Source: Candidatus Bathyarchaeota archaeon | Lineage (GTDB): Archaea; Thermoproteota; Bathyarchaeia; Bathyarchaeales; DTEX01 | DNA length: 64,000 nt | Assembly (NCBI GenBank): GCA_018396995.1 | Contig: JAGTQB010000001.1 | Location: 67,584 to 131,583 of the forward strand | Direction of reading: 5' to 3' | Shown: in pieces, positions 1 to 64,000 of the stretch | Numbering within the stretch: the stretch's first letter is position 1 | Layout: the number at the start of each line of letters is the position of its first letter | Made by a program: the position numbers and the translations under genes | The notes under the pieces: generated by a model | What the model saw: only the letters and a program-made list of their open reading frames with translations | What the model was told of the DNA's origin: nothing | Database searches by the model: none

Positions 1-504
1 CATTTGCGGGTCCATGCCTGTTGTCGGCTCATCTAATATGAGCAATCTTGGCTCATTCATTAATGCGGCGGCAAGATTCAACCTCTTCTTCATCCCACCA
101 GAATAGATTTTCACTGGCTTATTCGCATACCCCTCCAACCCAACTCTCTTTATTAGCTCCCTAGCCTTCTCCAGCGCCCTCCTCCCGGTTATCCCATATA
201 GGCTAGAATAAAATATTAAATTCTCTAAACCAGTTAAATCGTCATATAGAGCGGGGTTCTGAGGGCAATAATTAATCTTAGCCCTAATCTCCGAATCCCT
301 CACTTCGCCACCAAGCACCTCAATAGTTCCCTCATCAGGCTCAATCACACCAGCAATCATCGAAATTAGGGTTGATTTTCCAGCACCGTTCGGCCCGAGA
401 AGTCCATAAACCTCGCCAAACCCAACATTAAAACTAACTTTATCTACTGCGGTTTTATCGCCAAATCTCTTTGTGAGCCCATTTACTCTAACAGCTACTC
501 TCAT
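1..504 (-). CDS. ABC transporter ATP-binding protein (N-terminal ~168 aa; the gene continues beyond the window start)
   Basis: Reverse translation from ATG 502-504 gives MRVAVRVNGLTKRFGDKTAVDKVSF..GLLGPNGAGKST (Walker A)..YSGGMKKR (ABC signature)..LLILDEPTTGMD (Walker B). It is absent from the ORF track because no stop lies inside the window. Confidence 0.9.
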   Translation of the reverse strand, partial: MRVAVRVNGLTKRFGDKTAVDKVSFNVGFGEVYGLLGPNGAGKSTLISMIAGVIEPDEGTIEVLGGEVRDSEIRAKINYCPQNPALYDDLTGLENLIFYSSLYGITGRRALEKARELIKRVGLEGYANKPVKIYSGGMKKRLNLAAALMNEPRLLILDEPTTGMDPQM

Positions 505-816
505 TACATTTTTCCTCCAAGCTTAACGTTAATGTCCGATCGCAAAATAAGCCTTCCCTTTAAATTAGCCCTCAATATTCTTTTTATGAGATTCATGAGG
601 TCAAAATTGGTCTTTAAAGCCACCCCAATTACTAATATCAGATAAGTACCCTGACGATTTGATGATGGAGGAACCGCATTAAAGACTGAGCGGCTATTAA
701 ATGGTTAAATATATGGAAGGTAAGGATAAGGGAACTAGTTCTCTAGAGAAATCGGAGTTTCACTTAATAAAGAGTAAAGAGAAACTTTTTTCTTCGTGAT
801 TAATTGCAGTTTCTAG

Positions 817-1422
817 TTATTCTGTGAGACCTATCTCCTTATAGATTTTTATTTTATTTTCTTCAACTTTTTTGGAGACATCCATGAATAAGTTATTTCC
901 ATGCGAATCTATGGCGACGGTAAGTGGACCGAAGTTTTCAGCCTCAAAGATCCATAGCGCCTCTGGCACCCCTAAGTCAAGCCACTCGACACCCTTAACG
1001 CTTTTTATAGCCTTTGCGGCTAGGACTGCTGCTCCTCCGGTGAGGGCTGCGTAGACGGCCCCGTACTTAGCCATGGCTTCAGTGGTCCTCTTACCCATAC
1101 CTCCCTTTCCAATGATAACCCTAACCTTAAAGTTTTTTATGAACTCGTCTTCAAAGAGATCCATACGCGTGCTTGTGGTTGGCCCAGCTGCGACAACCAC
1201 CCATTTATCCCCCTCCTTCTTGACAACTGGACCGCAGTGGAAAATTGCAAGCCCTTCAAGGTTTATTGGTAGGGCTTTCCCCTCCCTAAGGTATTCTAGG
1301 GCTTTCCTATGGGCTTGGTCGCGTGCAGTCACTATTGTCCCAGTTATGTATATCGTATCGTTTACCCTGAGCTTCCTAACCTCCTCCTCTGATATTGGCG
1401 TCTTAAGGTAGTAGACTCCCAC
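817..1422 (-). CDS. Class I (Fe-S) fumarate hydratase / tartrate dehydratase, beta subunit
   Basis: 201 aa. HCGPVV, AAGPTTSTRMD and IGKGGMG blocks are typical of the hydro-lyase beta subunit. It lies directly downstream of the alpha subunit on the same strand. Confidence 0.85.
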   Translation of the reverse strand: MGVYYLKTPISEEEVRKLRVNDTIYITGTIVTARDQAHRKALEYLREGKALPINLEGLAIFHCGPVVKKEGDKWVVVAAGPTTSTRMDLFEDEFIKNFKVRVIIGKGGMGKRTTEAMAKYGAVYAALTGGAAVLAAKAIKSVKGVEWLDLGVPEALWIFEAENFGPLTVAIDSHGNNLFMDVSKKVEENKIKIYKEIGLTE

Positions 1423-1423
1423 T

Positions 1424-2308
1424 CTACTCCACCCCCCTATGCGTTAAATATTCAACACTTCCATCAGCATAAATCTTAGCCGAAGCTCTTCTAGCAGCCC
1501 AGCAGTTGAAGGCTACGGCGACGGGGAATGAAGCTGGATGCCTAAAGGCATAATCGATATGCACGCCTAAGACAGTTGTCCTCCCACCCAACCCCATTGG
1601 CCCAATGCCAAGCTTATTCGCAGCTTCATATAGTTCCCTCTCAAGTTTACTTAGGTTTGGGTCTGGGTTAGGTGTGTTAAGTGGTCTTAATAGAGCCTTT
1701 TTGGCGAGCTTTATGGCTATATCTACTCCACCCCCCATCCCCACACCCACTATTGTTGGGGGGCATGGTTGAGCTCCAGCCTCAACAATGGTTTCAATGA
1801 CAAACTTCTTTACACCTTTTATTCCTTCACCAGGAGGAATTGCCTTGGCGATGCACATGTTCTCTGAACCCCCTCCCTTCGGCATAACGGTTATTTCTAA
1901 TGTGTTTCCTGGAGCTATCTCCCAATTTATGTAGGGTATGAACCTCCCAGTGTTGTCGCCACTGTTCTTTTGGGTGAAAGGATCTACAGAGTTCGGCCTT
2001 AATGGGACTTCCTCAGTGGCCCTTCTCGTGGCGTTTATTAATGCTCTCTCAATTTTGTCCAAATCCTTAAACTCCGCGCCAGCGGTAATGTAGAAGAGGA
2101 TTGTGCCAGTATCTTGACATACTGGGTATCGATATTTCTCCGCGAGCTCTATGTTATCGAGGATAGCCCTCAACTGAGTCTTTGCAGCTTCACTAGTTTC
2201 CTCTTCATAAGCCTTCTTTAAGGAGGCCTTAACATCCTCCGGCAGATATATTACAGCTTGCCTTATAAGATTGAAGGCAACCTCCTCAACTACATCCACT
2301 ATGCCCAA
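1424..2308 (-). CDS. Class I (Fe-S) fumarate hydratase / tartrate dehydratase, alpha subunit
   Basis: 294 aa. The PVCQDTG motif, MPKGGGSEN and GVGMGG blocks are typical of the Fe-S hydro-lyase alpha chain. It abuts the beta subunit gene. Confidence 0.85.
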
Positions 2309-2444
2309 CTTCCATCCAACCTACCAATGAAAATATTGGTATAACATTCGATTGCAACCGTATATATCTTTTCCGAAAATAGCGATATTAGCTCTCATAA
2401 CATATATATGTGAGGGGCTTTAACAATTTTCTTTAAGGCAATGT

Positions 2445-3830
2445 TTGGAGGAGCTCGTATTGGAGAAAGAGAAGTTAAGTGTTGAAGAGCTTTTGGCCAA
2501 GGCTAAAAAACCTTCCTTGCTCGCACCGCCCTTACACAGATTCTATGAGGGGAAGGTTCAGGTTATGCCGAAGTGCGCCATAACGAGCTTCGAGGACTTT
2601 GCAATATGGTATACGCCGGGCGTAGCTGCGCCATGCAGGGAGATCCAGGCGAATCCAGATAAATCATTTGAACTGACAAACCGCTGGAATTATGTTGCAG
2701 TTGTCTCAGATGGGACGAGAGTTCTCGGGCTTGGGGATATAGGGCCTGAGGCAGCCCTCCCAGTTATGGAGGGTAAAGCGCTTTTATTCAAATATCTTGG
2801 CGGAGTAGATGCATTTCCACTATGCCTTAAGACCAAGGATCCAGAGGAGCTTGTTAGGGCGCTAGAGCTTATAGAACCAACCTTCGGCGGAATAAACCTT
2901 GAGGATATTGAGAAGCCAAAGTGCTTTTATGTCCTGGAGAAGGCTAGGGAGCGCCTACAGATCCCAGTCTGGCATGATGATCAGCAAGGGACCGCCACCG
3001 TGATATTGGCTGGCTTAATAAATGCCTTTAAAGTTGTTGGCAAAAACATGAAAGAAAGCCTCATAACTCTCATAGGCGCTGGAGCTGCAAACATCCGAAC
3101 CGCATACGTCTTGATAAGGTGGGGGGTAAAGCCTGGAAACATCATAATGGTGGATTCAAAGGGCATATTATATCCGGGCAGGGAGGATATAAAGAAGGAG
3201 GACGACCCATGGAAGTATGAACTCACTCAGATAACGAATGCTGAGGGTAGGGTTGGCGGTATACCCGAAGCTATGAAGGGGGTGGATGCAATCGTAGGCT
3301 GCTCAAAGCCCGGTCCAGGGGTGATTAAAAAGGAGTGGATAAAGATGATGGCAGATAACCCAATAGTCTTCGCATGCGCGAATCCAATACCGGAGATATG
3401 GCCGTGGGAGGCTAAGGAGGCTGGAGCCAAAATTGTCGCAACTGGCAGGAGCGATTTTCCGAACCAAGTGAATAATAGCCTAGGTTTTCCGGGAATATTC
3501 CGCGGCGTCTTAGATGTTAGGGCGAAGACGATAACTGATGACATGTGCATAGCGGCTGCTGAGGAGCTAGCTAGGTTTGCTGAGGAGAGAGGGATACATG
3601 AAGATAACATTTTGCCAACAATGGAGGAGTGGGAGGTTTATCCGAGAGAGGCTGTTTCATGCGCCCTAAAGTCCATTGAGCAGGGTGTGGCAAGGATAAA
3701 GCTCAGCAGACAGGAGTTATATGAGAGGGCTGTGGCGATTATAAAGAATGCGAGGGAGAGCCTAGAAGCATTGATGAGACATGGGCTAATAAAGAGGCCG
3801 CCACCTGAAGAGGAGCTATTAAAGAAGTAG
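2445..3830 (+). CDS. NAD(P)-dependent malic enzyme
   Basis: 461 aa with a TTG start. It has VVSDGTRVLGLGDIG, LEDI..P.CF, the GAGAA Rossmann motif and FANPIPEI, matching the short prokaryotic malic enzyme layout. Confidence 0.9.
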   Translation: MEELVLEKEKLSVEELLAKAKKPSLLAPPLHRFYEGKVQVMPKCAITSFEDFAIWYTPGVAAPCREIQANPDKSFELTNRWNYVAVVSDGTRVLGLGDIGPEAALPVMEGKALLFKYLGGVDAFPLCLKTKDPEELVRALELIEPTFGGINLEDIEKPKCFYVLEKARERLQIPVWHDDQQGTATVILAGLINAFKVVGKNMKESLITLIGAGAANIRTAYVLIRWGVKPGNIIMVDSKGILYPGREDIKKEDDPWKYELTQITNAEGRVGGIPEAMKGVDAIVGCSKPGPGVIKKEWIKMMADNPIVFACANPIPEIWPWEAKEAGAKIVATGRSDFPNQVNNSLGFPGIFRGVLDVRAKTITDDMCIAAAEELARFAEERGIHEDNILPTMEEWEVYPREAVSCALKSIEQGVARIKLSRQELYERAVAIIKNARESLEALMRHGLIKRPPPEEELLKK

Positions 3831-3869
3831 AGCCCAATTCATTTTTCCCTCTTCTACCATCAATCAGGG

Positions 3870-4982
3870 TCATGTTAAGGTCAATGCGAGCAGCTCAGCA
3901 ATATCCATAACCCTAATTTTCTCTTCATTCCCAGTTGTCTTTACAGCATCCTCCATAGTGAGTAGACAAAAGGGACACGCCACCGCTAAAATCTCCGCTC
4001 CAGCCTCAACAGCCTCCTTAACTCTAATCTCTGCTAAGCGGGGTCCAGGGACATCAACCCACATTCTCCCACCACCCCCCTCACAGCATACACTTCTACT
4101 CCTTGAGCGGCTAAACTCCAGGAGCTTAACACCATTTATGCTTTCGATAACCTTTCGGGGCTCCTCAAAAATATTGTTCCGCTTGCCAAGGTAACATGGA
4201 TCATGGTAAATGACCACTTTATTAAGACTCTTTGCGGGAGAGATTTTCCCATTATCTATTAATTTTGCGAGGAACTGGGAGTGATGCCATACTTCTAAGT
4301 CCCTCTGCTTATACCTATTTTTGAAAGTGTCGAAGCCGTGCGGGCAATTAACTATGATCTGTCTAATCTCATACTTGTCAAACAGTTTTATGTTCTCCTC
4401 CATAAGATACTCAAAGAGACCCTTCTCACCCATACAATAGACTTCAGAGCCACAGCAATTCTCCTCCCCGCCAAGTATCCCAAAATCAATGTTTGCTAAG
4501 TTTAAGCATGCTACAAGGCTTCTTGCCACATTCTGAACCCTTGTATCATAGGATGTCGTGCACCCAACGTGGTAGAGTATATTAGCTCCCTGAGAAAAAT
4601 GCTTAACATTTAAATCTCGGCACCACTCAACGCGCTTTCCGCGTATTCTTCCCCACGGGTTTCCATTCATATACACGCTTTCTAGGGCATCCCTAATCGT
4701 CGGCGATACTTCCCCACTCTCAATAACAATGCTCCTAACGTCTATCAGGAACTCATATGGCTTCAACTGCCTCGGGCAGCGAATGCCGCATGTGGAGCAT
4801 GTTGTGCAGCTCCATAATTCGTTTGGTGGATGAATGGCGAGTCTGCCTAGGACGGAGACTTCACGCATATATTTCCTAACATTGAGACTTGTTTTCTTAG
4901 CGACTGGGCAACTTCCAGTACAGGTGCCACACTGAATACATTCTAGAAGACTATTCTTCTGAATAATTTCATGAAGGTTCAT
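3870..4982 (-). CDS. HdrD/GlcF/TfrB-like Fe-S oxidoreductase (two ferredoxin motifs plus two CCG domains)
   Basis: 370 aa. It has CIQCGTCTGSCP and CTTCSTCGIRCP cluster motifs, then two cysteine-rich CCG-type repeats (ENCCGSE...; SVCCEGGGG...CPFC). No obvious TM segments. Confidence 0.8.
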   Translation of the reverse strand: MNLHEIIQKNSLLECIQCGTCTGSCPVAKKTSLNVRKYMREVSVLGRLAIHPPNELWSCTTCSTCGIRCPRQLKPYEFLIDVRSIVIESGEVSPTIRDALESVYMNGNPWGRIRGKRVEWCRDLNVKHFSQGANILYHVGCTTSYDTRVQNVARSLVACLNLANIDFGILGGEENCCGSEVYCMGEKGLFEYLMEENIKLFDKYEIRQIIVNCPHGFDTFKNRYKQRDLEVWHHSQFLAKLIDNGKISPAKSLNKVVIYHDPCYLGKRNNIFEEPRKVIESINGVKLLEFSRSRSRSVCCEGGGGRMWVDVPGPRLAEIRVKEAVEAGAEILAVACPFCLLTMEDAVKTTGNEEKIRVMDIAELLALTLT

Positions 4983-5062
4983 CTATTACCCCATGATGAG
5001 GATTTAAGAATTAAAAGTTGTAAAAATTTAAAAAGCTTCTGGCTGAGGCGGAATATAGGGAA

Positions 5063-6232
5063 CTACTTTTCCCTTATAAGTAGTGTAATGAACCCACATA
5101 GCACATTGGGCAAGACTATGGAGTAAAATAATGCATGGTCAATTGTTAATGGGGTTATTAAAGCCCCTGAAATGACTGGACCGACAGCTCCCCCAAAGAG
5201 CCCCAGTGTTTGTGTTAGGCCTGTAGCCGCCGAGATATTCTTCCCTGGAACAGCCTCCTGAACAATCGTCACCAATAGACTTCTATGTGGAGATATGAAT
5301 ATTCCAAGTAGAACTACGCAGATCGCGGATATAAGTGAATGGTTTATTAGGAGGGCAGCTGCAGCCACCACCGCGGCGGCCATACTAACATAAAATGTCG
5401 TCTTTCTCCTTCCAATTCTCTCAGAGATTCTCCCAAATACTGGAGGGCTCATTGCACCACCGATGAAGAAGAGTCCCAGGATTAGGCTTAATTCGATCGG
5501 ACCAATGCTCCTTGAGAGGAGCAGAGATGGGAGCCAGGCGGTTGTAGAGAAGTAGCCGAAGCTGCCCAGAAAAATGCTGGTACATGAGATCAAAATATTC
5601 TTCATTTTAAGCAGACTGAAGAATGTTGTAGGCTTTTCCTCAATTGACGGGGGAGAGTGTACCAACGGGATCTGTATGAGAAGGGCTATTATCTCAAGAA
5701 CCCCCATTATAATGAATGGGGTTCTCCAATTCCCAAGAGCTACAAAGGCGCCTACTAGATAAGACCCCATAAGCCCACCTATTTGATAGCTTGCTAGACC
5801 AAGCCCCACCCCAAACCCCCTGACATTCCTGAGCAGCTCACCCATAAGCGAATAATAGCTCGGAATTATCATGCTGGAACCCACGCCAGCCATCGTCAAC
5901 GAGACGACTAGCAGAGGATAATTTGGCGAAGAGCTGAAGGATAAGACCCCTGCGGCGAGAAGCAAGTAGCCCAATATTAGCACCCTCTTCCTGCCGATTC
6001 GGTCCGCCATTAACCCGGATGGCGTTAACAGAATGGCGCTTGATAAAAGGTTAATCGAGTATAGGATCCCCGCCTGAAACTCGCTTATCCTCATCTCCGA
6101 AATAATGCTTGGAAGGGCCATGCCAATACTCAATCTAAACATGGAGAAAGAGAGGTAGCTTAAGAAGAGGACAAGAACTGTCCTCTCATCAACACTATTT
6201 CTCCTCATATACGCGGTTGACGAAGTCTTCAT
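5063..6232 (-). CDS. MFS-type transporter
   Basis: 389 aa, about 12 hydrophobic segments. It carries the MFS loop signature G.MADRIGRKRVL between TM2 and TM3. Confidence 0.8.
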   Translation of the reverse strand: MKTSSTAYMRRNSVDERTVLVLFLSYLSFSMFRLSIGMALPSIISEMRISEFQAGILYSINLLSSAILLTPSGLMADRIGRKRVLILGYLLLAAGVLSFSSSPNYPLLVVSLTMAGVGSSMIIPSYYSLMGELLRNVRGFGVGLGLASYQIGGLMGSYLVGAFVALGNWRTPFIIMGVLEIIALLIQIPLVHSPPSIEEKPTTFFSLLKMKNILISCTSIFLGSFGYFSTTAWLPSLLLSRSIGPIELSLILGLFFIGGAMSPPVFGRISERIGRRKTTFYVSMAAAVVAAAALLINHSLISAICVVLLGIFISPHRSLLVTIVQEAVPGKNISAATGLTQTLGLFGGAVGPVISGALITPLTIDHALFYSIVLPNVLCGFITLLIREK

Positions 6233-6303
6233 ACCCCATCAATTTAAGGGTGAGTAATGAAAATTATTGTCAAGGTTAAGTATATTATTTCAACGCTAAC
6301 CGA

Positions 6304-7188
6304 CTATAAACGGATTTTCTGTAGGCTGGTCACATAATTTTTTATGGAATTAACGTATAGTTCCTCACGCATGTATTCAGGCGAAATTAATTTTTCTAGG
6401 ATGGAAAGCCACGTCTTCGATGCAATTCTATCATAAAGTATGCCCTTTATCTTTACATCTATAGCTTTTTCTGGGCAAACCTCCCTACAAGCTCCGCAGT
6501 AAATGCAAAACTGCTCCTCAAGTTTGATATTGCCTCCCCTATCTAGGTATAAGGCTTTACTGGGGCATATCTCTACACATGCTTGACAACCTTTTGGACA
6601 ACGTTTCACATCTAATTGGAGCAGTCCTTGAAATGGCTTTGCAACAAATATTGCTCCTTGTGGACAGGCATACTCACACCTCCCACAGAAAATACATTTG
6701 CCACGATCCACCTGAACACTCAATATCCTTATTATCCTTCCATCCTTTTCCTCGGCTTTGATGCTTACAGCTTCAACTGGGCAGCTCTCTTTACAAGCAA
6801 GATCGCATGTGGGACTACACTTCCTCACATCAACGGTGACGTCTCTCAGAATATTCGGGAGCACTTCCTTTTCAACCGCCGGATTATACAATTCCCCATT
6901 TCTAGAAAGTCTTATCGCGTTTACTGGGCATAAATTAACGCAAACAGCGCAAAATGTGCATTCATTTATATTAATTGAAATTCCTCCCCTTTTTAAGAGC
7001 CTACCTTCATGCACCACAGCACTAAGGAGCTTTAGCGCCTCTTTATAGCATGCTTTTACACAGATGCCACAGCCGATACAACGCTTCTTATCAATCACCA
7101 GCTCGTCACATAAGCCTAACATCGTCCTTCTAGCAATAGTACATTCTTCCGATTCCAGTCTCCTCACTACTCTCCGCGCCATACCCAT
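6304..7188 (-). CDS. Polyferredoxin (six [4Fe-4S]-type motifs)
   Basis: 294 aa with six Cys-cluster motifs: CIGCGICVKAC, CTFCAVCVNLCP, CSPTCDLACKESCP, CIFCGRCEYACP, CPKGCQACVEICP, CIYCGACREVCP. Confidence 0.8.
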   Translation of the reverse strand: MGMARRVVRRLESEECTIARRTMLGLCDELVIDKKRCIGCGICVKACYKEALKLLSAVVHEGRLLKRGGISININECTFCAVCVNLCPVNAIRLSRNGELYNPAVEKEVLPNILRDVTVDVRKCSPTCDLACKESCPVEAVSIKAEEKDGRIIRILSVQVDRGKCIFCGRCEYACPQGAIFVAKPFQGLLQLDVKRCPKGCQACVEICPSKALYLDRGGNIKLEEQFCIYCGACREVCPEKAIDVKIKGILYDRIASKTWLSILEKLISPEYMREELYVNSIKNYVTSLQKIRL

Positions 7189-7322
7189 AATCGTTATTTC
7201 AAGAAATAATTATATTTTTCTTTCCGCTCCTCTAATATTTTATCTAAATTGTGGTGATGGAAAAGGCTGGGTGATGGTGGAGGGCGAGTTTTCTGGGAGG
7301 AGCCAATGCTGAGGGAGTTAGG

Positions 7323-9272
7323 ATAGGCGTATATGTATGCCACTGCGGTGTAAATATTGCTGGTGTAATTAATGTAAAGAAAGTTACTGAGTACGCACGT
7401 AATCTCCCAAACGTTATTATAGCCAAGGATCACCTATACCTCTGTTCAGATGCAGGTCAAGCGCTAATTAAGCAGGATATAAAAGAGTATGGGTTAAACC
7501 GCGTGGTTGTCGCCGCCTGCTCACCAAATCTTCACGAACAAACTTTTCGCAAGTGTATAGAAGATGCTGGGTTAAATAAATACCTGCTTGCCATGGCAAA
7601 CATTAGAGAACACTGCTCATGGGTGCATGAAAGCTGGCCTAAAGAGGCGACTGAGAAGGCTATTGATGCTGTTAGGATGGCTGTGGCCCGCGCCAACCTG
7701 CTTGAGCCCCTAGAAACAATTAAAGTCCCCGTTAAGAGAAGTTGCCTAGTGATTGGCGGGGGGATAGCTGGTATCCAAGCAGCTTTAGACCTCGCGAATG
7801 AAGGATTTGATGTTTACTTAGTTGAGAAGGAGCCAAGCATCGGGGGCCTCATGGCAAAATTTGATAAAACTTTCCCAACAATGGATTGCTCAATGTGCAT
7901 ATTATCCCCAAAGATGGCTGAGGTAATGCACCACCCAAAGATCCACCTCTTAACAAATGCTGAAGTCAAGACGGTTTCAGGCTTCATCGGTAATTTTAAA
8001 GTTGAGATCGAGATAAAACCACGGTATATTATAAGCGAAATCTGCAATGGTTGTGGGGAGTGCGTTAAAGTATGTCCTATTGAGGTTCCAAGCGAATTTG
8101 ATGAGAGACTTGGGCCTAGAAAAGCTATATTCGTCCCATTTCCCCAAGCCGTTCCCCTAATCTACATTATTGACATCGAAAATTGCATTAAATGTTACAA
8201 ATGTGTTGACGCTTGCGTGCAAGCGCGCGGGGCTAAAGCAATAGATTTTGCTCAGGAGCCAAAGAGGATGGAGATTGAAGTTGGGACAATAATTGTGGCA
8301 ACTGGATGCAGCACATTTGACCCATCGATTTTAGAGGAATATGGTTATGGCACCTATGAAAACGTGGTTACCGCGCTAGAGTTTGAGAGAATCCTAGCCC
8401 CAACTGGGCCGACCAGGGGCGTGATTTTAAGGCCCTCGGATGGAAGGATCCCGAAGCGTATCGCGTTCGTCCAATGTGTTGGATCTAGGGATAAGAGGAC
8501 GAATATTTACTGTTCAAGGGTCTGCTGTATGTATGCCACAAAGCAGGCTCTGTTAATCAAGGAGAGAATCCCAGACGCTAAGGTGACGATCTTTTACATT
8601 GATATGAGAGCCTTTGGGAAGGGGTTTGAAGAGTTTTATGCTAGGGCTCAGAGTGAAGGAGTATACTATATTAGAGGTAAGGTTGCAGAAATCATTGAAG
8701 ATCCAGGCACTAAAAATTTGAAGCTAGTTGCTGAGGACACCTTGTCCGGGGAGGTAATTGAGACTGAAGCAGACTTAGTGATTTTATCTATTGGGCTTAT
8801 TCCGTCAGCGTCGACGAAAGATTTGCGTGAAAGGATAGGTTTGTTGGTTGGACCTGACGGCTTCTTTAAGGAGGCGCATCCAAAACTAAGGCCTGTTGAC
8901 ACGATTGTCGATGGAATATTTATTGCGGGGGCTGCTCAGGGTCCAAAAGATATCTCGGACAGCGTCGCCCAAGCCAGTGCTGCAGCACAGAGAGCGAGCA
9001 TCCTCATGTCTACCGGAGAATTTGAGACGGAAGCAATAACCGCTAGAGTTAATGGCGATTTATGTAGTGGCTGCCTAATATGTGTTTCCATGTGCCCATT
9101 CAATGCGTTGGTTGTCGAGGGTAAGAACGTAAATGTTAACCAAATTCTTTGTAAGGGTTGTGGGGCCTGCGCTGCAGCATGCCCAGCTAAAGCCATAGAA
9201 ATAATGCATTTCAAAGATCAGCAAATCCTCGTTGAAATTAAGGCTCTTTTGGAAAATGTATCAAGGTTATAG
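7323..9272 (+). CDS. hdrA: Heterodisulfide reductase subunit A-like flavoprotein (HdrA, methanogen-type with N-terminal Cys domain); the start codon is unresolved
   Basis: The ORF track starts at GTG 7503, but the same frame is open from 7275. That upstream stretch encodes RIGVYVCHCGVNIAG...VVAACSPNLHE, the conserved HdrA N-terminal domain. It continues with the FAD fold VIGGGIAGIQAALDLA, an inserted ferredoxin domain (CNGCGECVKVCP, CIKCYKCVDAC) and a C-terminal 2x[4Fe-4S] (CSGCLICVSMCP, CKGCGACAAACP). The 5' end is placed at ATA 7323 only provisionally; the alternatives are CTG 7293 or a frameshift from ATG 7274. Confidence 0.85.
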   Translation: MGVYVCHCGVNIAGVINVKKVTEYARNLPNVIIAKDHLYLCSDAGQALIKQDIKEYGLNRVVVAACSPNLHEQTFRKCIEDAGLNKYLLAMANIREHCSWVHESWPKEATEKAIDAVRMAVARANLLEPLETIKVPVKRSCLVIGGGIAGIQAALDLANEGFDVYLVEKEPSIGGLMAKFDKTFPTMDCSMCILSPKMAEVMHHPKIHLLTNAEVKTVSGFIGNFKVEIEIKPRYIISEICNGCGECVKVCPIEVPSEFDERLGPRKAIFVPFPQAVPLIYIIDIENCIKCYKCVDACVQARGAKAIDFAQEPKRMEIEVGTIIVATGCSTFDPSILEEYGYGTYENVVTALEFERILAPTGPTRGVILRPSDGRIPKRIAFVQCVGSRDKRTNIYCSRVCCMYATKQALLIKERIPDAKVTIFYIDMRAFGKGFEEFYARAQSEGVYYIRGKVAEIIEDPGTKNLKLVAEDTLSGEVIETEADLVILSIGLIPSASTKDLRERIGLLVGPDGFFKEAHPKLRPVDTIVDGIFIAGAAQGPKDISDSVAQASAAAQRASILMSTGEFETEAITARVNGDLCSGCLICVSMCPFNALVVEGKNVNVNQILCKGCGACAAACPAKAIEIMHFKDQQILVEIKALLENVSRL

Positions 9273-9278
9273 AGAAAT

Positions 9279-9962
9279 TTATGTATGAGCCGCGCGCTTA
9301 AGAGGATACTTTTTGTCCATTTCCATATATTTCCAATAAAACTTCCTTATATGCTGGTCAACCCCCTCAAATAGGGAGGCTACATCTCTCGCCTTAAGGA
9401 TGGATAATAGTTTCTCTACTTTCATTAAGAGCTGCTCTATCGACGTTTTCCACATGCTCTCAGCTTCATCTTCAGAGACAAGGGATAGCGCCTCCGCAGG
9501 GCACAATTCTATACACCTGGGTTCCCCATTACATAGATCACATATTAGGGCCAGCGGTCTATCCGGATGTAGCGTAATTGCGCCGTAGGGACAGGCCATC
9601 GCGCACCACCCACATCGATCACACTTATCCTGGTCGCAAGAGATTAAGCCTACCTCATTTTGGAAGAGAGCATTCCTCGGACATGCCTTAACGCAGGGAG
9701 CGTTCTCACAGAATCTACAAGCTGTGACAACATTGAAGAAAGGCAAAATCCTCACCACATGGATTCTTGAGCGGAGTGGGCTAAGGGAATCCTCGCCTTT
9801 CTCTAGGACGCAAATAAGCTCACATAAACCACACCCAATACATTTACTTGGATCCACACCCACAAATTTCCTTGCACTTCCCTTAACATTAACGCCGCTG
9901 GACATTAAGTGTGGCACCCCATTTAAATCTGGAATAAGTTTGTTTTTGTTAGATTTCTCCAC
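9279..9962 (-). CDS. Four-cluster ferredoxin-like protein (DmsB/HybA-type 4Fe-4S subunit)
   Basis: 227 aa with four motifs: CIGCGLCELIC, CRFCENAPCVKACP, CDRCGWCAMACP, CDLCNGEPRCIELCP. It lies downstream of etfBA on the same strand. The start may be the internal Met at 9905. Confidence 0.75.
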   Translation of the reverse strand: MEKSNKNKLIPDLNGVPHLMSSGVNVKGSARKFVGVDPSKCIGCGLCELICVLEKGEDSLSPLRSRIHVVRILPFFNVVTACRFCENAPCVKACPRNALFQNEVGLISCDQDKCDRCGWCAMACPYGAITLHPDRPLALICDLCNGEPRCIELCPAEALSLVSEDEAESMWKTSIEQLLMKVEKLLSILKARDVASLFEGVDQHIRKFYWKYMEMDKKYPLKRAAHT

Positions 9963-9997
9963 CGCATAAAAGTAACCACTGTTAGAGCCAATTTATT

Positions 9998-10987
9998 TCA
10001 TTCCTTTCTAGCCCTTACCTCATCAATTTTCATTTTAAGCACTGGTATTATCTTGAATAAGTCTTCGACAACGCCATAATCTGAATAACCAAAGATGGGG
10101 GCTTTCGGATCCTTATTCACTGATATTACTAGCTCTGAGCCCCTCATCCCCAGAATATGTTGGAAAGAGCCGCTGATTCCAAGAGCAAGATATAGCTTTG
10201 GCTTAACAGTTTTCCCAGAGATCCCGACCTGTCGGTCACTTGGAAGCCAACCCTTATCCACAATTGGACGTGTGCAGGCTAGTACCCCACCCAACGATTT
10301 AGCCAGATCCTCGACTAACGGAATGTTACTTTTATCTTTTATTCCCCTTCCGATGGATACTATGATGTCAGCGGCAGTTATATCCACTCCCCCCGGCGGC
10401 GGTGGAACATACTTTATGAAGCGCTTCCTCAACACTACTCTTTCCATGGGAATTGATAACTCCTCTATTCTTCCACCCAATGGTGGAGAGGGCTTCTGGA
10501 CCATGAAGCTCCCCTGTCTCACAGTAACCATGTAGCTCTCGGACCTGCGGACCACAGCCCTAACATTAACCTTTCCACCATACATTTGCCGCGTAACTAT
10601 GAGTGAGTTGTTTTCAAAAGTTATGTCTATGCAGTCTGTGGCCAATGGAATATTTAGAGAAGCTGCTAGTCTAGGGGCGAGTTCAATGCCGTAAGATGTG
10701 TGCCCAATCAACGTTAATAATGGCTTTAGCTCCCTAATTACACGTGAAAGAACCTCCTGGTATAAGTCGGAATTAAAATGCTCAAATAATGGATTCTCAA
10801 CTAACAAAACTCTATTTGAATATTCTGCTAAAGTTGGTGCAAAACTTTTAACATCTTTACCCAGTACAATTGATATAACTTCGGCGCCAAGTTTACTGGA
10901 GAGATTAATGGCTTTAGTGAGCATCTCAAAGGTTATGTCTCTTAGCTGGCCCCCTCGATGCTCCGCCAAGACAAGTATTTCCACCAT
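9998..10987 (-). CDS. etfA: Electron transfer flavoprotein alpha subunit (EtfA/FixB)
   Basis: 329 aa. The C-terminal FAD-binding block is VSIGRG...RPIVD.GW....QVG.SGK.V.PKLYLALGISG..QH..G. It has a 1-nt TAATG overlap with etfB. Confidence 0.9.
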   Translation of the reverse strand: MVEILVLAEHRGGQLRDITFEMLTKAINLSSKLGAEVISIVLGKDVKSFAPTLAEYSNRVLLVENPLFEHFNSDLYQEVLSRVIRELKPLLTLIGHTSYGIELAPRLAASLNIPLATDCIDITFENNSLIVTRQMYGGKVNVRAVVRRSESYMVTVRQGSFMVQKPSPPLGGRIEELSIPMERVVLRKRFIKYVPPPPGGVDITAADIIVSIGRGIKDKSNIPLVEDLAKSLGGVLACTRPIVDKGWLPSDRQVGISGKTVKPKLYLALGISGSFQHILGMRGSELVISVNKDPKAPIFGYSDYGVVEDLFKIIPVLKMKIDEVRARKE

Positions 10988-11784
10988 TAAATTAATCCCC
11001 TCCTCCTTAAAATCTCAACTATCCTTGAGGCTACTTCATTCGGGCTCCCGCTAATAAACTCAACCTTCTTTTCAGCTGGCGGGGTAAACATTTCCTTAAC
11101 TCTTATCCATGAACCCGTCTCACTAACATCTTCTTCGCTTAGGCCTAAGTCCATAAGAGATAAAACCTTTATCTCCTTTTGCATAGCCCTTCGAATAGCC
11201 ATTATAGAGACATATCTCGGCTCATTTATCCCAGTTTGAATCGTGAATAACGCTGGCAGATCAACCTCAAGAACCTCCTCAAACCCTCCCTCAAGCTCGC
11301 GATTCACGATAGCTTTCCCATCCCTAAACTCTATCCTCTTAATCATTGTGGCGTGTGGGATTCCAAGCATCTCAGCGAGAACAGGCCCAACAAGAGCACT
11401 TTCATCATCACTAGCCTGCACCCCAGTTAATATTAGATCAAAGCGCATACCCTTAATAACATTATAGAGTATCTTAGCTATCGCGTAGGCATCCGAACCA
11501 GAAATTTTAGGGTCAGTCACACGGATCGCCCTATCTGCACCACGGGCCAGGCATTTGCGCAGTGTGCTATCAGCATCTTCGGGGCCAACGGTGATAACAG
11601 TAATAGTCCCGCCAAACTTCTCCTTGATACGCACAGCCTCTTCGATAGCATATTCATCCCACTCATTTATGTCGAAAACCAAGCCTTGCTTCTCTATATC
11701 CCTACCACTAGCATCTATTCTTATCTCGGCCTCCGCAGTCTCTGGAACATGCTTAACACAAACAATAATATCCAAGCAAACCAT
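10987..11784 (-). CDS. etfB: Electron transfer flavoprotein beta subunit (EtfB/FixA)
   Basis: 265 aa. It has IIVCVKHVPE at the N-terminus, the NEWDEYAIEEA block and LILTG.QASDD, typical of EtfB. Confidence 0.9.
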   Translation of the reverse strand: MVCLDIIVCVKHVPETAEAEIRIDASGRDIEKQGLVFDINEWDEYAIEEAVRIKEKFGGTITVITVGPEDADSTLRKCLARGADRAIRVTDPKISGSDAYAIAKILYNVIKGMRFDLILTGVQASDDESALVGPVLAEMLGIPHATMIKRIEFRDGKAIVNRELEGGFEEVLEVDLPALFTIQTGINEPRYVSIMAIRRAMQKEIKVLSLMDLGLSEEDVSETGSWIRVKEMFTPPAEKKVEFISGSPNEVASRIVEILRRRGLI

Positions 11785-11937
11785 CTCTTTAAACTAGTTT
11801 AACTTAAGAATAACGTTAACGTCTTATCTAGTTTTCGGAGTGAAGCAGCATATAACAAGCCCTTTCGCAATCATCGCAGACATGAAAATGATTTAGAGAG
11901 GGCGTCAAGTGGTGGCATAAAATACTTAAATTGGTTC

Positions 11938-12030
11938 CGCAATATATAATGATGGTGACCTGCCGTCTGCTGAGATCATGATGAGTGGCACGAGCTGCTT
12001 GAGGGCACAGCCCCGATGAGAGACGGCAGT
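11938..12030 (+). ncRNA. Candidate small structured RNA with box C/D-like (K-turn) motifs; not a canonical C/D sRNA
   Basis: It lies in a 269-nt non-coding spacer. The motif order is ATGATGG (11949-55), 14 nt, CTGA (11970-73), gatc, ATGATGA (11978-84), 13 nt, then CTTGA (an imperfect D box). A 9-bp helix pairs CTGCCGTCT 11960-68 with AGACGGCAG 12021-29, bracketing CTGA and GATGAG. An A/T-rich element (cataaaatac, 11905-14) lies about 25 nt upstream. Confidence 0.25.
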
Positions 12031-12053
12031 CCCTCCTGCATACCGTCTGTTGT

Positions 12054-13268
12054 TTAAGAGAATTTAAGAAGCGCTCTACGATATGTTGCTAAAGTTAAGA
12101 TGGATTCAAGTTTATCGCCTTCCTGCTTCCCTTTAAGAGTAACCCTTATACTATCGTTTGTGACTTCAACGCTTGCATATTGAACCCCTAAGTATTCTAG
12201 CAGGTCCTCGATATCACTGGCTTCAATGGGCTCTGGCTTCACATTAGTATTGCATGGACCCATGTTACACATGGCGCAGTACCTTCCATGCGTGTAAACA
12301 TTTGCTTCACATGCGGTCCTGAAGACAATGAAACCCATGTCCTCAGCAATAAGTTTGATCCTCCTCTTAAAATCTGATAATCTAATCTCGATTTGCTCAG
12401 AGCCCTTAATCGGCCCAGTTAATCTCCTCCTAATCTCACCCACATTAGCCCCATAACGCTCTAGATTCCTTAGAATTCTCTCGGTTACTCTCAATGAGCC
12501 GAGAACAATTGATTTTAAGCCGCTTTCAGCAGCTAAGCTAAGTATTTTCTCAGCCTCAACATCTGTTATTCCTGGAATTATCGGCCTCATAAAGAGGGAG
12601 ACTGATAAGCCGGCCCTTGAGGCCTCCCCAGCGGACTTAATTCTCTCCATCGGATCAGGAGCCCTTGGCTCAACACTTCTGTTAGATATAGTTACCACCG
12701 TAACGAGGACGCTTGTCCTCGGGTCTCCTGATGAAATGCCCTTTGAAATATTCTCTGTTAGAATGGCTTTTGTCGATACTTGTGTTGGAAGTCTTAACCA
12801 CATGTATATCTCCCTCATGTAGCTTAGAGCCTGCGTCGCTGTCTCACGGAGGAATGGTTCTGTAACTGAGCCATATGCTGCCAGCGTTTTCTCCGGGATA
12901 ACATATGGATTTAATGCTAACGCATATGTCATCTCCTCTGGCTTTAGCGGGTATGGTCTTGTCCTCGCTGGAAAGCCCATGTCGTAGATGTAACAGTATG
13001 CGCAGATGTAGCTGCAGCCCACGCCAGTATGTATTGTTATGCCGCACGGCCTCGGCCTCCTCCTTGAGTGGTGGTCGGAACTGGCAGCTAGCTTAGACTT
13101 ATCATCAAGCAGTCTCTCTAGTCTAGATAGAACCGTCTTCTTATAATTGAATAGGTTAACTAAACGCGTCAAATGATATTCTCCATAGAAATATTTGGGG
13201 GAAGAAGGATAAATAGTGCTAGCTAATGTAGCTTCACGAACTTTAACACGGCTACATGGGCGAAACAA
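12054..13268 (-). CDS. Radical SAM protein, SplB/COG1533-like (DNA-photolyase-like family)
   Basis: 404 aa. It has GVGCSYICAYCY (Cx3Cx2C with the CxYCY flavour of the SplB-like family) and a C-terminal Cys patch, CEANVYTHGRYCAMCNMGPC. The TTG start at 13268 is uncertain. Confidence 0.65.
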   Translation of the reverse strand: MFRPCSRVKVREATLASTIYPSSPKYFYGEYHLTRLVNLFNYKKTVLSRLERLLDDKSKLAASSDHHSRRRPRPCGITIHTGVGCSYICAYCYIYDMGFPARTRPYPLKPEEMTYALALNPYVIPEKTLAAYGSVTEPFLRETATQALSYMREIYMWLRLPTQVSTKAILTENISKGISSGDPRTSVLVTVVTISNRSVEPRAPDPMERIKSAGEASRAGLSVSLFMRPIIPGITDVEAEKILSLAAESGLKSIVLGSLRVTERILRNLERYGANVGEIRRRLTGPIKGSEQIEIRLSDFKRRIKLIAEDMGFIVFRTACEANVYTHGRYCAMCNMGPCNTNVKPEPIEASDIEDLLEYLGVQYASVEVTNDSIRVTLKGKQEGDKLESILTLATYRRALLKFS

Positions 13269-13452
13269 GAACCTTGATACGCGTTCATATCCAACATGAA
13301 AATTCTTCCGATAACAGCGGTTGTTATGCTATGGAAAAAATCATTCAACTCTTATCCTCTTTTCCGTTTGTCCGCTTATACGCTTCTATCTAATGTTTAC
13401 AACTGTTTCAGCGGCATTTTCCTGAGAATTGCATATAAGTTAGTGTGTTGAG

Positions 13453-13460
13453 TATAAAAA
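13453..13460 (+). promoter_or_regulatory. Putative TATA box for leaderless htpX
   Basis: tataaaaa is centred about 23-26 nt upstream of ATG 13479, which is the archaeal TATA-to-TSS spacing. Confidence 0.4.
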
Positions 13461-13478
13461 TTTTTGGTGTAGTGGTTT

Positions 13479-14759
13479 ATGCTTCGTGAAGCCATCTTGA
13501 TGACTGCTTTAACAGCGCTTCTTGTGTTAGTTGGCTATGTTGTCGGCCTGTTCCTCGGGAACCCTACAACTGCCATTCAAGTAGCGCTTATCTCGGCAGC
13601 CATAATGAATATAGCGGTTTACATCTTCTCCGATAGGATTGTTCTTGCAATGACTGGCGCTAAACTTATATCGCCATCCGATGAGCCCCAATTACACCAA
13701 ACTATTGAACGATTAGCTAGGGAGGCTAGGATACCTAAGCCTAGGGTTGCAATAGTTCCAGTAGATCTACCAAACGCATTTGCTACTGGGAGGGGGCCGG
13801 GGAGGGCGGTTGTTGCTGTAACTAGGGGTTTACTACGCGAGCTTAATAGTGATGAGGTTGAGGCGGTTCTAGGGCATGAGATATCCCATATAAGGCATAG
13901 GGATACTTTAGTGGCAACAATGGCTGCAACCATTGCTGGCGCCATAAGTTACATAGCCTATATGGGTAGGTGGGGTCTCTGGCTCGGGGACGGTAGGAGG
14001 AGTGAGGTAAATCAACTATTACTCCTCCTCGCAGTAATCTTTGCGCCAATAGCTGCCACAATGATTCAGCTAGCGATATCGAGGGAGCGGGAGTATGAAG
14101 CTGATGAGGGAAGCGCAATGATAACTAAGAAGCCAATAAGCCTTGCTAATGCACTAATAAAGATTGAAAGGGCTGTGCGTAGGAGGCCAATGGTGGATGC
14201 AAATCCAGCGACAAGCCCACTCTGGATAGTTAACCCATTTCGCGGAGAGACACTAATGGAGCTTTTCTCAACCCACCCGCCAACCCGCAAGAGGATTGAG
14301 AGACTTAGGAAAATAGCTCGGGAGATGGGGGTGAATGACGCACCCCTCCTAGAGTATACTGAAGAGCCCATAAAGACTCGGGTAGAGCGGGTGGAGACCG
14401 GGACTTCTATAAGAGTGCACCCTTATGCCCAGTTAAGGGCGGTGGCCACACTTAATTCCGGGCTCGTCCTGAAAGACTTCGATGAGGTTGAGAGGGCTAT
14501 TCTGGTTTCATTATATAGGGGCGGTGATATGAGCCACTCGGCGCTTCCAAAAGTTCTAGCAAAAAGCTTCGGGATACACCTATCTCTGCGCGAGGTTGAA
14601 GAAGCCATAGATAGGCTTTCAGCCAAGGGACTTATCTCTTTGAGGAGCGTTTTCACAGCGTACATCTTTGGGACAGAATACACACGCATGACTATAGGTT
14701 TAACACCATTAGGGAGGAGTATAGCTCGTAAGCTGGCTGGAGAGACTCGGGGAGACTGA
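13479..14759 (+). CDS. htpX: HtpX-family M48 zinc metalloprotease with a C-terminal winged-helix-like extension
   Basis: 426 aa. It has N-terminal TM segments, HEISHIRHRD (HExxH, 13875-13889), the downstream EYEADEGSA and STHPP..KR. About 130 extra C-terminal residues (...ERAILVSLYRGGDMSHSALPKVLAKSFGIHLSLREVEEAIDRLSAKGLISL...) resemble a MarR-like wHTH. Confidence 0.85.
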   Translation: MLREAILMTALTALLVLVGYVVGLFLGNPTTAIQVALISAAIMNIAVYIFSDRIVLAMTGAKLISPSDEPQLHQTIERLAREARIPKPRVAIVPVDLPNAFATGRGPGRAVVAVTRGLLRELNSDEVEAVLGHEISHIRHRDTLVATMAATIAGAISYIAYMGRWGLWLGDGRRSEVNQLLLLLAVIFAPIAATMIQLAISREREYEADEGSAMITKKPISLANALIKIERAVRRRPMVDANPATSPLWIVNPFRGETLMELFSTHPPTRKRIERLRKIAREMGVNDAPLLEYTEEPIKTRVERVETGTSIRVHPYAQLRAVATLNSGLVLKDFDEVERAILVSLYRGGDMSHSALPKVLAKSFGIHLSLREVEEAIDRLSAKGLISLRSVFTAYIFGTEYTRMTIGLTPLGRSIARKLAGETRGD

Positions 14760-14850
14760 TTCTTCTGGGGAGAGGTAGACGTCAAGCTTATATGGATTCT
14801 TAAGAAATCAAAGCATTGGGTTTCATTAAATTGGATGCTGGAAGAAGCTG

Positions 14851-15633
14851 ATGGCTATGGTTAGCTTAAGTGGAGCCTTCAGGAAGAGGGTGCTCATGGT
14901 GTATTTAACGGCGGGCGACCCATATGTAGATAGTTGGGTTATAGAGACCTTATCCGAGCATGGGGTTGACATCTTTGAGTTCGGCATACCGACGGCTAGA
15001 CCTAAATATGATGGATTAACTATTAAGGCGAGCTATAGGAGGGCTATTGAAAGCGGAGTAACACTGGAGAAGAGCTTCCAGTTTATAGAGGGTTTTAGGC
15101 TGAGGCATAAGGTGGTTCTAACATACTTTGAGTATGCTAGGAGCATAGGTTTAGAGAGACTTATGAGCTATGCCCTAAACGCCGGAGCTGAGGGGGTCTT
15201 ACTTCCAGATCTATTAATAGACTACTCCGAGGATGCAGATGTATATGTGAGGCTATGCAAGCAGTATGGCTTCGAACCAATTTTCTTCATAACAAGCTCC
15301 TTCCCTTATAAACTCATCTCCGAAGTCGCCCGCCTAAACCCAGCATTCATCTACATGGGTTTAATGGCTTCGACTGGAACCCTCCTACCAATAACCATAA
15401 GCAGAAACATTAGCATAATAAAGAGTCTCATAAACAATACACCACTACTCACGGGCTTCGCAATAAGCGAGCCGAAGCAAGTTCTGGAGTGCATTAGGGC
15501 TGGGGCCGATGGTGTCGTAATTGGGAGCGCCATAATAAGGCTTATAAGCGGGGGTGGAGAGAAGCAGCATATCAAAGAGGAATTAAGGAACTATATTAGC
15601 AGCATAAAGGAGGCGCTGGAGGCCCCGGTATGA
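14851..15633 (+). CDS. trpA: Tryptophan synthase alpha chain-like protein (divergent)
   Basis: 260 aa with YLTAGDP, FEFGIP and C-terminal GFAIS / VIGSAI phosphate-binding blocks. The SDP Asp of canonical TrpA reads ARP here (Arg codon 14998-15000). Confidence 0.75.
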   Translation: MAMVSLSGAFRKRVLMVYLTAGDPYVDSWVIETLSEHGVDIFEFGIPTARPKYDGLTIKASYRRAIESGVTLEKSFQFIEGFRLRHKVVLTYFEYARSIGLERLMSYALNAGAEGVLLPDLLIDYSEDADVYVRLCKQYGFEPIFFITSSFPYKLISEVARLNPAFIYMGLMASTGTLLPITISRNISIIKSLINNTPLLTGFAISEPKQVLECIRAGADGVVIGSAIIRLISGGGEKQHIKEELRNYISSIKEALEAPV

Positions 15634-16904
15634 ATATTCTCCCAAGTCACTGGTATAATATTGTCCCAGACCTACCGAAGCCACTGCCGCCGCCAAGGGA
15701 TCCGGAGGATGACTATATATTCTCCAGGATTGAATTACTGCCAAAGCTTTTCCCCTCAGAGCTATTAGACCAAGAATTTACAGCCGAAAGGTATATTCAG
15801 ATACCAGGTGAAGTCCTCGACGCCTATAGGAGGATAGGGAGGCCGACACCGCTGGTCAGAGCTGTGAACCTTGAAAGACTCCTTAACACCCCGGCGAGGA
15901 TATACTTTAAGCGTGAAGACCTGAGCCCGACTGGGAGCCATAAAATCAACACAGCATTAGCTCAGGCATACTACGCAAAGAAGGAGGGCGTTCAGATGCT
16001 TACAACTGAGACCAGCGCTGGTCAATGGGGCTCCGCACTCGCCTGTGCCTGCGCAATGTTTGACATAAGGTGCCTTGTATTCATGACAAGAAGTAGTTAT
16101 ATACGAAAACCGTACAGGAGAATCCTAATGAAGCTTTATGGTGCTGATGTCGTCCCAAGTCCAAGCGACCGCACGGAGATCGGTAGGAGACTCTTAATGG
16201 AGAATCAGGAGCACCCGGGATCCCTCGGAATAGCTATCTCCGAGGCTGTTGAAACATGTATGAAAGATGGAAGTGCGAAGTATGCTGTTGGCAGTGTCAT
16301 GAACTTTGTCCTTCTGCATCAGACAGTTATAGGCTTAGAGACAATGCGGCAGCTCGAGGAGATTGGCGAGATCCCAGATGTAATGATTGGTTGCGTCGGT
16401 GGCGGAAGTAACTTCTCCGGCTTCATCTTCCCATTCATCGGTAATAGACTTAAGGATGGAGACTTTAAGAACACGGAGTTCATTGCCGTCGAGTCAAAAG
16501 CCTCTCCAAAGATGACTGAGGGGAGCTACATTTATGAGCATGGAGACACAGCCGGATACCTCCCAATGCTAAAAATGTATACTGTTGGTAGGAGTTATGT
16601 ACCGCCTCCAATACACGCGGCTGGTCTAAGATACCACGCCGCCGCACCAATATTATCGCTGCTGATTAAGGAGGGCTTAGTAAAGGCTGTGGCATATACT
16701 CAGGAGGAGGTTCTTGAGGCCGCGAGGGTATTTGCAAGAGTTGAGGGGATTGTTCCAGCCCCTGAGACAGCCCACGCGGTCAAGCAGGCAATAGTAGAGG
16801 CAGAGCATTGTAGAAGAAGAAACCTTAAGAAGACAATTATATTATGTTTCAGCGGACATGGGCTCTTAGACCTATCTGTGTTCGAGGAATACGGAACCTA
16901 TTAG
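15630..16904 (+). CDS. trpB: TrpB2-type tryptophan synthase beta chain (PLP enzyme)
   Basis: 424 aa. It has the N-terminal extension typical of TrpB2 (WYNIVPDLPKPLPPP), the PLP lysine in PTGSHKINTA, and GGGSN. It has a 4-nt overlap with the trpA-like gene. Confidence 0.9.
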   Translation: MNILPSHWYNIVPDLPKPLPPPRDPEDDYIFSRIELLPKLFPSELLDQEFTAERYIQIPGEVLDAYRRIGRPTPLVRAVNLERLLNTPARIYFKREDLSPTGSHKINTALAQAYYAKKEGVQMLTTETSAGQWGSALACACAMFDIRCLVFMTRSSYIRKPYRRILMKLYGADVVPSPSDRTEIGRRLLMENQEHPGSLGIAISEAVETCMKDGSAKYAVGSVMNFVLLHQTVIGLETMRQLEEIGEIPDVMIGCVGGGSNFSGFIFPFIGNRLKDGDFKNTEFIAVESKASPKMTEGSYIYEHGDTAGYLPMLKMYTVGRSYVPPPIHAAGLRYHAAAPILSLLIKEGLVKAVAYTQEEVLEAARVFARVEGIVPAPETAHAVKQAIVEAEHCRRRNLKKTIILCFSGHGLLDLSVFEEYGTY

Positions 16905-17115
16905 ATTTATTGAATCCCCTTAAACCCGAAATCTATTTTTGAGTAGATAATGGAGAAAAGATTACTTGGTAGACGGGAACATTTTTATTCTCTAAGAGTG
17001 TTTTACTATGACTTGGTTATTTTAGATAAAAGTGAGAATAGAAAAGCAAATATTGTTGCGTGAAGCATTTTCCTTAGAAGTCTTAACACAATCTGTGTTC
17101 TAGTGGGGGAATTTT

Positions 17116-18411
17116 GTGCCAACTCAAATGAAGTCTGCTGTAGAGGGACGTGAGACCGAGGAGATGCGTTTAGTTGCTATGGAGGAGGACGAATCCCCGC
17201 AAAATATACGTATGCGTATTGCTGAGGGCTCACTCATAATAACGCGAAATATTATTAGGGAGAATGTTCACCCAGTGGGTATTGGGAAGGGATTGAGGAT
17301 AAAGGTTAATGCAAATGTCGGCACGAGCCAAGACTTATGTGACATAAACCTTGAGGTTGAGAAAGCATCTATAGCCGTCAAGTATGGAGCAGACACGGTC
17401 ATGGATCTTAGCACCAGCGGTAACCTGGATGAAGTAAGAAGGGCGATACTAAAAGCCGTTAACGTCCCAGTTGGAACAGTTCCCATATATCAGGCTGCCA
17501 TAGAAGCCGCTAGGAAGAAGGGCTCAATAGTCCACATGAGTGAGGACGACATCTTCAATGTTATAGAGAAGCATGCGAAGGATGGAGTAGACTTTATGAC
17601 CCTCCACTGCGGGGTCACGAAAGAGATCGTTAACGACCTCACGAAGCAGCCCCGCCTAATGGGAATAGTTAGCAGGGGTGGGGTATTCATAGCAACGTGG
17701 ATAATCCATAATGGTGAAGAAAACCCATTATACAAGAACTATGATTACCTCTTAGAGCTAGCCGCAAAGTATGATTTCGCCATAAGCCTAGGAGATGGAA
17801 TGAGGCCCGGATGTATATTTGACGCAACAGATCACTTCCAGATAAAGGAGCTGCTTACTATTGGAAGGCTCGTCGAGAGAGCCAGGCGTACCTACGTGCA
17901 GGTCATGGTTGAGGGGCCAGGGCACCTCCCGCTTAATCATATTGAGGCAAATGTTAGGCTGGCTAAGGCGATATGCAAAGACGCGCCATTTTATGTGCTC
18001 GGACCAGTTGTAACTGAGATAGCTCCGGGATACGATCATATCGTGGCAGCTATTGGTGGAGCACTCGCGGGTCTAGCTGGCGCAGACTTCCTCTGTTACG
18101 TCACGCCAGCCGAACACTTAGGTCTTCCATCAGTAGATGATGTCAAGGAGGGCGTTATAGCGGCTAGAATAGCAGCTCACGCTGCAGACATAGTTAGGTT
18201 GGGCAGTAAGGCTGCTGTCAGAGATCTAGAGATGGCTAAGGCCAGAGCTAGCCTCAATTGGAGGAAACAGATGGAGAATGCGATAGACCAGAGGAAGGCC
18301 CTTGAGATACGTGGAAGGGTTAAGTTAACTGCTCCAGAAGCATGCTCAATGTGCTCGGAGTATTGCGCAATAAAGATGATGAGAGAATACTTCAAGACTT
18401 CATGTTTCTGA
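17116..18411 (+). CDS. thiC: Phosphomethylpyrimidine synthase ThiC
   Basis: 431 aa. It has VNANVGTS, DTVMDLSTGG-like, HCGV, MVEGPGH, and the C-terminal CSMCSEYCA cluster motif. Confidence 0.95.
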   Translation: MPTQMKSAVEGRETEEMRLVAMEEDESPQNIRMRIAEGSLIITRNIIRENVHPVGIGKGLRIKVNANVGTSQDLCDINLEVEKASIAVKYGADTVMDLSTSGNLDEVRRAILKAVNVPVGTVPIYQAAIEAARKKGSIVHMSEDDIFNVIEKHAKDGVDFMTLHCGVTKEIVNDLTKQPRLMGIVSRGGVFIATWIIHNGEENPLYKNYDYLLELAAKYDFAISLGDGMRPGCIFDATDHFQIKELLTIGRLVERARRTYVQVMVEGPGHLPLNHIEANVRLAKAICKDAPFYVLGPVVTEIAPGYDHIVAAIGGALAGLAGADFLCYVTPAEHLGLPSVDDVKEGVIAARIAAHAADIVRLGSKAAVRDLEMAKARASLNWRKQMENAIDQRKALEIRGRVKLTAPEACSMCSEYCAIKMMREYFKTSCF

Positions 18412-18441
18412 TTACTCTCTGCTTTATTAGGAGAAATAGTT

Positions 18442-19824
18442 ATGCATGGGGCTTCTTATAGCGGTAGGATTCCAGTAACCATCACTATTGCGGGGAGTGA
18501 TTCCGGGGGAGGGGCTGGGATACAGGCTGACCTCAAAACCTTCGCAGCTCTCGGGGTACATGGCACAACAGCTGTGACATGTGTGACAGCCCAAAACACG
18601 TATTCTATAACCGCTATAGAGTGCCTTAGACCTGAGATTGTTAGAGAGCAGATAAGGCAGGTTGCTGAAGATATGGGGATTAATGCTGGGAAAACTGGGA
18701 TGCTATATACTGCGGAGATCATTAACACCGTTGCAGAGGAAGTCTCTAGGCATGGCTTTCCACTGGTAGTTGACCCAGTTATGGTCGCAAAGTCCGGAGC
18801 TCCGCTCCTAAGGCCTGAGGCGGAGGAGGCGTTAAAGAGGAGCCTCTTACCTATTGCTACCGTTGTTACACCAAATAAATTTGAGGCTGAGAGATTAGCC
18901 AAAATGGAGATAAGGAGTATTGAGGATGCGAAGGAGGCTGCCGAGAGGATAGGCTCCCTGGGCCCTGAGGCGGTCGTCGTTAAAGGTGGGCACTTTGAGA
19001 CTGCTGGAGAGAGTGTTGATGTGCTCTATTATAGGGGTGAAAAACACGTTTTTAGGACGCCAAGAATATATGCCAAGACAACACATGGCACAGGCTGTAG
19101 CTTCTCAGCCGCCATCGCAGCATACCTCGCTAAGGGTGCGGACATAGTTTCAGCTGTCAGGCTTGCTAAGGAGTTCATTACGGAGGCCATAAGGTTCGGC
19201 CTAAATATTGGTAAAGGAACTGGCCCAGTGAACCCAATGGCCCACATTTACAAAGAAGCTGAGAGGTACCATGTTCTGAAAAATATCTCTGAAGCAAAGA
19301 GTATACTTGAGTCCACGCCCGGCGTTGGTAGGCTCATTCCTGAAGTGGGCATGAACATCGCCATGGCATTATTATATGCGAGCGGGGTTGAAGATGTAGC
19401 CGCCATACCGGGCAGGCTCGTAAAGGTATTTGACGGCGTTAGGGCGGCTTCCTGTCCAGAGTTCGGCGCTTCAAGTCACCTAGCCAGATATATACTAGAA
19501 ATAATGAAGCATGATACCAAGAAGAGAGCTGCGGTAAACGTTATGTACTCTGAGGAGGTGCTGAATATCCTTAGAGAGATGGGTTTGAAGATATCCTTCT
19601 ATGATAGGGCTGAGGAGCCTGAGGAGATAAAGCGTGTTGAGGGAATGACTATCCCATGGGGTGTTAGGCAGGCCATAGCTAGAGTTAGTGGGGTGCCGGA
19701 CGTGATATATCATAGGGGTGATATTGGTAAGGAGCCTATGGTAGTTATCTTCGGAGAGGACGCTGTCTCCCTTGCCAAACTCATCTCTAAAATTGTCCGC
19801 AAAAACATCCAAGATGAGAGCTAA
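18442..19824 (+). CDS. thiD: Bifunctional ThiD kinase / ThiN thiamine-phosphate synthase (archaeal ThiDN)
   Basis: 460 aa. The N-terminal half is ThiD ([38 protein letters not shown]). The C-terminal ~190 aa is ThiN-like (IPEVGMNI...). Confidence 0.9.
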
Positions 19825-21206
19825 AGCGCCACCAGCACTACAACATCATTAACATTTGTTCCAGTTGGGCCGATGAAAATAAGATCCCCAAGGTGCCTAA
19901 AGAATGTATAAGAATCATTATTGAGTAGGTATTCTTCAGGACTTAAACCCATGCCCCTAGCCCTTTCAATGGTTGATCCATCAGCAATAGCCCCAGCAGC
20001 ATCCGTTGGGCCATCAACACCGTCAGTGCTGAAGGACGCTATAGTAACACCCCTTAACCCAGATATGCGTAGAGCGGCTGAGAGAGCTAGCTCCTGATTT
20101 CTACCACCCCTGCCCTTACCAGTAACTATTACAGTTGTCTCCCCACCAGCGACTACGCCAGCAGGGCGCCTTACTGGATTTCCTGAGAACACAACCTCCC
20201 TAGCTATGCTACCAAGGAAAGAGCCTATGACACGAGCCTCGCCCTCCATATAAGTGGTCAATAATAGTGTGTTTAAGCCTTCCTCAGTAAGCTCTTTTAT
20301 GGCAGCCATGCACGCCAGCCTATTATTTCCAACAACAAAATTGTGCACCCTCTTGAAGCAGGGTTCCCCAGCCTTAGGAGTTTCCTCAACTAGACCCATC
20401 TCCCCATTAATTAAAAGCTTTCTGACCGATTCCGGAATACTTTCCCAGACGTTATATTTCTTCAGAACGCTTACCGCATCTTTGAATGTTGTTGAGTCAG
20501 GAACAGTTGGCCCGGAGGCTATCACATCTAGCGGGTCTCCGACAACGTCGGAGAGCAGTAGGCTTATTACTGTTGCTGGGTAAGCGGCTTTGGCGAGATG
20601 CCCGCCCTTAAACATTGACAAATGTTTTCTAACGGAATTTATCTCATCTATTTTTGCACCACATTTAAGCAAGATGTCAGTAATCCTCCTCTTATCCTCA
20701 AGGGATATTCCCTCACGGGGATAAGCCATTAGGCTCGACCCTCCTCCGGAGATGAGACATAGAATTAAGTCTGACTCACCAGCGCCCTTAACTAACTCAA
20801 GTATCCTCTCAGCGCCTTTGACGCTGCTTTCATCCGGAATTGGATGGCCCGCCTCATGAAGCCTAACAAACCTAACATTAACCTTTCCTGCTGTGCCCCG
20901 TGGGACAACAACTATTCCATCGCTTATCTTATCGCCTAAAATCTCCTCTATGGCCTCAGCCATGTATCCGCTGGCCTTACCGCCGCCCACGACGAATATT
21001 CTATTAAAGGATTTAAGGTCGAATGTCGCCCCATCAATGATGAGCTTCTCACCAATAACCTTAACCCTGGAGTGAATAATGCCCTTAGGATCAGCCGCCT
21101 CAATAGCCCTCTCAATAGCATTTAGGATTATCTCCCTAGCTCTTCGATCGAGATTTGAGGATGCATTACCTAAGATCTCATCCCTATTCTTAACCCTAAC
21201 GCCCAT
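19821..21206 (-). CDS. Glycerate 2-kinase (MOFRL / TtuD family)
   Basis: It carries MOFRL-family blocks (VVGGGKASGYMA, LISGGGSSL, GGETTV.V.G.GRGGRNQE, STDG.DGPTDAAGA). The start is taken at the internal ATG 21206 (MGVRVKN...), because the 36 codons further upstream overlap the divergent promoter. Confidence 0.85.
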   Translation of the reverse strand: MGVRVKNRDEILGNASSNLDRRAREIILNAIERAIEAADPKGIIHSRVKVIGEKLIIDGATFDLKSFNRIFVVGGGKASGYMAEAIEEILGDKISDGIVVVPRGTAGKVNVRFVRLHEAGHPIPDESSVKGAERILELVKGAGESDLILCLISGGGSSLMAYPREGISLEDKRRITDILLKCGAKIDEINSVRKHLSMFKGGHLAKAAYPATVISLLLSDVVGDPLDVIASGPTVPDSTTFKDAVSVLKKYNVWESIPESVRKLLINGEMGLVEETPKAGEPCFKRVHNFVVGNNRLACMAAIKELTEEGLNTLLLTTYMEGEARVIGSFLGSIAREVVFSGNPVRRPAGVVAGGETTVIVTGKGRGGRNQELALSAALRISGLRGVTIASFSTDGVDGPTDAAGAIADGSTIERARGMGLSPEEYLLNNDSYTFFRHLGDLIFIGPTGTNVNDVVVLVAL

Positions 21207-21238
21207 ACCACCACAAAAAACAAATACTTCGCTTAAGG

Positions 21239-21249
21239 AAATATATAAA
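21239..21249. promoter_or_regulatory. Putative shared TATA element between divergent glycerate kinase and radical SAM genes
   Basis: aaatatataaa sits in the 67-nt spacer. It is about 25 nt upstream of TTG 21274 (near-leaderless) and about 35 nt from ATG 21206 on the other strand. Confidence 0.4.
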
Positions 21250-21273
21250 GTTAAGTGGCTGGTGGATCTTTTA

Positions 21274-22338
21274 TTGAGGGAAACTTTAAGTTCACCTGTA
21301 GTCCGTGAATCCATCTTTTATAGGCGGATCTCTGGGGATAAGGTTGAATGTGCGCTCTGTGAGCGAAGGTGTATAATTTCTTCTGGGGAATATGGCTTCT
21401 GTAAAACTCGCTTAAACATTAACGGTAAGCTCTACACAGTCGTCTATGGCTTCTTAAGCGCTATAGAAAGTAGGCCAATTGAGATAAAGCCATTCTTCCA
21501 TTACTGGCCGGGCTCAACGGCCCTCACATACTCAACATGGTCATGTAACTTTCTATGCCCATGGTGTCAAAACTGGACACTATCAAAGCACCCGCCAAAC
21601 CTGAAAAACATAGAATATTACACTCCAGAGGAACTCGTTGATCTAGCTATAAAATATGGTGACGAGGGCCTATGCTCAAGCTTTCAGGAGCCAACCCTCC
21701 TGACAGATTGGAATATTGATGCATTCAGGGTTGGGCGTGTGAGAGACCTCTACGCGTGCTATGTCTCTAACGGCTATATGACTCTAGAGGTCTTAAGAGC
21801 CCTATTTGAGTCTGGTATGGATGGGCTGAAGATCGACATTAAGGGTGACCCAGAGGTTTATGAGAAGTATTGCGGTGGAATAGATGCGGATAAGGTTTGG
21901 AGGAATGCCAGAGAGGCAAAGAGGATGGGTTTTCATGTCGAGCTGGTTAACCTTGTGATCACAGATGTTAATGATGATGAGGAGTGTCTGAGGAGTGTAA
22001 TAGAGAGGGCTATTAAGGAAGTTGGCCCGGACACGCCCATACACTTTACCAGATACTACCCGGCATATAAGTTTGATAAGCCCGCAACTAACATAAAGAC
22101 ACTCGAGGACGCCTACAAGATGGCTAAGAACCTTGGTGTATTATATCCATATATAGGTAATGTTCCAGGACATAGATATGAGAACACATACTGCCCAAAC
22201 TGCAATGAAGTCTTGATAAAAAGGTATGGTTTCAGCGTCATACGCTATAATATCACTGAGGATAAGAGGTGTCCTAAATGCGGCTACCAAATAAATATAC
22301 GCGGCCAATATGTGAAAAAGAAGCGTGAGCTCATTTAA
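21274..22338 (+). CDS. AmmeMemoRadiSam-system radical SAM enzyme (PflA-like activase family)
   Basis: It has ...FYRRISGDKVECALCERRCIISSGEYGFCKTR (the N-terminal Cys motif of this family), then WSCNFLCPWCQNW (Cx3Cx2C). The track ORF (21079) extends over the antisense glycerate kinase start. The start is set at TTG 21274; GTG 21262 is also possible. Confidence 0.8.
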   Translation: MRETLSSPVVRESIFYRRISGDKVECALCERRCIISSGEYGFCKTRLNINGKLYTVVYGFLSAIESRPIEIKPFFHYWPGSTALTYSTWSCNFLCPWCQNWTLSKHPPNLKNIEYYTPEELVDLAIKYGDEGLCSSFQEPTLLTDWNIDAFRVGRVRDLYACYVSNGYMTLEVLRALFESGMDGLKIDIKGDPEVYEKYCGGIDADKVWRNAREAKRMGFHVELVNLVITDVNDDEECLRSVIERAIKEVGPDTPIHFTRYYPAYKFDKPATNIKTLEDAYKMAKNLGVLYPYIGNVPGHRYENTYCPNCNEVLIKRYGFSVIRYNITEDKRCPKCGYQINIRGQYVKKKRELI

Positions 22339-22346
22339 CAAGCACT

Positions 22347-23186
22347 CTAAATGTAGTGGCCGAGCAGTAATGCAGCTGATACCGCAATGGCTATTACCAC
22401 GAATGTTTGAAAGAAGATCACTTTCCATGACATCCTCGCCTTGCGGGAGCGGTAGTATACCAAGAAGACTCCTATCATAGCCCCAACTATAAGTAGTGAT
22501 AGGAGTATATCGGTGGGGTATGGCAATAATAGGAATGTCACAAGTGGTATTATGCCTGATATGAAGGTTGTTGCACCACACGCTAATGAAGCAAGCATAC
22601 TAAATCTGCTTCTCTTAGAGCGCAATAGGTTAAAAATCCCCCTTGTCAACAACATAGCTCTTTCCCTCTCCTTTGCATCAGAGATATCGCTTAAACTGTA
22701 GGATATCAAGTTCTGTAGTGTTTCTAGATCTGCTAGATCCTCAGTTATCCCACCTAGTAAGAAGCTTGAGAAGTTCGTTAGGGCAACAACCGCTAAGCTC
22801 AGTAAGGAAGCAATGAGCGCAACTTTTGACGTTAAGCCAGCTATAAGCGATGAGATTATTACAACGAGGCTGGTGATGGATCCGTCGGCTATTCCTACAA
22901 CAACCTCTAATATTGGCTCATATTTATAGAGGAAGCTCCTCCACGCGGAGCTTATGCTAGCACCCCTACTTGTCAGCTTAATAGCATCTCCATAATCAAC
23001 TATTAAACCTTCCTCAACCATGCTTCTAAGAGTTTTATTAAAATCCCCCTCATCCACACACAAATATCCATCACAAATGTTCCTTATCCTATGCTTTAGC
23101 TTATCCTTTGAAATCCCTCTTCTACCACATTCCACTAGAATTAAAGTTCTTAGAAGGTCTTCTAAATCCTGAATCTCAAGGGACAA
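22347..23186 (-). CDS. Membrane protein with N-terminal winged-helix-like domain fused to a VIT1/CCC1-like domain
   Basis: 279 aa. The N-terminal ~90 aa are soluble and helix-turn-helix-like (...SMVEEGLIVDYGDAIKLTSRG). This is followed by VVGIADGSITSLVVIISSLIAG and further TM helices resembling the VIT family. The assignment is tentative. Confidence 0.45.
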   Translation of the reverse strand: MSLEIQDLEDLLRTLILVECGRRGISKDKLKHRIRNICDGYLCVDEGDFNKTLRSMVEEGLIVDYGDAIKLTSRGASISSAWRSFLYKYEPILEVVVGIADGSITSLVVIISSLIAGLTSKVALIASLLSLAVVALTNFSSFLLGGITEDLADLETLQNLISYSLSDISDAKERERAMLLTRGIFNLLRSKRSRFSMLASLACGATTFISGIIPLVTFLLLPYPTDILLSLLIVGAMIGVFLVYYRSRKARMSWKVIFFQTFVVIAIAVSAALLLGHYI

Positions 23187-23319
23187 TTTACGTTATCCAC
23201 CGCTCTCTTGCGGGAAATTAGTAGATTAATACGGAAAGTATAAACTTTTCTCAAGGTTAATGGCTCATCACATTTAGAGAGACTTTTACTCCATAAATGC
23301 TCCAAGGATATTACAATAA

Positions 23320-24021
23320 TTAGACGTACTGTATGTAAAAGTGAGCTACTTCGCCTAAGTGGACTATGAGGTTTTGGAGGAAATCATTTATTTGAAGTAT
23401 TGGCACTATGGGTGTTTTTTCATGAAATTTATATTGTGAGGGGTACAACGAGAGAACAACTGGCACAAAGTATGCATGTTCCCATCCACCTATACCAAGC
23501 TTACCCCTAATGCGCCTTGAGACGTCAGCCAAAGCCCTTGTCCTCTCAACCTGATCCCTAGCCGCCTCAGCGCTAGCTGATCCACTCCAGCCCCGGCGCC
23601 AATGCTTACAGTCAGCGGAGATAACCAAAGGCTTCTTGACGCCAATTAAGTCTATCTCCCACCTCTTCCCAAACCATCTAAAGCGGAAATTCATGATAAC
23701 CTTAAATCCATTTAGCTCCAGGGACTCTCTTGAGAACTGCTCGAACTCTGACCAAGTTAGAAATCTTGCGACTCTCTCAACGTCAGAGCCCAAATTGATG
23801 GATCTAATAGCGAGCTTTAGACGCTGCTCCCCACTGGCAATAACCCTATCGCCATCCAGTCTCAATAGTCCAGTTTCATGAAGTCTATTCAGTGTCTCTA
23901 AGACCTCCGCCTGCGGCACTCTAGCATCCATGCAAATGCTTCTGATATCAGAGCTAGTTCCATCCCTAGTATTCTTTAGGACTGCTATTAAAGTCTCCCT
24001 CTCAGCAAGCATGGAACACAC
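23320..24021 (-). CDS. wHTH plus PD-(D/E)xK (Mrr-cat/restriction-endonuclease-like) domain protein
   Basis: 233 aa. The N-terminal wHTH is AEVLETLNRLHETGLLRLDGDRV. The C-terminal nuclease-like core is WEIDLIG...LVISADCKHW, a D..(D/E)xK arrangement. Confidence 0.55.
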   Translation of the reverse strand: MCSMLAERETLIAVLKNTRDGTSSDIRSICMDARVPQAEVLETLNRLHETGLLRLDGDRVIASGEQRLKLAIRSINLGSDVERVARFLTWSEFEQFSRESLELNGFKVIMNFRFRWFGKRWEIDLIGVKKPLVISADCKHWRRGWSGSASAEAARDQVERTRALADVSRRIRGKLGIGGWEHAYFVPVVLSLYPSQYKFHEKTPIVPILQINDFLQNLIVHLGEVAHFYIQYV

Positions 24022-24049
24022 TAGCTAAAAGATTTAGATGCCCACAGAT

Positions 24050-24502
24050 TTAAATTATCTCGACGTGGACATTACGTACCTCGCTATTAACAATCCTATA
24101 TGCTGCAATCTCATAATTAATTAATGATATTATTAACCATATGCTCTCAGGCCAGAGTCTCATAAACTTTACATCAATATCAGAGGGGGTTGCGGAACCG
24201 GGGTGCGAGTGGAAGAAGCCGACGTGCCTTAACCCTTCATTCTCAGACCTCATTAGCTCGGCAAGAAATTCCTCTGGATCAATTTGGAACGCCACGGATG
24301 AATTAAGAATATTACTCAAAATGACAACCTTCTTGATCAATATTCTCCCATCACTATTAATTAATCCAAAAAGGGCTCCACAAATTTCCAATGGGTAACT
24401 CTTTTGAGCTGCCTTAATTAGCCAATCCACCTCTCTCTTACTTAACCTAATGATCAAACCCTCATCCTTGCTCATGAACTTAACTCCACTGTCATCATAC
24501 AC
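24050..24502 (-). CDS. JAB1/MPN/JAMM metalloprotease
   Basis: 150 aa with PLEICGALFG (the Glu region) and GFFHSHPGSATPSDID (the HxHx7Sx2D JAMM motif). The start may be Met10 (24475). Confidence 0.85.
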   Translation of the reverse strand: MYDDSGVKFMSKDEGLIIRLSKREVDWLIKAAQKSYPLEICGALFGLINSDGRILIKKVVILSNILNSSVAFQIDPEEFLAELMRSENEGLRHVGFFHSHPGSATPSDIDVKFMRLWPESIWLIISLINYEIAAYRIVNSEVRNVHVEII

Positions 24503-24597
24503 CCATTACGTTTTTCACGCTTAAAAAACATTTCATCTCTCTTCTTTTAATAACCTTCTTATTAAGATAATTATCATTATGTTTAATATGAGCGGAC

Positions 24598-25875
24598 TTG
24601 ACCGACATTTGTCTCCTATTTGAGGTACACCAACCATTCAGGCTAAAACGTGATTTCAATATCGGAGCTGCTTTCCAGAGAGGGTTTAGTGCTGAGGAGC
24701 TACATGAAGTCTATTTTGACAATAAAGTTAATAGAGAGATATTTATGCGAGTCTCCAGTAGATGTTACTTCCCAGCAACTAAGATAATTTTAGAGCAAAT
24801 AGAGAAACACCGCGCTGGGAAGAAGCCGTTTAAGGTTTCCTTTAGTTTTTCCGGGACATTTCTCGAGCAGTGCGAAAGGTGGGGCCCAGACTTATTGGAC
24901 CTCTTCAAACAAATTGTTAATACTGGATGCGTCGAGCTGCTAGGCCAAACCTATTATCATTCATTGGCAAGCCTAAATACATATGATAAGGCAGAATTTA
25001 TTGAGCAGGTTAAGATGCATAGGCAGGTCATTAAAGACCTATTTAACTATGTTCCTGAAACATTTGAGAATACTGAATGTATATATAATGATGAGGTTGC
25101 CAAGACCGCTGAAGCCCTTGGATTCAAGACTGTTATCACAGAGGGCGTCGAGAGGATACTTGGCTGGAGGTCACCGAACTATATTTATAAAGCTAAGGGC
25201 TCCTCAGTAAACCTCCTCTTACGCAATTATAGGCTCTCAGACGACATAAGCTTCCGTTTTGCATCAACTTGGTGGGATCAGTGGCCCCTAACGGCTGATA
25301 AGTATGCTTCTTGGCTCGCCCATACACCGGGGCAAGTCATAATAATATTCCTAGACTATGAGACTTTCGGGGAGCACCACTGGGCTGAGAGCGGAATACT
25401 AGAGTTTCTCAGATGGCTCCCAACAGAGGTAGTGAAGTGGGATAATCTTTGTTGGTCTACTCCTAAAGAGGTTGTTCAGAAGTATGCTCCATGCGACGAA
25501 ATAGTTGTTCCGCCAGAGAGTACCATCTCATGGGCCGATGTTGAGCGGGATTTGAGCGCATGGCTTGGAAACCCGTATCAGATAACATTATTTGAGATAC
25601 TCAATGAAATTGGGCTCCTCGTCAAAGAATTGAACGATCCCAACTTACTCAGAATTTGGCGGCATCTGCAGACAAGCGACCACTTCCATTATATGTGCAC
25701 TAAGGGCGGAGGTTCAGGGATGGTCCATGACCTATTTAATCCCTATGGGGGCTCCATAGGGGCCTTAAAGGTTTATATGAAGGTTCTATTAGATCTGGGA
25801 GCTAGGTGCCTACTAATAAGTAGTAAACGTAGCTCAGCTAGGAGACGCTCACGAAAGATCGTGTCTATAAAGTAG
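24598..25875 (+). CDS. Glycoside hydrolase family 57 (alpha-amylase / alpha-glucan-active enzyme)
   Basis: 425 aa with a TTG start. It has the N-terminal FEVHQPFRL and later DYETFGEHHW, typical GH57 blocks. Confidence 0.85.
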   Translation: MTDICLLFEVHQPFRLKRDFNIGAAFQRGFSAEELHEVYFDNKVNREIFMRVSSRCYFPATKIILEQIEKHRAGKKPFKVSFSFSGTFLEQCERWGPDLLDLFKQIVNTGCVELLGQTYYHSLASLNTYDKAEFIEQVKMHRQVIKDLFNYVPETFENTECIYNDEVAKTAEALGFKTVITEGVERILGWRSPNYIYKAKGSSVNLLLRNYRLSDDISFRFASTWWDQWPLTADKYASWLAHTPGQVIIIFLDYETFGEHHWAESGILEFLRWLPTEVVKWDNLCWSTPKEVVQKYAPCDEIVVPPESTISWADVERDLSAWLGNPYQITLFEILNEIGLLVKELNDPNLLRIWRHLQTSDHFHYMCTKGGGSGMVHDLFNPYGGSIGALKVYMKVLLDLGARCLLISSKRSSARRRSRKIVSIK

Positions 25876-26230
25876 AGGTTTTAGTCCTTCTTAACTCCTT
25901 CTCTTTAAGCCTTCTAACTTCGAGCTCTATTTCATCTTTTAATGTCCATTCATTAAACCATCTTTTACATTCGACACAGTAATGGGCATCTGGAGCATGT
26001 AGGGCGGGGTCGTCAAGGAATTTATGGCCAACTGGGCACCTTAGAAGATAGAGGCGTAACCGCTCATTTAGTGATGAAAGCTCGTTGGAGGATAAAGCTA
26101 AGGACTCCGTTATCTCATATATTGGATACTTTTCAAGGTAAAGAACTCTAACTATCTCCTCTTTAGACAAGCCAGCTGCCCGCATCTCACTTATACGTTC
26201 GGTAATCGGCTTCTTCCCCAAAAAAGTCAC
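25865..26230 (-). CDS. Hypothetical protein, HTH-like N-terminus plus zinc-ribbon-like C-terminus
   Basis: 121 aa with RAAGLSKEEIVRVL (HTH-like) and CPVGHK...CVECKRW. It has a 4-nt overlap with the upstream RAM-domain gene. Confidence 0.4.
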   Translation of the reverse strand: MTFLGKKPITERISEMRAAGLSKEEIVRVLYLEKYPIYEITESLALSSNELSSLNERLRLYLLRCPVGHKFLDDPALHAPDAHYCVECKRWFNEWTLKDEIELEVRRLKEKELRRTKTSTL

Positions 26231-26463
26231 CTAGCGTGGCTCACTAACACTATCCTCGTATCTGTTCCCTGAACTCCATTAATCTCCCTAATCTTAAACA
26301 CTATCCTGCTCAGCTCATCAACATTCTCCGCTGAGACCTTCGCTATTATATCAATATCCCCAGTAACTTCATATACTTCCTTAACACCATCAATCTCAGC
26401 TATCTTTGATGCAATTCTTGATACGGCGTCTATATTGACTCGGACAAATACAAATGCCAACAT
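26227..26463 (-). CDS. Stand-alone Lrp/AsnC-type ligand-binding (RAM) domain protein
   Basis: 78 aa. It has V.V.......V...I.EIDGVKEVYEVTGDIDIIAKV......L, the typical RAM fold sequence pattern. Confidence 0.75.
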   Translation of the reverse strand: MLAFVFVRVNIDAVSRIASKIAEIDGVKEVYEVTGDIDIIAKVSAENVDELSRIVFKIREINGVQGTDTRIVLVSHAR

Positions 26464-26578
26464 ACATTACTCCCAAAAAGATAGTTTCAGAAAATAACCT
26501 GTTAAATTTTTTTCTTAATTCCAAAATATTAGAAAGATTTAAGATATCTCAAATTTTCTTGTAGTTAGGAGAACTATT

Positions 26579-27826
26579 ATGGAAATAGTGTTTTTTACAT
26601 ATGAGTATCCTCCCTACCTAGTTGGCGGGCTTGGGACATATGCTGAGTACATAACAAGGGAATTTGTTAAGATGGGCCATGATGTCACCGTATTTGCTAT
26701 GCACACTAAGGATGCTCCAACAAGGGATATATATAGTGGAGTGGAGGTTCATAGACCAATAGTTGACAACATGCACATCAGCCTACTACTACCGATGTTC
26801 ATACCCGAGGAAGTGCAGCGGTGGAATGAGAATGGAAAAAGGTTCTTTGGAAGCGTCTTCCTCTACAATATATTGTCGGCAAGTAAACTAATAAATGATC
26901 TTATAAGGACGGAGAAGAGGAAAGTTGACATAATTGCTGCGCATGATTGGCTTGGCTCAATAGGGGGGATATTGGCTAGCAAGGGATTAAATAAGCCCCT
27001 CATATTCCATGTGCATAGCACTGAGCAAGGGAGGACTGGCAACGGTTCAGAAACCATAAAACGACTGGAGCGGCTCGCCGCCAGCTACGCCGACAGGATA
27101 ATAACGGTTAGTTACGCGATGCGTGACCACTTAGTAAGCCTAGGCTATGATGAGAAGAAGATCCGCGTTGTTTATAATGGCATAGATGTTGAGAAATACT
27201 CTCCTGAAAATGTTCCTCAGGAAGAAGCCTTGGCCATAAGGAGGAGCTTGGGGATAGCCGATGATGAATACATGGTTTTGTTCATAGGAAGGCTGACATG
27301 GGTTAAGGGTGCGGATACGCTGATATTAGCCATGCCTGAAATATTAAGCAAGGTGCCAAAAACAAAGCTAGTTATAGTTGGTGTTGGCGAGCAGGAGGAG
27401 CTGCTGAAGGAGGAGGTTACCAGACTCAATCTTCAGGATAGGGTTATACTCAAGTATGAATTTCTGCCGGAGGATCTGAGGATAAAATATTATGCGGCGG
27501 CTGATGTATGCGTCTTCCCATCAAAGTATGAACCATTCGGAATAGTCTGCACCGAGGCAATGAGCATGGGTAAACCAGTAGTTGTCGGAGCACGCGGCGT
27601 TAGCGGAATGAGAGAACAGGTTATCCCTTCAGGTCCATACCAAACTGGCTTTCACATAAATCCATATGACCCCAGCGACATAGCAAAGTTTGTAACGATT
27701 CTCTTAGAGGATGAGAAGCTCAGAAGGAGGTGTGGCGAGAATGCTAGGAGGAGGGTTCTAGAAATGTTTACGTGGAAGAAGGTTGCTGAAAATACCATAA
27801 GAATATATAAAGAGGTTGTTTCATAA
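26579..27826 (+). CDS. Glycosyltransferase (GT4/glycogen-synthase-like), paralogue 1
   Basis: 415 aa. It has the N-terminal FTYEYPPYLVGGLGTY, HDW, and the C-terminal EPFGIV..EAM..G.P.V motif of retaining GT-B enzymes. Confidence 0.8.
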   Translation: MEIVFFTYEYPPYLVGGLGTYAEYITREFVKMGHDVTVFAMHTKDAPTRDIYSGVEVHRPIVDNMHISLLLPMFIPEEVQRWNENGKRFFGSVFLYNILSASKLINDLIRTEKRKVDIIAAHDWLGSIGGILASKGLNKPLIFHVHSTEQGRTGNGSETIKRLERLAASYADRIITVSYAMRDHLVSLGYDEKKIRVVYNGIDVEKYSPENVPQEEALAIRRSLGIADDEYMVLFIGRLTWVKGADTLILAMPEILSKVPKTKLVIVGVGEQEELLKEEVTRLNLQDRVILKYEFLPEDLRIKYYAAADVCVFPSKYEPFGIVCTEAMSMGKPVVVGARGVSGMREQVIPSGPYQTGFHINPYDPSDIAKFVTILLEDEKLRRRCGENARRRVLEMFTWKKVAENTIRIYKEVVS

Positions 27827-27919
27827 ATTATTCCAAAAATTCTCCCTTTATGAAATCTGAGAGAAAGGGTAATAGGTTTGCTACTTATTATTAAAATTAA
27901 TGAAAAGTGTGTTGGCTGA

Positions 27920-29086
27920 ATGAATATATGCATGTTTACTTGGGAGTACCCGCCTAGAATAGTTGGTGGGATATCAAGACATTGTGAAGGATTAGCAAGA
28001 GAACTTGTTAAAAAGGGGCATACCGTCCATATAGTCACATTAGAGTTTCCTGGAGCACCACTTTATGAGGAGAGGAATGGCGTAAAAATACATAGGGTTC
28101 CCATAGAGCTGGGCCATCCAAACTTCATCATCTGGACACTCCTATTTAACCATTTTATGGAGAAGAGGATTGCCGAAATTAGTAAGAATGAGAAATTCGA
28201 TGTTATCCATGCGCATGATTGGCTTGTAGCACCCGTAAGCATATCCTCAAAACATTATCTAGGCGTACCACTGGTGTCAACTATACATAGCACGGAGGTT
28301 GGTAGAGCGCAGGGCCTTCATACTCAGGATTCATTTCTAATAGATGGTTTCGAATGGTGGCTAACGTATGAATCAAAGAGGGTGATCGCCACGAGCTACG
28401 CCATGAAGAGGGAGATTGAAGAACACTTTCACTTACCAAGTGAGAAGATAGACGTTATCCCGAACGGCATCGATGTATCAAAATATGAGGTTAATGTTGA
28501 ACATGAAGAAGTGAAGAAGAGGTTTAGGATAAACCCTGATGAGAAGATAATCCTCTTCGTTGGCAGACTTGTTCCCCAAAAAGGCGTAGAATACTTAATT
28601 ATGGCTGCCCCAAAAATATTTGAGCAGCATCCAGACAGCAGAATAATTATAGTTGGAAATGGCTGGATTAAGGATAACCTCATGAGCCTAGCAAGCTCCA
28701 CTAAATACTCCAATAAAATAACGTTCCTAGGTTTTTTGGATGATCGAGATTTAACTGAGTTAACCCTGTGCTCAGATGTCCTTGTTGTTCCATCAATCTA
28801 TGAGCCCTTTGGGATAGTCGCCTTAGAGGGCATGGCCGCTGGCGTGCCCGTCGTTGCAAGTAATGTTGGCGGTTTAGCTGAGATAATTGAGCATGACAGA
28901 ACTGGCTTCCTAGCTCATAAGGAGGATCCCGACTCAATAGCTTTTGGGATAAATAAAATTCTATCCGACCCGGAGTATGCACATAAACTTGCGCAAAATG
29001 CTAAAAGAAAGGTTTATGAAACATATAGTTGGGAGGCTGTTGCTAGGAGGACGATTGAGGTTTATAGAAAAGCCATCGGAGAGTGA
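27920..29086 (+). CDS. Glycosyltransferase (GT4/glycogen-synthase-like), paralogue 2
   Basis: 388 aa with FTWEYPPRIVGGISRH, HDW and EPFGIVALEGMAAGVPVV. It is clearly paralogous to the preceding gene. Confidence 0.8.
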   Translation: MNICMFTWEYPPRIVGGISRHCEGLARELVKKGHTVHIVTLEFPGAPLYEERNGVKIHRVPIELGHPNFIIWTLLFNHFMEKRIAEISKNEKFDVIHAHDWLVAPVSISSKHYLGVPLVSTIHSTEVGRAQGLHTQDSFLIDGFEWWLTYESKRVIATSYAMKREIEEHFHLPSEKIDVIPNGIDVSKYEVNVEHEEVKKRFRINPDEKIILFVGRLVPQKGVEYLIMAAPKIFEQHPDSRIIIVGNGWIKDNLMSLASSTKYSNKITFLGFLDDRDLTELTLCSDVLVVPSIYEPFGIVALEGMAAGVPVVASNVGGLAEIIEHDRTGFLAHKEDPDSIAFGINKILSDPEYAHKLAQNAKRKVYETYSWEAVARRTIEVYRKAIGE

Positions 29087-29111
29087 CTTTGTGCGGGATA
29101 AATTTTCAAGA

Positions 29112-29348
29112 ATGCCAGACGACATATATCTTCTGCACATTATGCATAATATTGGCGCAATAGATTCTGAAAGAGCTCTTCCAGTAGAGGAGATAGCGCG
29201 CTGGGCCTCTATGGAGAAGCAGAGAGTTGAGGAAAACCTCAATAAACTGGTGGAAAAGGGCTACGCTACCCTCAGAGTAGACTCTGAAGTTAAAAGGTAC
29301 TTCGTAACAATTGACGGCATTAGGAAAGTCCTTAGTATCTACAGTTAA
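29112..29348 (+). CDS. Small winged-helix protein
   Basis: 78 aa from the internal ATG 29112: ...LPVEEIARWASMEKQRVEENLNKLVEKGYATL. The longer track ORF (28977) overlaps the GT4 gene end. Confidence 0.5.
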   Translation: MPDDIYLLHIMHNIGAIDSERALPVEEIARWASMEKQRVEENLNKLVEKGYATLRVDSEVKRYFVTIDGIRKVLSIYS

Positions 29349-29401
29349 CTGATTAGATCTACCCTTCAACAATCCTTATTTTACTGTTAGCATAAGGGAT
29401 A

Positions 29402-30463
29402 TTAGTAAGCGATTCTCCCCCTCTCTGAGGCGAGCTCCTCTCTCAGAAGCTTAGCCGCCTCCTCTGGTGGTACAACATTAATGTACATTCCCGTACTCTT
29501 TTCAAAGCCAGCCCAAATGGATAATGCTGGATAGACTTCAACATGCCAATGATAATATTCTGCCGGGGCCATGTGAAAGCCAAGGTTATATGGCGGGTCA
29601 TTAAATAGGCTCCTCAGCCCACCCAAACTAAGCCTAAGGGTCTCCGCAAAGCTCTTAACCTCGCCCTCTTTAAGACCCAGTATTAAAGATTGGTGTCTCT
29701 TAGGGAATATCCAGAACTCAAATGGGTTTATTGAGGCCCATGGAGCAAAAACTATGAAATTGTCGTTCTCGTGGATGAGACGCTCTCCCCTTCTCTCCTC
29801 GCCTATTATGTTGCAGAAGATGCATCCGTTATTATCTTCATAATATTTTTTGCTTGCAGCCAACTCCTCTGATACAACCTTTGGAGTAACTGGCATAGCT
29901 ATTATCTGCATATGTGCATGGGAGAGCGAAGCGCCCGCGCTTGCGCCATGATTTCTAAATATTGAAACATATTTCACGTAATTTCTCGTCATAAAAAATG
30001 AGACTCTATCTTTCAGAGCGTTTATTACGTGTATTAGCTGACTCACTCTGGCTACGCCTGGATGCTCATCATGGTTCGGGGACTCTACTAGAACCTCATG
30101 ATGCCCCAGTGCCCATGAGCGAACATATCTCAACCCACCCTCAAGCCCAGGTATAACGCCCGATTCTCCAGGGGTGAATGCTGGGTATAGATTTGGGAAG
30201 CACCTTACAATCCAATTTTTATGCCGATCCTCATCTGTATCCCTCTCCCTTTTAACGGTACCATTAGTGTTTAATATATAGACCAAAGAGGCAGGTGGGG
30301 TTAAATGCTCATTTCCTGGGCAGAATGGACATACAAGATGTCCCCTTTCTTCAGGACGCCTCTCAACAACCTCTAAAGGTCTCTTCTTCCTCTGTGGTGC
30401 TATTACAACCCATCTATCTATTATGTAATCTTTCCTCAACTCATTAATGGACATAGAGACCAC
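29402..30463 (-). CDS. galT: Galactose-1-phosphate uridylyltransferase-like HIT enzyme (GalT / NDP-glucose phosphorylase family)
   Basis: 353 aa with the CPFCPGNE zinc motif and the SLSHAHMQI (HxHxQ) active site. Confidence 0.85.
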   Translation of the reverse strand: MVSMSINELRKDYIIDRWVVIAPQRKKRPLEVVERRPEERGHLVCPFCPGNEHLTPPASLVYILNTNGTVKRERDTDEDRHKNWIVRCFPNLYPAFTPGESGVIPGLEGGLRYVRSWALGHHEVLVESPNHDEHPGVARVSQLIHVINALKDRVSFFMTRNYVKYVSIFRNHGASAGASLSHAHMQIIAMPVTPKVVSEELAASKKYYEDNNGCIFCNIIGEERRGERLIHENDNFIVFAPWASINPFEFWIFPKRHQSLILGLKEGEVKSFAETLRLSLGGLRSLFNDPPYNLGFHMAPAEYYHWHVEVYPALSIWAGFEKSTGMYINVVPPEEAAKLLREELASERGRIAY

Positions 30464-30557
30464 TATGATGACTATCTACTCAACTCAGTTAATTATATAC
30501 TGTTAAAAAGCGCAAAACAAATTTTTCTTTTCAGAATTTCATTTCAGTGGAGCGTTA

Positions 30558-31781
30558 ATGGAGTATATTGGAGTTGACTTTCCCATAGAGGTTATTCGTG
30601 AAGGTATTACTAATGTCGCTATCCCAAAACTTGAGTTTTTTAAGAGGGGTCTCTGGGACTATGCTCCAGCACAGGCGCCAGTATTCTATAATCCTCGGAT
30701 GAGAACCTGTAGGGATATAGCTGTCTTAGCTCTACAATCCTATCAGAAACTCGTTGGCAGAGACTTAAATGTTTCAGAGCCTTTAGCTGGCTGCGGCGTC
30801 AGAGGGATAAGGTTTGCTAGGGAGGTTGAGGGGATAAGGAGTGTCTATATTAATGATATAAGCGAGAGGGCTTATCAACTCGCCAAATACAACGTCCTCC
30901 TAAATAATCTTGAAGATAAGGTCTTCGTGTCAAACGATGATGCAAACCTATTTCTTAGTAGGCACGCCGCCACAAAGAATAGATTTGACTTTATAGATAT
31001 AGATCCCTTTGGCTCCCCAGCACCATACTTGGACTCAGCCATTAGGGCGTTAAGGGATGGTGGACTATTGGCTTTAACAGCGACCGATATGGCGCCTTTA
31101 TGCGGCGTCTATCCTAGAGTAGCCTTAAGGAAGTATGGTGGTGTATCCTTGCGAACCGAGTATTGCCATGAGATAGCGGTGAGACTTTTAGCTGGGTGCT
31201 TGGCATCGGTGGCCGCCAGACATAACATTGGAATAAAAGTATTATTCAGTCATAGTACGCGGCACTATATTAGACTATACACGCTTGTAGAGTATGGTGC
31301 TAAAAAAGCTGACGAAGCCCTAAAGAACATGGGCTATATACTACACTGTTTTAAGTGCTTCCATAGAGAGATCCATCAGGATATCATGTTAGCTGGGCAT
31401 AATAGTAAATGCCCGGAGTGTGGGTCTATAATGAGGGCTACTGGGCCGCTGTGGCTTGGTGGAATAGTTGATGAGAACTTTTGTAGGATACTGGAGGAGA
31501 ATTTAGAGAGGGAGAATTTCAGCCACATAGGTCACGAAGCAAGAAAGATAATTTCGATGGTGAGAGATGAGATAAACGCGCCCATCACTTACTACGTTAT
31601 TGATAAGATTTGCGATAAAATTGGTATACCCACACCCCCACTAAGGGAGGTTATACTCCGTCTCTCAAGTGCAAATTATAGGGCGCTGAGGACACACTTC
31701 CACGCTAAGGGGGTTAAGACTGATGCCCCTGCATCAACAGTCATAGAGATTATTAGGGGGATTGCGGAGAGACAATTCTAG
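30558..31781 (+). CDS. trm1: tRNA (guanine26-N2)-dimethyltransferase Trm1
   Basis: 407 aa with FYNP.M...RD, the LAGCGVRGIRFA SAM motif, IDIDPFGSP, and a C-terminal Cys cluster (CFKCF...CPECG). Confidence 0.9.
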   Translation: MEYIGVDFPIEVIREGITNVAIPKLEFFKRGLWDYAPAQAPVFYNPRMRTCRDIAVLALQSYQKLVGRDLNVSEPLAGCGVRGIRFAREVEGIRSVYINDISERAYQLAKYNVLLNNLEDKVFVSNDDANLFLSRHAATKNRFDFIDIDPFGSPAPYLDSAIRALRDGGLLALTATDMAPLCGVYPRVALRKYGGVSLRTEYCHEIAVRLLAGCLASVAARHNIGIKVLFSHSTRHYIRLYTLVEYGAKKADEALKNMGYILHCFKCFHREIHQDIMLAGHNSKCPECGSIMRATGPLWLGGIVDENFCRILEENLERENFSHIGHEARKIISMVRDEINAPITYYVIDKICDKIGIPTPPLREVILRLSSANYRALRTHFHAKGVKTDAPASTVIEIIRGIAERQF

Positions 31782-31789
31782 CTGAGGGT

Positions 31790-32683
31790 TCACCCCTCAA
31801 TCTCAACTATCTCTAAGCTCATATCAATGGATTTAGCTGAGTGGGTAATGGCGCCTACAGAGATTATATCTGGGCCGAGACTAGCATAATCTAAAATATT
31901 GTTTTCAGTTATCTCTCCAGAAACTTCTATGAGAACCTTATCTCTTAAGCCAAGCTCCTTAAGGGCATCAATGACCCTTCGGACATCCTTAACGCTCATA
32001 TTATCTAACATTATTATGTCAGCGCCCAGCCTAGCAGCCTTAATAGCGTCCTCAACAGTCCGAGCTTCAACCTCAATCTTTTTTGAAAAACTCTTTGAGG
32101 AGAGAGCCTTTTTTAAAGCCTCCTCTAAGCTGCCAGCGATGGCGATGTGGTTATCCTTAATAAGTATCTGGTCATCTAGTCTGAATCTATGCGGATCTCC
32201 TCCCCCGATAGCCACAGCCTTCTTGTCAAAGTATCTTAATCCTGGAGCGGTTTTTCTAGTGGCGGCTATACGTATATTGAGTCCAGCCTCCCTAATCTTC
32301 CTGATCAGCCTTCTTGTCTCAGTAGCTATTCCGCTCATCCTCGAAAGAAGGTTCAACGCAGTCCTTTCAGCCGAAAGTATACTCCTTCCCTCGCCCCTAA
32401 TAATGGCTATTGACGTATTAGGTGAAACCTCATCGCCATTTTTAACGTTTGGTGTAAAGCTTGCGCCAACGATCTCAAAGATCATTCTGGCTTCATCAAG
32501 CCCGGCTACGACGGCCATCTCCTTCACGATTATCTCTGCACGAACCTTTACCCCACTAGGGACTATGAGTTCCGTCGTTATATCTCCTAGTCCTATATCC
32601 TCTTCAAGGAAGCCTCTGATCTTCTCTCTTAGCAGAGCATCTGGGACATTCAATTTCCTATCACAAATACTCTCCCAGACCAT
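31790..32683 (-). CDS. nadC: Nicotinate-nucleotide pyrophosphorylase (quinolinate phosphoribosyltransferase)
   Basis: 297 aa with DIGLGDITT, ERTALN, TRKT.PG.R, KDNH and IMLDNM blocks. Confidence 0.9.
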   Translation of the reverse strand: MVWESICDRKLNVPDALLREKIRGFLEEDIGLGDITTELIVPSGVKVRAEIIVKEMAVVAGLDEARMIFEIVGASFTPNVKNGDEVSPNTSIAIIRGEGRSILSAERTALNLLSRMSGIATETRRLIRKIREAGLNIRIAATRKTAPGLRYFDKKAVAIGGGDPHRFRLDDQILIKDNHIAIAGSLEEALKKALSSKSFSKKIEVEARTVEDAIKAARLGADIIMLDNMSVKDVRRVIDALKELGLRDKVLIEVSGEITENNILDYASLGPDIISVGAITHSAKSIDMSLEIVEIEG

Positions 32684-32823
32684 TATACATATAAACTTTG
32701 CTTCACTGTAACCTATGCGGTGAAATGGATCTTTTCCGAGAGCTTGAGAGAAATATTTATAACTTAATTCTCTTAATTGATGAGAGAAAACGTGTAGGAA
32801 TTAAAGGACGAAGGTTATAGGGT

Positions 32824-33837
32824 ATGCCGAAGCACCATGCTCCTAGGAGGGGCTCATTAGCATACTTACCTAGAGCTAGAGCTTCGCGCTCAGTTGCTAG
32901 AGTGAGATATTGGCCTGAGGTTAAAGAGGGACCTGTGCTACTCGGCTTTGCCGGGTACAAGGCTGGAATGACTTATGTAGTTATGGTTGATGATGAGCCC
33001 GGCTCGGTTAACTTTGGTAAGGAGGTCGTCCAACCAGTTACGATTATAGATACCCCACCCATGTATATAGCCGCCGTCCGAGCATATGCGCGGGATGAAT
33101 GCGGCCTTAGAGCCTTAACTGAGGTCTGGGCTTCGCCAATACCCAAAGACTTTGATAGGGTTATAACTCCACCAAAGAACTATGGTATGGAGAATGTTGA
33201 GGAGGGTTTAAAGAGGATAGAGGCTGCCCTCAATGAGGTCACCGAGTTTAGAGTTTTAGCCGCCACCCAGCCAAGGTTAGCTAGCGTCCCAAAGAAGAAG
33301 CCAGATCTAATGGAAATTAAGGTTGGCGGGGGAACCATAAAAGAGCAGTTTGAGTATGTTAGGAAGATTTTAGGTAAAACTATCTCTGTTGAAGAGGTTT
33401 TTAAAGAGGGACAATATGTCGATGTAATAGCCATAACTAAGGGTAAAGGGTTCCAAGGTCCTGTGAAGAGGTGGGGTGTAAAGACTCTGCAACACAAAAC
33501 ACGTAAAACGGAGCGTGGGGTTGGGACTCTGGGCGCAATAGGCATGAAGAGAGTTATATATGCCGTGCCCAGACCTGGGCAGATGGGCTACCACCAGAGA
33601 ACAGAATATAACAAAAGGATACTAAAGATTGGAAAAGATGGTAAAGAGGCGACACCGAAAGGCGGCTTCCTACACTATGGCATAGTTAAAGGGAACTACG
33701 TGTTATTGAGTGGAAGCGTCCCTGGACCAGCTAAGAGACTGATAAGGCTGAGGTATCCTGCTAGGCCGCCAAAGAGAATTAGTGAGACGCCACCACAAAT
33801 AACATTTATCTCTCTTGAGTCGCAGCAGGGTGTTTAG
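32824..33837 (+). CDS. rpl3: Ribosomal protein uL3
   Basis: 337 aa with [19 protein letters not shown] and [14 protein letters not shown]. Confidence 0.95.
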
Positions 33838-33851
33838 GGAGGTTTAAGGGC

Positions 33852-34655
33852 GTGGAAAAAATATATGTTAAGGTCTTTAATCTTGAGGGGAAGGAAGTTG
33901 GCACAATAGAATTACCAGAAGTCTTCTTGACACCATTTAGGCCTGATGTCATAAAGAGGGCTGTTGTGGCAATTCAATCGCACCGTTTACAGCCAAAGGG
34001 TAGGGATCCATATGCTGGTAAGAGGACTACTGCTGAGTCTTGGGGCGTTGGTCATGGACTTGCGAGGTTGCCTCGCTTGGACACTGGTAGGGCGAAATTT
34101 GCTCCGGGCACAGTTGGCGGCCGCTTAGCGCATCCACCCACAGCGGAAAAGAAAATCTATAAAAAGATTCCTAAGAAGGAGAGGCGTTTAGCACTGTTCT
34201 CGGCAATAGCAGCGACCGCGAGGAAGGAGATTGTTGAGGCTAGGGGGCACGTCATAGATAGTGTTCCAGGGATACCCTTAATAGTTACGGATGATCTTGA
34301 GAGTATAAAGAAGGCGGGCGATTTAAGGAAGGTGTTCGTGAATTTAGGGGTTTGGCCAGATATTGAGAGAGTTATGGATAGCATTAATGTTAGGAGTGGT
34401 AAGGGTAAGATGCGGGGTAGAAGACTTAAAAGAGCTATTGGGCCCCTCATCGTGGTGTCGAGGGATGATGGTATATTTAAAGCCGCGAAAAACTTTCCGG
34501 GAGTGGATGTTGTTAAGGTTAAAGACCTGAACCCAGAGCTGCTAGCCCCTGGAACCCATCCTGGGAGATTAACCATATGGACGAGCTCAAGTATAGAGGA
34601 GCTCAAAAAGATCACCACTGTTGTTAAGGAGGTTAGCCAGGTTGGAGCCGAATGA
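33852..34655 (+). CDS. rpl4: Ribosomal protein uL4
   Basis: 267 aa with a GTG start. It has ...[25 protein letters not shown]... and follows uL3. Confidence 0.9.
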
Positions 34656-34902
34656 AATCATCTTGTATCCGCTTATAACTGAGCGGACAAGTCGGATGGT
34701 TGAGAGGGAGAATAAGATAACTTTCATTGTTAATCGTAGGGCGGCAAAGCACGATATAAAGAGGGCTGTTGAGAGGTTATATGGGGTTAAAGTTGAGAAA
34801 GTTAACACTGTTATAACTAGAGATGGAACCAAAAAAGCTTTTGTGAAACTTTCTCCAGAATATAATGCAGCTGATCTGGCAGTTAAATTAGGCATGCTCT
34901 AG
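34621..34902 (+). CDS. rpl23: Ribosomal protein uL23
   Basis: 93 aa or fewer. It has ILYPLITE....[11 protein letters not shown]...A.K.DIK.AVE.LYGVKV..VNT. The exact start is uncertain because the ORF overlaps the end of uL4. Confidence 0.9.
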
Positions 34903-34917
34903 TATAGAGGTGTTGAA

Positions 34918-35649
34918 ATGGGCAAGAGAATATTAGTTCAAAGAAGAGGGAGAGGGTCGCCAGTATTCAGGGCAGCCACCCACAGACGGGTTGCACCAGC
35001 GAAGTATCCAAATCTATCTGAGATAGACATTGTAAACAAGGTTTTAAAGGGGCAAGTACTGGAGCTGGTTCATGATCCGGGGAGGGGAGCCCCGTTAGCT
35101 TATGTAGAGCTCGAGAACGGTGAGAGGTACTATACTCTGGCAGTGGAGGGGCTACATGAGGGACAGATAATAGAGGTTGGGGGAAAGGCATCAGTAAATA
35201 TAGGCAATATCCTCCCAGTTGGAATAATACCTGAGGGAACAATGATATGCAACGTAGAGCTACTGCCTGGGGATGGTGGAAAGCTTGTCCGCGCATCCGG
35301 ATCATATGCAACTGTGCTCTCACATACGCCTGAGGGAACACTTATATCTCTCCCATCTGGTAAAACGCGCTACATAAATGATCGATGTCTAGCAACGATA
35401 GGTGTTGTGGCAGCCTCGGGACGTATCGAGAAGCCTTTTGTTAAGGCCGGAAAGAAGTTCCATTGGATGAAGGCTAAGGGGCATAAGTATCCAAGGGTGC
35501 GTGGAAGGGCGATGATAGCCGCCTTACACCCATTCGGAAGCGGAAGGAGGAGTGCTAAGAAGCACACAACTGTCTCACGTAATGCGCCGCCTGGAGCAAA
35601 GGTTGGGCAGATAGCCGCTAAGAGAACTGGGAGGAAAAAGAAGAAGTAG
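34918..35649 (+). CDS. rpl2: Ribosomal protein uL2
   Basis: 243 aa with RGRGSPVFRA, GNILP.G.IPEGT..CNVE and HPFGGG-like HPFGSGRR. Confidence 0.95.
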   Translation: MGKRILVQRRGRGSPVFRAATHRRVAPAKYPNLSEIDIVNKVLKGQVLELVHDPGRGAPLAYVELENGERYYTLAVEGLHEGQIIEVGGKASVNIGNILPVGIIPEGTMICNVELLPGDGGKLVRASGSYATVLSHTPEGTLISLPSGKTRYINDRCLATIGVVAASGRIEKPFVKAGKKFHWMKAKGHKYPRVRGRAMIAALHPFGSGRRSAKKHTTVSRNAPPGAKVGQIAAKRTGRKKKK

Positions 35650-35667
35650 AGAATAATCCATTTTCTT

Positions 35668-35958
35668 TTATCCTCCATGAATCACTGGTATAAAAACTAT
35701 TTCATCTCCATCCCTAACAATCGCATCCAATCCGCCTAGCAAATTAATCTCCCTCCCATTTAACAATATTATTGTATTAGGGCGCGGGTCCTTCAGCTCC
35801 GGATCTAGTAAAATATCTCTTAGCGAAGCAGCTTCTCTTAGAACCTCATCAACAATATCCTTTAATCTTAAATCTCCCTTAGCATTCATGTCTACGACTA
35901 GTTCATCTTTCCCAAGAGCCCTTCTCAGCACTCCCAACACTTTGACCCTAACTCTCAT
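35668..35958 (-). CDS. MoaD/ThiS/SAMP-type ubiquitin-like small protein (C-terminal GG)
   Basis: 96 aa. It has the beta-grasp pattern VKV.......G.........L.D....L... and ends ...DGDEIVFIPVIHGG. Confidence 0.8.
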   Translation of the reverse strand: MRVRVKVLGVLRRALGKDELVVDMNAKGDLRLKDIVDEVLREAASLRDILLDPELKDPRPNTIILLNGREINLLGGLDAIVRDGDEIVFIPVIHGG

Positions 35959-36388
35959 TCAGCTCTCCTGCTTCCCTCTTAAAGAGATTTAGCCCAAATA
36001 AATTCAAAAGTGTTTTGATATCCTCCTTGCTATTTATTCTGAATAGATGGCTGGGGCATTTACAGTCGGATGAGCCGAAACCTACTACTGGCTCGTAAAG
36101 ACTACTTAAAACTCGCGCCATTCGGCACTCCTCACTTTTTAGGGACTCCTTAAAGAGGACATTTATGATCTCCGCGTACTCATCGCTGAGAAGATAATCT
36201 ATATGCCAAAAGACACGCTTATGCCTCTTAAAGTGTCTTTCAATTCTCTTCTCAAGGTTATTTTGGGCTGAGCCGACATAAACATATAAGCCCCTCTTAA
36301 AGGTTAATGTGCCGAGGGAGCCGACATTTACTCTTCTTGTTTCTCTAACAGATATAACGAGTATATATACGCCCCTCGTCTCCAGCAC
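35948..36388 (-). CDS. GIY-YIG (Uri) superfamily nuclease-like protein, DUF123/COG1833-like
   Basis: 146 aa with GVYILV....., the RGLYVYVGSAQNNLEKRIERH core and WHIDYL. It has an 11-nt overlap with the downstream Ubl gene. Confidence 0.65.
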   Translation of the reverse strand: MLETRGVYILVISVRETRRVNVGSLGTLTFKRGLYVYVGSAQNNLEKRIERHFKRHKRVFWHIDYLLSDEYAEIINVLFKESLKSEECRMARVLSSLYEPVVGFGSSDCKCPSHLFRINSKEDIKTLLNLFGLNLFKREAGELNES

Positions 36389-36439
36389 CCCGATATATGG
36401 ACAGCATTTATATTTTTATGCGCTAAAGAATTTAGGAGT

Positions 36440-36907
36440 ATGTCTAGTCAAGTTACTGTTAGAAGGGCGGAGAAATCCGACCTAAGGGCTCTATATGAGA
36501 TAGAGGTTGAATGCTTTCAAGATGGCGCTTTTCCACTCCACTATATTGCACATTTTCTTGAGGATCCCGAGTTTATAACTTTAGTTACTGTTGTAGAGGG
36601 GAAGGTTGCTGGCTATGTAACCGCCCGCGTTGAGAATTTTGAGGGGAAGTGTATGGGGCATATATATTCTATAGCGGTTAAGCCAGAATATAGGAGAATG
36701 GGGTTTGGATCATGTTTACTAGAGACTGTTGAAGAAATTCTGGAGAAAATGGGGGCTAAAGTATGCTACCTTGAAGCACGCAGGGACAATACTGCTGCAA
36801 TAAGATTCTACCTCAAGCATAAATATAGAGTATTTGAAGTTTTAAAGGACTATTATGGCGCTGGGAGGGATGGAATTAGATTCATGAAGTTTTTACTAAA
36901 GGGTTAA
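36440..36907 (+). CDS. GNAT N-acetyltransferase (RimI/Ard1-like)
   Basis: 155 aa with IAVKPEYRRMGFGSCLL, the acetyl-CoA binding Q/RxxGxG/A motif. Confidence 0.8.
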   Translation: MSSQVTVRRAEKSDLRALYEIEVECFQDGAFPLHYIAHFLEDPEFITLVTVVEGKVAGYVTARVENFEGKCMGHIYSIAVKPEYRRMGFGSCLLETVEEILEKMGAKVCYLEARRDNTAAIRFYLKHKYRVFEVLKDYYGAGRDGIRFMKFLLKG

Positions 36908-36981
36908 CCAGATCCTAATGAAGATAGATTCTACTTTCCGGCTTAAAAAGCATTAAATATTTTATTCAAGAGATAAGAAGA

Positions 36982-37668
36982 TTGGTGCCACTTATGTTAG
37001 AATTAAGAATTGGCCATAGGGGCGCTAAGGCTTACGAGCCCGAGAACACCATACTAAGCTTTAAGAGGGCTCTCGAATTGGGCGTGAATGCCGTCGAGCT
37101 TGATGTTAGGAGGACTAAAGATGGCGAGATAGTGGTTATTCATGATGCCGAGGTTGATAGGACGACTAATGGTAAGGGTCTTGTAAGCGACTTAACCCTA
37201 AGCGAGATTAAGAATCTCTCTACTGATAAAGGCGAGAAGATACCGACCCTAGAGGAGGCTCTTGATTTCCTGAATAGAAAGGTAAAGATACTAATAGAGG
37301 TAAAGGAGGTTGGCATAGAGGAGAAGGTCTTAGATATTGTTAGGAGGAGGGGGCTAGAGGATAACGTTATAATAATCTCATTTCATGAAGAGGTGTTAAA
37401 GAGGGTTAGGGAGCTAAGCGAGACCATTAAGACTGGACTAATTTATGTGAAACATAAGGATCCAATTGGGGCAGCTATATCGTTAAAAGCACAATACATA
37501 CTCCCAATGTACAAGTTTATTTACTCATACCTTGTGAAGAAGGCTCATGAAAAGGGTTTAAAGGTTATTGCTTGGACGATTAATACCCCTGAAGAAGCGC
37601 ATAAATTTGCGGGGATGGGCGTTGATGGGATAGCAAGTGATAAGCCCGACATATTGAGAGATTTATAG
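36982..37668 (+). CDS. Glycerophosphodiester phosphodiesterase
   Basis: 228 aa with IGHRGAKAYEPENT, VELDV..TKDGE.VV.HD and WT.N blocks. The start could also be ATG 36994. Confidence 0.85.
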   Translation: MVPLMLELRIGHRGAKAYEPENTILSFKRALELGVNAVELDVRRTKDGEIVVIHDAEVDRTTNGKGLVSDLTLSEIKNLSTDKGEKIPTLEEALDFLNRKVKILIEVKEVGIEEKVLDIVRRRGLEDNVIIISFHEEVLKRVRELSETIKTGLIYVKHKDPIGAAISLKAQYILPMYKFIYSYLVKKAHEKGLKVIAWTINTPEEAHKFAGMGVDGIASDKPDILRDL

Positions 37669-37679
37669 ACTAAAAAGAA

Positions 37680-37907
37680 CTAGACATTAATGTCTTCAAT
37701 GTCTTCCTCATGCTCCTCATAATCAGTCTCCAAATAATACCTTCTAGTCTTTATGTCGCAGCCAACCCTGCCCTTCTCAAATAGCTTACGAAGAGCTCTA
37801 AACACAGCCTTGGGGCTCTTATTTAATCTTTCGGCTATCTCCATGAGTGTTAAGGGCTCAGATTTACTTAAAAGCTCAACAATTTTTTTCTCAAGAACAC
37901 TCATCAC
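37680..37907 (-). CDS. Small winged-helix DNA-binding protein
   Basis: 75 aa with ...SEPLTLMEIAERLNKSPKAVFRALRKLFEKGRV... and an acidic tail. Confidence 0.5.
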   Translation of the reverse strand: MMSVLEKKIVELLSKSEPLTLMEIAERLNKSPKAVFRALRKLFEKGRVGCDIKTRRYYLETDYEEHEEDIEDINV

Positions 37908-38033
37908 GGCGCCTCCGCCATAACCTCAGTGGAATAATATTTCTTGAAATTGTTATAAAGTTTTAGTTGTTCTGGTCCTCAACGCCTGGATTAAAGGATA
38001 AATGAACCCAATGACATTTTTACTTTTGAGAAA

Positions 38034-39146
38034 ATGGGGACTTGCCTGATCTGTAAAGCAATCTCACCGTTGATCTCTAGTAAATTAGGGGTCTGTGTAA
38101 AGTGTATTAGGGAAAAGCCGGAAAAGGCCTTAGAAATATTTAGATTTGTCCGGAGAGAAACACGCAAGCGCTTTGAACTTCCGCCAGAAATCCCAAAGGA
38201 TCCTAACGGCGTTAAGTGCGGGATGTGCGCGAATGACTGTGTTATTGGACGGGGGTCGCGTGGTTTCTGTGGCCTAGTATTTAACATTGATGGGCAAATT
38301 AAGCGAATGGGCGGGACCCCGGAAAGGGGGATCTTAGAATGGTATTATGACCCATTACCAACAAACTGTGTTGCATGGTGGTTCTGCCCTGGCTGTACTG
38401 GCACTGGATACCCGAAGTATGCGTATAAGCCTGCCGCCGAGACCGGCTACGTGAATCTAGCAGTATTTTATGGGGCTTGCAGCTTAGACTGCCTCTTCTG
38501 CCAGAACTGGCATTACCGCTATTTATCGCAGAGACTCGCCCCGTGTGTTAGTAGCGAGGAGCTGGCTGGCAAGGTTAATGAGAGGGTCTCATGTATATGC
38601 TTCTTCGGCGGCGACCCATCCACACAAATGCTCCACGCCATTAAGGTTAGTGAGATGTCTCTAGAATGGGCCGAGAGGAATAAGCGTATACTAAGGATAT
38701 GTTGGGAGACGAACGGCAACATGCGTAGGGAATTCGCCTTAAAGGCGGCTGAGCTATCATTTAAGAGCGGCGGGATCATTAAATTCGATTTAAAGGCATG
38801 GGATGAAAACATTTATGCAGCATTGTGCGGCGTATCCAAGAAGGAAATTTTTGAAAACTTTAGGATTATAGGTGAGAGGTATTTCCCGGAGAGAGCTGAG
38901 GTTCCAGTCCTAACCGCAAGCACATTGCTCGTCCCGGGATACATAGATTCCGTAGAGGTTGAGAACATAGCTAAGTTCATTGCCGAGATAGACCCGCAGA
39001 TACCATATACGCTCCTAGCCTTCTATCCACAATATGTTATAGACGACCTGCCGACAACAAGCCGGAAGCAGGCTTATGAATGCTACCAAGTATCTAAGAA
39101 ATATCTTAGGAATGTAAAGATAGGGAATATACATTTATTGAGCTAG
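38034..39146 (+). CDS. Radical SAM protein (PflA/activase-like, COG1180-type) with an N-terminal Cys-rich extension
   Basis: 370 aa. It has N-terminal CLICK...CVKC, then CGMCANDCVIGRGSRGFCG, then the radical SAM motif CSLDCLFCQNW. Confidence 0.75.
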   Translation: MGTCLICKAISPLISSKLGVCVKCIREKPEKALEIFRFVRRETRKRFELPPEIPKDPNGVKCGMCANDCVIGRGSRGFCGLVFNIDGQIKRMGGTPERGILEWYYDPLPTNCVAWWFCPGCTGTGYPKYAYKPAAETGYVNLAVFYGACSLDCLFCQNWHYRYLSQRLAPCVSSEELAGKVNERVSCICFFGGDPSTQMLHAIKVSEMSLEWAERNKRILRICWETNGNMRREFALKAAELSFKSGGIIKFDLKAWDENIYAALCGVSKKEIFENFRIIGERYFPERAEVPVLTASTLLVPGYIDSVEVENIAKFIAEIDPQIPYTLLAFYPQYVIDDLPTTSRKQAYECYQVSKKYLRNVKIGNIHLLS

Positions 39147-39186
39147 ATTATAGGCGTTTATGAGAGAAAAGATTGTTTGGAGACTA

Positions 39187-41247
39187 TTACGCTAGTCCAA
39201 TTATTATCGGCGCAAAGACCTCCGCAACTAGAGACATCACCGTTATCATCGTGTTTAGGGATGGGCCAGCGGTGTCTTTGAATGGATCCCCAACCGTGTC
39301 GCCAGTTACAGCTGCCTTATGAGCCTCTGAACCCTTCCCGCCGAAGGCTCCAGCCTCAATATATTTCTTGGCGTTATCCCATAGTCCTCCAGAGTTAGCC
39401 ATGAAGAGGGCGAATATTATTCCCGTAACAATGCATCCTGCCAAGAAGCCTGCCAAAGCCTCCTTCCATAAAATCTTTAGTACCAACACTGGAACTATTA
39501 TTGCCAGCAGGCATGGTAGGAGGAGCTCCTTTATAGCGCCTTTAGTTGCAATATCGACACATTTAGCGTAATCCGGCTTAGCCTTACCCTCCATCAATCC
39601 CGGGATCTCCCTAAACTGGCGCCTAATCTCATTAATCATTCTCTCAGCGTTTCTCCCAACCGCTAATATTAGTAAGGCGGAGAGGAGAGGAGGCATCATA
39701 CCACCAATAAAGAGTCCTGTAATGACCTCAGGCTTCATTAAAGTTATTTCCTCTACCCTTATATCGACAAGATGGACATAGGCTGCGAAGAGGGCAAGGA
39801 CGGTGAGCGCAGCTGCTCCTATGGCGAAGCCCTTTGTTATAGCCTTCGTCGTGTTCCCAGCGGCATCAAGCCTGTCAGCAACCTCAACCACCTCCTCACC
39901 GAGCCAGGACTGCTCAGATATGCCTTTAGCGTTATCTGATATTGGACCATAGGCGTCAGCTGATATAGTCATGCCAACTGTTGCAAGCATACCGACAGCG
40001 GCTATCGCAATCCCATAGAAGGGGTTAATCCCAAATGAGGATGACAAATACCACGCTAATAGCGTTGCGGCACATATACCTATTATCGGCGGGATAATGC
40101 TCACTATGCCATATGAGAAGCCCGTTAAAATGTTGATTGCCGCACCTGTAGTCGACGCCTCTGCAACCTTCTTAGCGGGCATCCTATCTATAGATGTGAA
40201 GTAGTCCGTTGTAAGCCCAATGATGACGCCTGCAACCAGGCCGGCAACAGTTGGCAGAAATATTCCAAGCCATCTGCTTCCAGCTAAGCCCGAGTAAAAT
40301 GTAACCAGAAATAGAAGCAGTGTAAATATGATCCATGTTCCAAATGAGCCTCTATTGAGCGCTGCGCCAGGATTACCCTTAATGCTAGCCTTAGTAATTA
40401 TTACACCGAGTATCGATGCAATTAGGCCCATGGCGGATATTGTCAGTGGAAGTATGACGAGCACCTCTTCATGGAGCTCAGCTCCGAGAAGCATCGCTGC
40501 TATGATGCTCGCAATATAAGAGTCTGTTAGATCTGCGCCCATACCAGCAACATCGCCAACATTATCGCCAACATTATCGGCTATTACAGCGGGGTTACGT
40601 GGATCATCTTCAGGTATACCAAGCTCAACTTTGCCGACTAAGTCTGCGCTTATATCAGCAGTCTTCGTATATATCCCGCCCCCCGCCTTGGCGAAGAGGG
40701 CTAGGGCGCTGGCCCCGAAGCTGAAGCCTAAAACAATGTTTGCTGCAATCTCATCACTGAAGCCCAGCAGAAATCTATAGAGATAGAATAATCCACTAAC
40801 CCCTAATAGGGATAAGCCAATAATAGATAGACCCATCACTGCACCGCCATAGAACGCCACCGGGAAAGCCCTCTTAAGCCCCTCTCTAGCGGCATTAGCC
40901 GTCCTAACATTAGCCTCAACAGCGGCGCTCATGCCAATGTATGCTGCAGCCGTAGTGCATACGGAGCCCAAAACGTAGGCTAATGCCATACTCGACCCAA
41001 AAAATATGTCTCCATGATGATATATTGTGTAAATTACTCCAAGTATGGCGGCCATAATGATAACAAAGGCCATTAAAGTTATATTTTGCCTTCTAAGATA
41101 TGCCTTCGCGCCCTCCTTTATAGCATTAGATATTTCCCTCATCCTATCTGTGCCAGCATCCTGCTCCAAAATATATCTGTATAGGTAACCAGCAAGTCCA
41201 ACCGAAATAAGCCCTACTATAGGCGCTAAAATGAACCAAACTAACAT
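39187..41247 (-). CDS. hppA: Membrane-bound proton/sodium-translocating pyrophosphatase
   Basis: 686 aa, polytopic. It has [43 protein letters not shown]. Confidence 0.95.
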
Positions 41248-41404
41248 TTCATCTCACCTTCAGCATGATTTAATATCGAGTATTATAGTTTATGGTTAAG
41301 AATATTAAAGTTACTTAAAGCTGACTGAAGGAAACTTTATTTAAGTTTCCTAACACTATTTATCTAAAAAACATATGTTAAGGGTGATTTAAACGAGGAC
41401 TGGT

Positions 41405-42220
41405 ATTGGACTAGTTGGTTGCGGCACAATAGGTAGCGTTGTTGCTGAGGCTATAGACGACGGGAAGATTGAGAACGCAAGTCTAATAATTATTTATGAT
41501 ATTGTTCCAGAGCATGCTGAAAAACTCGCCTCTAAATTGAAACGTAGACCCCTTATAGCAAGATCTTTAAGCGAGATTTTAGAGAGAAGTGATGTCCACA
41601 TCGTTGTTGAAGCAGCATCACAGGAATTTGTCAAAGAACATGCTGTCGAGATATTAAGCGGCAACAAAGACTTACTAATTATGAGCGTGGGCGCCCTACT
41701 AGATGAATCACTACTCTCCGAGATAATTGACGTCACCAGAAGAACTGGTAGGAAAGTTTATGTTCCATCCGGGGCCATCGTTGGCATAGATAATATTAAG
41801 TCCGCGGCACTAGGAAAGGTTGAGGAGGTAATTCTTGTAACTAGAAAACCTCCGGAAAGCTTTAGGGGAACTGATTTAATCGAGAAGAGTGGAATCGATA
41901 TTTCCTCAATAAAGGAGCCACTCCTTCTCTATGAGGGGCCAGCTCGTAAGGCTGTCGAAATACTCCCACAGAACATTAATGTTGCGGCCACTCTAAGCTT
42001 GGCTGGTATAGGGCCTGATAAAACAAAGGTTAGAGTTATAGCTGATCCGAAAATAAAGGATATAATCCATGAGGTCTATGTTAGGGGTGAGTTCGGAGAA
42101 ATGTATACTAGAACCGTAAATAAGCCCTTCCCAAGCAATCCTAGAACAAGCTATATTGCAGCCCTTTCTGCCATAGCAACCCTAAAAAGAATAACTAGTA
42201 ATATGCTCATCGGTACATAG
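41405..42220 (+). CDS. nadX: L-aspartate dehydrogenase (NadX); the start codon is unresolved
   Basis: The track ORF starts at TTG 41537. The same frame is open from 41393 and encodes TGIGLVGCGTIGSVVAEAI..., the Rossmann GxGxxG of NadX. Later blocks are VVEAASQEFVKEH, VPSGAI.G.D, NVAATL and HEV.VRGEFGEM....N.P...NP.TS. The 5' end is placed at ATT 41405 provisionally. Confidence 0.8.
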   Translation: MGLVGCGTIGSVVAEAIDDGKIENASLIIIYDIVPEHAEKLASKLKRRPLIARSLSEILERSDVHIVVEAASQEFVKEHAVEILSGNKDLLIMSVGALLDESLLSEIIDVTRRTGRKVYVPSGAIVGIDNIKSAALGKVEEVILVTRKPPESFRGTDLIEKSGIDISSIKEPLLLYEGPARKAVEILPQNINVAATLSLAGIGPDKTKVRVIADPKIKDIIHEVYVRGEFGEMYTRTVNKPFPSNPRTSYIAALSAIATLKRITSNMLIGT

Positions 42221-43090
42221 CGGCTCTGTTAAAACATTAAGTATGGCTAATGTTGCATAAAGGGCCTCTTCCGTCCTAACAGTCTCCGTGGCTTGTCTCG
42301 GAATAACATTTATTATGAAATCTGAGACCTCACTTAATTCAAGCCCCTCCTGCCTAATTATTTCATAGAGACCTTGAGTTGGAGAGCCAAAGGTAATCAA
42401 TATATTTCTTGACTTATGCCATCTTTTTAGGAGGTCATTCATAACCTTAATAAAGGGTTCTCCATACCTGGAGGTAGCGATAACCAGATCAAAGGAACCC
42501 TTCTTAATTATTTGGCCAAGGGGGTTCCTTGAGATTAACACATTGTACCCCCAGTATACTGGAACATCATCTAGGTTTACGAGTACAGCTCCGGGGGTAT
42601 CCCCCTCACTGATAATTTTAACGGTTACGCGCGTGCCCCTCTTTACATGCACACCTGGTATAAATATTGGATCCTCAACACCTACATCCACAAGTATTCC
42701 ACGTTTATTTTCCTTAACCACAACGCCTTCCCTAAACTCCCCAACCCTTAAATCCCTCTTTCTACCTTTGGTCGGGTGATGTGGGGTTCTAAGTGGTGGA
42801 AGTATTCCAGCGTAGCGAAGATCGGACATTATGCCAAACATCTTCTTCCTGAGGTACTGCGGGGTCTCCATATAAGACAAAATAGTGGATACAAATTTTT
42901 GATCACGGCTCTGATCGACTCCGAGAATATCTGGATAGATTATAACTTCGTCAACGCGAAAAACAGCTAGAGCTCGCCCTATAAAGCCAATCCTAAATGT
43001 TTTTTCTCTAAGGTGAGGGGTGTCTGAAACAATTGACGCTGGAATAGCTACAGATAATTTTTGTCTCCTCTTTAATGGTTCTAAAAGCAA
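42182..43090 (-). CDS. Putative SPOUT-class RNA methyltransferase (DUF171 / Methyltrn_RNA_3-like)
   Basis: 302 aa. It has LSVAIPASIVSD...L.EKT...G.I.RA.A.F.VDE..IY..., an OB-like insert, and a C-terminal knot region. Confidence 0.55.
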   Translation of the reverse strand: MLLEPLKRRQKLSVAIPASIVSDTPHLREKTFRIGFIGRALAVFRVDEVIIYPDILGVDQSRDQKFVSTILSYMETPQYLRKKMFGIMSDLRYAGILPPLRTPHHPTKGRKRDLRVGEFREGVVVKENKRGILVDVGVEDPIFIPGVHVKRGTRVTVKIISEGDTPGAVLVNLDDVPVYWGYNVLISRNPLGQIIKKGSFDLVIATSRYGEPFIKVMNDLLKRWHKSRNILITFGSPTQGLYEIIRQEGLELSEVSDFIINVIPRQATETVRTEEALYATLAILNVLTEPLCTDEHITSYSF

Positions 43091-43275
43091 TATTACCCCC
43101 TAACTAATTTTAACAGCGTATATTTAAGCGTATTCTACCGTATTTTAGAGAGCTACATAATTGGGCATAAATGATACTCTTATTTGCAGGTCTTAAAGCT
43201 CAGACAAAAGTAAAATGGTTTGTAACCACTAATACTTATATAAGCATTAATGGAGAGATTTTATGGGGGGATCTT

Positions 43276-43695
43276 ATGCCAATCACGTTAAGAGTAAGAG
43301 ATGTTATGGAAGGCGGTATTGTGACGCTTGATGGAAATCTTCCAGCAATAGAGGCTTTAAAAAAGATGCTTGAAAATGACGTCTGGTCCGTTGTTGTCAC
43401 AATTAATGATATGCCCACTGGAGTTGTTACGGAACGCGATTTATTGAAGAGAGTCATAGCGAAAGGCCTTGACATAAATAAGGTTCCCTTAAAGGACATC
43501 ATGTCCTGCCCATTAATAACAATTGATCCAGACGCGTCTTTCGGAGAGGCATGGAAGCTTATGGTTGAAAAAGACATTAGACGAATATATGTCGTCGAGA
43601 AAGGTAAAATTATAGGTAGGGTTACACGCGCGGGTCTATTTCAAAAACTGCTGGACGCGGTGCTAGCGTTAGCCTCTCTGAAAACTCTAACTTAA
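43276..43695 (+). CDS. CBS-domain pair protein
   Basis: 139 aa from ATG 43276, preceded by a gggggat SD-like motif. It has two CBS repeats (VRDVMEGGIVTL...; LKDIMSCPLITI...). Confidence 0.75.
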   Translation: MPITLRVRDVMEGGIVTLDGNLPAIEALKKMLENDVWSVVVTINDMPTGVVTERDLLKRVIAKGLDINKVPLKDIMSCPLITIDPDASFGEAWKLMVEKDIRRIYVVEKGKIIGRVTRAGLFQKLLDAVLALASLKTLT

Positions 43696-43821
43696 ACCTA
43701 AGCCCTTTTAGCCAACCTATTTTTTAATAATCTTTAAATCGTCATATAGTAAAACGCTTATAAAAGTGGCCTATTTTATTATTTTCTAAGTTTTAAAGGG
43801 GAAGGTTATTTTTAAGGAGAC

Positions 43822-43980
43822 ATGGGTATGGCTAGGAGAGAGCAGAAGAAAAGAAGACGTAATGATCCGTCAAAAATGTTAGATGAGTATGAGTTGAGGA
43901 TAGCTAAGCTAACGTTAAAGATGACTAAGGAAGCTCTGAAACTAAGTAAAAAGAGAAGAAACTTACCATATATTGTTTGA
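43822..43980 (+). CDS. Small, highly basic hypothetical protein (52 aa)
   Basis: It is below the ORF-track size cutoff. ATG 43822 is preceded by aaggaga. Translation: MGMARREQKKRRRNDPSKMLDEYELRIAKLTLKMTKEALKLSKKRRNLPYIV. Confidence 0.35.
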   Translation: MGMARREQKKRRRNDPSKMLDEYELRIAKLTLKMTKEALKLSKKRRNLPYIV

Positions 43981-44028
43981 ATGTTTAAATATGCCCTTTA
44001 AAACTGGAGCTTTATGGAGAGATGAATG

Positions 44029-45303
44029 TTACTTGAAGGGGTATAACCCCCTAATAAGATGTACATTAACTTCCTCCCCCTCCTCGAGGATATCTCTACC
44101 ACACGGCACTATTATGAAACCATCCGAGTTTGTGACTACGCTAGCGATAGAGGAGTTGCCTAGGATTGGCTCGGCGAAATAGTTCCCTAAAACTTTCATC
44201 AGCCTAACAAACCTAACTCTGTCAAATGACAAAAATTCTCTTATAACTATTTTGCGGGTAAGTCTCGCTCTTACCGTTAGGCAGGGCTCCTCGGGCTCTA
44301 GACCGCTGAGAAGGCGGATTAAAGGTAGGAGGATCGCGTAAAAACCAACTAGCGTTGATTGAAAGTGTCCTGGAAGCATCACAATTGGCTTATCATTTAA
44401 TATACATAGGCTTGTGACCCTACCCGGCTGCACCTTAATTCCACGAATCACGACTTTAGATTCGCCGATTCGCTTGGTCGCTTCAAGAACATAATCTTTC
44501 TCGCCTATTGAAGCGCCGCCTATCGTCACTACTACATCCGCTTTCTCAATCCCCTCTCTCAACTTGCTGATGATAGCGTTTGTATCGTCTGGCACAACAC
44601 CCAAACTCATTGGGACGCCGCCAGCCTCACTGATTAAGATCGATATCGCCGCAGAATGACTGTCAAACTTCTTTTTGTCAGCCTCCTCAAACCGATCAGT
44701 AAGCTCACTTCCAACAGAAAAAAGTGCCACAATAGGTCTCCTAAAAACTTTAACCATCCATTTCTTTAAGTCTATTAGGAGTTTTATGTCCTGAGCTCGT
44801 AAGATATGTCCGGTGCAAAAGACCTTCTCCCCTTTCTTGACGTCAGCTCCTGCCGGGATAACATTTTCTCTTGGATGTAATGGCCGTAAAACCTCGATGT
44901 AGCCGCCTCTTTCTCTAACCCTCTCAACTGGCGTGACCGCATCAGCTCCATTTGGCAGAGCGCATCCAGTTGAGATATATGCTGCTTCGCCGCTCTTCAC
45001 TTCACCCCTATAGACTTCATCAAGGTAAATCCTGCCAATAACCTTCAAAGAAACAGGGTTGTTTATGGATGCCTGGAGAGTGTCTTCTGACCTGACCGCG
45101 TATCCATCAACATGGGAGACGGGGAATGGGGGTATATTTATGTCAGATATAATATCCTCGGCTAGAACACGATCGTAAGCCTGAAAAACTGGCACGGTCT
45201 CCTCTGATCGCTTCCCTCTAGCAATCTCCCTTAATAAGATATGCGCCTCACTCAAAGACATATACGCAAATTTCTTGGGAATCCACATGAGCATTAACCT
45301 CAA
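44029..45303 (-). CDS. moeA: Molybdopterin molybdotransferase MoeA
   Basis: At most 424 aa, with ...PPFP.S.VDGYAVRSEDT, VVVTIGGASIGEKDY and ML.PG.P. The likely true start is Met15 (45261, MSLSEAHILL). Confidence 0.9.
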   Translation of the reverse strand: MRLMLMWIPKKFAYMSLSEAHILLREIARGKRSEETVPVFQAYDRVLAEDIISDINIPPFPVSHVDGYAVRSEDTLQASINNPVSLKVIGRIYLDEVYRGEVKSGEAAYISTGCALPNGADAVTPVERVRERGGYIEVLRPLHPRENVIPAGADVKKGEKVFCTGHILRAQDIKLLIDLKKWMVKVFRRPIVALFSVGSELTDRFEEADKKKFDSHSAAISILISEAGGVPMSLGVVPDDTNAIISKLREGIEKADVVVTIGGASIGEKDYVLEATKRIGESKVVIRGIKVQPGRVTSLCILNDKPIVMLPGHFQSTLVGFYAILLPLIRLLSGLEPEEPCLTVRARLTRKIVIREFLSFDRVRFVRLMKVLGNYFAEPILGNSSIASVVTNSDGFIIVPCGRDILEEGEEVNVHLIRGLYPFK

Positions 45304-45371
45304 CTACAGAGACCGCAATAATTTCTAGCTCCAGCAAGTATAAGATAATTTCTAAAGATTGGGAAACTTAA

Positions 45372-45570
45372 TGGTGGGGCTGGCCGGACTTGAACCGGCG
45401 ACCTACGGGTTTCTCCAAGCTCCAGACGATCTTCATCCCCAAGGGGTCAGTAAACCCGTTTCCTGGCATCTGGAGCCCTTAACGGCCTAAGCGGCTAAGC
45501 CGCATTAAGCAGTCGTCATACCTTTCTAGCAGTCACACATGAAGTGTGGCTGCTGCTAGACCACAGCCCC
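45372..45570 (-). tRNA. tRNA-Val(UAC) gene with about 122 nt of intervening sequence in three blocks; the 3' CCA is encoded
   Basis: The reverse strand has acceptor GGGGCTG/CAGCCCC, discriminator A, CCA and the T-arm GCCGG-TTCAAGT-CCGGC. Joining 45570-45556, 45525-45514, 45459-45450 and 45411-45372 gives a 77-nt cloverleaf: GGGGCTGTGGTCTAGAAAGGTATGACGACGGGTTTACAACCCGTAGGTCGCCGGTTCAAGTCCGGCCAGCCCCACCA. This closely resembles archaeal tRNA-Val. Intron borders are ambiguous by a few nt. Confidence 0.8.
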
Positions 45571-45664
45571 ACCATCAAAAATTATGAGAAATCATCCAAA
45601 TTTATATACATTATGCACCCATCTAAACGAAAAAGTTAAGAATATGAGTTTTAATTGAAGTAAA

Positions 45665-45796
45665 TGGTGGATTGCCGGCCAAAGGGCGCGGGAACCACCC
45701 AAACCCATTCCGAACTTGGAAGTTAAACCGCGCTCCGTCCCCGGTTTTAGTGGGGTCTTCGGCCCCGCGAAGCTGGGGAAGCTGGCAATCCACCAT
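45665..45796 (+). rRNA. rrf: 5S ribosomal RNA (not linked to 16S/23S)
   Basis: The terminal helix pairs TGGTGGATTGCC with GGCAATCCACCA. Internal conserved blocks are CCCATTCCGAACTTGGAAGTTAAAC and GTGGGG...CCCC...AAGCTGGG. Confidence 0.9.
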
Positions 45797-45800
45797 TTAT

Positions 45801-46112
45801 CTATTCTTTCTCTCCCTCAAGAAGCCATTTTAGAGGTATATCTTGGTAAGTTCCATCCGGGAGAGTTCTACGGATTGTTATTGGAAGGACACCCCGTTTT
45901 AGCTCTTCAAGAGCAATATCTACTGGACTCTTCATATTCTCTTTAACTTCTACCAGAATGGGAGCGCCCATAGCTATCTGTAGCGCCCTTGCACCAACAA
46001 TCCTAGCTTTTTCAAAGCGAGTGAGCTTTGGTGGACCAATTAAAACTCTCCTTTTACTTTCAGCGTATAAGTTCTTGATCTCCTGAGATTCTTGGAATGA
46101 AGAGCTAATAAT
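45801..46112 (-). CDS. rpoK: DNA-directed RNA polymerase subunit Rpo6 (RpoK); the start codon is unresolved
   Basis: It is not in the ORF track. Reverse translation gives [54 protein letters not shown]...[25 protein letters not shown]..., the Rpo6/omega-like core. The frame is open only from 46121 and has no ATG/GTG/TTG before the conserved LTRFEKAR block. ATT ATT (46112-46107) follows TAAGGAGGAGGG. Confidence 0.8.
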
Positions 46113-46278
46113 CCCTCCTCCTTATTAAGATCTCACCTTAGGAATTAAGTTTTTTAAGCGACTTAATATATTTGATGCACACTAAAACATTTAAAGTAAA
46201 TATAAATTTTACGATGTTTACTAGCTTACTTAGGCATGATAAAGGTTTAAATGTCACGGCTATTATCGCTATTAAGGG

Positions 46279-46986
46279 TTGAAGATGTTTCAGGAGAAAT
46301 CAAAGGGCATAAGGTTTAGTGACGTTGTACTTATCTTTGATAGAGATTTAGGTAAACTTGTGTTTCGAGATTTTAAAGGGTATGGAAGTTTATTGGATGA
46401 TGCAGAGTGGTTGCTTGAGAGAACCCCGCAGAGATCGTGGGGCTTCATGATGCGGCCAATTATAAAAGAGGGAAGTTATGGTCTCTGGATAGGAGAATAT
46501 GAACCAGAAAATAATAGGGTGGTCCGAGAGGAAGTGCATTTTAGTAGGGGTGCCTCAACTATAAGTAAACTTCTCCTAAGGTATGCTGAGAATAAAATTA
46601 GTGAAAGAGTCATTAATAAGATGTTGAACGTGGATACGCTCAGAAATAAACTGCCTGAAAGCAATATAATTCAAGATTTCAAATACTTTATTTGCCCAGA
46701 GGAGCGACTCTATAGTAAGTGTCCACGCATAGAGGAGATATACAGAGCTATTTTAAAGAGATCTAATTCAGTCTCAAGACTCCATTACTCCCAGGTGGCG
46801 GAGATTATCTCGAGAATCAATAAATGTAATGATGTAATAATTTGTCCATTAACAGCGCCGCCAAACGCTTTTGAAAGACTTTTTACCCTCAATAAGGTTT
46901 TAAGGAGTAGAAGGATGGGAGAGATAAACATTTATGAGAATGTAATTAAGGTGTTTCAGCATTGCCCCCAAGGAGAATCTTTTTAG
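46279..46986 (+). CDS. Hypothetical protein (no recognisable domain)
   Basis: A 235-aa ORF with TTG 46279 or ATG 46285 as start. Composition is coding-like and I recognise no motif. Its 3' end overlaps the convergent Mut7-C gene by 41 nt. Confidence 0.4.
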   Translation: MKMFQEKSKGIRFSDVVLIFDRDLGKLVFRDFKGYGSLLDDAEWLLERTPQRSWGFMMRPIIKEGSYGLWIGEYEPENNRVVREEVHFSRGASTISKLLLRYAENKISERVINKMLNVDTLRNKLPESNIIQDFKYFICPEERLYSKCPRIEEIYRAILKRSNSVSRLHYSQVAEIISRINKCNDVIICPLTAPPNAFERLFTLNKVLRSRRMGEINIYENVIKVFQHCPQGESF

Positions 46987-47446
46987 CCTGATCTAGAGAA
47001 CTATTTATTTTCTTCCAGTGGCTACCCTTCCAATATACTTGCCCACATCCAGTACACATCCAAAATTCATCATGCATCTTATATGTTGAAGGAGGCACTC
47101 TATCCTTAACACTCTCCTTACTGACAGATTTAATTGCAGAATTACATTTAGGGCACCGTGACCGCTCAATATCTATTTCTAGCCTAATGTTGAGTTGTCT
47201 TGATAAATCCGCCAGCTTCTCAGTGTGGGTCCTCCCATTCACAAAGACCGCTCTAACTCCGCTGGCATTAGCCTTTCTAAAAAGCTGATAATCCCTAGTT
47301 AATATGATTCGCTTCTCCTCAGCGGCGATTCTAAGTATCTCCTTATCATCTAGATCATCGGCATATTTTATATCGTAGCCGAGCATTCTCAACCACCTAG
47401 CAACTTTGCCAAGCATTCCATCAGCGATGAGCTTCATATCACTCAT
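46946..47446 (-). CDS. Mut7-C/DUF82 PIN-like RNase domain protein with C-terminal zinc ribbon
   Basis: 166 aa with the MKLIADGMLGKVARWLRMLGYD signature, then CPKCN...CTGCGQVYW. Confidence 0.75.
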   Translation of the reverse strand: MSDMKLIADGMLGKVARWLRMLGYDIKYADDLDDKEILRIAAEEKRIILTRDYQLFRKANASGVRAVFVNGRTHTEKLADLSRQLNIRLEIDIERSRCPKCNSAIKSVSKESVKDRVPPSTYKMHDEFWMCTGCGQVYWKGSHWKKINSSLDQAKKILLGGNAETP

Positions 47447-47453
47447 AAATCCT

Positions 47454-48782
47454 TCACCTAATTATTTTTCCACATCCAGGCTTAGCAACTATTTCTCCTT
47501 CATCCATCACTAATACACCATTTACAAATGTTTTTAGGGGCTTTCCTTTTACGCGCCATCCATCAAATGGTGAAAACTTTGCCTTAGAATAAAATTCTGT
47601 CGGATCTATAGTCCACTCCCTTTTTAGATCTACGACAACTAGATCCGCATAAAATCCCTCAGCTATTTGACCTCTACCCTTGAGCCCAAATATCCTTGAG
47701 GGGTTCTCTGAGAGAACCTTGACCAAAGTTGACAGCGATATTTGCCCTTTATTAACCATCGTAAGCATTAAGGGAAGCATGGTTTCAATCCCCGAGATTC
47801 CAGCTGAGACATCCCATACTGAAGAAGCATCCTTCTCCTTAAATGCGTGGGGAGCATGGTCGGATGCAACAATATCAATTAGACCATTCTCTAATGCCCA
47901 CTGCAAGTATAGAACTTCAGATAATGGTCTGAGCGGCGGGTTCACGAGCGCAATATTGCCAATCCTCTTTAAATTTTTCTCCGAAAGGAGTAGATGGTGT
48001 GGTGTGACCTCGCATGAAACTGAGATACCGCGAGACTTCTCACGCAGTATGGTTCTTAACCCCTCAGATGTGCTGACATGGCATACGTGTACATGGGTGC
48101 CGGATCTTTCAGCGATCCTCATTGTGCGCCTAATCCCTTTAACCTCAGCCTCAACAGAGTGGACCTCAAGGTAAGCCTCAATGTCGCTCCGACCCGCTAC
48201 CTCCTTAAATTTTCTTAGGAGGAGAGAACCATCCTCAGCATGTACAGCAACTGGGAGATTAACCTTTGCAGCTTCTTTAAAAGCGTTTATCATCTTATCT
48301 TCATCATTAGGATCTATGCCACCAACCTTATGGGAGAGAAAAGTCTTGAAAGCTTTTGCTCCTGCATGAGCTATTTGCCCTATCTCATTAATGTCTTCGG
48401 GGAAAGCGGAGTAAAAGGCCACATTGACAACTGTCTTTCTGGATGCTATCCTCATCCTCTCCTTAAGGGCTTCTAGGCTCATCGTTACAGGCTTATTATT
48501 GGGCATATCAATGACTAAAGTTACACCTCCATTAGCGGCGGCACATGTTCCAGTATAAAAGTCTTCCTTATATGATAGATCTTGATCTCTTAAGTGGGCA
48601 TGAACATCTATAACTCCTGGAAGAATAAACGTTCTATTTAAGTTGATTTTTTCCGAGGCGCTTGGGAGGTTTACTTCCTTAGCAATCCTAACTATTTTCT
48701 CTCCATCAATAGCTATCCCGGCATCAATAACCCTGCCGCCAATATATACTTTTGCCTCTTTCAGAACAAGGTCTACACTCAA
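47454..48782 (-). CDS. pyrC: Dihydroorotase-type cyclic amidohydrolase
   Basis: 442 aa with GVIDVHAHLRD (HxH), AFK.F, VHAED, H.CH.S and SDHAPH blocks. Confidence 0.8.
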   Translation of the reverse strand: MSVDLVLKEAKVYIGGRVIDAGIAIDGEKIVRIAKEVNLPSASEKINLNRTFILPGVIDVHAHLRDQDLSYKEDFYTGTCAAANGGVTLVIDMPNNKPVTMSLEALKERMRIASRKTVVNVAFYSAFPEDINEIGQIAHAGAKAFKTFLSHKVGGIDPNDEDKMINAFKEAAKVNLPVAVHAEDGSLLLRKFKEVAGRSDIEAYLEVHSVEAEVKGIRRTMRIAERSGTHVHVCHVSTSEGLRTILREKSRGISVSCEVTPHHLLLSEKNLKRIGNIALVNPPLRPLSEVLYLQWALENGLIDIVASDHAPHAFKEKDASSVWDVSAGISGIETMLPLMLTMVNKGQISLSTLVKVLSENPSRIFGLKGRGQIAEGFYADLVVVDLKREWTIDPTEFYSKAKFSPFDGWRVKGKPLKTFVNGVLVMDEGEIVAKPGCGKIIR

Positions 48783-48845
48783 CTTTTATCGCCCAAAAAT
48801 CGGGATCCATAACCAATGAAATTATATTTAGATGATATCTAAAAA

Positions 48846-49433
48846 TTACTTCTCTTTCATTTCTACATAGCAGTCCTCACAGACATATGCTCCGTTAACC
48901 TCTTTAAGACTATCTGACCAAGCTCCACAGTAATCGCAGTATCCTGCCAAAGATAGTTTTTCTTCTGATTCCTCGCTAGCTGAGATTTTTGCTCTCTCCT
49001 GAATTATCTCGATTAGCTCTGGTGTAACTGAGAGTATATCCTCGCTGGTAATTATGCCCACAAGCTGCCCCTTATACATAACTGCAAGTCTTCTTACATC
49101 GTATCGATTCATTTCTCTAGCAGCTTCGCTTATAGTTTTCTCCGCGTCAATTGTTATCAGTGGTGTGCTCATTATCTCTTTCGCCGTGATCTCGCTTGGT
49201 CGAATGTTCTCAGCGACAACTCTCGTAACAATATCCTTCTCAGTTATTATGCCTACAGGTTTCCCATCCTTAGTACTCACAATAATGCATCCAATATCGC
49301 TTTCCTTCATTAATTTAGCGGCTTCTTGAGCGGATGCATCTTCACTAATTGTTATCACTGGACTACTCATGACGTCTCTTACTAGAAGCCTAGAGCCTAG
49401 ATCAAGTCCGTCCATCCCAGCCCCTCTCTTCAT
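48846..49433 (-). CDS. CBS-domain pair protein with C-terminal zinc-ribbon
   Basis: 195 aa with two CBS repeats, then CDYCG...CEDC. Confidence 0.7.
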   Translation of the reverse strand: MKRGAGMDGLDLGSRLLVRDVMSSPVITISEDASAQEAAKLMKESDIGCIIVSTKDGKPVGIITEKDIVTRVVAENIRPSEITAKEIMSTPLITIDAEKTISEAAREMNRYDVRRLAVMYKGQLVGIITSEDILSVTPELIEIIQERAKISASEESEEKLSLAGYCDYCGAWSDSLKEVNGAYVCEDCYVEMKEK

Positions 49434-49581
49434 TTAAGAGAAAAATCAACATACTATTTATCTTTTTGGTGTAAAAGCGTTTATTGCGATTACTTCGTTT
49501 TAATCAGTTATGTTTAGTCAGAAATATTATTCAAGAGATTCGTGAAGCGGACTTGGGAGGATGACGTTTACCATAGGCCCA

Positions 49582-50130
49582 TTATAGGAGATGAAGATCC
49601 TTGAGAGAACATACAGTTGAAACCTCGTGGTAAATACGCTTAATTCTTTCAATTGCCGGGTGATTTGCACCTAATTCTTCCATAAATCGTTTTATTGTCT
49701 CCCCGATTGGAACAATGCTTGTTCCCTCAACCATTTTGTCAGCGCATGAAACTATCTTCTCCTCAATAGTCTCTGGTATATAGTCCTTCTTTGGCCAACC
49801 TAATTTAGCAGCCTCTTCCGAGGATATTCCCCCTCCAACATGTCGTTCTATAATTGCTATAATTTTCTCCGGTAAGCCGAGGGACCGAGCCGTCTCAGCG
49901 CCGATGATTGCGTGATGAACGCTATGAGTCTTTGATCTGCCTATATCATGTAAAAGGGCTCCGATATGAACTAATTGTACATCCAGTTTTACTCCTTTTT
50001 CCAGGCATTTATTGGCTATTTTGACGGCTAATCTTGCAACTGCCTCACAATGTCTTACTACTTCATCGGAGCAGCCTACGCTTCTAAGAATCCTGAGAGC
50101 CTCCTCAGGCGAGGGCAGTCTTTCACCCAT
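49582..50130 (-). CDS. HD-domain phosphohydrolase (archaeal TIGR00295-like)
   Basis: 182 aa with H...ALLHDIGR, the HD motif. It has an 8-nt overlap with the upstream tfe. Confidence 0.7.
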   Translation of the reverse strand: MGERLPSPEEALRILRSVGCSDEVVRHCEAVARLAVKIANKCLEKGVKLDVQLVHIGALLHDIGRSKTHSVHHAIIGAETARSLGLPEKIIAIIERHVGGGISSEEAAKLGWPKKDYIPETIEEKIVSCADKMVEGTSIVPIGETIKRFMEELGANHPAIERIKRIYHEVSTVCSLKDLHLL

Positions 50131-50632
50131 TCAGCTCACTTTTAATCTTCTCAATCTTCTTCTTAATAGCCTCTATAATTTTGCTATTATCGTAAAATAC
50201 TAATGGCTTATTGCACTTTGGGCATCTAAATAAATATTCCGTTGCTTCCTCAAATGATAGACGCTTGCATCCCGGGGTATGGCAGTAGTAAAAGCTGTGG
50301 CTCTCCTCATACTTGAGCCTCTCTTCAAGCTTCTCTAGTATCCGTCTCTTCTGACTTATTATGAAGCCTTCAACCTGGTCTAACTGGGCCCTCCAGTAAA
50401 ACGTAAACCAGCCTGTATTCGTACTTCTAACTCTCCTCAACCCAACCAGGGAGAGCTCATAAAGCCTATAGAGTATCTTCCGGACATCATTAAGTTTTAT
50501 TCCAGTCTTAGATACTATCTCATCCTCTGTTAGCTCCTCATTTTGGCTAAGAACCTCCATTATTTTTGCTGCCTTTTCGCCACCAATCGCATGCGCGACC
50601 TTTATTAGTGTGTCATGGCTTATAATTGGCAT
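50123..50632 (-). CDS. tfe: Transcription factor E (TFE alpha)
   Basis: 169 aa. It has a winged helix (LTEDEIVSKTGIKLNDVRKILYRLYELSLV), W.TFYW and a zinc ribbon (CHTPGC...CPKC). Confidence 0.85.
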   Translation of the reverse strand: MPIISHDTLIKVAHAIGGEKAAKIMEVLSQNEELTEDEIVSKTGIKLNDVRKILYRLYELSLVGLRRVRSTNTGWFTFYWRAQLDQVEGFIISQKRRILEKLEERLKYEESHSFYYCHTPGCKRLSFEEATEYLFRCPKCNKPLVFYDNSKIIEAIKKKIEKIKSELNG

Positions 50633-50720
50633 GCTTAATCACATCGAATATTCAGCAAATATAAATATTGTTGATAGAGAACTTAAATTAATCGGGAACT
50701 TTGGAATAAACTTATAGCTT

Positions 50721-51293
50721 TTAAAATAACCTTATGACTTTTTTCCCTCTTGCCTGCGGGATAACCTTTATCCTAGCATTCTCAAATTCTCTTTTGAGTT
50801 CTTCTCCCATATATAGTTCATGTAGGAAAACGCTTAGAGCTCCGACCTCAGAATGCGGTTGCAGGGTTATTGAGACATTCCAGTCAGCGAGATCGTAGAC
50901 TAATCTCGGAACCTTTTCTCCCCCAACAATGATAAGTTTATCCTTTTTAGACTTCCTTATTTCTTGAATGACTTCATTTAATGGTAAACCATACATTGTT
51001 AAATGTATAGCCTCGCCACCCATCTTTTTCCACTCTCTTATCTTTTTGACCCACTCCTCAACATACTCTATACTGAAAGGGCCTCCCCACGACTCCACGA
51101 CTTTTCTAATACTCGCCTCAACTTTCTCATCCTTTTGCCCACTATAAAATGCTCCGTGAGCACCAAATGCTCTAGCGACAAGAAAAACATGTGTTGTAAT
51201 GCGCTTATCCCTCTCAGGTCTATGCCCAAGTCTAAGGACAAAAACCTTCCAACTATGTTGATGACACAATTTTTCCACCGACTCTTTCAACAA
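50721..51293 (-). CDS. tRNA (cytidine56-2'-O)-methyltransferase aTrm56
   Basis: It has VLRLGHRPERDKRITTHV.LVARAFGA, WGGPF, HLTMYG, IIVGGEKVP, QPHSEV.AL and IPQARGKKV. The true start is probably TTG 51269. Confidence 0.9.
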   Translation of the reverse strand: MLKESVEKLCHQHSWKVFVLRLGHRPERDKRITTHVFLVARAFGAHGAFYSGQKDEKVEASIRKVVESWGGPFSIEYVEEWVKKIREWKKMGGEAIHLTMYGLPLNEVIQEIRKSKKDKLIIVGGEKVPRLVYDLADWNVSITLQPHSEVGALSVFLHELYMGEELKREFENARIKVIPQARGKKVIRLF

Positions 51294-52512
51294 GCGCCAT
51301 AATCTTCTCTATAAGATTCTGCGGCACACCAATGTATACTTTTAGAGAATCATTATCGTATCCTATTCTATGCACCTTCGTATTCTCATATATCCAAGAG
51401 AGGAGAGAAAATGATTCCTGTTGCAGGGGCATTGTTATAGTTAAATCCTCATACCTTTTAAGGGTCTTAGACATCTCCATTTTGAGTAAATCAAGGTTAA
51501 CCCCATATAAGGCTGATATTGGAACGAATTTTAAGTTCTTATAGGCTTCACTTAAATATGCGACCTTATGATACAATTCATCCTTCGATAATAAGTCGAT
51601 CTTATTTAATGCAACTATCATCGGTATCCCCATTGCATCTATCTTTCTCAACGCATCAAGAGAAGATGCAATTTTTCTCATAACCTCATCAATTGTCTCA
51701 CTTATATCGACTACTAATAAAATTAGATCAGAGCAAGTGATCTCTTCCAATGTTGAGTAAAAGGCTTCGATTAAGGTTATGGGCAAACGTTCTATGAAGC
51801 CTACAGTATCCGTAATGAAAGCCTTCTCACCAAAAATATCCATAACTCTTGTCGTTGTAGACAACGTTGTGAAGACCTCTGGTCCAGTTAGAACCTCCTC
51901 TCTTGTGAGGGCGTTAAAAAGCGTGCTCTTGCCAGAGTTAGTGTATCCTGCGAGTGATATGAGGGAAAGACCAAGCTCAGCCCTCCGCGCCCTATGAACC
52001 TGCCTTAACCTTCTAATCTCCTTAAGCTTCTCCTGTATTTTATGAATCCTCCTTTTAATCTCATTATAGTAGACATCTGCCTCATATTTGCCCAATCCAT
52101 GGAAGCCTGGTTGCTCGCCCATCTTAGCAAGCCTAACCTTCTCCCTGGCATGGGCTAGCTCATACTGCAGCCGTGCCAATTCAATTTGGAGTTTAGCCTC
52201 TTTAGTCGAAGCCCTCTTAACAAATATTTCAAGAATTAGCTGGAAGCGATCAATAACTTCTACATTAGTTGCTTTAGCAAGATTATATATTTGAATGACT
52301 TTAAGGTCATTACCAAAAATTATTTTCTCCGCCCCGAGATTCTTAACCATCTGGGTGAGCTCTTTAACCTTTCCCGGACCAATATTATAGCGTGGATGGG
52401 GGAACCTTGTCTGTTCAATAACTCCAACAACTTCGTAGCCAGCTGCCTCGGCTAAACTCTTAAGCTCCTCTATGCATGATTTCTCAAAGGGCCCTCTGCG
52501 ATAAACTAGAAT
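51253..52512 (-). CDS. hflX: GTPase HflX; the start codon is unresolved
   Basis: The track ORF begins at ATG 52350, but the frame is open up to 52527. That stretch encodes ARTRAILVYRRGPFEKSCIEELKSLAEAAGYEVVGVIEQTR...GPGKVKEL, the HflX N-terminal domain. The G domain follows: GYTNSGKSTLFN, DTVGF, NKID. The 5' end is set at ATT 52512 provisionally. Confidence 0.85.
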   Translation of the reverse strand: MLVYRRGPFEKSCIEELKSLAEAAGYEVVGVIEQTRFPHPRYNIGPGKVKELTQMVKNLGAEKIIFGNDLKVIQIYNLAKATNVEVIDRFQLILEIFVKRASTKEAKLQIELARLQYELAHAREKVRLAKMGEQPGFHGLGKYEADVYYNEIKRRIHKIQEKLKEIRRLRQVHRARRAELGLSLISLAGYTNSGKSTLFNALTREEVLTGPEVFTTLSTTTRVMDIFGEKAFITDTVGFIERLPITLIEAFYSTLEEITCSDLILLVVDISETIDEVMRKIASSLDALRKIDAMGIPMIVALNKIDLLSKDELYHKVAYLSEAYKNLKFVPISALYGVNLDLLKMEMSKTLKRYEDLTITMPLQQESFSLLSWIYENTKVHRIGYDNDSLKVYIGVPQNLIEKIMALVERVGGKIVSST

Positions 52513-52527
52513 CGCCCTAGTCCTAGC

Positions 52528-53055
52528 CTACCCCTCCTCATCCCCCTTTATGTGGACAACTTCGCCAAACGTAACTCCTCTTTTACTTCTCATAGCCATG
52601 TTAGTCGACTTGTCTAGATCAATCTCAGGCTGCTTAACCAACAATTTTATCTTCAATGCACGTTCAAGCTTAGTCGCTAGCCTAATGTCAGGTACGATTC
52701 TTTCACCTTCAATCTTCTTAATCACGGACTCCTTCTCTCCAATAATTTTGCCAAGATCCTCTGGCGTTAAGCCCAATTTCTCACGTGCTCTTTTAATTAC
52801 TGAGCCAAAGCCCTCAACTATCTCATAATCATCTTGTATTTGCGTCTGCGTTTGGGAGTATTTACCGCTGACAACTGATTTTATGCTTCTTGATAATTTT
52901 GGGGCAGCCTTTTTTGCAAGGTTCTCTTCTTTTCTAGGGGACCAGTAACCTGACCCAAGCTTAGCACACTCAGCACATGTAATAACATTAGCTCCCTCAA
53001 TGATCACTCTATGCGGCTTCCCTATAATTTTTCGGCCACAGACATCGCACTGCAA
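52528..53055 (-). CDS. Multiprotein bridging factor 1 (aMBF1): zinc ribbon plus cro/C1-type HTH
   Basis: 175 aa with the N-terminal CDVCGR...CAEC and a C-terminal HTH (LGLTPEDLGKIIGEKESVIKKIEGERIVP). Confidence 0.85.
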   Translation of the reverse strand: MQCDVCGRKIIGKPHRVIIEGANVITCAECAKLGSGYWSPRKEENLAKKAAPKLSRSIKSVVSGKYSQTQTQIQDDYEIVEGFGSVIKRAREKLGLTPEDLGKIIGEKESVIKKIEGERIVPDIRLATKLERALKIKLLVKQPEIDLDKSTNMAMRSKRGVTFGEVVHIKGDEEG

Positions 53056-53135
53056 TGTAGAGCACCCAACTACTTATAAATATTTTGGCTTCAACCTTAA
53101 AAACTATTTACTTAAATTTTTACTGAAAAATTTAT

Positions 53136-53654
53136 TTGGCGAGAATCTTGGAGGGAAATGAGAGGCTCGTTCAAAGGAGCATTCTAGAGCGTATAAGAAA
53201 AATAGCCAATTATCAGTTTGGCGGAAACGTTGGAGAGAAATTGTTCCCCGAAGATGTTAAAGTCATCTTTTCTAAGAGGACTGGTAGAATAAGATACGTC
53301 TATTCTGGTGGGAGGCTCCTAGCTGCGCTAAATCCAACGACGGGGCTCTTTACACTCACAATTGAGGGTGCGAGAAGAGTCTTCTCATCCATGGAGCAGA
53401 AGCGTCTCTGGGTTAAAGTTGACGATAGCGTTGTTCCCTTCATTGAGAGGGGAAAGGATTTGTTTGCTAAGCATGTAGTAGATGCCGATGAAGATATTCG
53501 CCCCGGAGAAGAGGTTTTCGTAATAAATAGCAATGGAGAGATCGTGGCAGTCGGCAGGGCGCTACTCTCCGGCAGTGAAATGAAAGTCTTCAAGAGGGGG
53601 GTTGCAGTAAAAGTGCGTAGAGGTAAATGCGAAAAACAAAATACGGAAGAATAA
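53136..53654 (+). CDS. PUA-domain protein related to the C-terminal region of archaeosine tRNA-guanine transglycosylase (COG1370-like)
   Basis: 172 aa with IANYQFG..VG..LF, then the PUA block V.PG.EV.V....GE..AVG.A..S..EM....G.AVKVR. Confidence 0.6.
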   Translation: MARILEGNERLVQRSILERIRKIANYQFGGNVGEKLFPEDVKVIFSKRTGRIRYVYSGGRLLAALNPTTGLFTLTIEGARRVFSSMEQKRLWVKVDDSVVPFIERGKDLFAKHVVDADEDIRPGEEVFVINSNGEIVAVGRALLSGSEMKVFKRGVAVKVRRGKCEKQNTEE

Positions 53655-53680
53655 TCAATCTCTATTGGTGATGTTAAGCC

Positions 53681-54022
53681 ATGCGGAGACTGAGCCCACG
53701 GGAGGCTAAGAGACTTTTACAGCGTATGGGCCTAAATATGACGGCTCTCGAAGCGAATGAAGTAGTAATTAAGGCGAAGGATAAGGAGATAATAATAGAG
53801 GAGCCTGAAGTTGCCGTTCTTGAAGTTCAGGGACAAAAAATATTTCAAATAACTGGTGGGAAAATAACTGAGAAAAGTATTGCGAGGAGGATTCAGATTC
53901 CAGAAGAGGATGTTATCCTGGTTGCCCAGCAGGCGAATGTTAGCCTAGAGGAGGCGAGAGCAGCTCTTGAGCAGACTGGTGGAGACCTCGCCCAAGCAAT
54001 ACTCCTCTTAACCCAAAAATGA
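53681..54022 (+). CDS. nac: Nascent polypeptide-associated complex protein (NAC alpha homologue)
   Basis: 113 aa. It has a NAC beta-barrel region (VVIKAKDKEIIIEEPEVAVLEVQG) plus a C-terminal UBA (EEDVILVAQQANVSLEEARAALEQTGGDLAQAILLL). Confidence 0.85.
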   Translation: MRRLSPREAKRLLQRMGLNMTALEANEVVIKAKDKEIIIEEPEVAVLEVQGQKIFQITGGKITEKSIARRIQIPEEDVILVAQQANVSLEEARAALEQTGGDLAQAILLLTQK

Positions 54023-54174
54023 GACGAGTACATTCAGTAATTGAATCATGGTTGGCGCTCAGATAGTAATGGAGAATCTAAAAACGGTCTATTATATGCT
54101 TTGAACTAGAATAAATATAAATATGCTGTATCCCAAGACTACTTAATTAAAGACGTGTTTAGGAGAGAAAATTC

Positions 54175-55257
54175 TTGCCTCCTAGGAAGACATGTATAAC
54201 ATACCATGAAAAGTTTATTCAACATGATTTTGGTATCAATCATCCTTTCAGGGGAAATAGGTATACCAGGGCTATGGAGTATTTTGAGAGAAAAGGGCTA
54301 TTTAATCTGCCGAACATAGTATTGGTTAAGCCAGAGCCCATTGAAAAAGAAATTCTTTTTAAGGTGCATAGTAAAGATTATGTTGACTATATTTTTCGTT
54401 TAGCGGAGCTGAATGAGCCATACGATATGGATACGCCAACTTCAAAGAGCATTATTGAGGCTTTAATGTACATCATTGGCGGGGTTATTAAGGCTGGAGA
54501 GGCGGTTTTTAAGGGCGAGTTTGAAAGAGCCGCGGCTCTTGGAGGGGGTTCCCATCACGCTGGCAGAGATTACGGCGGCGGCTTCTGTCTCTTCAATGAC
54601 ATCGCAATTCTAATAGAATATCTAAGGGAGAAATTTAATGTGAAGAGATTTCTAGTTCTCGATTATGATGCTCATGCGGGAAACGGAACAAGCGATATAT
54701 ACTATTCAGATCCAACAGTTCTCTTCATCTCAATACACCAAGATCCCCTGACAATATATCCGGGACGCGGTTTTATTAGTGAAATAGGGTCTGGAGAGGG
54801 AATTGGATATAATGTTAATATTCCGCTCCCGATGAGGACTGGAGAGGAAGCCTATCTTTATGCTCTTAAAGAGATTTTTCTACCATTAGCAGGAGAATTT
54901 AAGCCAGAAATCATTATAGCTAACGGTGGAAGCGACTCACATTTTGCTGACCATTTGGGAAGTCTTGGACTAACGGCTAAAGGTTTCTTCAAAATAGCGC
55001 GCTTAATAGGTCAAGTATCAGATGAAGTATGCTGGGGAAGAGCGGTGCTCCTCATTGGGAGCGGATACAATATTCAAGTTTTACCCTATGGCTGGTATGC
55101 ATTAATAGCTGGCATAGCGGAGCTAAATATAAGTGAGGAGGATATAGAAGACTACTATCCAGCGCCACAGAATCCATGGCAAAACATAAATGAGGTTAAA
55201 AGAATTGTTAAGGAACTAAAGAGTATATTGGCTGCATACTGGTCCTGCTTCAGGTAA
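54175..55257 (+). CDS. Histone deacetylase-family (AcuC/HDAC-type) deacetylase
   Basis: 360 aa with a TTG start. It has GGSHHAGRDYGGGFCLFND, the DYDAHAGNGT metal site, and GGSD.H..D.L. Confidence 0.85.
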   Translation: MPPRKTCITYHEKFIQHDFGINHPFRGNRYTRAMEYFERKGLFNLPNIVLVKPEPIEKEILFKVHSKDYVDYIFRLAELNEPYDMDTPTSKSIIEALMYIIGGVIKAGEAVFKGEFERAAALGGGSHHAGRDYGGGFCLFNDIAILIEYLREKFNVKRFLVLDYDAHAGNGTSDIYYSDPTVLFISIHQDPLTIYPGRGFISEIGSGEGIGYNVNIPLPMRTGEEAYLYALKEIFLPLAGEFKPEIIIANGGSDSHFADHLGSLGLTAKGFFKIARLIGQVSDEVCWGRAVLLIGSGYNIQVLPYGWYALIAGIAELNISEEDIEDYYPAPQNPWQNINEVKRIVKELKSILAAYWSCFR

Positions 55258-55560
55258 GGCTGATTTTAAGTCTCCACCCAAATTCTTTAATTCCAGCTTG
55301 AGTCACTTAAAAGCTAGATAGTCAATTGTGATGAAGCATCTCTCAAGATTGCAAGGATAAAACTATTGATATAAAGTTATCTAGAGTAGACTTAAATTAC
55401 TAAATATTGTTGGCATTTTCATGTAAACCAATGCTCTCGGTCGTGTTTCCCCCTTATTCAATAAAGTTTTTTAACGTCTCCAGATGGCTACGAACCTATA
55501 TTTTGAGGGCGTGAGTATTAATATCTGGGTCAAGCAGCGGTATATTCTGGAGGAGCTGGG

Positions 55561-57318
55561 ATGATTTCTGAGCAGGATGAGAAAATATTTGAGAGGAGGG
55601 AGCTTCTGAAGAAGGCTTATTCAATAGATAAGCTATTCGAGATTGGCAGACAGCTGAATATACCGTATTTCGAGAAGCTTTCATCTTGCTGGGAGATGGA
55701 TGAAGATGAAGCCTCCAATGAAATATCCCTAAGAGTGACAGATGATGTTTTAAAGCAAATATTCCAAAAGTATGAGCCTAGAAGATGGATAACATTTAAG
55801 GGGAAATATTATCTGCTGGCTGACGGAAAGCTTTCCCTTGAAGGTTCATGGAACCTCGTTGCTAATGGGCTGCGCAGGTTCAAATTAATGCATGGCTCGG
55901 CTGGAATGAACCTTTTAAAGGCTATTGTTGAAGGAGGTGGCGTCATAGATTCCTATACTGTTAAGGAGATCATTAAATCTCCCCAGGTGTATGAAATGCT
56001 AAGTGATCTAGAAGATCTGGGCATAATATCCGCGTCATATATTGGCGAAAAATATAGGGAGTGGAGCATACCAAGAGAAATGCTCCCAATAGTTGAGTCT
56101 GAAGTATTTGGGAAAAAGGAAACCCGAGTGGAGCTGGAGAAACAAGCCACCAGTGTTAGTAAAGGGAAAAGAAGAATCATCGACCCACTGGCTGAGGAGA
56201 GAGCTATCATTGAGAGGATGGACCGTGAATTAGATTCCTATCTATACGATTTAATTGAGAATAGGCTTGAGGAAACAATAAAATTCGGCAGAAACTTCAG
56301 CATAACGAAACTTTCAAGTTACCTTCAAGACCTCTTTGGGCCAATCCTATACTTTGATAGCCTACTAAGCCTAACGCAGCAATATGGGCTATCAAACGCA
56401 GGGGTAATTAACCCTAGTGGAAAGATGGTTAAAAGGACTGGGTGGTCTCTAGCATTATTCGGCGACCCCGGAACCGGTAAGAGCTTTGCAACGAGAGATA
56501 TAATACTTGGGAAAACAAGCATTAATCTCCCAGCCCATGGAATACCTGGAAGGAACCGCTATTGTGGTGGGATGACGCCCGCCAGATTCATCAGAGTCGG
56601 CCAAGCCTATGCTGGGCGAACATTTAACTTCATCATTCCAGAATTTAATGACTTCTTTAGGTATAAGGGTATGATTGAGCCACTCAAGATTGCGATGGAG
56701 CAGGGCGAGATAAGATATGAAACCCAGCGGGAAGTTATAGGTCCATATAAGTTTACTTCCTTCTTTGTCGTAAACTATAACGTAGCAGTTTATAAGAGGG
56801 GGTATAAAGTAACAATTCAGGATCCGAACTTTAGAGCTATTGAGGATCGTATGCTATGCAGGCTTCACCGATTAACTAAGGAGCGCTTCACGGAGATAGC
56901 TGAGAGCCAAATGAAGATATTTCTCGGAAAAATGGATGTAGGAAAGATGGCGCAGGCAATTAGGGATCACTTAACCCTAATATATGCAATTGAGACGCAA
57001 CACCCTCTCATTAAAGATGAGTTTCCATATAAACCAGTGATGATAACTGAGGACGCATATAAGCTCATAGCCAAGGCTAGGGAGTATTTGCTTAACGAGG
57101 TGAAGGGAGACACTTTGGCGTTCTCGGCAAGGCTTGAGGATAAAGCCTTAAGCTTCGCCTGCTCCGCATCGCTCATGGAGTACTTTAACACTGATGAAGG
57201 CTTCATACCAATAAGCAGGGACTCATTGAAATATGCTATTCAGATATATGTCGAGGAGGCATCAATCAGATCCCAAGAAGAGTTTGAGCCAAGAGAAATT
57301 TTAAGCAAAATAATATAG
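55561..57318 (+). CDS. Orphan AAA+ ATPase with MCM/BrxL-like (helix-2-insert clade) core and an uncharacterised N-terminal half
   Basis: 585 aa. Walker A is ALFGDPGTGKSF (56461-56484). The Walker B-like FNFIIPEFNDF is followed by PLKIAMEQGEI (compare MCM IDEFDKM...AIHEAMEQQTI), sensor-1-like FFVVNYN, and the Arg-finger-like AIEDRM. The N-terminal ~290 aa have only a wHTH-like stretch (TVKEIIKSPQVYEMLSDLEDLGIISA). There is no MCM OB/Zn N-domain. Confidence 0.6.
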   Translation: MISEQDEKIFERRELLKKAYSIDKLFEIGRQLNIPYFEKLSSCWEMDEDEASNEISLRVTDDVLKQIFQKYEPRRWITFKGKYYLLADGKLSLEGSWNLVANGLRRFKLMHGSAGMNLLKAIVEGGGVIDSYTVKEIIKSPQVYEMLSDLEDLGIISASYIGEKYREWSIPREMLPIVESEVFGKKETRVELEKQATSVSKGKRRIIDPLAEERAIIERMDRELDSYLYDLIENRLEETIKFGRNFSITKLSSYLQDLFGPILYFDSLLSLTQQYGLSNAGVINPSGKMVKRTGWSLALFGDPGTGKSFATRDIILGKTSINLPAHGIPGRNRYCGGMTPARFIRVGQAYAGRTFNFIIPEFNDFFRYKGMIEPLKIAMEQGEIRYETQREVIGPYKFTSFFVVNYNVAVYKRGYKVTIQDPNFRAIEDRMLCRLHRLTKERFTEIAESQMKIFLGKMDVGKMAQAIRDHLTLIYAIETQHPLIKDEFPYKPVMITEDAYKLIAKAREYLLNEVKGDTLAFSARLEDKALSFACSASLMEYFNTDEGFIPISRDSLKYAIQIYVEEASIRSQEEFEPREILSKII

Positions 57319-57348
57319 AGTTATTGAATATTCTGTTTTCGGTGCTTC

Positions 57349-58410
57349 ATGATGAAGTATGAGATACGGATTGAGAAATTAAGGGAGAAGGTTATTGAGA
57401 AAGGTTTTGAGGCAATTTTGTTAAGTGATGAAAAGAATATATATTATTTAACTGGTTTTATGTGGGGTGCAAAACTACTTGTTCCAGTTGATGGGAATAG
57501 TGTACTTTTTGTGAACTCAGTAAACTATGAAACAGCAAAAAATTTTGCTAGAAATGTGGAAGTGGAGCTAGTGAAGATCGGCGAAAAGGTCGAAAAGAGG
57601 GTCCTCAATATGATTCTTGAGAGGGGCTTAAAGTCCATAGGATTTGATAAAATGGATGCCGCTGAATACCAAAAGATGAAAAACTCCTTAAATGGAGCTA
57701 AGATTGAGCCGCTTGGAGAAGTCCTCTGGTCCCTGAGAAGAATTAAAGATGAAGAAGAGTTAGCGCTTATAAGGAGAGCAGCTGCCTTAACGAGCAGGGG
57801 AATGAGTAGAGCTCTAGAAGTTATTAGGCCTGGAGTAAGAGAGTGGGAGGTTGCCGCTGAGGCGGAGTATGAGATGCGGAGGTTAGGTTCAGGCGGAGTG
57901 GCGTTTGATACGATAGTCTGCAGCGGACCAGAATCCGCCTACCCACATGGAGCTCTAGGAGAACGCGAGATTAGGGATGGGGATCTCGTTATAATCGACA
58001 TCGGAGCTAAGTATCATGGATACTGCGCGGATATGACTAGAACGATTGTTGTTGGGGAGGGGACGCAGATACAAAAGCATATACTTGAATTAGTTAGGGA
58101 GGCGCAGAAAGTAGCGATGAATCAAATAAGGGGTGGCGTCATGGCAAGGGATGTTGATTATGCTGCCAGAAAACTCATTATAGAGAATGGTTATGGTGAA
58201 TATTTTGTCCACGGCTTGGGCCATGGTATAGGCTTAGATGTACATGAGCCACCAACACTAGGACCATTAAGTGAAGATATATTGCTCGCGGGTAACGTTG
58301 TAACCGTTGAGCCCGGCATCTATATTCCGGGGCTCGGTGGGGCGCGCATAGAGGACACGGTACTAGTGACTAATGAAAGAGTTATAAAATTGACAGAGAA
58401 CAATGAATAG
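57349..58410 (+). CDS. Xaa-Pro dipeptidase / aminopeptidase P (M24B)
   Basis: 353 aa with the pita-bread metal ligands in D.GA.Y.GY.ADMTRT, HG.GH..GL.VHE, VEPG.Y and R.ED. Confidence 0.9.
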   Translation: MMKYEIRIEKLREKVIEKGFEAILLSDEKNIYYLTGFMWGAKLLVPVDGNSVLFVNSVNYETAKNFARNVEVELVKIGEKVEKRVLNMILERGLKSIGFDKMDAAEYQKMKNSLNGAKIEPLGEVLWSLRRIKDEEELALIRRAAALTSRGMSRALEVIRPGVREWEVAAEAEYEMRRLGSGGVAFDTIVCSGPESAYPHGALGEREIRDGDLVIIDIGAKYHGYCADMTRTIVVGEGTQIQKHILELVREAQKVAMNQIRGGVMARDVDYAARKLIIENGYGEYFVHGLGHGIGLDVHEPPTLGPLSEDILLAGNVVTVEPGIYIPGLGGARIEDTVLVTNERVIKLTENNE

Positions 58411-58419
58411 GAATCCTAT

Positions 58420-59055
58420 TCATGCTTCCTCTGTCTTCTTAAGGGTCTTCCTAATCACAGGGCCGTTAGGGCTTGTTTCCTCAAATATTATTGCCTGAAA
58501 CTTATAGATCTTCGTTCCCTTTAGAAGCCAGCAGTCTGGTGGTAGGCCCGCCTTCAGGCAGCATTGAGAGAGGAACTCCTCCTCATTCCATCCCCATTCA
58601 ATGGGGACTTGTGGTAGGAGTAGGCCTCTGTAGAAACCTCTCTCAATGATGAGTCCATCTTCCCCGATTTTTATCTTAGATGGATATTCAAGCGGGGATT
58701 TGACTTCAATCAGTTCCGGCTCAGTAAGGACACTTACTTCTAAAACAACTTGGTTAAGCTCCTCTAACCTTAATGGGGGGAAGCGTGGGTCTCTAGTTGC
58801 GGACTCAATAGCAGCCTCTATAACCGCCCTAACGAGGGGATAAATTGGATATGGAAAACCTATGCAACCCCTAAGAGATTTCTCGCCGCCGATTATACTA
58901 TTTATTGTTACAAAGACACCCCTCTTTTCAAATAAATTTGGTGGGGCATCCTTTGGCGGGCTGATAATTCTCCCATCCTTCAGATTCTCCAGAATTGCTC
59001 TTCTCGCAAGTTTAACGAGGAATGTTCCTTCCTCATCACTTAAATTGAACGACAT
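58420..59055 (-). CDS. AMMECR1 (AmmeMemoRadiSam system protein A)
   Basis: 211 aa with RGVFVT......LRGCIG, the AMMECR1 signature, and DPRFPPL. Confidence 0.9.
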   Translation of the reverse strand: MSFNLSDEEGTFLVKLARRAILENLKDGRIISPPKDAPPNLFEKRGVFVTINSIIGGEKSLRGCIGFPYPIYPLVRAVIEAAIESATRDPRFPPLRLEELNQVVLEVSVLTEPELIEVKSPLEYPSKIKIGEDGLIIERGFYRGLLLPQVPIEWGWNEEEFLSQCCLKAGLPPDCWLLKGTKIYKFQAIIFEETSPNGPVIRKTLKKTEEA

Positions 59056-59122
59056 AATATCCCACCAAATAACGGCACACTTATGGTGGAAACAGAGTCT
59101 AAAAAAGTTTTATGAGATGATG

Positions 59123-59725
59123 CTAGAATATTATTGACTCCTCTTTAATTCCATTTTTGGTTATTATTAGCAAGTCTATACCATCCCCGCTCATAGCATC
59201 GCGACTTATAGCGGACTTTATAGCCTTTATAGCTAAATTCTTCGCATCTTCAACAGTGATTCCTTCTTTATATTCGCCTTCCAAAACACCTATCGCTATC
59301 TCGGCCCCAGAGCCAACAGCGGCATATTTATCTGGAATTGTCGACCCTAAAAGGTCAAGCACATAAAGTGATGGGCCCTCATCATCAACCCCACCTATTA
59401 TTGTCTCTGTTATATATGGAATCAGCCTACTACTGAAGAGCAAGTTAGACATAACTTTCGCAGCAGCTTTAACACTTATTGGGCGCCCAGTTTCAAGCTT
59501 AAAGAGACTTGCGTAAACCCCAACTTCGCGCACAAGGATCTGCATATCAGAGACTAAACCAGCGCAAGCCGCACCTATATGATCAGATATTTTGAATACC
59601 TTTTTTGCGGAGCGACTTAGAACAAGGTTTCCATACGAGACCCTCTTCTCTGAAGCTAAGACCACACCGTCAGAGCATACTATTCCAACCGTTGTTGCTC
59701 CTGGAATCGTTAAATACTGGGCCAA
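59123..59725 (-). CDS. psmB: Proteasome beta subunit
   Basis: 200 aa. A propeptide is followed by the catalytic GATTVGIV.SDGVVLA.EKR, then GSGA. Confidence 0.95.
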   Translation of the reverse strand: MAQYLTIPGATTVGIVCSDGVVLASEKRVSYGNLVLSRSAKKVFKISDHIGAACAGLVSDMQILVREVGVYASLFKLETGRPISVKAAAKVMSNLLFSSRLIPYITETIIGGVDDEGPSLYVLDLLGSTIPDKYAAVGSGAEIAIGVLEGEYKEGITVEDAKNLAIKAIKSAISRDAMSGDGIDLLIITKNGIKEESIIF

Positions 59726-59800
59726 AGCAACACCCTCTCTAACCCAAAATAGAGTTTCAGAGACTAATATATTTTGTTGAGATCACATCCTATCCCTCAC

Positions 59801-60151
59801 TTAATAAAGAATCTCCTCACTCAATCTAACTCGATGATTAACCACTGGTACTCCCTCTTCCATTAATAGTCTCCTCCGCTCCTCAACTTCCGTAGTAGTC
59901 TCTCCAACTATATGTCCGTCAGACCTAACAACTCTATGACATGGGATTATCAGTGGAAGCGGGTTCTTATGTAAAGCATTTCCGACAGCTCTAAATGCTC
60001 TGGGCCGTCCAATCTTTTCAGCTATACGCTTATAAGTAGAGACTTTACCCCTAGGTATCTCGGAGACTGCTAATAAAACAGCTCTCTCAAACTCTGTCAT
60101 ATGAGACAAGTATTTAACTAAGTCCTCCTTTCGAACATCAACTCGGCGCAT
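59801..60151 (-). CDS. ogt: Methylated-DNA--protein-cysteine methyltransferase, DNA-binding/active-site domain only (short form)
   Basis: 116 aa with TEFERAVLLAVSEIPRGKVSTY..IA, the active-site IIPCHRVV, and G.L.GY-like. Confidence 0.8.
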   Translation of the reverse strand: MRRVDVRKEDLVKYLSHMTEFERAVLLAVSEIPRGKVSTYKRIAEKIGRPRAFRAVGNALHKNPLPLIIPCHRVVRSDGHIVGETTTEVEERRRLLMEEGVPVVNHRVRLSEEILY

Positions 60152-60236
60152 TTAAATCACAACACCTTTAAAAATTTAAACTTGCACAATAAGTTACATT
60201 ACAAAGCAGATAGTTAACGATGTAGGAGAGACTCAT

Positions 60237-60797
60237 ATGGAGAGGAGTGAGAACGAAGGTAACGTAAAGTTTTTGAGAGCGCTTTACGTTGGGCGCTTCC
60301 AGCCATTTCATTTAGGCCACCTTGAAGCTATTAAATATATTCTCAGCAAAGCTAACGAAATAATAATTGTTGTTGGAAGCTCGCAGGAGAGCCACACCCT
60401 CGAAAATCCTTTCACAGCAGGCGAGAGGATCTACATGATTAAGCTCGCATTAAATGAGGTGGGCATCGACCCCAGCAAATATTATATAATCCCCGTTGCA
60501 GATCTCGACATCCACAGCTTATGGGTTTCACATGTGTGCTCGCAAGTTCCTAAGTTTGATGTAGTATACTCTAATGAGCCATTAACTAGGCGCCTATTTA
60601 TTGAGAGTGGCTTTAGAGTTGAGTCGATACCATTCTATAAGAGGGATATCTGCTCAGCGACAGAGATTAGGCGCAGAATGCTCTTAGACCAAAACTGGGA
60701 AGAACTTCTTCCAAAGAGCGTAGCATCATTCATTAAAGAAATAAAGGGCGTTGAAAGACTAAAGGATCTGACGAAATCTGACAAAATTTTCTCTTAA
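60237..60797 (+). CDS. nadM: Nicotinamide-nucleotide adenylyltransferase (archaeal NadM type)
   Basis: 186 aa with GRFQPFHLGHLEAIKYIL (the HxGH motif), P.TAGER and SATEIRRRM. Confidence 0.9.
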   Translation: MERSENEGNVKFLRALYVGRFQPFHLGHLEAIKYILSKANEIIIVVGSSQESHTLENPFTAGERIYMIKLALNEVGIDPSKYYIIPVADLDIHSLWVSHVCSQVPKFDVVYSNEPLTRRLFIESGFRVESIPFYKRDICSATEIRRRMLLDQNWEELLPKSVASFIKEIKGVERLKDLTKSDKIFS

Positions 60798-60800
60798 AAA

Positions 60801-61595
60801 TTAATGTTCAGAGAATGAAAGTGAAAGCTTACGCGCTTTTTCCACAGCTGCTTTGATGGCCTTCATAAAAGCATGCCTTATTGGGAAGCTTTCCATCTCA
60901 AATAGTCCCTCTATTGTAACCCCACCTGGAGTTGCAACCATGGCACATATCTCTGAGGGTGTCTTCTTTCCCTGAAGAATTAGTTTCCCAGTACCAATCA
61001 TCGCCTGAGCTACTATCGTTAATGCTAAATCCCTTTCAACGCCAATCTCTAAACCAGCATACATCATTGCTTCAGCTATAAGCGACATATATGCGGGTGC
61101 ACCACCATTAAAAGCTGTCATAACATCCATCTGCGCCTCATCAACCATACAAGTTTTTCCGAGGGTGTTGAGCACCTCCAAGGCAATCTCAAGCTCCTTT
61201 TGGGTTACATTTAAGTCGGGTGTGTAGGCTATAAAGGCTTCACGGACAAGTACAGCTAGGTTTGGCATAGTTCTAATTATCTTTGCTTCAGGCGCCAGCT
61301 TTTTAAGGAAATCTATTGATACGGCAGCCGCCATGGAGATTAAAATTTTACCTTTAATCTCCTCACTAACCTCCTTTATTGCACTTTCAACATCTTTTGG
61401 TTTAACGCAAAGTATCACGATGTCAGCTTCCTTTACGGCTGCCCTATTATTATTTGTAACGTTTAAGCCTAGTTTCCTAAGTTCACCTATGCGCTCTTCC
61501 TTCTTTTCGGCGACTACAACTTCATAGCCACCAGAAACTAGACTTCCCGCAACAGCTTCGCCGAGAACCCCGCCGCCTAAAACAGCAATTATCAT
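60801..61595 (-). CDS. proC: Pyrroline-5-carboxylate reductase
   Basis: 264 aa with the MIIAVLGGGVLGEA Rossmann fold, VILCVKP, R.MPN and V.TPGG.TI.GL. Confidence 0.9.
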   Translation of the reverse strand: MIIAVLGGGVLGEAVAGSLVSGGYEVVVAEKKEERIGELRKLGLNVTNNNRAAVKEADIVILCVKPKDVESAIKEVSEEIKGKILISMAAAVSIDFLKKLAPEAKIIRTMPNLAVLVREAFIAYTPDLNVTQKELEIALEVLNTLGKTCMVDEAQMDVMTAFNGGAPAYMSLIAEAMMYAGLEIGVERDLALTIVAQAMIGTGKLILQGKKTPSEICAMVATPGGVTIEGLFEMESFPIRHAFMKAIKAAVEKARKLSLSFSEH

Positions 61596-61735
61596 CCTTA
61601 TCGCCTCAATACCTAAAAGTATTACTTTATTGTGATTTAGATATAAATATTTTTGGAGAAACGAATAATGGTCATACTTGTTGCAAAAGTTAATTCTTTA
61701 GAGCTTCTATACTTTATGATGGAGAGTGCGGGAAT

Positions 61736-64000
61736 TTGCCCCTTACTCGTTTCTGGATACTAGACATAAACTATGAAGTGAAGAATCACCAGCCTGAGAT
61801 TTGGCTTTGGGGTATAGATAGTGAAGGAAGAAGAGTTCTAATTATAGACAAGAGCTTCACAACATATTTTTACGTCCTTCCCGAGGAGGGGGAGGATGCC
61901 GAAAAGCTTGCCGATAGGATAAGAAAAGTATGCGCTAACCTGCCATACATAACTGGCGTAGAAGTTGTAGACCGAAAATATTTTGGAAAGCCAGTAAAAG
62001 CGATTAAAATTTACTGTCAGGATCCTGACATCATGCCAGAGTATATTAAGGTCATCTCAAAGGTTAAGGGAATCAGCAGCTTTCTCGAAGACGATATTAG
62101 GTATTCTATGCGCTACATGATTGATAATAACATTGTTCCATGTGGATGGCATGAAGTAGAGGTTGAGGAATGCCCTAACGTGTTAAATGTTCAAGTTGAC
62201 AAAGTGTTAATCGCGAAGTCTACGCCAAGATATCTGTCAGAAATGATCGACATCCCAAAATTGAGGATTCTAGGCTTCTCAATGATATGCTATAGCCCGA
62301 AGGGTTCGCCAAAACCTGAGAAGAACCCTATTGTAATCATCTCAGCCATAACTAATACTGGCGAAGAGAAACAATTTATTGCAGAAAAGACTGAAGATGA
62401 TAGAAAAATAATTAACGATTTTATGAATTTTATAAGGAATTTTGACCCAGATATAATAGTTGGCTTTGAAACAAATAGAAGGGATATACCGTATTTAGTG
62501 GCGAGGGCAAAGGCGAACGGGTTATCTCTAGTAATTGATAGAGCTGGCGCCGAGCCGCATACAAGCACTTATGGCCATGTCTCCATAACTGGTAGGGCTA
62601 ACGTAGACCTATTTGATTATGCGGACGAGTTCCCCGAGGTTAAAGTCAAGACTCTAGAAAACATAGCTGATTACTTGGGGGTCATGAAAATCGAGGAAAG
62701 AGTGTTAATAGAGGATTTTGAGTATGCTCAATATTGGGATGATCCTTCAAAGAGACCAGAGCTACTAAAATTTCTCATGGATAATACAAGGTGCATAATG
62801 GGTATAACTGAGGCAATACTAGACTTCGCAATTCAGCTTTCAAGCCTAGTTGGCCTGCCGCTAGACCATGTCGGCACAGCTGCGGTCGGCTTTAGGGTCG
62901 AATGGTTCCTAATACGTCATGCCTATCACATGGGTGAATTAGTGCCAAAGAAGATTGAGAGAGCGTACACGCCATATGCTGGCGCCCTCGTCTTGGAACC
63001 CAATCCCGGGATTCATGAAAATATAGCAGTTTTAGACTTTAAATCCATGTACCCAAATATAATGATATCTTATAACGTCTCACCAGACACATATATCCCA
63101 CCAGGAGAACCGGAGATAGATGCCTTTATAGCGCCGGAAGTAAACCATAGATTTAGAAAAGAGCCGCCGGGATTCTACCGTGAGGTTCTCGCAAAACTTA
63201 TTAAAGCAAGAGATCATGTAAGGGAGGAGCTTAAGAGGGTTGATCGTGGAACCATTAAGTACAGGATCCTTGATGCCCGCCAAAAGGCAATTAAGGTTAT
63301 TACTAATGCAACATATGGTTATGCGGGGTGGATAGGCGCTAGATGGTACATTAAACCCGTTGCAGAAGCTGTTACGGCGTGGGGCAGACATATAATCATG
63401 AGCACCATTAAAGCCGCCAAAAATATTGGTTTAGAAGTCATCTATGGTGACACAGATAGCATTTTTGTGAGGAACGACCCAGAGAAAATTGAGAGACTAT
63501 CTAAGATTATTGAGGAGAAATTCGGTTTAGAAATAAAGCCGGATAAGGTATATACGCGCGTCCTCTTCACTGAGGCAAAGAAGCGTTATTGTGGCTTAAT
63601 GCCGGATGGAAAACTTGACATAGTTGGGCTGGAAGTTGTTAGGGGGGACTGGGCAAACGTGGCAAAACATATTCAGGAGAAGGTTCTGGAGATAATTCTG
63701 AAGGAGCAGACAGTTAGGAGAGCAGTGGATTATGTACGTAAATATATAATAAATTTGAGAGAGAAGAAAATTCCGTACCGCGACCTAATAATATGGAAGA
63801 CATTAACAAAGTCTCCTGAAGAGTATGAAGTGAAGGCACCGCATGTTGAAGCTGCAAAGTCTCTCCAGAAGGAAGGGTGGACATTAACCGTCGGCGATAA
63901 AGTTGGCTATGTTATAACGGTGGGCTCAGGTAAACTCCATGAGCGGGCTAAACCATACCTCTTAGCGTCTTATGACGAGATAGACATAGAATACTATGTA
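61736..64000 (+). CDS. polB: Family B DNA polymerase (partial; the C-terminus lies beyond the window end), with degenerate exonuclease motifs
   Basis: It is not in the ORF track because there is no stop in the window. It starts at TTG 61736: MPLTRFWILDINYEV... It has pol motif A DFKSMYPNIMISYN, motif B KVITNATYGYAG and motif C YGDTDS. The Exo I position reads FSMIC instead of FDIET. Confidence 0.9.
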   Translation, partial: MPLTRFWILDINYEVKNHQPEIWLWGIDSEGRRVLIIDKSFTTYFYVLPEEGEDAEKLADRIRKVCANLPYITGVEVVDRKYFGKPVKAIKIYCQDPDIMPEYIKVISKVKGISSFLEDDIRYSMRYMIDNNIVPCGWHEVEVEECPNVLNVQVDKVLIAKSTPRYLSEMIDIPKLRILGFSMICYSPKGSPKPEKNPIVIISAITNTGEEKQFIAEKTEDDRKIINDFMNFIRNFDPDIIVGFETNRRDIPYLVARAKANGLSLVIDRAGAEPHTSTYGHVSITGRANVDLFDYADEFPEVKVKTLENIADYLGVMKIEERVLIEDFEYAQYWDDPSKRPELLKFLMDNTRCIMGITEAILDFAIQLSSLVGLPLDHVGTAAVGFRVEWFLIRHAYHMGELVPKKIERAYTPYAGALVLEPNPGIHENIAVLDFKSMYPNIMISYNVSPDTYIPPGEPEIDAFIAPEVNHRFRKEPPGFYREVLAKLIKARDHVREELKRVDRGTIKYRILDARQKAIKVITNATYGYAGWIGARWYIKPVAEAVTAWGRHIIMSTIKAAKNIGLEVIYGDTDSIFVRNDPEKIERLSKIIEEKFGLEIKPDKVYTRVLFTEAKKRYCGLMPDGKLDIVGLEVVRGDWANVAKHIQEKVLEIILKEQTVRRAVDYVRKYIINLREKKIPYRDLIIWKTLTKSPEEYEVKAPHVEAAKSLQKEGWTLTVGDKVGYVITVGSGKLHERAKPYLLASYDEIDIEYYV

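Follow-up and report, generated by a model that had tools for sequence, protein, structure and literature searches.

Initiation of translation at codons which differ from AUG by a single base is established in bacteria and in eukaryotes. In Escherichia coli, infC (encoding IF3) and pcnB start with AUU, and the product of infC discriminates against AUU and so autoregulates its own synthesis; in both genes the weak codon has been retained by selection and lowers or regulates output. Initiation at ACG and CUG is established in eukaryotes. Reviews of archaeal initiation give the start codons as AUG, GUG and UUG only (PMC7531240), and a 2021 review describes non-canonical events in archaea as demonstrated for elongation and termination only (PMC8211752). 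In the published archaeal model the initiator tRNA samples triplets locally (PMC6237735), and aIF1 is described, where that paper cites the work, as discriminating against non-canonical codons in vitro. Literature searches on archaeal AUU or ACG starts, and on the start codons of rpoK and of Bathyarchaeota, yielded no relevant report.

The DNA analyzed here (the window) is a stretch of 64,000 nucleotides from the assembly GCA_018396995.1 of a Candidatus Bathyarchaeota archaeon (contig JAGTQB010000001.1, positions 67,584 to 131,583). The rpo6 (rpoK) gene lies on its minus strand, convergent with a 5S rRNA gene (45671-45790) which was the only Rfam match near rpo6, and the features of the locus are presented in Table 1. 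Read in the rpo6 frame from 46139, the minus strand gives AAG GTG AGA TCT TAA TAA GGA GGA GGG ATT ATT AGC TCT TCA TTC CAA; the arrangement given in a preliminary description of this DNA, with TAA TAA, a strong Shine-Dalgarno (SD) element and ATT ATT leading into the Rpo6 frame, was borne out by this direct reading. In this frame ATT ATT follows TAA TAA at a distance of three codons, no canonical codon occurs before codon 50 counted from the upstream stop, and the stop codon of the gene occupies 45803-45801. The SD run had also been called the best match in the window, which it is not uniquely, since the 9-mer AGGAGGAGG occurs 8 times on the two strands; one of these copies lies in front of a gene with a canonical ATG (11007, minus strand).

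That the frame continues into Rpo6, as had been claimed, was confirmed by domain and structure searches. The translation matched the Pfam family RNA_pol_Rpb6 (PF01192) over residues 28-78 with 47.2 bits (cut-off 26; E=2.3e-12), residues 26-93 aligned with solved Rpo6/Rpb6 chains at E values down to 3e-17, and residues 26-88 aligned with Sulfolobus RpoK (2y0s_I; E=3.3e-17), with Rpb6 and Thermococcus Rpo6 also matching. The best database match, at 99% identity, was annotated as DNA-directed RNA polymerase subunit K and came from a Bathyarchaeia MAG. Within the Rpo6/RpoK/Rpb6/omega family, residues 26-93 of the window protein thus correspond to the core, and the N-terminal tail of about 25 residues which precedes it is lineage-specific; tail lengths vary in the family, with 22 residues in Sulfolobus and 3 in Thermococcus, whose Rpo6 is only 57 aa long. 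The first ATG, GTG or TTG in the frame is indeed the Met of AMGAP, and a start at this residue (Met-48) would delete core residues 26-47. The rpo6 gene is intact and single-copy within the window. A second rpo6 copy, one of two findings by which the preliminary description held that its reading would fall, was not found within the window; the other, a read error at TAATAA, was excluded because an independent NCBI assembly (GCA_038823455.1, locus L002) carries the same DNA and because the layout is conserved in relatives.

Table 1. Positions of rpo6 and of the sequence elements around its candidate start codons (coordinates are those of the window).
Feature	Position	Strand	Remarks
rpo6 (rpoK) CDS, from first ATT	45801..46112	-	103 codons plus TAG stop; from translation
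ATT no. 1, candidate AUU start	46110..46112	-	Invariant in 5/5 clade species; NCBI start in GCA_038841375.1 (P0002)
ATT no. 2, candidate AUU start	46107..46109	-	Invariant in 5/5 species; homologous ATT is the NCBI start in L169 (P0007)
Shine-Dalgarno (SD) element AGGAGGAGGG	46113..46122	-	Read directly
Two in-frame stops TAA TAA just upstream of SD	46122..46127	-	TAA or TGA at the same in-frame site in relatives
Mini-ORF GTG AGA TCT TAA	46125..46136	-	Only in the window and the identical L002; not conserved
Promoter-like block AAAATTTATATTTACTTTAA (BRE/TATA type)	46191..46210	-	Core AAATTTATATTTA invariant in 5/5 species
Conserved block GTGCATCAAA, about 25 nt downstream of the TATA-like box	46171..46180	-	GTGCATCAA invariant in 5/5 species
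ATC, codon 12	46077..46079	-	NCBI start for identical sequence (P0001, MKNLY...)
ATT, codon 25 (I of LIGPPK), possible minor internal start	46038..46040	-	AAGGAGAG begins 11 nt upstream
First canonical in-frame start, ATG (Met of AMGAP)	45969..45971	-	Inside conserved core

The locus was compared among five species of the clade (alignments A1 and A2), represented by the window and L002; by L001, L003 and L166; by L004, L086 and L167; by L169 and L170; and by L171. Alignment of the 5' regions of relatives, proposed earlier as a check, gave the same layout in all five, consisting of an in-frame stop (TAA or TGA), GG(A/G)GGAG(A/G)G and ATT ATT A. No ATG, GTG or TTG occurs between the stop and LTRFE in four of the five species; the exception is L004/L167, in which codon 5, the third after ATT ATT, is an ATG that may be used as the start there. 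The leader between the promoter-like block and the SD has diverged freely, its indels (1-6 nt) not being multiples of three, and the tail after ATT ATT varies in sequence and keeps its frame, the only indels being of 9 nt and 3 nt. Tail codons flanking ATT ATT vary (AGC/AAA, TCT/CCT, TCA/ATG/GTA/ACA). Over codons 3-11 the window and L001 differ at 5 nucleotides, of which 4 are third codon positions, and 8 of the 9 residues are unchanged (hand count from A2, a small sample with a binomial p of about 0.045). By these patterns of change, the tail evolves in the manner of coding sequence from directly after ATT ATT. The window subclade does not carry the ACG which, as described below, is found at the start of rpo6 in most of the class, and has AGT or ACT at that site.

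As a background of invariance, 16 of 60 codons for conserved residues and 5 of 8 core Ile codons are identical in all five species. Because many core codons are also identical, the invariance of ATT ATT is not significant alone, and the argument for AUU draws on several features together, namely a closed frame, the lack of a canonical codon, a well-spaced and conserved SD, and a coding signature immediately downstream. With respect to spacing, SD-led ORFs in the window which have a canonical start mostly place the first G of GGAGG(TGA) 12-14 nt before that start. The first GGAGG of rpo6 begins 9 nt before ATT no. 1, which is shorter than the usual spacing, and 12 nt before ATT no. 2, which is the usual distance. 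Both ATT codons are therefore reachable from the SD with the second at the optimum, and ATT no. 2 is the more likely start because it stands at the usual spacing. On this sequence evidence, we put the probability that rpo6 initiates at one of the two adjacent AUU codons behind the SD at roughly 0.7.

Under this reading rpo6 would have its own promoter. In the five-species alignment, about 90 nt separate ATT ATT from an upstream TATA-like block, which has the form AAATTTATATTTA(C/G)TTTA(A/G), with all 20 nt of the promoter-like block identical in four of the five species and 2 differences in L171; a promoter function is suggested by this sequence. The conserved block downstream of it is probably the transcription start region, as GTGCATCAA lies at the usual archaeal TATA-to-start distance, and the leader would then measure about 60-65 nt. 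Prediction of secondary structure in the leader gave nothing special or regulatory (z=0.23). Within this message, AGGAGGAGGG is expected to pair with the 3' end of 16S rRNA and so position the small ribosomal subunit, and the initiator Met-tRNA would then start at one of the two AUU codons, more likely the second, with Met as the presumed first residue. Pairing of AUU with the anticodon of the initiator tRNA leaves a mismatch at the third position, which should make initiation inefficient, a weakness for which the long SD may partly compensate.

The best surviving alternative, which we consider unlikely, is that translation starts at a downstream Ile codon, either the ATC at codon 12 or the ATT at codon 25 before GPPK. 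NCBI annotation offers examples of downstream starts, as P0001 begins at the ATC and P0004 and P0006 at downstream ATT codons; the three residues before the core in Thermococcus Rpo6 imply that a short protein would be functional, and codon 25 in the window has AAGGAGAG at a distance of 11 nt. These calls, however, conflict for identical DNA. In a relative at 85% protein identity (L001/L003), which reads TGA GGA GGA GAG ATT ATT AAA TCT, the same DNA in two assemblies was called as P0002 from the first ATT and as P0004 from a downstream ATT, and in two more relatives P0007 was called from the second ATT and P0006 from yet another one. The NCBI pipeline accepts ATT and ATC starts but does not choose among them on any consistent ground. 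The earlier claim that the gene is invisible to ORF callers based on ATG, GTG and TTG holds to the extent that such ORF finding returned only a 56-aa fragment, from the ATG at 45971; it does not hold for NCBI, which did call the gene, starting at codon 12 in the identical DNA of GCA_038823455.1.

The sequence comparisons also argue against a downstream Ile start. ATC at codon 12 is unlikely to be the main start because the position is not conserved as a possible start, being ATC, ATT, ATA, CTT and CTT in the five species, of which CTT cannot initiate, and because a GGAG abuts it with zero spacing, outside the range seen in the window. The SD-like AAGGAGAG before codon 25 is found in the window only among the five species, and the codon itself is ATA, ATT, ATC, GTT, GTA or GTG across Bathyarchaeia, which amounts to conservation at the amino acid level. 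A start at either codon would leave unexplained the invariant succession of stop, SD and ATT ATT, the indels in multiples of three and the third-position bias. It is possible that a shorter Rpo6 isoform is made from the codon-25 ATT behind AAGGAGAG.

The class was sampled through 80 loci from species-representative genomes and 80 metagenome loci encoding close Rpo6 relatives, of which about 150 are distinct; by their titles all are Bathyarchaeia except two records, Nitrososphaeria and Limnocylindrales. In these genomes rpo6 mostly lies behind a chaperonin (thermosome) gene. The chaperonin tail ...IDDIIAAGK...GAGEY* was found upstream of rpo6 in 112 of 144 loci, and Cpn60_TCP1 was called in L084 and L085. 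A typical junction reads ...GGC GCT GGG GAG TAT TAG AAT ACG TCT AAA AAA GAG AAG AAA ATT TTG ATA GGT CCT CCG AAG CTT ACT. In 111 of the approximately 150 loci, an in-frame ACG is found at a distance of 11-16 codons upstream of the L of LTRFE, as compared with 7 and 0 loci for the other two frames, and ACG-type loci occur in 25 of 32 clusters at 85% core identity. In a set of 147 distinct loci, 86 of the 111 ACG loci had no canonical start at least 9 codons upstream of LTRFE, and thus none that would take in the conserved N-terminal residues. In 74 of the 111 the frame is closed by a stop codon 0-2 codons upstream of the ACG.

The ACG stands out from the codons around it. The preceding codon takes 26 different values (AAC, AAT, GAA, AAA, AAG, GAT, CAA and others, even TAA), the Ser codon that follows varies synonymously (TCT 42, TCC 13, AGC 11, TCA 9, TCG 7), and the distance from ACG to the core changes in whole codons only; elsewhere in rpo6, ACG makes up 15% of Thr codons (95/648). 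At the same position ATA is found in nine loci (L102, L112, L114, L151, L153, L162, L120, L061 and L160), ATC in L028 and L071, and ATG in L164. All of these codons are one-base neighbors of ATG, which is expected of a start position and not of a Thr position. GGAG is located 9-12 nt upstream of the ACG in 88 of 111 loci, and GGGGAG is retained both where it forms part of the chaperonin coding sequence and where it lies between the two genes. The ACG follows the chaperonin stop by 3 nt in 61 loci, by 4 nt in 18 and by 13-22 nt in 15. Its frame relative to the chaperonin gene is 0, +1 and +2 in 68, 22 and 7 loci, respectively, and its occurrence in all three frames rules out a thermosome fusion or stop-codon readthrough in these relatives. 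A TTG six codons before LTRFE was also rejected as a general start, given that many species have TTA, CTA or CTC there; synonymous variation in the upstream Ser and Lys codons and the multiple-of-three indels contradict it as well. TTG or ATG serves as the start in lineages whose N-terminal tail is longer (L006, L011, L023, L087, L089, L094, L099). Taken over the class, we hold it slightly better than an even chance that rpo6 is translated from conserved near-cognate starts, which would be ACG in about three quarters of the sampled loci and AUA, AUC or AUU in other clades.

The weak start appears to be an ancestral and selected property of rpo6 in Bathyarchaeia. In most of the class rpo6 stands 3-4 nt behind the highly expressed thermosome gene and would start at an invariant ACG (ATA or ATC in some clades) 9-12 nt after GGAG. 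In the clade of the window a local rearrangement would have separated rpo6 from the thermosome gene, and rpo6 would have gained a promoter, a longer N-terminal tail and the AUU start; the Mut7-C and dihydroorotase neighbors are the same but inverted. A weak codon could hold down Rpo6 synthesis, which would be useful behind an abundant chaperonin message, and it may have been retained after the separation.

Unusual decoding was considered very improbable as an explanation of these starts, whether by RNA editing of ACG to AUG in the ACG clades, by a specialized initiator tRNA or by initiation with Ile or Thr. The invariant ACG is the codon which plant organelles edit to AUG, but C-to-U editing cannot make AUG from the ATT, ATA or ATC found at the same site in other clades, no tRNA evidence for such decoding was present within the window, and we know of no mRNA editing in archaea. 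Still less credible is termination-reinitiation, which the preliminary description had offered beside AUU initiation and in which the mini-ORF GTG AGA TCT would be translated, terminated at TAA and followed by a restart 9-12 nt downstream at AUU. The mini-ORF is present, with a GGTGA motif (46137-46133) overlapping the GTG at its 5' end, the ACG-type relatives start 3-4 nt after the thermosome stop, and archaeal gene pairs which overlap or stand close together have been shown to be coupled by reinitiation (PMC10666635). The GTG, however, lies inside its own SD and so has none at a working distance, the mini-ORF is missing from the four related species (L001, L167, L169 and L171) while the SD and ATT ATT are still kept, and ACG loci which lack an upstream thermosome gene (e.g., L080, L082, L083 and L068) retain both GGAG and ACG. 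Reinitiation from the mini-ORF was rejected on the ground that the mini-ORF is not conserved and is specific to the window among the five species, whereas the AUU half of the earlier proposal is supported by the invariant layout, the coding-like tail and the SD spacing. Least probable of all is that the locus is a pseudogene, an assembly error or a gene for the 56-aa C-terminal fragment alone, the one product that canonical ORF finding returns, considering that the same DNA was assembled independently, that the core is 85-99% identical among relatives with many synonymous changes, that the fragment would be without structural-core residues, and that a canonical start is likewise missing in about 96 of the approximately 150 distinct loci.

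The lack of a canonical start in rpo6 is not an isolated case in this DNA. The earlier count of four genes without a canonical start was reproducible, as the ORFs at 7275, 41393 and 52527 likewise have no usable one. The aspartate dehydrogenase gene (41393, plus strand) reads GGTGAtttaa ACG AGG ACT GGT ATT..., with its NAD-binding domain starting at residue 9 and its first TTG at codon 48; of two relatives, the first retains GGTGATTTTA ACG and the second carries GGTGA-N8-ATG, shifted one codon further on. In the HflX-like gene (52527, minus strand) the N-terminal domain extends from residue 18 and the first ATG is at codon 59, and in the HdrA-like gene (7275, plus strand) CTG or ATA are the start candidates. 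These data suggest that relaxed start-codon use extends beyond rpo6 in the lineage of the window. If so, about 5% of the genes in this genome would use near-cognate starts, namely rpo6, the aspartate dehydrogenase gene with ACG, HflX and probably HdrA.

If the reading of rpo6 is correct, it would be the first clear case in Archaea of selected initiation outside AUG, GUG and UUG, and it would mean that archaeal ribosomes with eukaryote-like factors use ACG and AUU in vivo and that the machinery of initiation in this class tolerates even a mismatch at the second position, as that of eukaryotes does. The rpo6 start would offer a natural substrate for testing aIF1-dependent start-codon stringency, and the class-wide arrangement suggests a simple way to make little Rpo6 just behind a very highly expressed chaperonin gene. 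Gene finders of the Prodigal type enforce AUG, GUG and UUG, and as a consequence rpo6 is truncated, extended into the chaperonin gene or given arbitrary starts; this would flag a systematic annotation error in Bathyarchaeia genomes.

In comparison with known systems, near-cognate initiation as a class of mechanism is known; what appears not to have been described is that a class of archaea should use it in a conserved way, on rpo6 and with ACG. The window rpo6 resembles infC and pcnB in that an essential housekeeping gene carries, behind its SD, an AUU which is conserved. It differs from infC in that Rpo6, a subunit of RNA polymerase, is not known to take part in the selection of start codons, so that autoregulation of the infC type does not apply, and from both genes in that the machinery is archaeal here (aIF1/aIF1A/aIF2) and bacterial there. 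The parallel with near-cognate initiation in eukaryotes (ACG, CUG and AUU, with stringency set by eIF1 and eIF5) is that one-base mismatches to AUG would be decoded by the initiator tRNA, and most Bathyarchaeia rpo6 genes conserve ACG, whose mismatch to AUG is at the second position; eukaryotes rely on scanning and Kozak context, whereas SD pairing would serve here. The eIF1 homologue aIF1 also enforces fidelity (PMC6237735). Archaeal gene pairs coupled by termination-reinitiation are similar insofar as the rpo6 start in most Bathyarchaeia lies 3-4 nt after the thermosome stop, within the range of coupling distances (PMC10666635). In contrast to such pairs, the window rpo6 has no upstream gene other than an unconserved 3-codon ORF, thermosome and Rpo6 are not subunits of one complex, and the restart codon would be non-canonical. 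Similar in its leader is the aEF1A mRNA of Pyrococcus abyssi (GGAGGUGAU followed by AUG), which is leadered and carries an SD complementary to the 3' end of 16S rRNA at about 12 nt from the start of the motif (PMC6237735); the start codon there is AUG, in contrast to the candidate AUU of the window rpo6 and the ACG, AUA or AUC of its relatives.

Start codons of rpo6, which encodes an RNA polymerase subunit, were compared across the Bathyarchaeia loci L005-L165, in each of which the rpo6 match lies near 1501 or 1201 (for example L017, about 1460-1530). An invariant in-frame ACG upstream of the LTRFE core was the apparent rpo6 start in 111 of about 150 distinct loci. This ACG usually lies 3-4 nt past the stop codon that ends the chaperonin (thermosome) gene 5' of rpo6 and is mostly preceded by GGAG 9-12 nt 5' of it, and in other clades ATA, ATC or ATG is found in its place. 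The only locus with ATG at this position, L164, has a degraded Shine-Dalgarno (SD) element, GTCGGGCCG. Its relative L060 keeps ACG, and the SD element there is GCTGGAGCG. This single locus pair hints that codon strength and SD strength compensate at the rpo6 start.

With respect to gene order, rpo6 has the Mut7-C and dihydroorotase genes as neighbours in the thermosome-linked species (L084, L085) as well as in the clade of the window (window positions 46100-48800), but their orientation around rpo6 is inverted in the latter. A local inversion probably split rpo6 from the thermosome gene in this clade.

Starts assigned to rpo6 by the NCBI pipeline range over the first ATT, the second ATT and a downstream ATC or ATT, and differ even for identical 5' DNA (related-species loci L001 and L003). 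The non-canonical starts given to the homologous genes of L002, whose rpo6 DNA is identical to that in the window, and of the related species L169 and L171 were likewise inconsistent. In L166, which belongs to the same species as L001, 2 of 18 called genes start with ATA or ATT.

Further features of the window are listed with their positions in the table below.

Features of the window with their positions and associated sequence or homologues
Feature	Position in window	Strand	Sequence, structure or homologues
tRNA-like gene	45372-45571	-	acceptor stem and T arm formed by 5' and 3' ends
Gene 9998-11014, start region	10985-11010	-	upstream sequence AAGGAGGAGGGG ATT AAT TTA ATG
HflX-like GTPase, start region	52470-52560	-	L166 3650-3720; L167 3640-3800
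HdrA-like gene, start region	7275-7520	+	..RIGVYVCHCGVNIAG..
Aspartate dehydrogenase, start region	41380-41420	+	L166 about 13449 (-); L167 about 13246 (-)

The genome of the window probably has a second ACG start, at the aspartate dehydrogenase gene. The 5' region of this gene reads GGTGAtttaa ACG AGG ACT GGT ATT GGA with a stop directly before the ACG, and the NAD-binding domain runs from residue 9, while the first canonical codon is a TTG at codon 48. The ACG is conserved in one relative, for which NCBI placed the start at a GTG within the SD element, and a second relative has ATG one codon further on.

The HflX-like GTPase has its N-terminal domain from residue 18, yet no canonical start occurs until codon 59. 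In its 5' region an SD-rich sequence and a TAG in the same frame are followed by GCT, ACT or ACG in three species and then by ATT or ATA a few codons on; in one relative ATA was picked as the start by NCBI. In two relatives the TAG closes short in-frame upstream ORFs. The HdrA-like gene runs for 76 codons past a stop without ATG, GTG or TTG. It may start at the CTG of codon 7, with GGAGG beginning 14 nt upstream, or alternatively at the ATA of codon 17, with GGAG beginning 11 nt upstream.

The tRNA-like gene was undetected by ARAGORN and by Rfam at the gathering threshold, its sole match being a weak tmRNA-clan one over the 3' half. Its acceptor stem and T arm are made by the 5' end GGGGCTGTGGTCTAGC... 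and the 3' end ...GTAGGTCGCCGGTTCAAGTCCGGCCAGCCCCACCA, which are separated by about 200 nt, implying at least one long intron.

Gene 9998-11014 carries the same SD element as rpo6, then an in-frame ATT three codons ahead of ATG, and may have dual starts. Its start region resembles that of rpo6 in the related species L004 (ATT ATT AAA TCT ATG).

Follow-up and report, generated by a model that had tools for sequence, protein, structure and literature searches.

Probable near-cognate initiation of an hflX gene without a canonical start codon, just past the mbf1 stop, in a Bathyarchaeia archaeon

How translation of hflX begins when no canonical start codon is at hand is the question raised by the mbf1-hflX junction in the 64-kb stretch of DNA from Candidatus Bathyarchaeota archaeon contig JAGTQB010000001.1 that was analysed here (the window). 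On the minus strand the junction reads GAT GAG GAG GGG TAG (52530-52528) GCT AGG ACT AGG GCG ATT (52512-52510) CTA GTT TAT CGC AGA GGG, and after the mbf1 TAG the hflX frame carries on uninterrupted as ARTRAILVYRRGPFEKSCIEELKSLAEAAGYEVVGV... Re-reading of the sequence agreed with the initial annotation that mbf1 terminates in the hflX frame at this TAG and that hflX has no canonical start: the earliest in-frame ATG, GTG or TTG is ATG 52350, which is codon 60 when the frame is counted from stop to stop. The features of the region are as follows.

52528 to 53055, minus strand: mbf1 (archaeal MBF1, 175 aa), start TTG 53055, stop TAG 52530-52528; from the ORF list and an HTH_3 match.
52531 to 52539, minus strand: SD-like purine tract GAGGAGGGG at the mbf1 3′ end; from its pairing with a presumed 3′ end of 16S rRNA.
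52506 to 52541, minus strand: relic of the ancestral hflX start (ATG 52541, MRRGRLGLGRF, TAG 52508-52506); from alignment with relatives.
52513 to 52527, minus strand: 15-nt spacer GCT AGG ACT AGG GCG between the mbf1 stop and ATT; conserved in lineages L173 and L005.
52510 to 52512, minus strand: ATT, candidate and most likely hflX initiation codon; from homology to ATG in L173/L174 and the NCBI annotation.
52504 to 52506, minus strand: GTT (Val), which is GTG in the sister lineage; from the L011/L012 junction.
51253 to 52512, minus strand: proposed hflX coding region of 419 codons, closed by TAG 51255-51253; from Pfam, HflX structures and omega.
52222 to 52476, minus strand: N-terminal domain of HflX, matched by Pfam GTP-bdg_N over residues 18-102 when counted in the stop-to-stop frame.
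52348 to 52350, minus strand: first canonical in-frame start, ATG, of the truncated 365-aa form (P0002); from Prodigal-type gene callers.

The mbf1 product, which ends in ..GDEEG, has the two hallmarks of archaeal MBF1, an N-terminal Zn ribbon (CxxC...CxxC, here MQCDVCG...CAEC) and a C-terminal HTH_3 domain (Pfam, E = 3.6e-8), and its canonical start is found two codons ahead of the first cysteine in all 29 related junction types. The hflX product belongs to the HflX GTPase family by its N-terminal domain, helical linker and G domain and by its similarity to solved structures. Pfam matches were GTP-bdg_N (PF13167, E = 1.7e-25, aa 18-102), GTP-bdg_M (PF16360, E = 4.6e-19, aa 105-182) and MMR_HSR1 (E = 2.1e-19), with the G1 motif GYTNSGKST present; phmmer matched HflX structures 5ADY/7YLA (2.7e-53) and 2QTF (1.7e-51).

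The junction is not a read error, since it was base-for-base the same in independent assemblies from four samples (JGI 3300025089, SRR21619495, SRR27041559 and SRR5468568) and its architecture is common to the sister lineage. The hflX gene of the window was also found in several NCBI MAGs, and sequencing or assembly error was excluded on these grounds together.

Pfam and PDB alignments of HflX begin at residues 13-18. Because GTP-bdg_N spans residues 18-102, Met 52350 lies inside the N-terminal domain, and a start there would remove half of it. The ORF runs without interruption over 424 codons, and omega for hflX was 0.04-0.13 in pairs with unsaturated dS. Over the 55 codons from the Ala codon at 52515 to ATG 52350 omega was 0.05-0.2, indicating strong purifying selection; between the window and L005 these codons show 25 synonymous and 9 non-synonymous differences, and their omega of 0.05 equals that of the remainder of the gene. 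Since the codons ahead of 52350 are under strong purifying selection and encode half of the N-terminal domain, they must be translated, as the initial annotation had supposed for the region after the mbf1 TAG. Judged from its sequence, hflX is a functional gene with a translated N-terminal domain.

Comparison with relatives revealed the former start. ATG 52541 aligns with the ATG, GTG or TTG hflX starts of L098, L101, L019 and L100 and is followed by a conserved AGA GGA GGA. In the window it is shifted by one base relative to the hflX frame and opens the peptide MRRGRLGLGRF that ends at TAG 52508-52506, and the distance from the mbf1 His codon to GCGAT is 39 nt in the window versus 40 nt in L101. 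These alignments indicate that a net deletion of 1 nt, within the purine-rich stretch where mbf1 and hflX overlap, cost hflX its ancestral ATG. The comparisons establish both the lesion and its age; the relic ATG is retained in sister lineage L011. The same deletion also brought mbf1 into the hflX frame, so that mbf1 now stops at the hflX-frame TAG. The initial annotation had read meaning into this shared frame. Frame sharing is a 1-in-3 event, seen too in the unrelated lineages L039, L062, L067, L130 and L140; it is a side-effect of the deletion and no fusion signal, and the unusual part of the junction is the absent canonical start.

Such absence is recurrent and specific to hflX. Counting codons from the Ala of the conserved A-I-I-V motif (codon 0), 19 of the 31 junction types in the clade were found without any canonical hflX start from the upstream stop to +4. 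The corresponding figures were 0/29 for mbf1 (Fisher p = 8e-8 versus hflX) and 0/16 for trm56, and the tree shows several independent losses of the canonical hflX start. General gene decay in MAGs was rejected for this operon, the mbf1 and trm56 starts being invariant. In the closest clade, with the stop at codon −5, the window has TAG, ATT at +1 and GTT at +3; L011 has TAG, ATT at +1 and GTG at +3; L173 has TAG and ATG at +1; and L176 has TAA, ATA at +1 and GTG at +3. An ATT start for hflX is already in GenBank; what is new is the set of 19 junction types.

The exact initiation codon and the coupling mechanism are what we infer from these data. HflX translation would begin no more than about 20 nt past the mbf1 stop, at a near-cognate codon; this is probably the case, with ATT 52512 the most likely codon, yielding MLVYRRGPFEK... 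(419 aa), and initiation is probably coupled to termination. Among the options put forward in the initial annotation, (re)initiation at ATT 52512 after the mbf1 stop has become the best supported. A relative at 81% has a genuine ATG in alignment with ATT 52512; the homologous codon is ATG in L173/L174 and an NCBI-annotated ATA start in L175, and in L173 the 12 nt AGG ACT AGG GCG are identical, with the ATG next. The next canonical codon in the window is 54 codons downstream, inside the domain. The initial annotation had named as a refuting case an ordinary start at the ATT position in orthologs, with the ATT of this genome a read error; the first half holds for one ortholog, the second does not. 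The ATT-initiated 419-aa HflX is identical to GenBank entries MBS7640141.1, MEM1716532.1, MEM1783631.1 and MEM1838580.1, a computational call by PGAP. The presence of ATT alone is no evidence of start use, because it encodes the Ile of a conserved beta-strand in all lineages; L005 has GTA at this position and ATA one codon on. At GTT 52506-52504, L011/L012 have a GTG that overlaps the relic ORF stop (TAGTG) and is used as the start there (P0001 is called from it). Near-cognate initiation sites have been detected by Ribo-seq in an archaeon (PMC7261190). Counting against a near-cognate hflX start, aIF1 reportedly discriminates against non-canonical starts in S. solfataricus (work cited in PMC6237735). 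A literature search on start-codon usage in Bathyarchaeota gave nothing relevant.

A different non-canonical codon placed by the SD-like element, mainly AGG 52524 (or ACT 52521, AGG 52518 or GTT 52506), is unlikely to be the start, though likelier than the other alternatives; the product would be M-TRAILVYRR... The usual SD spacing in the window is 3-8 nt, and the element suits AGG 52524 or ACT 52521 better than ATT, GGAGGGGUA ending 4 nt ahead of AGG 52524. All five lineages with the −5 stop keep AGG at −3, their changes at codons −2 to 0 being third-position or R/K, and protein P0022 begins MKT(R)A..., 3-4 residues before codon 0, as does S. solfataricus HflX (the 2QTF sequence). A start at AGG 52524 would make the conserved spacer coding. 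The spacer 52527-52513 is indeed unusually conserved, with 12/15 nt the same as in L005 despite a dS of about 1.5, and this could mean translation as the first HflX codons; the substitutions are too few, however, to tell coding from RNA-level constraint, and the same 12 nt in L173 precede a real ATG and are presumably untranslated there. Moreover, AGG has a middle-base mismatch to the initiator anticodon, and in both bacteria and eukaryotes it ranks near the bottom of the near-cognates. Separately, ACG is present at codon −2 (or −4) in all related lineages bar the window's subclade and L017; as a general hidden start it was rejected, since the window lacks it and its presence could reflect dual coding for the MBF1 tail (D/N-E), but in the relatives it may still serve as a start.

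For a start at ATT 52512, the surroundings suggest how ribosomes could be supplied. The mbf1 TAG lies 15 nt upstream and the stop of the 11-codon relic ORF (52508-52506) 1 nt downstream, and initiation is probably aided by ribosomes terminating at both. The tract GAGGAGGGG (52539-52531) forms a duplex of −11.2 kcal/mol with the assumed 16S 3′ tail, among the strongest in the window, and this strong SD-like element may hold the small subunit tethered. It lies about 16-18 nt upstream of ATT, in agreement with the initial estimate of about 17 nt. Across the 31 related junction types an equivalent SD-like element is present in every one, and the mbf1 stop falls within −17 to +29 nt of codon 0. It is conceivable, and offered here as a tentative generalisation, that reinitiation in this Bathyarchaeia family tolerates variation in the start codon, with post-mbf1 ribosomes tethered by the invariant GGAGG-type element restarting on a nearby near-cognate codon. 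If true, the canonical hflX start would be dispensable and hence lost in 19/31 types, while those of mbf1 and trm56 never were. A search for a recoding or coupling hairpin at the junction gave only a trivial GCGAU/AUCGC stem (z = −0.12), with a covariation term of +0.03 kcal/mol in the alignment fold.

Early decay of hflX is an improbable account of the junction. It holds that the start was lost recently (GTG to GTT at 52506-52504), leaving the gene untranslated, strongly under-expressed, or truncated from Met 52350. Recent start loss with reduced expression keeps a small share of the probability because the sole difference between the window and its sister lineage is this GTG to GTT change; the window is also alone in its clade of at least 80% in having no canonical codon at either +1 or +3, gene callers give the 365-aa form, and two other genes in the window have 5′-proximal stops. 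Decay is nevertheless hard to reconcile with an ORF intact over 424 codons, with an allele fixed in many samples, and with strong purifying selection on start-less hflX in L005 and many other lineages at dS > 1; a start at Met 52350 would carry the domain cost given above.

Initiation of hflX independently of mbf1, on a transcript of its own, is very unlikely. An internal promoter in the mbf1 3′ end (TATA-like ATAAAG, 52551-52546) would yield a short-leader or leaderless transcript beginning close to 52524-52515. Every relative does have an A/T-rich (A/T)TAAA(A/G)G some 35-40 nt before codon 0, and the TATA boxes of archaea are placed about 26 nt ahead of the transcription start, in keeping with such a promoter. 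The conservation of the motif is, however, explained by its coding for the conserved I/L-K of the MBF1 C-terminus, and leaderless initiation normally requires AUG or GUG at the 5′ end.

We consider it equally improbable that low-level read-through of the mbf1 TAG, or pyrrolysine (Pyl) decoding, supplies HflX activity as an MBF1-HflX fusion of about 67 kDa, an option that the initial annotation had entertained. The two ORFs share one frame with a single TAG between them, MBF1 and HflX both associate with the ribosome, and their genes form a conserved pair. Against this, no stop is used more often in the window than TAG, which ends 24/59 long ORFs including hflX itself, and L176 has TAA at the homologous position; genome-wide TAG reassignment or Pyl was rejected on this stop usage together with the TAA. 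Nor is the site conserved as expected for UAG recoding, with CGG and CAG in L014 and L028. The mbf1 frame differs in L005 and L015/L175, where nothing but a relic ORF of 5-6 codons precedes the TAG in the hflX frame; no fused homolog was present among the best 120 HflX matches, the longest being 448 aa. A fusion as a conserved product was rejected on these frame differences and the lack of long homologs among the top matches. There is no significant RNA structure downstream of the stop; in the 64-kb window a tRNA search at default settings came up empty, and none of the ORFs was noticed to resemble a pyl gene.

A programmed −1 frameshift from the relic ORF into the hflX frame, restoring the ancestral N-terminus, was rejected as scarcely credible: ATG 52541 is the ancestral start, is retained in sister L011 and has the hflX frame as its −1 frame, but sequence inspection found no X XXY YYZ slippery heptamer within 52541-52506, there is no stimulatory structure and essentially no covariation, the SD spacing of the relic ATG is poor, L173 is without the relic start, and no shift is needed in L005 or L175. 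Nothing in the mbf1-hflX junction points to a new genetic code, a signal for recoding or a fused protein.

The absent start has consequences for annotation. Standard gene callers remove 54 residues from HflX, so that the JGI, ENA and Logan collections carry a form of 365 aa, and they truncate it likewise in many relatives; PGAP is inconsistent for the same gene, using ATT in some assemblies and ATA 52473 in others; archaeal HflX family alignments and domain statistics are therefore contaminated. As a natural and phylogenetically replicated case, hflX suggests that archaeal ribosomes are able to use near-cognate starts at an internal cistron, which is poorly documented. The proposed coupling would tie HflX expression physically to mbf1 termination, and leads to the hypothesis that two ribosome-associated factors are co-regulated. 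In hdrA and aspartate dehydrogenase, two other genes of the window, the canonical start is followed within 3-6 codons by a stop, the rest of each gene being intact. The same tolerance may be genome-wide; if so, the two genes would suggest that restart after very short leader ORFs is efficient at ACG, CUG or AUU codons in this group of archaea.

Known systems resemble the junction in part. The linkage of mbf1 and hflX, found suggestive in the initial annotation, has already been noted as a conserved gene neighbourhood in Crenarchaeota (Marrero Coto et al. 2011, PMC3062615, citing de Koning et al. 2009), and the window has tgt-like/PUA, mbf1, hflX and tfe nearby in the same order; the relevant passage of PMC3062615 deals with proximity only, and overlap or coupling geometry and hflX start loss are not part of it. 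Archaeal stop recoding (Pyl at UAG, programmed read-through) likewise has an in-frame UAG between two conserved coding regions, but in the present case UAG is the most used stop, is replaced by UAA in L176, and follows an upstream frame that varies among relatives.

Near-cognate AUU, AUA and CUG starts are known, for example in bacterial infC and pcnB, and NCBI translation table 11 admits ATT, ATC, ATA and CTG. Like such genes, hflX encodes a conserved housekeeping translation factor, has AUU where orthologs have AUG, and is called from it by PGAP. In infC, however, the AUU itself is conserved as the sensor of an autoregulatory loop, whereas the hflX codon varies (ATT, ATA, ATC, GTA-ATA); the hflX ATT also differs in encoding the Ile of beta-strand 1 and in having arisen by repeated loss of the canonical start. 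Termination-reinitiation operates in operons of bacteria and archaea whose stop and start codons overlap or adjoin, and in caliciviruses and influenza B, where TURBS-tethered ribosomes tolerate non-AUG restart. The junction differs from these systems in the atypical spacing between the SD-like element and ATT, and in the geometry of the ancestral-type relatives, in which mbf1 runs on to end 47-62 nt past the start of hflX. It shares with them an mbf1 stop within about 20 nt of the putative restart site, an rRNA-complementary motif just upstream, and a start-codon requirement that seems to be relaxed.

The junction of mbf1 and hflX lies on the minus strand, with the upstream gene placed as follows.

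TTG 53055 to TAG 52530-52528, minus strand: mbf1, 175 aa, C-terminus ..KGDEEG

After the mbf1 TAG the same frame reads GCT AGG ACT AGG GCG ATT CTA GTT TAT CGC (ARTRAILVYRRGPFEKSCIEELKSLAEAAGYEVVGV...) and stays open until the hflX stop, TAG 51255-51253. The earliest in-frame ATG, GTG or TTG is ATG 52350, codon 60 of this stop-to-stop frame, in which the HflX N-terminal domain covers residues 18-102 (Pfam) and the alignment of solved HflX structures begins at residue 13-16. The initial annotation had thus described the junction accurately. Homologs identify the source organism as a Bathyarchaeia archaeon, and most relatives keep TTG as the mbf1 start. A TATA-like TTTATAA is found ~25 nt upstream of the mbf1 TTG (53056-53090, minus strand); the TTG just downstream of it suggests an operon transcript that is leaderless or has a very short leader.

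Members of the closest clade (at least 80% identity) all carry a stop at codon -5, counted from the Ala (codon 0) of the conserved A-I-I-V motif of HflX. After this stop the related loci L173 and L174 read AAT AGG ACT AGG GCG ATG ATA GTA, and the junction reads ...GCA ATA CTA GTG in L176, ...GCG ATT CTA GTG in L011 and ...GCG ATT CTA GTT in the window, whose position 52504 is T where its sister has G. In L011 the GTG overlaps the stop (TAGTG) of a relic ORF one base out of the hflX frame. The comparison of junctions that had been proposed therefore found ATG at the ATT position in L173/L174; the homolog of ATT 52512 is a genuine ATG, and the 12 nt upstream of the two are identical. The NCBI annotation of L175 begins HflX from ATA at this same position, an exact look-up found the 419-aa ATT-begun protein in GenBank (MBS7640141.1, MEM1716532.1, MEM1783631.1 and MEM1838580.1), and other assemblies have the same gene annotated from ATA 52473 (P0242, 406 aa), such start positions being a computational choice and not proof of use.

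Initiation at ATT 52512, by reinitiation as first suggested, is plausible from the homology to ATG, but initiation at AGG 52524 remains a rival. A strong SD-like GAGGAGGGG (-11.2 kcal/mol) lies 16 nt from ATT 52512, against a usual spacing of 3-8 nt in the window, and is well placed for AGG 52524; the AGG at codon -3 is invariant in the subclade with the -5 stop; and the 15-nt spacer GCT AGG ACT AGG GCG (52513-52527, minus strand) is conserved far above synonymous sites, which holds between stop and presumed start in L005, L011, L173 and L176. The AGG start is kept as a rival on these three grounds, and the spacer could be coding or an initiation signal. In S. solfataricus, aIF1 reportedly selects against non-canonical starts (cited in PMC6237735), and near-cognate sites made up ~30% of putative alternative initiation sites in Haloferax Ribo-seq, which the authors set aside (PMC7261190). 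Our search for literature on start-codon usage in Bathyarchaeia found nothing.

A start at Met 52350, also considered initially, is the choice of the JGI, ENA and Logan gene callers (365-aa product, P0002), but is not supported, since the 55 codons from A 52515 to Met 52350 differ from those of L005 by 25 synonymous and 9 non-synonymous changes (omega ~0.05; ~0.2 against L011), and L005 lacks the canonical hflX start too. The remainder of hflX gives omega of 0.04-0.13 (pairs with unsaturated dS). Judged by this substitution pattern, the 55-codon stretch upstream of Met 52350 is translated.

Read-through giving an MBF1-HflX fusion, the part of the initial interpretation that did not stand beside the ATT start or reinitiation, is disfavoured, as is recoding: TAG is the most frequent stop in the window (24 TAG, 22 TAA, 13 TGA), the mbf1 TAG is replaced by TAA in L176, an 80% relative, and no fused homolog was found among the best HflX matches listed. 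hflX itself terminates with TAG; the junction has no slippery heptamer and no significant or covarying RNA structure (z=-0.12). A read error is ruled out, because the junction is base-identical on contigs of four different samples and the gene is also found in several NCBI MAGs, so that this is a real allele.

Codon-aligned junctions revealed that the family has two hflX start sites. One, site 1, precedes the A-I-I-V strand by ~10 codons, is followed by AGA GGA GGA (R-G-G), and is ATG in L098, GTG in L101 and L019, and TTG in L100; the other, site 2, coincides with the first Ile of that strand. In the alignment, site 1 is matched by the out-of-frame ATG 52541 of the window (MRRGRLGLGRF*, ending at TAG 52508-52506), and ahead of GCGAT the window is one nucleotide shorter, the gap being set just before the TAG (MAFFT). 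This net 1-nt deletion displaced the ancestral ATG from the hflX frame and, at the same time, moved mbf1 into it, so that mbf1 ends on a stop already there. The earlier state survives in L005 and L175, where a start and 4-5 codons lead to TAG and T(R/K)(T/S)KA..VYR, and mbf1 is in a different frame. The shared frame, earlier taken as suggestive, is then a by-product of the deletion, and same-frame pairs also occur in unrelated Thermoproteota. In the ancestral-type L019, L097, L100 and L101, the two genes share ~47-62 nt read in different frames, which dual-codes the C-terminal tail of MBF1 (..KRRKREDEGDNSLP) and the N-terminal extension of HflX. Codon -2 (Thr) is ACG in most related junction types, which fits a dual coding constraint.

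Of the 31 distinct junction types compared across related Bathyarchaeia, 19 lack a canonical start from the upstream in-frame stop to codon +4; in one set of junction types, 11 have none before codon +55. Site 1 is ATT or ATC in eight lineages, ATA in L028, and GCA, AAT, AGT or GGT in others. The neighbour-joining tree indicates several independent losses, with the -5 stop ancestral to a subclade of internal dS ~1.5-2. In the same genomes the mbf1 start, TTG or ATG, always lies exactly two codons ahead of the first Cys (29/29 junction types), and trm56 retains TTG (Fisher tests of hflX start loss, p=8e-8 versus mbf1 and p=2e-5 versus trm56). All 31 types have an SD-like element, and in all of them the mbf1 stop lies within -17..+29 nt of codon 0. 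From these comparisons, the canonical start has been lost repeatedly in this archaeal family, and specifically from hflX. The simplest reading is that the purine-repeat, dual-coding overlap is prone to indels, that the encoded MBF1 tail and HflX extension are dispensable, and that HflX would be begun downstream at a codon that is not canonical, plausibly through reinitiation coupled to termination. In L028 (JAWAXL010000006.1) the hflX frame from the conserved strand stops after 205 codons and may be a frameshift or pseudogene.

Three start-less genes, including hflX, were found among ~59 long ORFs in the window, which hints at a broader tolerance of 5'-proximal lesions. As in hflX, the other two have a lesion few codons from a canonical start, and the conserved gene beyond it is intact.

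7257-9272, plus strand: hdrA-like gene, ATG 7257 with in-frame TGA 7272-7274 at codon 6
41375-42220, plus strand: aspartate dehydrogenase, GTG 41384 then TAA 41390

The first reads ATG 7257 GAA AAG GCT GGG TGA 7272 TGG TGG..., and near-identical strains (P0248, P0252) have Arg at the TGA position (MEKAGRWWRASF...). HdrA structures align from residue 13-16, and the conserved RIGVYVCHCG... is 60 codons ahead of GTG 7503, the earliest canonical start. NCBI begins the gene from CTG 7293 (MBS7640093.1; PGAP), and its product in other assemblies has 638 aa or 559 aa. Aspartate dehydrogenase reads GTG 41384 ATT TAA ACG 41393 AGG ACT GGT ATT GGA where relatives have (M/V)ILTKIGVG, a TTA to TAA lesion at codon 3. 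Its NAD-binding domain runs from residue 9, the earliest canonical start is residue 49 (TTG 41537), downstream of the GxGxxG loop, and NCBI begins it at ATA within that loop (P0121). Its GGGTGAT-TTAA-ACG resembles a perfect SD-plus-start layout.

Two RNA genes were also located.

~45372-45570, minus strand: tRNA-Ser(GGA), 113-nt intron at non-canonical position 32/33
45671-45790, plus strand: stand-alone 5S rRNA, Rfam 72 bits

Default ARAGORN missed the tRNA, and only relaxed, intron-tolerant settings recovered it; a tRNA-clan match from Rfam at 45372-45440 is sub-threshold. No 16S or 23S was found in the 64-kb window, and in 61600-63080 (~1.5 kb) neither strand offers a convincing ORF and Rfam gives no match. 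A radical-SAM-like gene (21079-22338, plus strand), taken at its longest ORF call, overlaps its convergent neighbour (19821-21314, minus strand) by ~235 nt, and the real start of this gene probably lies inside the call.

The proximity of mbf1 and hflX in Crenarchaeota has been published (PMC3062615), the ATT call is already in GenBank, and hflX is of a known kind, a gene with a non-canonical start codon and probable translational coupling. What is new here is the recurrent, gene-specific loss of the canonical start in an archaeal family, together with its proposed evolutionary explanation by 1-nt deletion of an overlapping start.
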